Source: Podarcis cretensis (taxonomy: Eukaryota). Taken from it: a DNA stretch of 64,000 bases. Below, piece after piece: positions 1 through 64,000 of the stretch. A program made the position numbers and the translations under genes. The DNA is taken from assembly GCA_951804945.1 (NCBI GenBank), contig OX638165.1, forward strand, positions 40,796,001 to 40,860,000, in the 5' to 3' direction. Every line of letters begins with the position of its first letter. The first letter of the stretch is position 1. Below the pieces are notes generated by a model. The model was given only the letters and a program-made list of their open reading frames with translations. It was not told where the DNA came from and searched no databases.

Positions 1-368
1 GGCTTTCTCCATCTGATCGGAGAGACATTTCAGGGCAGCTTGCTGCATATGAACTGGCATCACTTTCCTAGGAACCACAGGCTTCAGGTGTTCACTTCGT
101 CCAGCAGAGAACATCCCAGCTTGTTTTGCAGGGAGCTTTCAAAGAGAGGAGAGGAGCAAAGCCAGCTTCAGCTGCAGGCTGGCTGCCAAAACCACCTTTT
201 GGGAGGTGGCATAGCAAAACTAGTTGCAGGGTGTTGAAAGTATTATTTGGGAAAGCAGGACACCATGAGGCTGTTTAGTATGAGAATGAGAGAAAATCAC
301 TTAACATTGTTTTTATTGTACTTGTTGTGTGTATATATTTAATGTGTTTATATCTACTGTAAATTTTT

Positions 369-506
369 GGTTACAGATAGGTAGCCGTGTTGGTCTGCCA
401 TAGTCAAAACAAAATAAAAAAATTCCGTCCAGTAGCACCTTAAAGACCAACTAAGTTAGTTCTTGGTATGAGCTTTCGTGTGCATGCACACTTCTTCAGA
501 TACCAA
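369..506 (-). mobile_element. Penelope-like element terminal (pseudo-LTR) fragment in an ARPC3 intron
   Basis: GTAGCCGTGTTGGTCTG...AGCACCTTAAAGACCAAC...GAGCTTTCGTG...CTTCTTCAGATAC resembles reptile Penelope-like repeat ends (from recall) and carries the hammerhead typical of them. Confidence 0.7.
463..506 (-). ncRNA. Minimal type I hammerhead ribozyme motif
   Basis: Minus strand: UUGGUAU-CUGAAGA-A-GUGUG(CAUG)CACAC-GAAA-GCUC^AUACCAA; 7-bp helix I, intact CUGANGA and GAAA core, palindromic AGCU helix III, CUC cleavage triplet. Confidence 0.8.
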
Positions 507-533
507 AATTTTGGGGATCAACAAATAAATGGA

Positions 534-565
<32 letters not shown>

Positions 566-640
566 TCAAAACCGTGTGACTGAATGGGAGCTTTAATATG
601 ATCTGGCCTTGGTTGTGGAGTGTACGTCTTTGTTTTTCAG

Positions 641-735
641 AGATTATGAGGGCCTACTTGCAGCAGCTGAGGCAGGAAACTGGCCTGAGGCTTTGTGAAA
701 AGGTCTTTGATCCCCAGAGTGACAAACCAAGCAAG
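641..735 (+). CDS. ARPC3: ARPC3 penultimate coding exon (Arp2/3 complex subunit 3)
   Basis: tttttcag|AG ATT ATG...AGC AAG|gtcag; encodes [31 protein letters not shown]. Confidence 0.96.
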
Positions 736-887
736 GTCAGATATTGATCTCCTCTGTGACTTGGCTCTCTTGAGCTAGGAGTGGCTCACCTGTGGCGGCA
801 GTGGTGGGGACTCCCTTCAGTCCCAGCCAAGTTAGCCATCCTTGTCTTAGCAGACTCCTGACAGAACAGAAGTGCTTCCTTTCTGTC

Positions 888-1023
888 AGGCCTGGGGAGC
901 CAGTGGCCTTCCAGATGTTGGAGTGCAGAGCCCATCATCCCTGATCACTGGCCACCACACTGGCTCAGGCTGATGGGGGATAAAGTCCAACACCTTCTGA
1001 GTGCCACAGGTTCCCCACCTCTG
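888..1023. mobile_element. Palindromic non-autonomous DNA transposon (MITE), abundant family in this window
   Basis: GGGGAGCC..TGGCC.TCCAGATGTT...CCCATCA / TGATGGG...GCCACAGGTTCCCCA arms; related copies near 1140, 13095, 19310, 29793, 31690, 33645, 34460, 38320, 40913. Confidence 0.65.
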
Positions 1024-1274
1024 CCTTATGTTTTTTGGGTTTCTTAGAAGGACCAGCGGAATTTGGCAAATTATTCATATATTTAAATTAAAATCCTCTG
1101 TTCATATCTATGTATCAGTTGTGTACATCCATGGCAATGCCCTCAAGGTGTTGGATTCCCAACCCCCCTGCCTCAGCAAACATTGTCACTGGTCAGGGAT
1201 GATGACAGTTGCAGTGCAAGGACATCTGGAGAGCCCCAGGCAGGGGCAGGCTGTTTTATGGCATTGTACCTTAA

Positions 1275-1429
1275 GCCGTGCGCTGCTCTGGTTCTCCAGA
1301 AGCGGCTTAGTCATACTGGTCACATGACCCGGAAGCTGTACGCCGGCTCCCTCGGCCAATAAAGCAAGATGAGCGCCGCAACCCCAGAGTCGGCCACGAC
1401 TGGACCTAATGGTCAGGGTCCCTTTACCT
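1275..1429 (+). mobile_element. Sauria SINE, 5'-truncated
   Basis: CACATGACCCGGAAGCTGTACGCCGGCTCCCTCGGCC...GTCCCTTTACCTT tail; flanked by TACCTTAA direct repeats (1267-1274, 1430-1437). Confidence 0.85.
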
Positions 1430-1687
1430 TACCTTAATCCAATTGGATAGGGTGTGGTATATTACCAAATAAATACAGAGAGTCTATCGGTAATCAGAGT
1501 GTGTGGTATGACTATCTTTTTACTTTACAACATCTAGCTAGAGCAGAACCATACTTGATTGCAGAGCCAGGATGGCTGCCAAACAGAAGCTGTGTGTTTA
1601 GTTTTCCCCGAAAGTCTCTTGTGGGAGATCAGAGGGGAACATGGCACACAGCTTCAGTTTTTCGCAGCAGCCTCATGTCTGCCATCA

Positions 1688-2230
1688 AGTCTAGTTAGAC
1701 ATGGGGCTGCCTGTTTGGAAAGCAGCCAGGTTGCTGATCGGTGCAAGGCAGTTTGAGCATATAATGCTAATCCAGGCCCAACTGTACTGGCCAATTAGTT
1801 TATGGGTCCAATTCCAAGTGCTGGTTTTGACCTATAAAGCCTTAAGTGGCTCAGGACCGCAACACCTCAAGGACTGCCTCTCCCCACCTGAACAACTCCG
1901 GACCCTGAGATCAGCGTCTGAGGCCCTTCTTTGTGAGCCTCCTCCATGAGAGGTCTGCAAGGTAGCAGCATGAGAACAGACCTTTTCTGTGGTGGCTCCC
2001 CATTTGTGGGAGACTCGCCTGGCACCTTCTTCACATATCTTTAGGCATCAGGCAAAAACATTCCTCTTATCCCAGGCCTTTGGCTGGTTAAACAATCTAT
2101 GGCCTTTTAAACTATGGAGGGGTTATTATTCTTTATATTATTATGTTAAGTATGCCTGTGTTTTAAAACTAAACTGCCCCGTGATCCTCGGATGAAGGGC
2201 AGTATAGAAATTTATTATTATTATTATTTA
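1688..2230 (+). mobile_element. L2-clade LINE 3' fragment
   Basis: Degenerate ORF2 C-terminus AARLL...LYWPI..WVQFQVLVLTYKAL.GSGPQHLKD; ends in a (TTA)n tail. Confidence 0.75.
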
Positions 2231-2524
2231 TTTCGTAAAGTAATTTACAAAACATTGCAAAGTAAAAGCACGGATAATACTAACCCACAGTATGATGTGA
2301 TGTCACCTCACTGAGATGTTACACCAGCCAATCACATGCTCCTGGTGTGACAATGTCATGTCACATTATGAATTTTGTTAGACGTTAATGAGAGATTGGG
2401 GAGTGTAGGGATGTCTTTTTCACTGCGATGTCTTTGAAGATAAGTTGCAGGGTGGAAACTTGGGTGTATTTCCACTTCTTTGTTCCATTTTCACACCTTG
2501 TCTTCTTTCCCCTTTGTCTCCTAG

Positions 2525-2587
2525 TGGTGGATGTGTTTTGTGAAAAGGCAGTTCATGAACAAGAGCCTGTCAGGACCAGGGCAGTGA
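2525..2587 (+). CDS. ARPC3: ARPC3 last coding exon
   Basis: ctag|TGG...; encodes WWMCFVKRQFMNKSLSGPGQ*, the ARPC3 C-terminus. Confidence 0.96.
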   Translation, partial: WWMCFVKRQFMNKSLSGPGQ

Positions 2588-2781
2588 AGAGCGGCGGGTG
2601 GCTGTCTTGCCAAAGCACTTTGCTGCCAGATGTATAAAATTTTGCCTCTGTTTTAATATATGTTTTCTACCGAGAGAGAGAATAAGCGCTTCTGTGGGGG
2701 AAAGATACCCACCGGTGGATGAAAAGGTGGAGCTAAAATCATGTGCAAACCTTGCTGAGCTGGAGCTTGATGACAATGAGG

Positions 2782-2787
2782 AATAAA
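2782..2787 (+). terminator. ARPC3 polyadenylation signal AATAAA
   Basis: AATAAA ~195 nt after the stop, followed by a GT/T-rich tract. Confidence 0.75.
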
Positions 2788-3437
2788 ATGTGGTTTCTAG
2801 CATCGTTTTGGCTGTTCTTGTGTCTTTGACAAAAATGGGTGAGGAACCTTTAGGCCATGGGTCAACTGTGGCCCTCCAAGCCTTTTTGTCTGGCCCTTAA
2901 GATTCTTCTCAGTGGCCTGCTCTGTATTCTTTATTGCTTTTGCCTGGCTGGAGTATGTCCATCAACTATGATAACACCTCTGGCTTTTATGTGGCTACTT
3001 TACAAAAGTAAGAGCCACGTCCCCTGCTTTGCCCACTTCCGCCCTGCCTGCTGCTTTCATATTGTTCCCTTTAAGGTTCCCTAGGAGGGAATGCGGCTCT
3101 CGGGCTGTTAAAGGTTCTCCACCCCTTTCAGACTGTTCTGGAGTACCCTGGGGATCCTCAGAAGCTTATTGGGGAGGTTCTCAGTTGGAAGATCAGCAGC
3201 GATCAACAAGTTTACTTGAAAGACAGTTGCTTTCCCAGCACTGCGAATCTCCCAGCACAGCTGGGGCACATGCTCAGTTTGGCTGTGAGCTTGGCTGCAA
3301 AGCCCACACACCAGTGAACTGTGTGACCAATAATGCATCCCAGGATCTTTTGGGTTCTATGGGAGACAGGCTGGCCCATCCCAAATGCTTATCTCAGTTG
3401 GCAGATTGGGAGGAGCAGCAAAATCAGGACACCCACC

Positions 3438-3584
3438 CAGTGGTGTAGCGTGGGGGGTGCAGGGGGGGCCAGCCGCACCGGGCACAACATCTGGGGGTTA
3501 GGGTTAGGGGGCGCAAATCCACGGGTTAGGGGGCGCAAATTACTTGCCTTGCCCCGGGTGCTGACAACCCACGCTACGCCACTG
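3438..3584. mobile_element. hAT-type MITE with 8-bp TSD and internal TTAGGG repeats
   Basis: TIRs CAGTGGTGTAGCGTGGG / CCCACGCTACGCCACTG; perfect TSD CACCCACC (3430-3437, 3585-3592). Confidence 0.88.
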
Positions 3585-3785
3585 CACCCACCCCAGTGCA
3601 CACCACCTGTGTGTCAGAAGGAGTGTGGCTGCTTGTCTGTTGCTGTCATACTGCTTGAACTTCCATTGCTGGCAGTTTTGTGGCCAGGCAAAGCCACACA
3701 AATGGCTTGCGACAGCTTCTCCGCAATGCCTGCAGTAAGTTGCAGCAGGGTAAAGAGGATCCCTTATCTTGGGTGCTAAAATGGC

Positions 3786-6245
3786 TTGGCTTGGACCCCC
3801 ATGCTCAATACAGAGCTAACTTATCTCCTCCATTCGGAAGACGTGAAGACCATCTACTCAGCCATTGTATCAGCTAATACCGGGGAAAAGGCCATGGACT
3901 CGTTCAACGAGTTATTAGCAAGACTAAAGACCTTCTTAACAACTGAGATACTTAAATATGTTATAAAGCGGGCAAAGGATCAAGAGAGATGGTTTGATTT
4001 GGAGTGTAGACAAGTAAGGAAACGTGTGAGATCAACCTATCGGATTTACAGACACACCGGAGCACCCTCGCTATTTATGGCTTACATCTATTTAAGACGA
4101 AACTACAAACAGCTATTAAAGGTAAAAAACCAAAAAGCTGAGAGATTGGCCTAGTGTAATTTAGTGAAGGCCTCGAATGAGAAAGACTCAACCTCCTTCT
4201 GGCGTACCATTATGGGCCTCCTGGACCAGGAGCGGATTGGTCCCACATGTACTGTAGAACCCCAGGAGTGGATGAAATATTTTCAAACCCTCTTCTATGA
4301 CGACAAAGCTCAGCACAATGATCCAAGTGCCTACTCCGAGAATTTACCATATTGGCCTCCAGTCTCCATAGAGGAGGTGGGGAAACTAATTGCCCAACTG
4401 AAAAACAACAAAGCGCCGGGCATAGACCACATTCTAGCAGAGCTCATGAAGAACAATATCAGTTGGTGGGCTCCTATAATGGCGTCAATATTTACATACA
4501 TCGATTCAACAGGCATAATATCTGGTTGCTGGACAGAGGCAGTAATTATTCCAATCTATAAAAAGGGTCCTATGGCAGATCCAGCTAGCTATAGACCCAT
4601 TTGCTTCCTTACTATCCCCAGCAAACTGTATGCCAAACACCTCCACATCAAACTAATTGACTGGATGGAAACTGAGGCAGTTCTGGCAGAGGAGCAAGCC
4701 GGCTTCAGACAGGGCAGAACAACAATAGACCATTGCTTCGTATTAGCACACCTCATTGACAAATACGTCAATAAAACACGTGGGATTTTATACGCAGCAT
4801 TTATTGACCTGAAGGCGGCCTTTGACTCGATCTCACAAGTCAAACTTTGGGCTAAACTCAATGCCACCAACACTGACAAAAGATTACTATTCTTGATAAA
4901 AAGCCTATATAAAGACTCCAAGTTAACTGTAAGAACCTCAGTAAATGGGCAACTAATTGGCCCTGTACCAGCCACCAAAGGAGTCAAGCAGGGCTGTATT
5001 TTAGCCCCGGCCTTATTCAACTTATATATAAATGACATGGTCAAATACCTAACATCCCCGGAGTTTCATGCCCCCAAATTAGCTGAAAAATCAATTTCAG
5101 CGCTCCTCTATGCGGACGACGTGGTTCTCTTATCACGAACTAAAGTAGGCCTCAAAAGGCTACTAAGAGAATTCTCAGCCAACTGGTGGTTAATCACCAA
5201 AAAACCAAAGTCATGGTCTTCGCTAGGAGACACAGAGATCACAGATGGGAGATGGACAATCAGCCAATAGAACAGGTCAAAATTTTCAAATACCTCGGAG
5301 TAGTTTTCCAGTCAACGGGGGCCTGAGAGGCCCATCATAAATATGCTAGGGAAAAAGCATCTCAAAGCGCCAAAATACTGTCTCGCTTTTACTTTACGAA
5401 GGGGGGCAGACATATCCCAGCAGCTCTGGAGGTCTTTCAAGCAAAACCCTTGGCGCAATTACTCTACGGGGCCCAAATCTGGACGGGAAATCATTGCCGC
5501 ACACTTGGTCCAGTCTAAATTTTTAAGACAGATTCTAGCCGTTCCACCATGCGCACCAAATGCGGCCCTACGGCTGGAGACTGGACTCCTCTCCGTCAAA
5601 ACCCGGACCTGGTTAAGAACATTCAACTATTGGCTTCGCTTAAATTTAAACCCATCCGGACTACTACCTCTAGTAGCACGAGATGCTCATAGAAGTCGGT
5701 GGTCCAAAGTAGTGCATCAAAAACTACTTACATGTGCCCTCCAAGCACAGCATCTCCTGAAAATGGGTCTCCCCAAGGCAAAAACCGTTATTGACCAGCA
5801 CATGAAGGATATTGAGCAGCAGAATAATCTGGCCTATATTAAGAAATTTAGTGCTTGGTACGCTTATCTGCCCCCCTCCCACTTTGATTTTTGGGCACCT
5901 TATTTGTCTACCTTAACCATTCCAAAACTCAGACGGGCCTTTACACTGGTCAGACTAAATATGTTACCCTCAGCTGTTCTTGAAGGTAGATATCAAAAAA
6001 AATTATTCGAGAACTGGCTCTGCCCCTGTGGAGCTGGCTACGTAGAGACTGTGTCACACGTTCTCCTGTCTTGCTCCCTATATAAAGATCTCAGGGACGA
6101 GACCATCACGCCGCTCCTATCTGCCATCCCGGGCCGCTCTTGTGAAGCCAAATTGTTCTCACTCCTAGCAGACCAGAACAGCTCGACAACAGAGAAGGTT
6201 GCCAAATTTATCGGGAGAGCAATGAGACTAAGAGCTGCTATCTGA
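3786..6245 (+). mobile_element. Decayed 5'-truncated non-LTR retrotransposon ORF2 (RT plus C-terminal Cys/His motif), RTE-X-like
   Basis: RT motifs KAPGID, YRPI, QAGFR, FIDLKAAFDSI, GVKQGCILAPALFNLY, YADD; C-terminal CPCG..ETVSHVLLSC; in-frame stop at 4152-4154 and frameshifts after ~5180; AT-rich 3'UTR probably resumes at 6995-~7250. Clade assignment is from recall. Confidence 0.88.
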
Positions 6246-6258
6246 ATGACATTAGTGT

Positions 6259-6990
6259 TGTAGCAGGAACCCCCACCCCCACCCCAATCATTCAGTTTGT
6301 ACAAACTTCACACACACTCACACTCACACACTACATACGCTATGCTTCTGTTATAAATTCATAGAAAATCAACCATACATCGGTTTTGCACTGTTCCACT
6401 TTTATTTTTCTCCATGAAGGAAGGACTACAAAATGGGGAAGGTTTGATACAGGGTAGCCATAATCCCTTGAGCATACCAGCACATCTACAGGAGCCCTGC
6501 CCAGTTGCTATGCCAACCCTGATGGTCCTAGACAGAAGACAATCAAGATCACAAAGAACTTGCATATGGGAGTGGATTGAGCATGAACTGAAACAAAGGA
6601 CACTGATCAGATCTTCCCTCAGGGGGCAGGAAACTGCAAACTCCCCTCTGTCACCTGGAAGTGACTCATGGGGAGGGGGAGAGAAGGGAACCAGCCAGGT
6701 GACAGGACACTCAGGTTACCACCGCAACTCCTCCCTCAACCCCTCCTTTCTGTAATGTATGCATGATGTTTCTGGGGACGGGCTTGACCTAGAGGAGGGG
6801 AATTTCAAAAGTTTTTATAAGGTCTTGCACACCATTTTTCTGTGTCTTTTCTCTCACCTGCAAGTGAGGGGAGCACCCTGTTGCAACAGTCAATAAAGGC
6901 CAAGCCTACAGGCTGCTGATTTGCTCCAATTTACTCTGGTTGGTGTCTTTACTTTTTGTCCAAGGGAGCCCTCGGATTTTTCCGGTAACA
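6259..6990 (+). mobile_element. Solo LTR (ERV/gypsy-type)
   Basis: TGTAGCAGGAA...TTCCGGTAACA termini, 4-bp TSD GTGT (6255-6258, 6991-6994), internal TATA-like TTTATAA (~6814-6820) and AATAAA (6892-6897). Confidence 0.85.
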
Positions 6991-7549
6991 GTGTCATCAC
7001 CCGGATTCCTTGCCTAGGATCTTATTATTATTATCTTTACATTTTATTATTATTATTTTATTACCTCTGCCAAGTTTTAAGTTCTGAGATTGTTAATTTA
7101 TCTGCATCTGGTTATTATTATCTTTCTCCCTGTCCTGACCATCCCTCCGAGGTTATATTTATATTTATAAAGCTAAGCAATGCAGAACACATTTCTACCG
7201 CAGAAATGTGCCTCCATAACCAAATATATTTAAATGATGCTAGACTAGATGGGACCCAGCAGGACTCTGACCCACCTCACAAGAGGCTTTGTCTGAGGCA
7301 ATTTTTATCTTTTCAACACCTTTAAATTTGTGCAGCTTTTTAGTAGCTGATTTTTACCTTCCCGTTCCTTGTTTTGTATTAACATCTCCCCTTTACTTAT
7401 TCATGTTCTACAGTTGTGTTTTAACAGTGAAATCTAAGGAGAAAGTCCTATTGTTGTGTCAAATTAAAGACGAGCAGTGTTTGACCTCCACCAACGGCGT
7501 GCCTTTTTTATTGAAATGTGGGTAAAATCCGCCAAAAGGCTTTGTACCA

Positions 7550-8520
7550 AGCCGAGGCATAACTGGAGTACCTAACGCGCATGCTCAGATATTTTCTCGC
7601 TCGCCCTCTGCCTGGGCTGCCTGTGGTTCTGGACGTACAGCAGTGGCGCCTAACGCGCATGCTCAGGCCTTTCTTTCGCCGCCCCCTCTCTAGTCTAATG
7701 GTCTTAGCTAGCGGAGGGTGTCTACACTAATGCCTCCTTTCTTTATATTTCTTATCGCGCTTTTCTGGTGAACAAGAATATACAGCATTTTTTTTTAAGC
7801 GCATAGCGAGACCAGAGTTAGAGTTGCGGCTCCCGCGGTGAATAACTGGGTCATAGCCTACGCAGGCGAAGGTCGCAGGCAGCCCCTCCCCCCCCGCGGT
7901 CGGGCTGGCGCTTCGTGCAATGACGTTTTCTGCGCGGGTGTCATGGCTGCCTTCTCCGCGAGGACCCCTCGGAGAGGCGCCATTTTAGAGTTCCTGAGGC
8001 GACCCGGAGCTCTCCCTGCCGCCGAGTTCGTCGCAGCCGCCGCCTCCTCCTCCTCCTCCTCCTTCGCTCTTCTCTCGGCTCGCCCGCGGCGATGAGCGTG
8101 GTAGACCATGTGCGGGAGATGGCGGCCGCCGGGCTCCACTCCAACGTGCGGCTCCTCAGTGGGCTTCTGCTCACCATGAGCGGCAACAACCCGTGAGTTG
8201 GTGGGCGGCCCGAGGAGGGAGGCGGCGGCGGCGGCGGCGGCAGCCCCACAAAGGGCTCGTTTCCCTCGCGCTTCCCCGTCCTCGAACTCCCCCCCCCCCG
8301 GCCGAGCGGCGCCATCCCTCTCCGCCTCTGCTCCCTCGCTCCCCCCCGCCATCACGACCCCCCTGCCAGGTTGGGCGAAAGCGCGCCTGACCTGAGGCTT
8401 CGACCGGGAAGCGCCGGGGCCTCCCGTCCCCTTTTTAAATGTGACATTCAAGGCAAGCCTCGTCACAAGCCCGGGACTCGGCTTTCTTTTGTAAACCGCC
8501 CTTCATCTGTAGATCTCAGG
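7550..8520 (+). promoter_or_regulatory. ANAPC7 CpG-island promoter
   Basis: CpG-dense region around exon 1; two GCGCATGCTC NRF1-like motifs, TGACGT at 7921, YY1-like CGCCATTTT at 7978-7986. Confidence 0.85.
8092..8192 (+). CDS. ANAPC7: ANAPC7 exon 1
   Basis: ATG AGC GTG...AAC CC|gtgagt. Confidence 0.94.
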
Positions 8521-11500
8521 GCAGTTCGCCACATAAAAATACGAGGCAAAATAAAAACACAAAATACATGACAAGAAGAACAAAAAGACAACCACGTTGT
8601 TTCAACCCATTTGCAGTTGCACCCATTCTGTGCCCCCGCCTTCTAGTTTCGCTTTCCCCCTTTCTTTTGTTATAATTGTTAACAATAGATGGTTGGCAAT
8701 GGCATCCATCTGCCTGTGAGACAATGGAAGAGTTTGCCTTTGGGAGTGAAGTCAAGCAATAATAATAATAATAATAATAATAATGCAGCCAAGTGACGTA
8801 GGCTGGGGCTGTGCTGAGAGTGTGAGGTGGGGAACCTGTGGCTCCCCAAATGTCGACTGGGCCCCCAACTCCCACCATTTTGACTTAATGAAGTGAAGAA
8901 AAAGAGAGGAGGGAGCCTTGCAGCATCTTCATCACCGTTCTATTTGCATGCTGCCCTTCCCATAGTTAAAACCACGCTGAAGATTTATGTAACTGCAAAA
9001 ATATAACAGAAAGTAGGCATGAGCAGTAAATTAAAACCATCTTGGTAAGTATGCAGCAAAATTTAAGCAGCCCCCACATAAGTCACAATGAGGTCTTTAA
9101 TGATAAAGATGCACACACACACACATCAGTAACAGCAAAAAAGCACATCAGAAATTAAATTGCAATGTCTGGAGGGCCATAGGCTCTCTGGCCCTGGCCT
9201 GAGGTCACCCAGTGAGCAGGATGCCAAGTGGGGATTTGAACCCAGGTCTCCCTAGCCCTGGAGTCTGTAATGAATGCAATCAGTGCCACATTTTTTGCAG
9301 GAAATACGACCTGCCTGCAGACACAGAGGAGAGTTAAGCTCCATCCTGCTAACCCTGTTTACTTGGGAGTAAGCCCTATTGAATTCCACAGGGTTTACTT
9401 CTAGGTAGACACATTTAGGATCGCACTATTAAAAGAACTCCATAGAATCTTCATGGATGGTAGCTTTTTCATTTTTTCAGTTGTTTGACCCCATTTTCCC
9501 TCTTCCATCTTTCTTTATAGTGTTTATCTATTTCATAAAAATTATACATTACGTCATTGTAAAAAACAAACTCAGAGTGGTTTACGGAAGAAAAAACAGT
9601 AAAATCAAGAAAAATTCACAACCAGACTTTAAAACATACAAAGGTTAAAATACTAAAGCAGATTAAAATTGCCGCAACTTTCTAAGCATCTGGGTAGGCT
9701 TGTCTAAACAGGAATGTTGTTAGCAGGTGCCGCAAAGCGAACAGTGATGGCGCCTTCTTGACTTTAATAGGCAGGGAGATCCAAAATGCTGGTGCTGCCA
9801 CACTAAATGACCAGAGTTAGAAGAACAGGTATTATGTGGCACCTGCAGTAGTGCCAATTCTGGTACCTAATGACTGCTGATAATACTTCACACAGCTAAT
9901 TAAGAGGACTACATTAAATCTGTTCAGGCTGCAGTTTGTTGCACACTTCCCAAACACAGTAGTAAATCCCAGTAAGCATCCATAGGCCTGTGCTGCATGT
10001 ATTTAAACAGTTTTTGGGCATCTTTATATTAACTAAGCACAAGTGAATGTATTCTCAAAAGATTAAGCTCATTTAATCAATTTGTTTAGAATTTAAGGTG
10101 CTACAAGACTTTTTGATTTTTGTTGAAATAACTGACATGCTTGCTACACCTACCCATACTGATTTAAAAGCCTAGAGGGCGCTGGTACTTTGGGTTAAGA
10201 ATTAGACCATCAAAAACATAATTTCCCTACCATGGGTTATTGGTAGTTCCAATACATTTGAAGGCCTGTGGTGTGTGTGAAATGGGAAGCTGTGCACTGC
10301 ATGGTATCTCAATGTACATGTGCTTCACCCTTCTCTCCTCTCACGGGTTTAAGTGCAAGAGACCTTGGAAATGAGAAAACTAGTATATTTAAAAAAGGCA
10401 TCTTCAGCATCAGTGCAAAAGGCACCAACAGGGACAGTTGGCTCAGGGACACACACCTTTCCATTTATCTTCACAAGAATTCTGTAGAGTAGGTTAGGCT
10501 CAGAGAGCAGAGAGCGAGTGGCTGGCTTACCCATGGTCATCCAGTGAACTTCACAGTAGACAGGCAGTCAAGTTGTGTATCCATAGCAGTGACCAGAAGA
10601 GAAATGACCACTCGGGGGAGTGCAAAGACAAGAAACGCCATGGTGCATTTGCAGCATCACAACTGAACGCCTTCATCTGCCCCAACTGCAACAAAACATC
10701 TATCTCTACAGCCACAGCGGGCACTGCAACCTTCCAGCAGCTTGACCTCACCCCCAAAGGCTCAATCCTCCATTGTCTCCCGAGACAGATGGATGCCAAC
10801 CAAGCATGATAGCATTTATGTGATGCTTTATCAAAGCTCTTTATAGTTGTTATCTCAGTAAATCTTACAAAAGCTTTACTGTACAGTAAAGTACAGTGGT
10901 ACTTTGGTTTAAGAACAGCTTAGTTTATGAACAACTTGGATTAAGAATGCTGCAACCCCAGAAGTAGGTGTTTTGGTTTGTGAACTTTGCCTTGGAAGCA
11001 GAACATGTTTCGCTTCCTGTTGAGTGTGTTCCATTTGTAAATTGAGTCCCCCACTGCTATAGGAAAGCATGCCTTGGTTTAAGAACGCTTTGGTTTAAGG
11101 ATGGGACTCTGGAACGGATTAAGTTCGTAAACCAAGGTACCACTGTAGGTCCCTCCCTATTTGTAATACTCCCTATTAGTACTACTAATAAACTGCCCTG
11201 TTACCTTCAGATGAAGGGTGGTATAGAAATTTAATAAATAATAATAGTTGGAAGAGGTATCTTGAAAAAATAGTTTGCTTAAGGCCACTTGATAAGTTCA
11301 TAGTTTCCTGGATGACAGATAAAGTTTAGCAACTTTATAGATTTTGGGGATGCTTAATGCTGTCATTGTAGGATAGCATTGCATGGATAGAAAATGGAAT
11401 GGACAGGTGGTTTCTGAATACAGACATGTTTCTGTTTATTGTTTTCACCTTTCACTAGTTCAGGGATGTTTGCTCCAGGATTTTCTCATGTGGTCAGCTA

Positions 11501-14500
11501 ACACTGGTTTGCCTTGTGTTTCTTACAGTGAGTTATTTTCTCCATCGCAGAAGTATCAGCTTCTCGTATATCACGCAGATTCTCTCTTCCATGACAAGGA
11601 ATATAGAAATGCTGTCAGCAAGTATACAATGGCTTTGCAGCAGAAGAAAGCATTGAGTAAAACTTCAAAAGTGAGACCCTCAACTGGGAATGCTGCATCT
11701 GCTCCTCAGAGCCAGGTGTTTATAGCTTAAATTCTGATTATAGCTTGGTGCCTCAGTGCAAGAGTCTTGCATTCACTGTTTATTATACATGGCAAAAGAT
11801 ATCTGAAAAGTTTTTTCCTCCTTATGTGAGTTCTGGGAGAAATTAAATATATAATTGAATGTGGTTTAACACTCACCTTGAATAGACAGAATGGGGTGGC
11901 AGAGACTTGGCAGCCTAAGAAAGATGTTATGGTCTTGTAGTTTTCCTTCATAACGTATGTGGAAAGTGTCCCAGCCTTGGAGTAAACTCCTGAAAAGTAA
12001 AGATTGCCTCTGACAACCCCAAGCACCTTACAACACACAAGTTGGTATTTCCTAGATCTTGACTATCCTCTCCATATATCGGGGTGGGGAACTTGTGGCC
12101 CTCCAGATGTTATTGGACCACTGTTGTATTTTGTATGTTGTCTTTTTAGTGCCTGCCTTCTGAAATTGAAGTGAAGTACAAAATGGCGGAGTGCTATACA
12201 ATGCTGAAGCAAGACAAAGATGCTATTGCTATACTTGATGGAATCCCTTCAAGACAGAGAACCCCAAAGGTAGTACTTTCCTAGCTAAGTTATGCTGCTT
12301 GGGAGCCTTTGGCTGAGATATGGATACAATTTATAGGGTTGTAACCAGTGCTGTTCCTACTCAATAAATCCATTGACATCAATGGACCTAAGACAGCCAT
12401 GTGCCTCAGTGGATCTACCCTCAGGAAAACTAGTACGGAATACAACCCATTCTTTGAACACCCTTTGGCTGACACAAATCCCAGGTTTTTTGAATAAAGG
12501 TAAAAACTTGCCATTAATAGCTGCAAGCCCAGAGAGTTGTGCATCAGCAGGTGGAATTAACAAATCCATAGTGGTGCAAAATGTTATGTCTTTATGTCAA
12601 CATTAAAACATGATTGTTCTCATCATTGGATTTCTGTGGGTTGCAGATTAACATGATGCTGGCCAATTTGTACAAGAAGGCAGGTCAGGAACGCTCTTCT
12701 GTGACGAGTTACAAAGAAGTGCTGAGGCAGTGCCCACTAGCCCTTGATGCCATCCTAGGTAGCCACTTTTCTTCCCATCAATGATTATTGTTGAAATTGT
12801 GATTGAGACGTTGGCCTATCTGAACAGTCTTAGCATGGGCAGGTGAACAAAATATGAATTGGTGCAGTTCGCCATTGGCCTCCTCATGACTTACGACATT
12901 AAAGGGGTGCTTGTTATGACTTCATGTATTGTGTCTTAGAAGACATAAGGGCTGGGAGAGGCAGTAACAATAGCATTGCAATGCTCTTTCTGATCTGAGG
13001 GAAGAGTGTGGTGCTAGAGATGGCAAGACAATTGGTGTGGATAAGTTTTACAAAATGCACCTGTCTGCAGGGCTTGATCACTGTAGTCCAGCAGTAGGGA
13101 ACGTGTGACTCTTCAGATGTTGTTGGTGTTCAGTTCTCATCGCTTACCAATAGCCATGTTGGCTGGGACTTATAGGAGTTGTAGTCCAGCACTGCTCAAA
13201 ACTTCCATTGTTCTAGGTGCTTTTTGCCACATGGAATTTCATTAGCCCGAGCAGTTTCTGAGCTCTGGGCGCAGTACTGCACCTAAGATTTCAGATTAAA
13301 ACTGGAGAGTGGAAGGAAAGGAAGGCCTTTTTCTGCTTCCCCATTTCCAGCTACTCTCTGAAGACTGGAGAAGAGACCATCTTAAGACTATTAGGGAGGT
13401 GGGCAGGGGAAGGACTAGATCATGTGAAAAATGAACAAAATATTTTAGTTACAGTTCATTCATTTTTAGCTTTCTATTCTTGTTATTAAAAAAGCTTGCC
13501 TAGACATTCCGTTGTTGCACCCATAGCCTGGGTTTAAGGTGCCATTTAGCTCCTAGCTTTCATATCTCAGTTTCTAACACTGATCCAGCAACATTTGGAG
13601 GATCACAGGTTCTCCAGTCAATTATCTGCTGTTGGTGCCTGAGCACTTAATTTCCTTGGGACTACCAAGAACATTTTGTCAAAATGGTGGTCACAACAGC
13701 TGTTGCTTCTCATTTAGGCTTGCTGTCGCTCTCAGTGAAAGGTGCAGAAGTCGCTTCCATGACAATGAATGTAATCCAGAGTGTCCCAAACTTGGACTGG
13801 CTTTCAGTCTGGATCAAGGCATACGCATTTGTGCACACAGGTGATAATACCAGAGCAATCAACACCATCTGGTAAGAATCTAGAGCAAATGCAAATGAGC
13901 TTTCTCAAAGAACCTCTAGCTTGGTATCTTGTAAGATTTACTACTTGGGTATTGAAGGCTATTTCCCCTTTGCAGCTAGACAGTTACAATGCTAAGTGTT
14001 TGAATGCTCATGGAATTTAAATCCCACATACATGTGTCTTTTAAAACAGGGATGGGGAACCTGTGGTCAACTATTAGTCATGCTGTTGAAGGTGCCACAG
14101 CCGCTGCCCCCCCAAAGCCAGAGTTGCATGGCTTACCAGGTTGCACAGCTGCAGCAGCGGGGGCCCCCTCCCCTCCTACCATGGGCAAAGAAGTCTATAC
14201 CCCATGGGCACCAAGCTGACCTAGAAACAAGTTGATTGTGGTTGCATCTTAATGTTGTTAGAGGAGTGTGTGCAGTCCAAGTATTATTTGGAGATGTTCC
14301 ACTGTGAAAGAAAGCAAAGCGTACACCTTTCTCTTACTGACTTGATTTGTCTCATGCCCTTCCTTTTAATCCTCTTTGGGTGGAAGATGCTCTGATTCTA
14401 GATGTGCTGTAGTAGAGAAAGATAGATTGTGACATGTAGATATGTTTGCCTTAAGGAAATGTACCTTTTCCCATAAAATAGAATAAAAATGCTCCAAGAG

Positions 14501-16108
14501 GTTCCAATATATTGATCTTCTCTTTCAATTTGTTCTTCCCACAAAAGCTCGCTGGAGAAAAAGTCACTGCTGAGGGACAATGTGGATATACTAGGAAGCT
14601 TAGCTGATCTTTATTTTAGAGCAGGTGACAATAAGAACGCAATTCTAAAATTTGAACAGGCGCAAATGTTGGATCCTTATTTGATAAAAGGTAAGTCTCT
14701 AGAAAATATGGAGAGCTTGTTAGAATAATTTGTATTCTGTATTCAACTTTTATAGTTCAACCCTATGCATGTTTATTCAGAAAAAACATCCTACTGAATT
14801 CCCATGTAGGTATTTGTAGTACTGCAACCTTAACTATATTTTTAACAGAGCAAAAAATTCTCACTAGTTTATTTTTTGTTGGTAAGATTGAAAAAAAAAC
14901 TAGTACAAATGAGGCAAAGAGAGGGATTTTTTCCTTCTGTCCTTACACTTAACTAAAATCAGAAATGGTTAAACCTCAAAAACACTTGTAATTGGTTGAA
15001 GACACATTTATATTGTAAACAGCTGATGCAACAACTGCATTACGTCAATGAAATACAATGGGATTCCTTTGAATGGCAGGTCTGCTGTTTGTTTCACCCA
15101 CAAATTGCACATTTGAATCACTGTGGAGCTCCAAATAATGTGGAAAATACATGACAACTGATTAGAACTGGAGCAACCAGTTTTATGGAAAATATTTTTG
15201 AATCTTCATTTTGAATACCTGTATAGAATATAGAAGTTGAGAAAACATTTGGATCTAAGCACTGTTCCTGCCTTTTAGGTGAAAGATGTGAACAGTCCTG
15301 TCCTCTAGTTTTCCTTGATCTTTTTTCCTTTGTAGCTTTTGTGTGTGTGTGTCCAACTCCTTCCTGCTTTGTCTTTAGGGATGGATGTATATGGCTACTT
15401 GTTAGCCCGCGAGGGTCGCCTGGAGGATGTGGAGAATCTCGGCTGCCGGCTCTTCAATATTTCTGACCAGCATGCTGAGCCCTGGGTGGTATCAGGGTAA
15501 TGGGCTGCTTCTTGCTCCTGTTTGGATTTTACGTTGAACTTTCTGAAGGCAGAATCTACCCTATTAATGAGGAGAGTCAGATGATCTTGGGTTTATTGCT
15601 AATGGCTTAGTGTCGGGCAGCAAAATCTTGACTGACATGGAATTGGTGAATTCACTGAAGTCTGTGGGAGTTTGACCAAAGCTTTGTGTAAGATGTCCTG
15701 GAGTCTCCCTAACTGGCATACTATTGAAATGCCACTTTCAAAGCACATCTTGCTATTCTTGAAATTCAAAGAGGTGTTGGATCCAAAAATATCCAAAGCC
15801 ACTGTCTGAAATAAAATTCTGCAGGGAGCTAAATAGCCTTTAATATATTTTGTAACACTGCCTTCTCAGCAACACTGCTCAAGGCAGATTACAAAAATTA
15901 CAAAACGTACTTAAAATCTTCCCTTAAAAAACACTTCGTTGTGGTGTCTAAAAGCTGGTTGTCTACAGTAGAAAATTATTAATGTGTTTCATTACTTTGG
16001 AGGCATCACTAAAAAGTAGGTCACATTTCAGAATGCTGAAGCTAAAATTACATTTCCTGATAGCAATAGGCATTTCCGCTTTCATTAGATAGAACACATT
16101 ATTCCTCT

Positions 16109-16179
<71 letters not shown>

Positions 16180-18299
16180 TATATTCCAGACCCCATCATC
16201 AAAAGTAATTGAAATGGAAGGTTGTAGGAGTTGGGGGTGCTGTGGGTCTATAACAGAATAGCCCATCCTACTTTGGCAATATGTTCTGCCCACACCCTTT
16301 AATAATACAATGACAATGTTGCCATGGCTGAAAAACTCTCTGCTTGTCCTCTTGAGGTGGAACAGATTGAGCATGTTAACCACAATTCCCCCTTCTTTCT
16401 GCAGGTGTCATAGCTTCTACAGCAAGCGTTATTCCCGTGCCCTATATTTAGGAGCCAAAGCTATTCAGCTGAACAGCAATAGTGTGCAGGCTTTGCTGCT
16501 GAAAGGCGCTGCTCTTCGGAACATGGGGAGAGTGCAAGAGGCAATCATCCACTTCCGTGAAGCGATACGGCTTGCCCCTTGCAGGCTGGACTGCTATGAA
16601 GGCAAGTAAAAAGGATGGACTTCTCCAAACAGTTGTTGTTAAACCTGGTAGTGAAATGAAAGTTTCTATAGGCCCACATATGACTGTCACCACTAAGATG
16701 TCTTTCTGACATGCCAAGACCCCACCTTAAAGTCGTGAACTGTCAGCCTACTGTGCTAAATTCGGTGACCATTGTTTAGATGAGCGCTGGTTTTGAAAAA
16801 AAGCAAATATTCTCTCAAATATGACTTTTGTCTCTGACCCTCAGGCCTCATTGAATGCTACTTAGCATCCAATGGTCTTCGTGAAGCCACGGTCATGGCT
16901 AACAATGTCTACAAAACCCTGGGAGCCAACGCACAGACACTTACCCTCCTGGCAACTGTTTGTCTGGAAGATCCTGTTGCACAGGAGAAAGCAAAGACAT
17001 TGCTGGACAAAGCACTGACACAGCGCCCTGATTACATCAAAGCAGTGGTAAAGAAGGCAGAACTTCTCAGTAAGTCTTTCCCCCTCCTCTTTTCTTGTGT
17101 GCTAGTCTTATTCAGCATGAATACAGATGTATGCAGATGCAACCCCCACCAAGTCTTGAAGATTGTGGAAGGCAGCAATTTTCACCCATGTCTCTCCATA
17201 CTATAGCCATAATCAGACTTACAGCACCCTCTCACTCCTGTTGTGAACAACCAGCTGAAAATGCCCATCTTGAATTACTCATTACATTTCGAGCTTTCCA
17301 TTTTGGCAAGAAGTCATGTGAACTGGAGATGCAGGGTTTTGTCATTTTCTTTAAATTGATATTTTTTAACGTGTCTCTTTAAAATTCAAAGTGTTTGCAA
17401 ATCCATAGGTGATTAGGTGGTTTAGAATAGGCATTCTTCCTTCTCTGTCACAGGAGAAGGGTGATGACGATGGCAACTTCTTGTATATGTCACAGGAAGA
17501 CACAATCTCGGCATCCTCTGAAACAAATTGTTTCCTCCTCTGAAAACCTAACTGCAAAAAATGTGTATCTGAATGCATAATTGCAGAAATGGTTTTAGTT
17601 TGCTGGGTGCATAGACTTCTGTGTTTTTTCTTATTTTTATCTTGTTGTGCAAGATAAAAAAGCAAGATCAGCTTTTGGCTGTGAGGCAATCTATACTTCT
17701 GCAAATTAAAATAGAAAAGCCTCATACAGTTAATCAGTTATGATTTCTTTTTCGGGTGATAGCCTCAACATAAATAGCTTGAAATAACCCTTCTTATTGA
17801 CAGGCCGAGAACAGAAATATGAAGATGGAATAGCTTTGCTGAGGAATGCCCTTGCCAACCAGAGTGATTGCATTCTCCATCGAATGTTAGGGGACTTCCT
17901 TGTGGCTGTTAATGAGTATCAGGAAGCCATGGACCAGTACAGTATTGCTCTTAGGTAAGTTTATGGAAAATCCTGTTGTGATGGCCATGAGTTGTAGGAG
18001 CTTTATCTGTGACTGAGCTGAAATGGAGCTGTGCATGAGCCAGCCTGTCCTGTTCTTGCTACTGCTCCCTGACTCCAGGATGTCTTTCTCTTACTTTCTG
18101 TTCCCCCAGTTTGGATCCCAATGATCAAAAGTCACTGGAGGGGATGCAGAAAATGGAAAAAGAGGAAAGTCCAACGGATGCCACCCAGGAGGAAGATGTG
18201 GATGACATGGAAGGGAGTGGAGAGGAAGGGGACCTGGAAGGCAGTGACAGTGAGGCAGCCCAGTGGGCGGATCAGGAACAGTGGTTTGGCATGCAGTGA
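8092..18299 (+). CDS. ANAPC7: Anaphase-promoting complex subunit 7 (TPR protein), complete gene span, 11 coding exons, 565 aa
   Basis: Exons join in frame to 1698 nt; MSVVDHVREMAAAGLHSNVRLL...QWADQEQWFGMQ*. Confidence 0.97.
9520..9815 (-). mobile_element. L2-like LINE 3' fragment
   Basis: Reverse complement reads like an L2 3' end (TTTAGTGTGGCAGCACC...CTCCCTGCC...GTAAACCACTCTGAG...AAATAGATAAA). Confidence 0.55.
10545..10805 (+). mobile_element. RTE-clade LINE 3' fragment
   Basis: FICPNCN zinc-knuckle remnant and 3' end CCATTGTCTCCCGAGACAGATGGATGCCAAC. Confidence 0.6.
10894..11145. mobile_element. Tc1/mariner-pogo (Tigger-like) MITE
   Basis: TA|CAGTGGTACTTTGGTTTA ... TAAACCAAGGTACCACTG|TA. 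Confidence 0.85.
11529..11715 (+). CDS. ANAPC7: ANAPC7 exon 2
   Basis: ttacag|T GAG TTA...; ELFSPSQKYQLLVYHADSLF...PQSQ|gt. Confidence 0.95.
12150..12269 (+). CDS. ANAPC7: ANAPC7 exon 3
   Basis: CLPSEIEVKYKMAEC...RQRTPK|gtag. Confidence 0.95.
12647..12758 (+). CDS. ANAPC7: ANAPC7 exon 4
   Basis: INMMLANLYKKAGQERSSV...LDAIL G|gtag. Confidence 0.95.
13718..13871 (+). CDS. ANAPC7: ANAPC7 exon 5
   Basis: LLSLSVKGAEVASM...RAINTI TG|gtaag. Confidence 0.95.
14548..14690 (+). CDS. ANAPC7: ANAPC7 exon 6
   Basis: SLEKKSLLRDNVDILG...DPYLIK G|gtaagt. Confidence 0.95.
15379..15496 (+). CDS. ANAPC7: ANAPC7 exon 7
   Basis: MDVYGYLLAREGRLEDVENLG...PWVVS GG|gtaat. Confidence 0.95.
16108..16172. repeat. 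Compound (TG)n(AG)n microsatellite
   Basis: Directly visible. Confidence 0.95.
16405..16601 (+). CDS. ANAPC7: ANAPC7 exon 8 (GC donor)
   Basis: CHSFYSKRYSRALYLGAKAI...RLDCYE G|gcaagt. Confidence 0.93.
16845..17069 (+). CDS. ANAPC7: ANAPC7 exon 9
   Basis: LIECYLASNGLREATVMANNVYK...KKAELL A|gtaagt. Confidence 0.95.
17804..17954 (+). CDS. ANAPC7: ANAPC7 exon 10
   Basis: REQKYEDGIALLRNAL...QYSIAL AG|gtaagt. Confidence 0.95.
18110..18299 (+). CDS. ANAPC7: ANAPC7 exon 11 (last)
   Basis: cccag|T TTG GAT; LDPNDQKSLEGMQKMEKEE...WFGMQ*. Confidence 0.95.
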
Positions 18300-21174
18300 A
18301 ATTGCCTTCCTGAACTAACCTGGGACCATAGCCCTTGATGAGTGATGCCCAATAAGACATTCTTCTCCCTGGAATGAAGAATGCCAAGGGGACATTGTGT
18401 GCTGCTGCAAGAACTGAACTGAGGCAAGATCCAAGCAGCCCCTTCTGTCCCTTTTTTGTTTCTGTGTTATGCTCTCGGTGCTCCTTATTTCATGGTGAAG
18501 CCTGAGCAACTTAAGTGCTGGGGAGGCATTCGTGCCAAGCAGCAATTTTGAGTTCTTATTTCTAAAATTAGAAGCTTTCAAATGATATAAAGCATTTCTC
18601 AAACATTTGTTAATGACTAAAACGATGTCAGAATCATGTTGTAAACTAATTATGCTTGATCCCCAGTGGTGCAAAAATGTAGGCTGCTTTTATATCCTTT
18701 TATAAAAGAGGCTTTATTCGCAAAGCCTGTACGGTGTCTTTAGATACACAAACTCCTCCAGAAAGCTGCTGGAATCTCACACAGGGGCAGTAAATTTCTT
18801 TCCAGCCTTTTCCTGGCCTGCCCAGTGTTTTTTGTGCAGGATATTTACATGCACACTCTAAAATAGAAGCATGCTGCTTCAGGCTCCTAACTGATGAGCA
18901 ATTCTATAGCTGATGAACACAAGAAATTGTGGCCTGTGAAATAGTTGGTTATTTTCACATTCTGTGCTAACAAGTGCCACTCCTTTTAAGCCTCTGTAAG
19001 GATATTAGAGAAAGTGAAATGGAGCAGCGTTGAGGAAATTACAGCCAGTGAAAGGTTCTTAAGGTTACTTCTCACTGGGTAATACCAATTAACAATATCT
19101 AAACCACATAATCCTTTCCTGCATACATGACTATTAAAAGCAGCCTTGCCAACATACTGTGCTTCTGGCTTTGATTTGGCTGCATTCAATAACTTCCTCA
19201 AAGCACAGTCCAGCAGCAGCTTCTGTTGGGTGCCCCATCTGCACAAGACCACAGTGCTGTGTTCTCTGTTAAGTAATTATTTTTTTTAATGATGTGACCT
19301 TCCCTTTCACAAGGGTGGCTAGTCTGCAGCCCTCCAGATGTTGCACTCTCAACTCCTATTATCCGTAATTGACTCCATCAGCTTGAAGCAGATGGAAGTT
19401 GCAACATCTGGACAGCCATGGCTCCCCACCCTCCTCTTTTGAATCACAGAAGAATTTAAAAGACCCAACGTGTCTTGATCATCTGCTGAAAACTCTACTA
19501 ATACTACCAAAGTTCAGGATGGAAAAGTAAGTTGCCTTCAAGGAAACATGAAGGTAATGAATTAGTGGTTGTTTATACTGTTATAAGGTTCTTGTGAATA
19601 GAGATACAACATTACCTGTACAGAAACATTCTTGAACACAGGATGCCAGATGCACGTTGATACAAAGAGATACTTTAGTTAAGATAAGGGAATAGTGCTG
19701 GTACAATGGAAATGTATTGCTTTCTCTTTAAACAGAAGAAGCACCACTCTTCCCCCCTTTCCACAAACCGTTTTGGAAATTGGAGGGGAATGTCTAAAAT
19801 CACCCTTTGGTTCACACAGTTGGTTCATGATTCCAGGCCCAGTAGATAAATGAAAGGGAACAATGGCTTGTCAAAATCAGTTTGTGGCTAAGATGAGATT
19901 TGAATTGGGGCATTTCATGTTTGTGATGCCACTCCAGCTCTTGTAATCACCCACCACCAGTAAAATCAGGCACACAATTATTTGCTAGACAAGCTGCTGA
20001 TTTTCATTGTGTGGGCATTCTTATTTTCTGGGGGGAAACGATCTTAATTGGAGCATGTAAATTAGTTGTCCATAGTTATTTATATAGTACCATTACATTA
20101 CAATGGTTCATAAAACTCATAAACAAGGAAGAAAACACTCTAGTCCTTGTCCTGTGATTTAAAAAATTATTTCACTTATGAACTACTTCCTATGAGGCAT
20201 CCCACAGTAAAACATTTTTTTAAAAAAACAGTTGCACATGTAAAAGCAGTTGTTGTATATATGAAATGAAAACAGTTTAAAACAAGAATAGCACATAGTT
20301 CAAATCAATTCAGATCCAATGCTGATAAAGAGCTCCAGCCAGACATTTTGCTGGTTGAAATTTTATTAGTGGTGTAATGAATATACATGCAAATACAGTA
20401 AGTTCTGTGCCACCCTTTACACACCCTCTCATAATGTCAGTTTTTATAAACGGAAAGGAGAATGAGGAAGACGGATCATCACATCCTTTTGGAAGAAGAC
20501 TTAAGAAAAATGGTACATAAAAGGGACTGCTGAGAGGTCCTGGGGAGAGTGGAATTCAGCTAGTGGGACTGCTGCTAGTGAAGAATGACGAGGCCAGGGT
20601 TCCTGCTCCCGTCATAGTTGTGTGGAAGAGGAAATATGCATCCAGCTGCCTTGTACTCTGGCCTCTTTCAGCTCACCTGCAGGAGACCATACAAAAAGGA
20701 GTGTGCCTATGCCCTGGACTGTGGAGACCCAAAAGACACTTAGACCAAGGACAGGGAACCTTTTTGGATGAGCAGCCCACCCCTGCAGACCTATTTTTGA
20801 TGGTTGGGACAACCCACCTGTCTTTGGCCTGACTTAGGGACACTAGATGATTGTCTGGCAGATTAAGCCCACTCACATGTAAGAAGGCCTTTGAGCACTG
20901 ATCTTTAAGTGCCTTGACAGCCAGCCTGAGAACCACACTGCACAGTCATAGGTGTCAGGCCGCCAGAGCTGCTGGCTGTGCAACAGAGTTCCCACTGCAG
21001 GTGTTTGACGAGGAGAAGAACAAGACATTAGCCACAATTTATCTGTATCCCATAGTTTCATGAGAACTTCTGTTGATTGATGTGTTTTCCTTCAAACCAG
21101 CCTCCCTCTGGTTTGAAAACACAAGCTGTAGTTAAGCTGGCGTGTGCATTTTATGCAACCACTGTACAGTGCAA

Positions 21175-21385
21175 TGGCAGTGTGGCATAGTGGTTAGAGT
21201 GTCAGACTAGGACCTGGCACCCAGGGTTTGAATCCTCACTCAGACACTCACTGAGTGACCTTGGGCCAGACACTGCCTCTCAGCCTAACCTACATCACAG
21301 GGTAGTGGTTGTGGGGGAGAACCACATAAATGACATTGAGCTCCTTAGAGAAAATGGTGGGATATAAATGCAATACATAAATACA
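21175..21385 (+). mobile_element. tRNA-derived SINE with CORE/L2-like body
   Basis: A box TGGCATAGTGG, B-box-like GTTTGAATCC, TGACCTTGGGC core, A-rich tail; similar copy at 63095-63300. Confidence 0.7.
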
Positions 21386-22713
21386 TTTAATGTGTTCAGG
21401 GCTAGGGGTTGCTGGCATGGAAAAACAGCAGGTCATGTGCATCACCCCTGCCTTCGTCTTGGGTGCACAACCCTCTGCTAAAAATAAACCTGAAATGCTG
21501 CTGGAGGGGCAACGGTTAATGTGTCTTGAGTCTGCTCTTAAATGATATTAATTGAATTGCAGGCAGCTGGGCTTTCTCCAGGGAGCTGGGTTTGGATCTT
21601 CGATTTCTGTAAGCCTTTTAGAACTAACAGGTGAGGCTAATAGAAGTCTCCCTTGAGGCTAATATTCCTGAAAAACAATACAATACTGGTGGGTGGTTTG
21701 CACTGTCGATAAGCACTAGCTCCTAATGTCTCTAGACTAGCTGCCTCCAGAGCTGCTAATGATGGATTTAATAGCTTTTTAATGCTCTACACGGAAGGAG
21801 CGTTGGAAATTTCACTGCAGCTGGTGACGGATGTTTATATCATGAAATCCATCATTAAAATTACTGCCAGCCTTCCCTTCTCCCTCCAGCACAGCAGCAG
21901 AGAGGGCCTTAATGGACTTGCAAAGGCACTTTCCCTTGTCGCAGAATCAGCGGCTTTCTAAATCTTTCCGTAAGGCTCCAAGGTGGACACCTGCCCCATG
22001 ACTGTCTGAGCACTGCCATGTCAAAAGAAGCGACAACCTCCCAAAACCAAAGCCAAGTAGCTAATAATAAAACCAAACCAAACACCTACTGATGACAAAT
22101 GTATATATTCCTTCAGCAAAGAAATGTGAATCCTTGGCTGTGTTTACTGGAACCTTAAAGAGAAACCCTTCTATATAAGATAGGGGTGGAAAACCTCCTG
22201 TCTAGGACTAAATGCTCCCCTACAAGTTGTCTCCCAAGGCCCACACCTTCTCTCTCGGGGCCCCACTGCTAACGGGCCTTCTCACCTTCTCATCGGGTGC
22301 CTTTGCCTGTAATGTTATTGTCCTGGTTTCATTTTCTTGCTTGAGCTCAGAGAAGCAGCGGGTAGACTGATGGGACTTAATTCCAACAGTAACCTGCCAA
22401 AGCCGGATCTAAGGCAGTACAGCCTGTTTGGGTGCACCAGGCAGAGTGATTCTGGGATGCTGCAGCAGGAACTGCAACCATGAAGTCCAATAGAAGGCAA
22501 GAGGGCTGCCAGATTTTGGTGTTGCACAGGGTGCTGCTGGAGTTTGTGATGCCAAGATTCGCCACTGAACCTGGGACAGGTAAATGGAACAAATTGTGAA
22601 TGTACACAACTGCAGTCACTTTAAATCTAAATAATAAATGAATTAGGTACATGGGTTTATTCAAAAGGATTAATGTACCCAGCATTTCTGTTTTAAAGTC
22701 CACCAGGAGAGAA

Positions 22714-22840
22714 GGGCTGTAGCTCAGTAACAGAGCAGAGGCTTTATTTGTACAAGGTCCCAGGGTCAATCCCTGGCTGATATGGCAGCTGCTCTTACTA
22801 ATGTCCTGTCTGAAACCCTGGAGAGATGCTGCTAGCAGTC
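22714..22840 (+). mobile_element. tRNA-derived squamate SINE fragment
   Basis: GGGCTGTAGCTCAGT...GGTCCCAGGGTCAATCCCTGGC head followed by CTGAAACCCTGGAGAG. Confidence 0.6.
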
Positions 22841-23932
22841 TCTTAAAAAGCTCCACCCCGGGAGCCGGCAGGGGTTGCTACGCCACTGTCTCACAGGGTT
22901 GTTGTGAAGATAAAACAGGGATGGGGGGGAACGACATATTTTGCCTTATGCTCCTTGGCAGAAAGTTGGGATATAAACGTGATGAATGATTATGATGGGA
23001 TGATGTTGAGTCTGTGGCAGTTTGCTGAATAAATAGAAGAGCCAAGATACGGTTCACAACAATTAGCCATTATGTTATTCTAGCACTCTGGTTTTATTTT
23101 ATTTTTTGAGTGTTAGCATGTGTGTGTGTTTGTGTGCGCATGTGCACATGCGCGCTTTAAAGAGTGAAAAACCACTGAAATGCTTGAAATGACATTAATG
23201 GAAAGATATAGCCACTTCTGTTCTGTTATGTAATTTGATGTTTAATTGTTATGTTATTTACATGTATTGAAATATTATAATATAAAATAGATAGAGAAAA
23301 ACACACCCAGACTTCAAAATTCCTTCTGCCACCTACAATTACAGGTAAGTACGCATCTTCCTTCCTAGTGCTTCCTGATTAACAGCTGGTAAACTGTGGG
23401 CCAGACTCCGGAAAAATGGAATTGAAAGTGAGAGAGGAGGAGGAGGAGGAGAACCGGTTAGATTTCTAAGAGTTTACCAGAGAACAGAAAGTACTATTGC
23501 ATCAAAGCCAGTTTGGCTAGCAGACAGAGGCAAGCAACCCACAGTGTGCTTTCAGGAGTTTGGAACATTTCCCAGCTGGGATCCCAGGCTTACGAAGACT
23601 TTAGCAGCTGGCAGGAATTGGATGATTCTATTGGCAGCCAATCCAGAAACCTGGCACTGATAGAGGCTGTGCAAAAGCCCAGATCAGGTAGGGGATTTAG
23701 TTTCATGGAGCTTTAAAAAATGCTATCGCTTCAATGAGCTATTTATTTTAATCCCAGCATAACCAACCACCCCATTTGTCAATCAACAGACAGCTCTTTA
23801 TTGACTATACCGTCATAATAAATACCTTATATGCAGCTGTTCTTGCTCCACAGTTGTGGTACTCCCTTCCTTTCTAAAGGACTGCCCAAGTTAAAAATAA
23901 AAATAAAAAAAGCAGGGGGGGCATACAGTTTA

Positions 23933-24101
23933 CCGTATTTTTCGCTCTATAACACGCACCCGACCATAACACGCACGTAGTTTTTAGAGGAGGGAAATCC
24001 GTAGGCATGCCACCCGTAGGCATTCCCTCCATAACACGCACAGACATTTCCCCTTACTTTTTAGGAGGAAAAAAGTGAGTGTTATGGTGCAAAAAATACG
24101 G
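23933..24101. mobile_element. Tc2/pogo-like MITE
   Basis: TA|CCGTATTTTT ... AAAAATACGG|TA termini with internal ATAACACGCAC repeats. Confidence 0.82.
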
Positions 24102-24649
24102 TACTTTTCAGTACCGCAAAAAATACGGTACTTTTCTGGCATTCAGAAGTCTAAAGTCAGGGAGGCTGAGCATAAAAAAACAGTATAACCAGGTGTTTAT
24201 AGGATACAAAGCATATGTTTTACCTGTTATTAAAAAAGCCCTGGGGAATGGGCCACCTAGAAATTTAATTAAGTAATTTATTATCTTCTTATGCACAAAG
24301 ATTGGCGGGGAAGATCCACTGAGGATGTTGTGTTGGAAACAATGGTAGCTGGTGCATGTTAGAATCAAGAGGGCAGAAGGCAGGCAACCCAAATGGTAGG
24401 TGGAGCCAGAGCCAATGAAAGACAGAGTCAACTATGTGCACCTTGCAGCTTGGGTGAATTGGATTGAAAAGATCACTTACAGTTTATGGAGGTCAAAGGC
24501 TTTATTCATGCAGGAACTATTTACAGGATGAGTGACAGACCAGGCCCACTGGTGAGGCACCTGCCTTGAGCAGAGGAAGCAAGGTGAGGTACCTGCCTCT
24601 GCCACCCTCCCCACTGCCTCTACTGCCAGTAGTGGCACCAGTTGCTGGA

Positions 24650-24830
24650 GATAGATAGATAGATAATACTTTATTCGGCTATAAGCCCACAAGGTAAAAC
24701 AAATCAATAAATAAAATAGCATTTTACATTCTAAAATATCAACTAAAATATTTCAACGCATAATCTCCTTCACATTACTTACAATCTCTAGATGTACCGT
24801 ATTATGGCCTTGAAGATAAAGATGGTGCAT
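24650..24830 (-). mobile_element. Probable RTE-X-like LINE 3' end with (TATC)n tail
   Basis: Minus strand GGCTTATAGCCG-AATAAA-GTAT(TATC)n; the 5' limit is uncertain. Confidence 0.45.
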
Positions 24831-26056
24831 AGAGTTTACTAGATTTTTAATAGTCATGCAGCATTCCATGAAGTCTTTTATATGAAAGAACTGAAATCAG
24901 GAGAGATCTTTCAATATCTAGCTGGAAGCCAGTGTCACTGCTAGTGTTTCACAACTGTTTCTGTGCAGCACAGTTAAGACAGGTATGGTGGCAGGGCGGC
25001 AGTGAAGGGTGATGATAGCAGAGGGCACCAGCATGTTCCCATTTGACTTAAAGTGGTGAAACAGAATGTGCTGCCCCTGCTAAGTGAAGATAAGAAGAAG
25101 AAAATAGTAGACATGTTGTCTCAACAAGTTGGGAGAGAACAATACACAAAAGGGCCCAGCCTTTTAGGGGTGGAGTTAACTTAGAGAGGCTACAAGCAAG
25201 TGCTGGCTAAAATCCAGGAGAGCCATCATAAACAATATGGCCGTAAAAGTCTAGGATCCAATCTTAGGCCTTGCCTGAGGCAGGATCCTGTTATGCTACT
25301 GTGATGACCATTCTCAATGCCTCTATTTATTCTCTGTTCACACAAGGCGTGAAGTATCTAGATTGGGAGCCTCAATATTAAAGAATTCCTGCTGTGTGGC
25401 TCCTTTTAAGCAGACTGTCCAAAAGGTTGCCAATGGTATTCTCCTCTCTGAAATGAACATTTAAATCCAAGGAAGAGGAGAGAAAGATGAAGCTATTTGC
25501 AATTAAGAATTAGCGTCAGCCAAATGACCTCTAAATTTGATCCCTTTCCATGGAACAACAATACCATAATAAGGAAAACTGCAAGTCAAGGTGGGGGATA
25601 GTGTTCAACATTTCAATGCCTCTATGGCTACTGAATTGCAAAACACCAACTTAACTTTGCAGTATGTTTAGAGGAGGGAATGTTTTGGGAACGCTTTATT
25701 CCCACTCCATATCCATTTGCTGCTCTCTCTGCCAAGGATTATCATTGACAATGACAACAATGGTGAGAATCACCTCAGATTATTTAGCTTACTTCTTAGC
25801 TGCAAGGGCCAGGAAGATTTGATCCTTTAACCTCTAACTGTGATAATTGGCAGCAATGAAAAGGACAAGAAAAATACAAATGTAGTTGGGTGTATGTGCA
25901 AAACTATGCGCATTGAGGCAAAAATAAAAATGACGTCTATGACAATGGGGGTCTGAGCAGGCAGGTTCTCACTGAGCACAAAAGGGATTGTGGGGTCAGG
26001 GTAGGCAGGTCAATAAAAATGTTGAGCCAGTGTGCGGCAGCTGTGGAAAAAGGCAA

Positions 26057-26702
26057 CAACAACAACAATCTTTATTACGGTCCAGAGACCCAACAAAACA
26101 TTACAAATCAATACACAGTTCATACAGCCTACCTCCAGGTTAATTAAGGATTTTGTTTAGAATATAGGGCTCATTTGTTCTTGCAACCACCGATAAAAAC
26201 TTTGCCACTGCCAACGTTCTAGCTTTTGTCCGGTCTTCCAGTAGGAACCTGACATAGTGAGCCTCTGATTTTCCTGTGAAAGGCAGCAGCAAGGGTAGTA
26301 TCAGTTCAGCCCTGGCCTGCTCATACTTCACACAATGCAACAAAATATGATTTATGGAATTGATGTCTTGAGCACACGAGCAAAGTCTGTCCTGGTAGGG
26401 AACTCCTCTCAACCTACCATCCAGCACTGCAGGGGGGAAGACATTTAGTCTGGCTTTAGTGAAAAGCCTTCGATAGTTAGGCACTGTCAGGTTTTTGATG
26501 TAAGATGTTAACTCAAAGACATACCCATATTGAACTCCTGCTGCCAGCGGACTACAGACTGTGTGTGACCGAGATCGCAAGTCACTGTGTGCATTGTCCC
26601 ATAATCTTTGCTTTAAAACCTTTTGGGCACCTTCATAACCCAGGTAATACAGTTGGGGGGGGGGGAGACAGACCAATAGAGGTGTCTTTTTTAGCCATGG
26701 TT
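26057..26702 (-). mobile_element. 5'-truncated RTE-X-like LINE nested in a CR1 fragment
   Basis: ORF with RRLFTKARLN..DGR..RLCSC..HILLHC, homologous to the 5343-6245 ORF; AATAAA+(TTG)n tail; 13-bp TSD TGGAAAAAGGCAA. Confidence 0.85.
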
Positions 26703-26900
26703 TGGAAAAAGGCAAATTCCATGCCAGGGATCATTAGGAAAGGGATGAAAAATGCATCTGCCAATGTTGCAGTGCCAAGACTAATGCAATCACACTTGAA
26801 ATACTATGTACAGTTCTGATCGCTGCACCTTAAAGAGGATATTTCAGAACTGGGAAAGGTAGAAAGGGGTCTCTAAAATGGCTGAAGGTCTGAAGCAAAT
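26703..26900 (+). mobile_element. CR1 LINE ORF2 fragment (left part at ~26020-26056)
   Basis: KKANSMPGII.KG...HLKYYVQF..LHLKEDI.ELGKV, a CR1 ORF2 C-terminal pattern. Confidence 0.75.
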
Positions 26901-29792
26901 CTCCAATGGCGAAACAGGGTGGAGATAAAATCACTAGGAAGCTGATTGTAAGGATTAGACAATATATGTGTGAATTGCTTTGAACAATCTGGTATGCCTT
27001 ATATATTCTACGTGGGGGGTATTGGTTTTGTTTGTTATTGTGTTATGTTTATTTGTGTTTAATATTCTAAACTGCCCTGTGATCCTTGGGTGAAGAATGG
27101 TATAGAAATTTAATAAATAAGCATAATACAACTTAACGTGGGTTGAACAAGGTAACTACTAGGTGGATTTGTAGCTGGTTGACTGACTGAACCCAAAGAG
27201 TGCCTGTCTTTATCCTGCTCTTCCCCTCCTTGCAATGCTGTGTCTTTCCTCCCTGCTGTCCAGAGCCTTGAGCTGTGGGGCCACCAGCTGATCCATGAGG
27301 GGCATCTTCACTTGCACACCACCCAGAGGAGGACTGTGGGTCAGTGACTGGCCAAAGCCAGCCCTCTTGGTGGGGAGGGGGATGCGCTTCCTTTGAACAG
27401 GAATCAAAGTGGGGAGGGGCTGTGGCTTAATGGAGAGTGGACGAGAGGGAGCTGGATGTGCCAAGGGAAGGGAAGCCAGGAAACAAGACCATCTCTCTCT
27501 CAGGCCTGCTCTTCACGGACCTGGTGGTGCTTCTGGAATGCCTCGGGGAGGGGGCACAGAGCTCCTCCTTCAGCCCCATCCTCCCTCTGAATGAGGTCCT
27601 CCTCTGTCCCACGGCCACAGATAAGAAGGGAAGCCACACAACCATGTTCCTCCTCGTTTAAAGGTGCAAAGCTGCACAGGCCAGCCCTGCTGTGTGGATG
27701 TTTCTTCCATCTTGTCTCTGTTCTCTGCATTGCTGTACCTGGGCCCACACTCCTGGTGTGTGTGTGTATAATTCTTAACTACCTCCCCTTCACTCACAGG
27801 TCCCAGGCATGGGCAGAGAAAGGGGGGTGCGGGGGGTGCGGTCTGCTCCAGGTGCCATCCTGGGCGGGGACATCGCCCCCCCCCATGCTCACTGCGCCCC
27901 CCATACGCTCGCTGCGGGCAGTGGGAGGCTAGCAGCATCCCCAACACTCACCACACGGGCGGGAGGCAGCTAGGGAGCTCGCTGTGTGGGCTGCTAGCCC
28001 TGTCCCCAGTCCACTCCGGTTGCTGGAGCAGGTAGCTCTGCCTCTGCTCCCAGGTTGGGTTACAGCAATGCAATTACTTTAAAACAACCTACTAGCACAG
28101 AAATAGGATGCATAGTTTATGAAACACCTCAAAGACACACACTCAAATTTCTTTCGCATTTCTTCCTCTTTTTGTGACATTTATATGATGCTTTTGGGTG
28201 GTCTTTGGCTAATGGGTTGGGCAATTTCTAAAGCCGTTAAAGTATGTTACACACCCGCAGCGGTGGCAGGGACTCTATTGCAGCAGAAAAAAATAGTATC
28301 TGCCTTGCTTTGACTGCTTCCTGCCTCCATCAATTCTTCTCTGACTAATAAGAGGGGTAGAAAGCTATGCATGGTGTGAGTTTTCCTCCAATTTGCATAA
28401 TACTAGAATCCAGGGTCACAGAGTTCTACAGTGTTAACAACAGATCCATTTAAAGCACCCAACAAGGTGGATGTACAGGTTACAGAGGCAATTATTAAAA
28501 CTAACAAAGCAAGTCTTGGTCAAACAGTTAAAATACAGCTGCCAAAAAAAAAAAAAAGAATTCCTTGATTCATGTGGGTACAAATAATACTGCCACACAC
28601 AGCCTGCAACGCACAGCAAGGGACCATGAGACCCTGGGCAGGGAGCTGAAGGGACTTGGGCCACAGGTGGTTTTTTCACCACTTCTTCCTGTTGAAGGTC
28701 GTAGCCCAGGAAGACAGAGGAAAATACTCTGATGTCTTTAAATCATGGAGATTTGAGTGGGTAGAACTCATACAATTATTTTGTGTGAGCTCTACCATGA
28801 AGCCAGTGGCTGGTGCCCATTGGACTGGTAGGGCAGAATGTAGGGATCCCTACATCCCTGATGAGGGCAACACTGAGGAGGAAGTTGACAAGGAGTGACA
28901 TCCCCCTGGAGCAAATATAAGAAAGGAGGCAGGCAGAAGATTGGTGGGGCATTGCCCCCATTCACCCTGCGGGGCCAGACTCCACTACACAAAGCACTTT
29001 ACAGGTCAAGTACTCTCACTTGGGAAGATGATTATTTCACCACACAGAAAACTTCCTGTGCTTTAAATTTTTTAACGTCTTGTGTATGAACAGTTGTACA
29101 CCCTTTAGAAAATTAAATAAATATAAATAAATCAGTTGGGACACAAGATGGTTTGTCTCACTTTTTTTATACAAACAATGGAAAACATTTTTTGTTTTGT
29201 TTTGAAAAAGGTGATTATATAGAGGTTGTCTTCTAACACACACTCTCTACCCCAGTCATGCCACACTCCAAGAGGAACGCTATGTAGTTCTAAGAGGAAG
29301 AAGTGTTGCCTTGGCATTGCTAGGAAATCGTGCGCAAATAATGCCACAAACTTAAAAGTGTGAAGAGCTTGGAAGGAAATCTCACTGGAACCGATGTCAC
29401 AGACCCAAAGCAGCAGCACCCAAGGGATTGGGCCCGTGTTAAGTGGCATTCTCTTTCCTTTGAATAACGTGTGCCCAGGCCATCTCACAAATGGGTTTTG
29501 AAATCTTCTTCAACTTCAGAGGGCATTTTCTGTGCAACGTTCCGTTCTAACAAGCCCAATTCAAAAGCTTCCTTCTTTGGTTCTTTGGATCCCAGACAGT
29601 GCAATGTGCTTTTATTCCTGAGAGCCAGCCAATCCACACATTACATAGAATGAAAAGCAGAATCCTGGACTCTCCCACCTGAGCCTGTGGTTGGGATTTC
29701 ATAGCTCTGAATATTCTCCCATGTAAGAAAAGCTCCCTAAAATGGGAACTGGGCTCGACTTAAAAAGAAAAGAAAAGCACTCTCTCAAAGGG

Positions 29793-29928
29793 CAGTGATG
29801 GCCAAACTTGGCCCTCCAGCTGTTTTGGGGCTACAACTCCCATCATCCCTAGCTAACAGGACCAGTGGTCAGGGATGATGAGAATTGTAGTCCCAAAGCA
29901 GCTGGAGGGCCAAGTTTGGCCATCACTG
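29793..29928. mobile_element. Well-preserved palindromic hAT-like MITE
   Basis: 30-bp perfect TIR CAGTGATGGCCAAACTTGGCCCTCCAGCTG. Confidence 0.88.
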
Positions 29929-30409
29929 TCCTAGAGGATAGAGCTCTCAGTGGCTCCCAGCCACAACGGCTACATGCCACCTACAGGATCAGAGGCAGAC
30001 TGGCTCTGAAGGCTGGGAATCTCAGGTGGGGAGAGTCCTGCTCCACTCAGGCCCTGCTGGCCCGTTTCCCACTGTGGAACCTGGTTGGCCACTGAGAGAA
30101 CAGGCTGGTGGGATGGATGGGTTACTGGCCTGATCCAACAGGCTGGTCTCTCTCTTTCTGAGGTGCTAGTTCAGTATATAAAAGGAGCAGACATTTTTTG
30201 CTTTAGTATGCAGGGAACATTAAAAATGCACACTCTCCAATAGTTTGAAGCAGTGAAGTCCAGAATCCCACCACCTTACTCTGCATCATGTGCAGGACAG
30301 GCTCTCAGTAAACGTGTTTAGAATTAGCTTACAAGGAAGCTTGCGTGTTCCTAAGCCAGGACTAAACGCATATCCAAACAAACACACAAACTATGTATCA
30401 TAGAATAAG

Positions 30410-30415
30410 TTTATT
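30410..30415 (-). terminator. ATP2A2 distal (SERCA2a) polyadenylation signal
   Basis: AATAAA on the minus strand with downstream TTTGTGTGTTTGTTTGG GU-rich element. Confidence 0.8.
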
Positions 30416-31261
30416 TTACCCGAAACCAGGATGGCAGGTGTGATGCTTGTCACCATCAGCATTGAATCAGACAATGTTATTTACAACTTCTAACAAAGAA
30501 AAAAGGTCACACATGCTGTTTTATGAACTAGGTTCATTATTAGGCTTTTGTTGTTAAGATAAAATGCACCACAACATGTGTATTGCACCGGTGTGTGTCT
30601 ACGGCTTTAGATTTAAATAAGTTACATTATTACAGTGCAAAATAGACCTATCTGCACACTCCAAGATATATTTTTTTTTAAGCTGAAGTTATGGAATTGA
30701 AGGTTTAACAGTTTCTTAAACGTTCAGCAACAGTACCGTTGTCAACGAACCTGTATAAATAGAATTGCATATTGTACAGAGCTGTTTTTAAGTGGTATGT
30801 TGAGATACAATAGAGATTATCAGCTACTTACAACTGAAAGCATGCATTACAGTCCAATATTGTACATTTTATAAACTATGACATTTTACACAACGAAGTA
30901 TGGAAAGAAAAAGAAAAAAGATAAAACTTGGCGAATCACCACTCATTAATTCTTGTTCAGCAGTTTAGGGAGACTTGTCTTCATGCAACCCCAAAACTTC
31001 TTCGCAGAGGTCTGTTTTATCAGTTAAAAACCATATTGCACATTGGTAGATCTGTATATAAACTGAAGCTTTTTAAGAGCACCACACACTTCCTTCGTGG
31101 AACACGAGTTTTCAGTTCTATTTTTTTCTCCCTCCTTAAGGAGAGATTTTTATTTTCCCATTTACAAGACTCATGCAGATGTTTTCGGTAGATGCGTTCC
31201 TAAAGACGCATGCAAGAAAATTAACCTTACAATTCTGCAAAATTTGTCTAGGACTAAGTGA

Positions 31262-56127
<24,866 letters not shown>

Positions 56128-59100
56128 TTAAGAGGAGAGTATTTGAGTTTGATCAGACGTTAAAGAATGCAAATATTTTTCAAGTAGTACTAGAACAAGC
56201 ATACATCAACCATATATTTATTCAAAATATCTCACTTCACTTTTGAAATGAGGGAAGCTAATCCATTTTTCAGAGCTTCCCACAATTAGAAATTCCATAA
56301 CCTATTTTGGAAATGTATCTCATTGCCCAAGTGTTTATAGGAACATTTTGCTATGTGCAATTTCTCCTCATGTAGTTTAAACCCTGTTACCTTTAATGAA
56401 GTATCTATTTTGGTTAACATCATTATTGTACATTCTCAGAGAATTCTCCATCTGCCCATTAAGATGTTGACAATTGGGAGAATCCATACTATTTGACTGG
56501 TTTTGAACAGTCAATAGGACTTGGGATTTCTCAAATATCAGTGCAAACCACTTTTGAACCTGGTAATATTTTAAAGAGTGTGCACTATGATATGGGTGTC
56601 TGATGTTCCCCCTAGGACCTCAGTCTTTGAGTTTGACCAGCTTAGCTCTTTGATGTTGGACAGGAAATTGCCATATCCAACATCTTTTGCACTAGCCTAC
56701 ATTTCATCTAATAAGCATTTCTAAAGTAGCACACACACACACATACACGAAGGAAGAACTAATAAAACGCTATTTTGCCAACACATGACAAAAACCCTAA
56801 AACAGGGTACTGAAAATACTTGCATCATCAGCCAGTAATTACTAATCCTGCCAGAATATGTGGACTTGTTACACAATAGTCCCTCTAGTTTTACTGTAGG
56901 GATGCACAGACTAAATGCTAATTCCTACAGGAACTGCTTATGCAACTGGCAGCAATCATGCATGAGGGAGAGAATGACGCTGTGAGGAAGTTAGGTCTGC
57001 CACTTCTATGTGCTAGGTCATTGATGTACAAACACCATACCAGAGGATTAAGCACATATTATTTGTAGCTTTATACTCTTTTAGAAAAACAATTTCTGCA
57101 ACATTTCTCACAAGGTTAAAATTATAGTGTTCTCTTGGGCAGAGTCTTAGGTAGGTAACTAACACTACTCTCTATTTAGAATAAAGAGGCCAATAAGCCC
57201 GCTAGACTTTTTCTTTTCTGCTCTGTCATTACAACATGAAAACCAAATTCACTGTGCCCTTCAGCAGTGAAGAGAAAATAGTACAAAACAATGACCAAGG
57301 CCAAAAATGGGCAAACTATTTGAATGCAGTCCCCTGGTGTTGTGACGAGGTTTATATGTAGAAACATGAGAGCAGCTGCTTTTTCATCTATCACAATTCC
57401 ACCAAACAGCAGGCTAAGACTCAGCACAATGCAGGAGAAAGTTCATCAATCTGTAAGGGCACACACGGTTGCTGGGCTTTCAACAGCTGAGCATCTCAAA
57501 TGTACTGCCCCACTTGGCAAAGGCATATTAAAATAATGCATCTCTTTGCTGAAATGTATATAGATCAGCCTACACACAACTGCTAAAAATGGTTGTAAGG
57601 ACTACTGGAAGAAAGCACTGAAATATTATTCTAACAAACTTTGCTTTCAACACAGCCAAGTGAACACCACAGCTCATTGCCTTTCAGCAGAGTCTTTAGA
57701 AAAAGCACCACTATTTATTTATTTGTTCCTCAACAGCATGTTCTGAAATCTTATTAACAATTCTTCCGTAAAAGTTATGACAGTCAAACGTTGATGAGCC
57801 CAAATAAGAACAAAATTATTGTGGCTCCAGTAAATTCCCTGTACAAAATGTATACTTCTTCCCAGTAATTGCGGCCAATTGTTTTAAGCAGCAAGGATAG
57901 CAACCAAGCTGAAGTTTCATTGTTCTGAAGTTTGCTTAACTATCCAAAGTGAACAATTAAGTTCGGGTAGCACATAGAGAGACACAGTGACCGTTCTAAT
58001 GCCAAAGTACAGGACAAAAGTTTGACATTCCAGTAACCGGGGGAGGGGCCTATTTTGCAATCTTATTTCCCACACTTCAAAGTCTAGCACCTTCCCAGAG
58101 TTCTGTACAATCTAAACAATCTGTACAATCATAAGGAAGAAAAAAATGGGTTAATAAATATTTCTAAACTTTGTCTTACCCCCTAACTTAAGATACACTA
58201 CTGGCATGTGACAGCATTCTATTCTCCTGATTGCATAAAGTGAAAGCAAACCTTTGAACACAGCAAAATATGAACTAAGCATCTATTTAATTTATAGATT
58301 TTTGCCTCAGCCATATATGCTAATGTAGGTTTATATTCCCATTATATGAATTACTCATCCAGTCACACACTGCCCCCCTCCCATGCAGTTTACTGGATGG
58401 AGCCTTGAGCATGTCATTCTTGCTCAAATGTACCCACTTCCCACACAGTGATGTGGTTTTCCCGAAAAATGCTATGCAAATTAGAAAATATTACATCAGT
58501 TTGCATTGGAAAATGTTATGGTGCCCTACAGAATGCTCTTATTTGCCACAATTATTTTACTTGTATTTGGTACATAGATACATGTTACTTGTATGCTGCC
58601 TTTCCATAATTCAAGCCATGCTCAAGACTGCCTACAACATGAAATAAATACATAATTAATTAATGGTAAAGGGACCCCTGACCATTACAAGATAACAAAA
58701 GTAGTAAGAGATGCTAACAACCTTGAAACTGCCAAGCTAGCCTAACAAATATATTCATAATAGGCATCAGTTCATTGTTACTATTGAACTTATGAAATGG
58801 GAAAGGTTCTGTTTTGGAAAATTGTCCATACCACATCACTGGTTCAGAGCAAGAAAGATAATGGTACCAGTAAAAACTTGAATAAAGGGAATCCAGAGAG
58901 AGAAACTTGCTAAATACATATATTACTTTTGGACTACACACACCATAAACAGTTGAACAGTGTCTGTCCAAATAAAAAGTAACAGTGGTGATGGAAAGGG
59001 GATGATAGGAGAGATGGCACGAAACAATATCCAGTTTTTACTAGGGAAAATGGCTCTTTCATAACACAAATTGGCTTAACTTTAGTGAGAGGTTTCTCCA

Positions 59101-59509
59101 GAAGGAGAATTTCAGATGAACTGCTGAGTGTTCTCAAATTTGTTCTTTCAATCACTTCTATATAGATACTGGACTTTATAGACATGCATCATTTCATGAC
59201 ACAGCAATTCAGTTTTAATAGCAAACCGGAGGTTAAACTAACCCCTTTCCAGCACAGGAAGGAGCACGGTGAGCATTTGCGCAACACACCTACAGACTGC
59301 AGCTGACACACTAACATGTCGCAACACAGTTTGGAAAGCTCCACTGTAGTCTTTTTGTCATATGTTGAAGACTTCCCCTTTCAAAAAGCTTTCCAAAGTG
59401 GAGACTTTTATCTCAATCAGTATTTGCATGGGATTTAAAATTCTACATATGTTTCTACTGTATTGCAAAATCACTTTTGAGATTCTCTGTGGAAAGAATT
59501 GCATAGATT

Positions 59510-59545
59510 ATCGCTTCTCGGCCTTTTGGCTAAGATCAAGTGTGT
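59510..59545 (+). pseudogene. 3'-truncated U2 snRNA retropseudogene
   Basis: ATCGCTTCTCGGCCTTTTGGCTAAGATCAAGTGT equals U2 nt 1-34; TSD AATTGCATAGATT (59497-59509, 59546-59558). Confidence 0.92.
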
Positions 59546-62500
59546 AATTGCATAGATTCTTATTTAATATCCTCTGCCAACCCATAATTCCAAATTAGTA
59601 ACATTCTCTTCTTCTTTTAATACCTAGCTTATAAATTCTACTCTTCGTTATCTAATTTGTTTCTCTTTCGAAGTCAACTAAACTCATGATTAAAAGGTTT
59701 ATGGATTCTATGGACCCCCCAATCTTTTCCATGAGCACAACCACCAACAAAACTGGCTGAAAGTTTGCCCAATGAAACAACTCTGGAAAAATCAAAGAAG
59801 ACAGATTTTAATAGCCAAGCACATTGTTGTTATTTGCTCTTCAACTTCCCTATCATTTGCTTAGAGAACACACAATTAGCAATTTGACCCTGGCCAGACA
59901 CCAGCAAATTCCTGCTCAGGCTTACTTAAGGACTATGACATCAGAGGTGCTCATAGAAAGTCTGTTGGGAAATGAATGGGTTAAAAAAAGCCAGAGGCTT
60001 CAGCAAGCTAATGAAAAAATCACTCACTGATCAATTCTTGCAGTAGTACTCTGAACATTAGTAAACTCCCTACCCTTCTTTATAAATGCTGCTACTCTGG
60101 ATTTTTCCAATAGAGATAATTATGACTGTCTGAATATAGTGTAGTAAACTGATTAGTTGAAAATAATTAGGAGACCTTAATTATAGCAATAGCTAAATGC
60201 GTAGGCTTTAGCAAATACAAGAAAAGCAATTCACAAAACAGCAGTAGCAGTGCAGTCAACATAACTAGTGGCAGAAATGCAGTCTCTCTGCTCAAGTGTC
60301 TGGAAAGGAAGACCATCAACATTCACTTTTTGCCATGTTAGAGGATTCTAGCAAGCATGCCAAGCTAAGCAGCAACATTCAAACTACTGGATTATTCAGG
60401 TAATGAAAGGAGGAAATAGTGGTACTTCAGCAGTGCTCCTCAATATGCAAGGTTTCTATAGTCTGTGAGTACATACTGCCTGTACTCTTCTACCTATAAA
60501 AATTTAGAAGACTATCACACAAAACTGATGTGTATTATACAGGACCTGAACACTTAATTTAAAACAGTTACAGTATGTGAACTGTGTGCTTGAACTATAC
60601 GCAAGTTTCTATGTTATCCACCACAAAACTGATACCAGTTCCTTTTCAGAAACACACATACTATGGAACTATAGAGCATGGCCAAAGTGTAAGGAATAAG
60701 GGAATACTAATAATCGAAAACTGCATGAATGTGCCTCTCCCCCACCCGCAAAAAGCAGGCATCAGTTCTGTAAGCACACAGTACTTTCAGAAGAAGCAGT
60801 AAGTAAGTACCTTTACTTTAGTACAATTGATTAATAAAGCTTAAAACAAACAACTGCAGATTAATAAAAAAAAAATTCCTAGAAGTTGATTCTCCCCAGT
60901 AAAAATCTGAATCAGATGAGTAAGATACAAAGTCATTTGAGGAAAAACTGGGTATTCTTTGGTTGTCATATGTAGGTTACCAAACTACATTGTGATTGTT
61001 TAACAGCACCTAGAACCCTGTGGAGGTTAGTGAAAGTTCCTAAAGGTTTATACTGCAAGAACATTATTTTCTACTTTTCAAAATAAGCTTCTTATTGATA
61101 GCTGATCTTCATACACTGTGATAAAGCAGTATTACAACAAAGTCTCCCATCTGAACAGAATCTTTTCTTAGAAAAAGGTGATTATCACAAGTTCTAATTA
61201 GATATGTCCTCAACAGTCACTCCCCCAGCAAAATCACTTGTAAAAGATGCTGAGAAGTTTCAAAATATGTGTCTATTGTTTGACTGCAATGTCTGTTGTA
61301 TTTTGGTTCCTGTGCTGGTTCCTCTACTACCTCTCTTTCTTCAGTAGTCTTGATCCATTAAGAGCATCTTTGCTCAAATCTTCATCAGCAACTTACAACC
61401 GCAAAAACTACCCACAAATGGCAGGTATAGTTATTTTACCAGTAAGCAATAGCATCAACTTGCTACAACCAGGTAGTTTCAGGTAATGCAAGGTGGCAAT
61501 GTATATAAAATCCCCTCAAAAGGCAGCAGCATTTATCCCTGTGAAGTGACCAGGCTCCTAGTGAAGGCAACCTTATTAATCCCACATTTACAAGTGGCAG
61601 CAAAAGCACAAAGGTGGCTAATTGGCACATTCTACCTGTTCTGTTTGTGGTTGTTATTATTATGCATATTCCATTGTTAAGCTGTAAGCAATATCCTTTG
61701 AAGGGAAACAACCTATATTTAATAATTACAAGCTCCAGTGTAACCACAACTTCCTACAACATTGTACTTATTAATTCATCATCTAACAAGTACTTTACAT
61801 ACTTTGAAAGCTCGTGTTTGCTTAATGTTTTTCCAGGCAAGATATGGCTGTTGGAAAAGCAACTCGCCCCCAAAACAAGTTGTGTTGACAAAAAGGACAC
61901 TTATTTAAGGGCCAGTGACTGTGCCCCAATGCCTTCTTTGCTTAAAAAAACCCCCACCTATCCTAAAACATCCATGAACATTAGACAGCATTGATATCTG
62001 AGAGGTAACTGCCACCTGGTTATTCATGACAGTCACTGGTGCCTGCAATGCAATGTCACTGGCACACTGCCTAAAATTCCATACCCAGATATGCATCCCC
62101 GCATCAAGTGCTTTGTCGCTTCCCTACATGGTCCTATTTCTGCAGGCACCATGTCAAAGGCCATCCAATATGCTTACACTTATGACAGAGGCATGCACAC
62201 AGTTTCTCTCACCTCCAGGTTTTGACACTAGCTGTGGAACATAGTGTATGTACTCTTGCCACCCACCCTGAAATTTTAGCTTGGCTATAGTCACTTACAG
62301 TGACTGGATTACATTTCACAGAACAGCCTATTCAAGTTAATTGAAAAGTCATTCCAAAAATTAAGTTTAGTCTTTCCAAGGGTAAGAATGGCATTATTGC
62401 AAATCTGAGAATTACTAGTTATCTGCACATCAGCTTGACCATGAAATAATTCAATCCACATAGTATTAATATTTTTTATTAAGGACAGTAATTTGAACTA

Positions 62501-63094
62501 AAAAAATCAAGTACACCTATTATATAACTTTTGTCATCTATCACTGCAATATCAGTATGATATGTAGTACAAGTTATATGCTAGATACACATATTCAATG
62601 TCCTTCAGTACACACACAAATGGACCCTCAAGAGTGAAATGTTAGCAGGAAGGTATTTATACCCAATGTAAAAGCCAGGAGGGAAGCACAGAAATAAATT
62701 TATTCTCGAAAGTGCCAACTATGAAGATTCAGCATAGTTCAATGAATTTTGGAACTCAGGTTTCTATTTCAGGAGCAAACCCAACAAAATGATCTACCAC
62801 AAAAATAAATCAGGAGACCATGGGTCACTGGGTGGTTACACCCCATGCTTCCCAAGAAGAATATCACAATAAGGGGAAAACCAAGCTGGCAACATCCATC
62901 AGCCTGTGAAATAACAGTCTTTCCTCCTCTCTGCCAGAAAGTTCACTCTACTCCAATTGCCAGTTACTCTGGGACTGCAAGTGCTAAAGGGACACACAGC
63001 CTGGCCCAATCCATTGACCAAGGGCCACTCCAGACAGGGAGACTTGGCTTCATGTATCAGCAGTGAAAGAGCAGCTGCTCCAGTGTTGCTTACA

Positions 63095-63300
63095 CCAGTG
63101 TGGTGTAGTGGTTAGCACTGGACCAGGGAGACCTGGGTTCAAATCCCCACTCAGTCAAGAAGCTCACTGGGTGACCTTGGGAAAGTTACTTTTTCTCATA
63201 CCACACAGAGTCAATGTGAGAATAAAATCAAGAAGGGGATGAACCATGCATGCCACCTTGAGCTCCTTACAGAAAAGGTGGTATATAAACCCAACACATA
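63095..63300 (+). mobile_element. tRNA-derived SINE
   Basis: TGGTGTAGTGGTTAG A box, GGTTCAAATCC B box, TGGGTGACCTTGGG core. Confidence 0.75.
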
Positions 63301-64000
63301 CATGAAAACATTAGATTTTAAGCCTGAGGGCATAAATATTAGTACAACTCATTATGTATGCTGAAAAAAATTGCCATGGATCATTTGGATGAACTTGTAT
63401 ACAGTATAACCAAACTGAACTAGTTCATTTTGTAAAGGGAGATATGTGAACTATAAGTAGTTCGTTTTTGGACATGTTAAACTTGAACTTGTGAAAAATG
63501 AACTGCCCAAGATCTATGTATTAGATATACATTCAAACAAAATTAAGCCATCCATTTCTCTTAAACTCATGTCAGAGGAATTGAAGCTGGAACTGAGTAA
63601 CAAATACTTGAACTTTGTGGAGGAGAGGGAATAGGCTATCCAAAATTGGATTCAAGTCAGGAAGCTTGTACCACGTTTCTATTAAGTGCACACATTTCTA
63701 CACCTAAATTGCTCATTAAACCATATGGCAAGGAGTGCTCTACCTACAAAATGCTCATCTAGCAGGGTTCTTTGTTTTTGCCACATCAATCCAATATAGC
63801 TGCTCTCTGAATTTGACAATAAAGAAGTTAAACATCTATGCAAATCTTAACACGAACACATACCTAAACAATGCAGTGCAAAAGTAAGAAGTGGAGGAAC
63901 ACCATGGAAGGTGGAAGAAAGCCATCCCCAGTAGAGACAACACCATAATGCCACAGGGAGGGAAGCTTGATGCAGGAAGTCAAGACGCAAGTAAACATGA

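Follow-up and report, generated by a model that had tools for sequence, protein, structure and literature searches.

A minimal hammerhead ribozyme motif in an abundant, probably Penelope-derived repeat lying antisense within an ARPC3 intron of Podarcis cretensis

Results

The ARPC3 locus and its neighbourhood

The beginning of the window (the whole stretch of Podarcis cretensis DNA analysed, 64,000 nucleotides) carries the penultimate and the last coding exon of ARPC3, both flanked by AG/GT splice signals (Table 1). The P21-Arc match of the last exon (E 2e-4), taken alone, is below the curated cut-off; in the RNA run X23, 191 reads splice in at 639 from an upstream exon, and 172 lead from 735 into the last exon. 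The depth of the ARPC3 exons in this run lies wholly in one mate direction (115-280 vs 0), and the library is therefore stranded. Since the exons are on the plus strand, the minus-strand hammerhead motif described below sits antisense in an ARPC3 intron, where the original prediction had placed it. The insertion that carries it is ~135 nt away from the acceptor AG (639-640) of the penultimate exon. No reads of either orientation cover its intronic flanks in the RNA runs X23 and X21, which come from a second organism (organism F) that apparently lacks the insertion.

At 681, the third base of a codon in the ARPC3 exon, the window has T, and all or nearly all depth of the four mapped runs has C; the difference is synonymous and reflects either an allele or an assembly error. 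Downstream of ARPC3 lies a broken LINE-type element (3780-6245, plus strand; RVT_1 at 4155-5270, E 6e-30), and a similar-looking LINE C-terminal fragment is found at 26140-26730 (minus strand); no tie of either to the hammerhead repeat was seen. An open reading frame starting at ~8070 (plus strand) is taken by us to be ANAPC7, the 41 amino acids tested being without a Pfam match, and a P-type ATPase exon at 50418-50969 (minus strand; Pfam E1-E2_ATPase) presumably belongs to ATP2A2. Short inverted-arm elements, MITE- or SINE-like repeats, are present at 29776-29945, 40918-41045 and 51718-51937.

Table 1. Features of the ARPC3 intron and adjacent exons (window coordinates).
Feature	Position	Strand	Basis and remarks
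Left copy of likely 10-bp target-site duplication	361..370	+	9/10 identical to 505-514
Short dispersed repeat	371..503	-	Read depth jumps at 370 and 503, with loose ends at both (X1, X14); hammerhead at 5' end
Likely optional Penelope 'tail'	371..407	-	Copies end at 370 or 406/407, 37 nt apart
Repeat-encoded minimal type I hammerhead	466..503	-	Core, helices and fold; boundary 503 from read depth
Hammerhead helix I, repeat-encoded	503-500 with 469-466	-	4 bp (GUAU/AUAC)
Right copy of likely target-site duplication	505..514	+	Register 506-515 scores equal
(ATT)10 microsatellite	534..563	+	Adjoins the insertion
ARPC3 penultimate coding exon	641..735	+	Pfam P21-Arc, E 6.9e-7 (643-735); spliced reads, loose ends at 639 and 735
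ARPC3 last coding exon	2525..2587	+	Pfam P21-Arc, E 2e-4 (2525-2584); reads joined from 735

The hammerhead motif

The minus-strand letters from 506 to 463 read as the original prediction gave them and contain the conserved core CUGANGA / GAAA / UH in type I topology. The core CUGAAGA extends, in minus-strand numbering, from C3=499 through U4, G5, A6, A7 and G8 to A9=493. An extra A (492) separates A9 from G10.1=491, which pairs with C11.1 at 478, and the 5 bp of helix II with their CAUG loop are followed by GAAA (G12=477, A13, A14, A15.1=474), G15.2, C16.2, U16.1=471 and C17=470. The predicted cut lies after C17, between 470 and 469, and this independent numbering arrives at the very position proposed originally. 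The other structural claims hold as well: a minus-strand type I hammerhead with complete core, a helix II arm that is a perfect 14-nt palindrome (478-491, its loop CAUG being self-complementary), and a helix III reduced to the palindrome AGCU (474-471), which replaces a monomeric helix III and has no loop 3. The 7 bp claimed for helix I stand only in part: the pairing is present in this copy, where it is extendable to 9 bp including one G-U, but only 4 bp derive from the repeat, the rest belonging to junction and flank. We regard only these four pairs as family sequence because copies that run past 503 differ from the window there. Positions 504-508 are junction and target site, and C504 together with 505-514 supplies the extra pairs; with the repeat boundary at 503, a helix I of 7-9 bp was rejected as a trait of the family.

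Helices I and II are both present in the minimum free energy structure (-12.7 kcal/mol, z -2.66), and 4 of 200 shuffled sequences were as stable. The 9-bp helix I is predicted to stabilise the fold in contexts of 44-201 nt, and in a 401-nt context the predicted hammerhead pair probabilities fall to ~0.2. An intermolecular helix III duplex formed via AGCU is predicted to contribute only -2.5 kcal/mol.

The descriptor search suggested along with the original prediction, performed with a strict minimal-hammerhead model, found this motif as the single match in the 64-kb window and none in 150 simulated windows (Markov-1, 64 kb, dinucleotide make-up of the window). A relaxed core scan of the 64 kb revealed no second intact copy; its match at 18910 (plus strand), with 5 bp in helix I, probably arose by chance and was rejected as a second hammerhead for its helix II of just 3 bp. 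Rfam, searched over positions 1-3000 at E<=10, returned no hammerhead and five weak, unrelated matches.

A dispersed and very abundant repeat

Parts of the region 300-620 are contained in 20 of 24 public run entries from 10 studies, representing seven organisms and one small metagenome share; a share of 0.08 in the coral metatranscriptome X20 was not counted as evidence of the repeat. The read analysis covers four of the 24 runs, mapped on 100-800: the DNA runs X1 and X14 and the RNA runs X23 and X21.

The two DNA runs, from two organisms, show sharp depth edges at 370-503. Element depth amounts to ~7.6 million against 77 in the flank in X1 (ratio ~98,000; 18,846 contigs) and to ~1.7 million against 14.7 in X14 (ratio ~115,000; 7,486 contigs), values that are summed contig depths and not copy numbers, and that point, in our view, to at least tens of thousands of copies. 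This agrees with the high-copy family originally suspected (depth ~100,000 times that of the flank); the non-autonomous status proposed for it is doubtful, as many copies continue past 503 and may instead be 5'-truncated Penelope ends. Such copies share a sequence unlike that of the window and are seen in at least 94 contigs of X1 and at least 67 of X14, among the ends listed.

The loose ends of family copies, among those listed, fall at 370, 406/407 and 503. In X1 at least 93 contigs end at 370, at least 42 at 406 and at least 42 at 407; in X14 at least 81 end at 370 and at least 39 at 407. Both runs accordingly display the alternative ends of an optional 3' tail, which in Penelope measures 30-40 bp (PMC11167929, PMC8557442), with the reservation that 406/407 is near variable sites and may owe something to alignment. 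The joints listed include likely head-to-tail ones in X1 (501 to 370 and 503 to 370) and also opposite-strand ones, so that tandem and inverted arrangements both appear to occur, at low depth: tandem joints reach ~1,000 vs ~7 million for the family. Through head-to-tail joints some family copies could dimerise.

Beyond ARPC3, at ~10060-10160, we found a diverged fragment that resembles the 3' part of the repeat (371-457) in opposite orientation and has no hammerhead; it is probably an older relative. Flanked family copies were sought by pattern in metagenomic contigs and in viral contigs, without a match in either. Judged by titles and abstract openings, none of the papers found on Penelope in lacertids or Podarcis describes this repeat, which may already bear a name in Repbase or Dfam.

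Among the 30 element rows listed, two DNA changes of >=5% fall inside the hammerhead. C17 is replaced by U in 14% and 10% of the family DNA depth of the two DNA runs, and G12, a CpG site, by A in 18% and 13%. The published consensus of minimal hammerheads allows H at position 17 (PMC4209133), and G12 is the general base of the hammerhead (PMC6155905); its loss at a CpG looks like neutral decay after insertion.

The insertion site

The repeat is bordered by the likely 10-bp target-site duplication of Table 1, whose 9/10 match was reached in 4 of 300 pairs of random sites. A contig of X14 (organism F) joins 100-361 to 574-799 via 48 letters, against 212 in the window. The 164 missing letters would be accounted for by the element and a single duplication (144 together), along with a shortened ATT run, and the flanks of the contig show 16 differences in ~490 letters (~97% identical). 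Going by this one contig of one other organism, whose middle 48 letters are unseen, the site is likely empty in organism F and the insertion in the window likely recent. In X1 a contig coming from the left flank reaches 23 letters into the element, the threshold for bridging being 31 letters. Three junction bases match what fold-back copying at helix I would yield and may have arisen in that way.

Family RNA

RNA of the family is present on both strands in organism F, which is not the organism of the window. The depth of hammerhead-sense RNA is flat, at 391-416 over positions 462-477, without a step at the cut, and among the ends listed for the two RNA runs of organism F there is no pile-up at 470/469; standard fragmented RNA libraries would miss low-level cleavage.

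Among the rows listed, 13 sites are changed in <1% of X14 DNA yet in >=5% of RNA. Ten of the 13 are A>G or T>C in X23, and 10/10 lean to the strand of A-to-I editing (binomial p 0.001, for sites that are not independent, a few expressed loci being dominant, and with DNA from another animal); one further T>C site occurs in X21 only, and the remaining two show changes of a different kind. The A>G / T>C changes with strand preference fall at 441-474 and include A15.1 (474), changed in 14.6% of the hammerhead-sense reads of X23. The family RNA thus likely carries an A-to-I editing signature. We do not regard this signal as new, since more than 40,000 hyper-edited sites were published for lizard Penelope by Porath et al. 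2017 (PMC5625713).

Discussion

By its structure, the minus-strand motif at 466-503 is a genuine hammerhead of the class of minimal hammerheads (min-HHR) that Cervera & De la Pena 2014 described from metazoan Penelope-like elements (PMC4209133). It has in common with them the type I topology, CUGAAGA with an extra nucleotide between 9 and 10.1 (here A), the G10.1-C11.1 pair, GAAA-G-C-U-H without loop 3 and hence a palindromic helix III (15.2-16.2), and a short helix I, of 4 bp here within a range of 4-5 bp. These motifs are mostly single and dispersed, and reptiles (turtle, snakes) are already listed among their carriers (PMC4209133). The closest comparison is the motif of the painted turtle Chrysemys picta bellii (Fig. 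S3, PMC4209133), to which the window motif is identical at 29 of 34 positions, counted by eye with loop II excluded. Four of the five differences make up a compensatory pair in helix I and another in helix II, a covariation seen in this one pairwise comparison by eye with the turtle motif only; the fifth is position 17. The Penelope-type assignment of the original prediction is supported by this match and by the published consensus. In Fig. S3 the turtle motif is not marked as Penelope-ORF-linked. The window motif is unlike it in the palindromic loop II CAUG and in C17 rather than U17, and its family is not among the entries of that figure that were compared.

A lizard system for comparison is Poseidon_Ac (PAc) of Anolis carolinensis, studied by Frangieh et al. 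2024 (PMC11167929). PAc and the window family share a Penelope-type hammerhead, two 3' end points (a 30-40 bp tail) and an AT-rich target, and in the account of PAc drawn upon here, as in our data, no RNA-seq read ends fall at the cut site. The ORF of PAc starts at stem II, whereas no ORF starts there in the window; the likeness to PAc is one of description.

Other short, non-coding hammerhead repeats tied to Penelope terminal repeats are the non-LTR retrozymes of animals (Cervera & De la Pena 2020, PMC7229834; Li et al. 2026, bioRxiv 10.64898/2026.07.22.740005), which also occur as dispersed monomers, many of them intronic like the window copy. These sources take a tandem array of at least two consecutive hammerhead units as the mark of a retrozyme, with canonical hammerheads in PMC7229834, whereas the locus studied here holds a single monomer whose motif is minimal. 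Elsewhere in the family there may be loci that count as tandem and retrozyme-like. The conserved intronic hammerheads of amniotes, in RECK, CTCL and DTNB introns (PMC6155905), are likewise of type I and inside amniote introns. They form a small set, each kept over large clades, whereas the window motif is one of many thousands; it is also antisense, minimal and, given the apparent empty site in organism F, not conserved at the orthologous position of a close relative.

In our judgement it is very probable that the locus holds an intact min-HHR at the 5' end of an abundant 133-bp repeat, which likely represents a 5'-truncated Penelope terminal repeat (pLTR), likely inserted recently and antisense into the ARPC3 intron, and which is probably inert. 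A Penelope parentage is suggested by the layout, the tail and the tandem and inverted joints; neither a Penelope reverse transcriptase nor a GIY-YIG ORF lies beside the copy in the window. The reverse transcriptase-endonuclease of the parent element would nick an AT-rich site, copying would begin at the tail end (371) and stop just past helix I (503), and the insertion would come to be flanked by a duplication of 10 bp. Within the parent element, a tandem pair of motifs would associate through AGCU to form helix III, and cleavage would follow after C17, probably aided by the element's protein. Dimer cleavage was reportedly observed by Lunse et al., as a citing review (PMC6765202) has it. For Penelope min-HHR, monomers remained uncut and dimers or trimers cut weakly (PMC4209133), only one of nine Xenopus dimers was cut (bioRxiv 10.64898/2026.07.22.740005), and the PAc motif cut only in the presence of the element's protein, its cutting being dispensable for insertion in vitro (PMC11167929). 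A lone copy would have no partner in cis for an intermolecular helix III, and the ARPC3 pre-mRNA would contain its complement only, so that no cutting is expected; the lone antisense copy is most likely silent. The visible effect of the family is as double-stranded RNA, likely A-to-I edited.

A different origin of the repeat is conceivable, and we think it possible but clearly less probable: it might constitute a discrete non-autonomous family of ~135-150 nt, SINE- or retrozyme-like, with source copies of its own, which relies on Penelope enzyme in trans and needs its ribozyme. The sharply bounded depth, restricted to 370-503 in both organisms, and the likely head-to-tail joints in X1 point in this direction, and non-autonomous pLTR derivatives have been proposed for vertebrates, with a mean reptile consensus of 176 bp (bioRxiv 10.64898/2026.07.22.740005). 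However, the numerous contigs with shared sequence beyond 503 (at least 94 in X1 and at least 67 in X14) argue against a discrete unit, tandem joints are scarce relative to the family, and G12 decays at a CpG; moreover, an autonomous element whose copies are strongly 5'-truncated would give the same picture. If the non-autonomous origin were true, the label of the family would change and the fate of this copy would not.

Far more speculative is a lizard mini-retroelement whose palindromic helix II pairs transcripts in trans, so that assembled copies would cut, sense-oriented intronic copies would be purged and ADAR editing of A15.1 (~15%) would brake the ribozyme; we rate this model as improbable. 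The swapped dimer via the palindrome is predicted to form a 14-bp duplex of -25.2 kcal/mol vs -4.1 kcal/mol for the hairpin. This dimer would still be without helix III, and the palindrome was rejected as a special route to dimers; we retain it for the trans-pairing model only, because one in 16 tetraloops is self-complementary and the dimer has no helix III. Our literature search found no paper joining Penelope ribozyme, antisense orientation and intronic strand bias.

That the copy has been domesticated, cutting ARPC3 antisense transcripts or regulating ARPC3 in some other manner, appears more improbable still. Its core is intact, the junction lengthens helix I to 9 bp with a stabler fold, and amniotes do possess conserved intronic hammerheads (PMC6155905). 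Against these points, a young copy should have its core intact anyway, the site is apparently empty in an organism ~97% identical in the flanks, a monomeric helix III is missing, pair probabilities drop to ~0.2 in the 401-nt context, and neither strand of the intronic flanks has reads in X23 or X21 (organism F only). A chance pattern in a hairpin-bearing repeat, for which the Rfam search without a hammerhead match might be cited, is refuted by the lack of strict matches in 150 simulated windows, by the agreement with the published consensus and by the compensatory pairs relative to the turtle motif, and its probability is negligible.

Conclusions

The motif belongs to a kind already published in 2014, to which our preferred reading, a young and probably inert Penelope-derived insertion, adds one more reptile family. 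Li et al. 2026 list reptile families in their supplements, and the window family may be among them. The finding would acquire greater significance only if trans cleavage, or control by editing, proved true. Being young, near-consensus and very abundant, and with an orthologous site that is likely empty, the family nevertheless lends itself to two questions: whether cleavage by Penelope hammerheads takes place in vivo, and whether intronic copies in sense orientation are selected against by their hosts.
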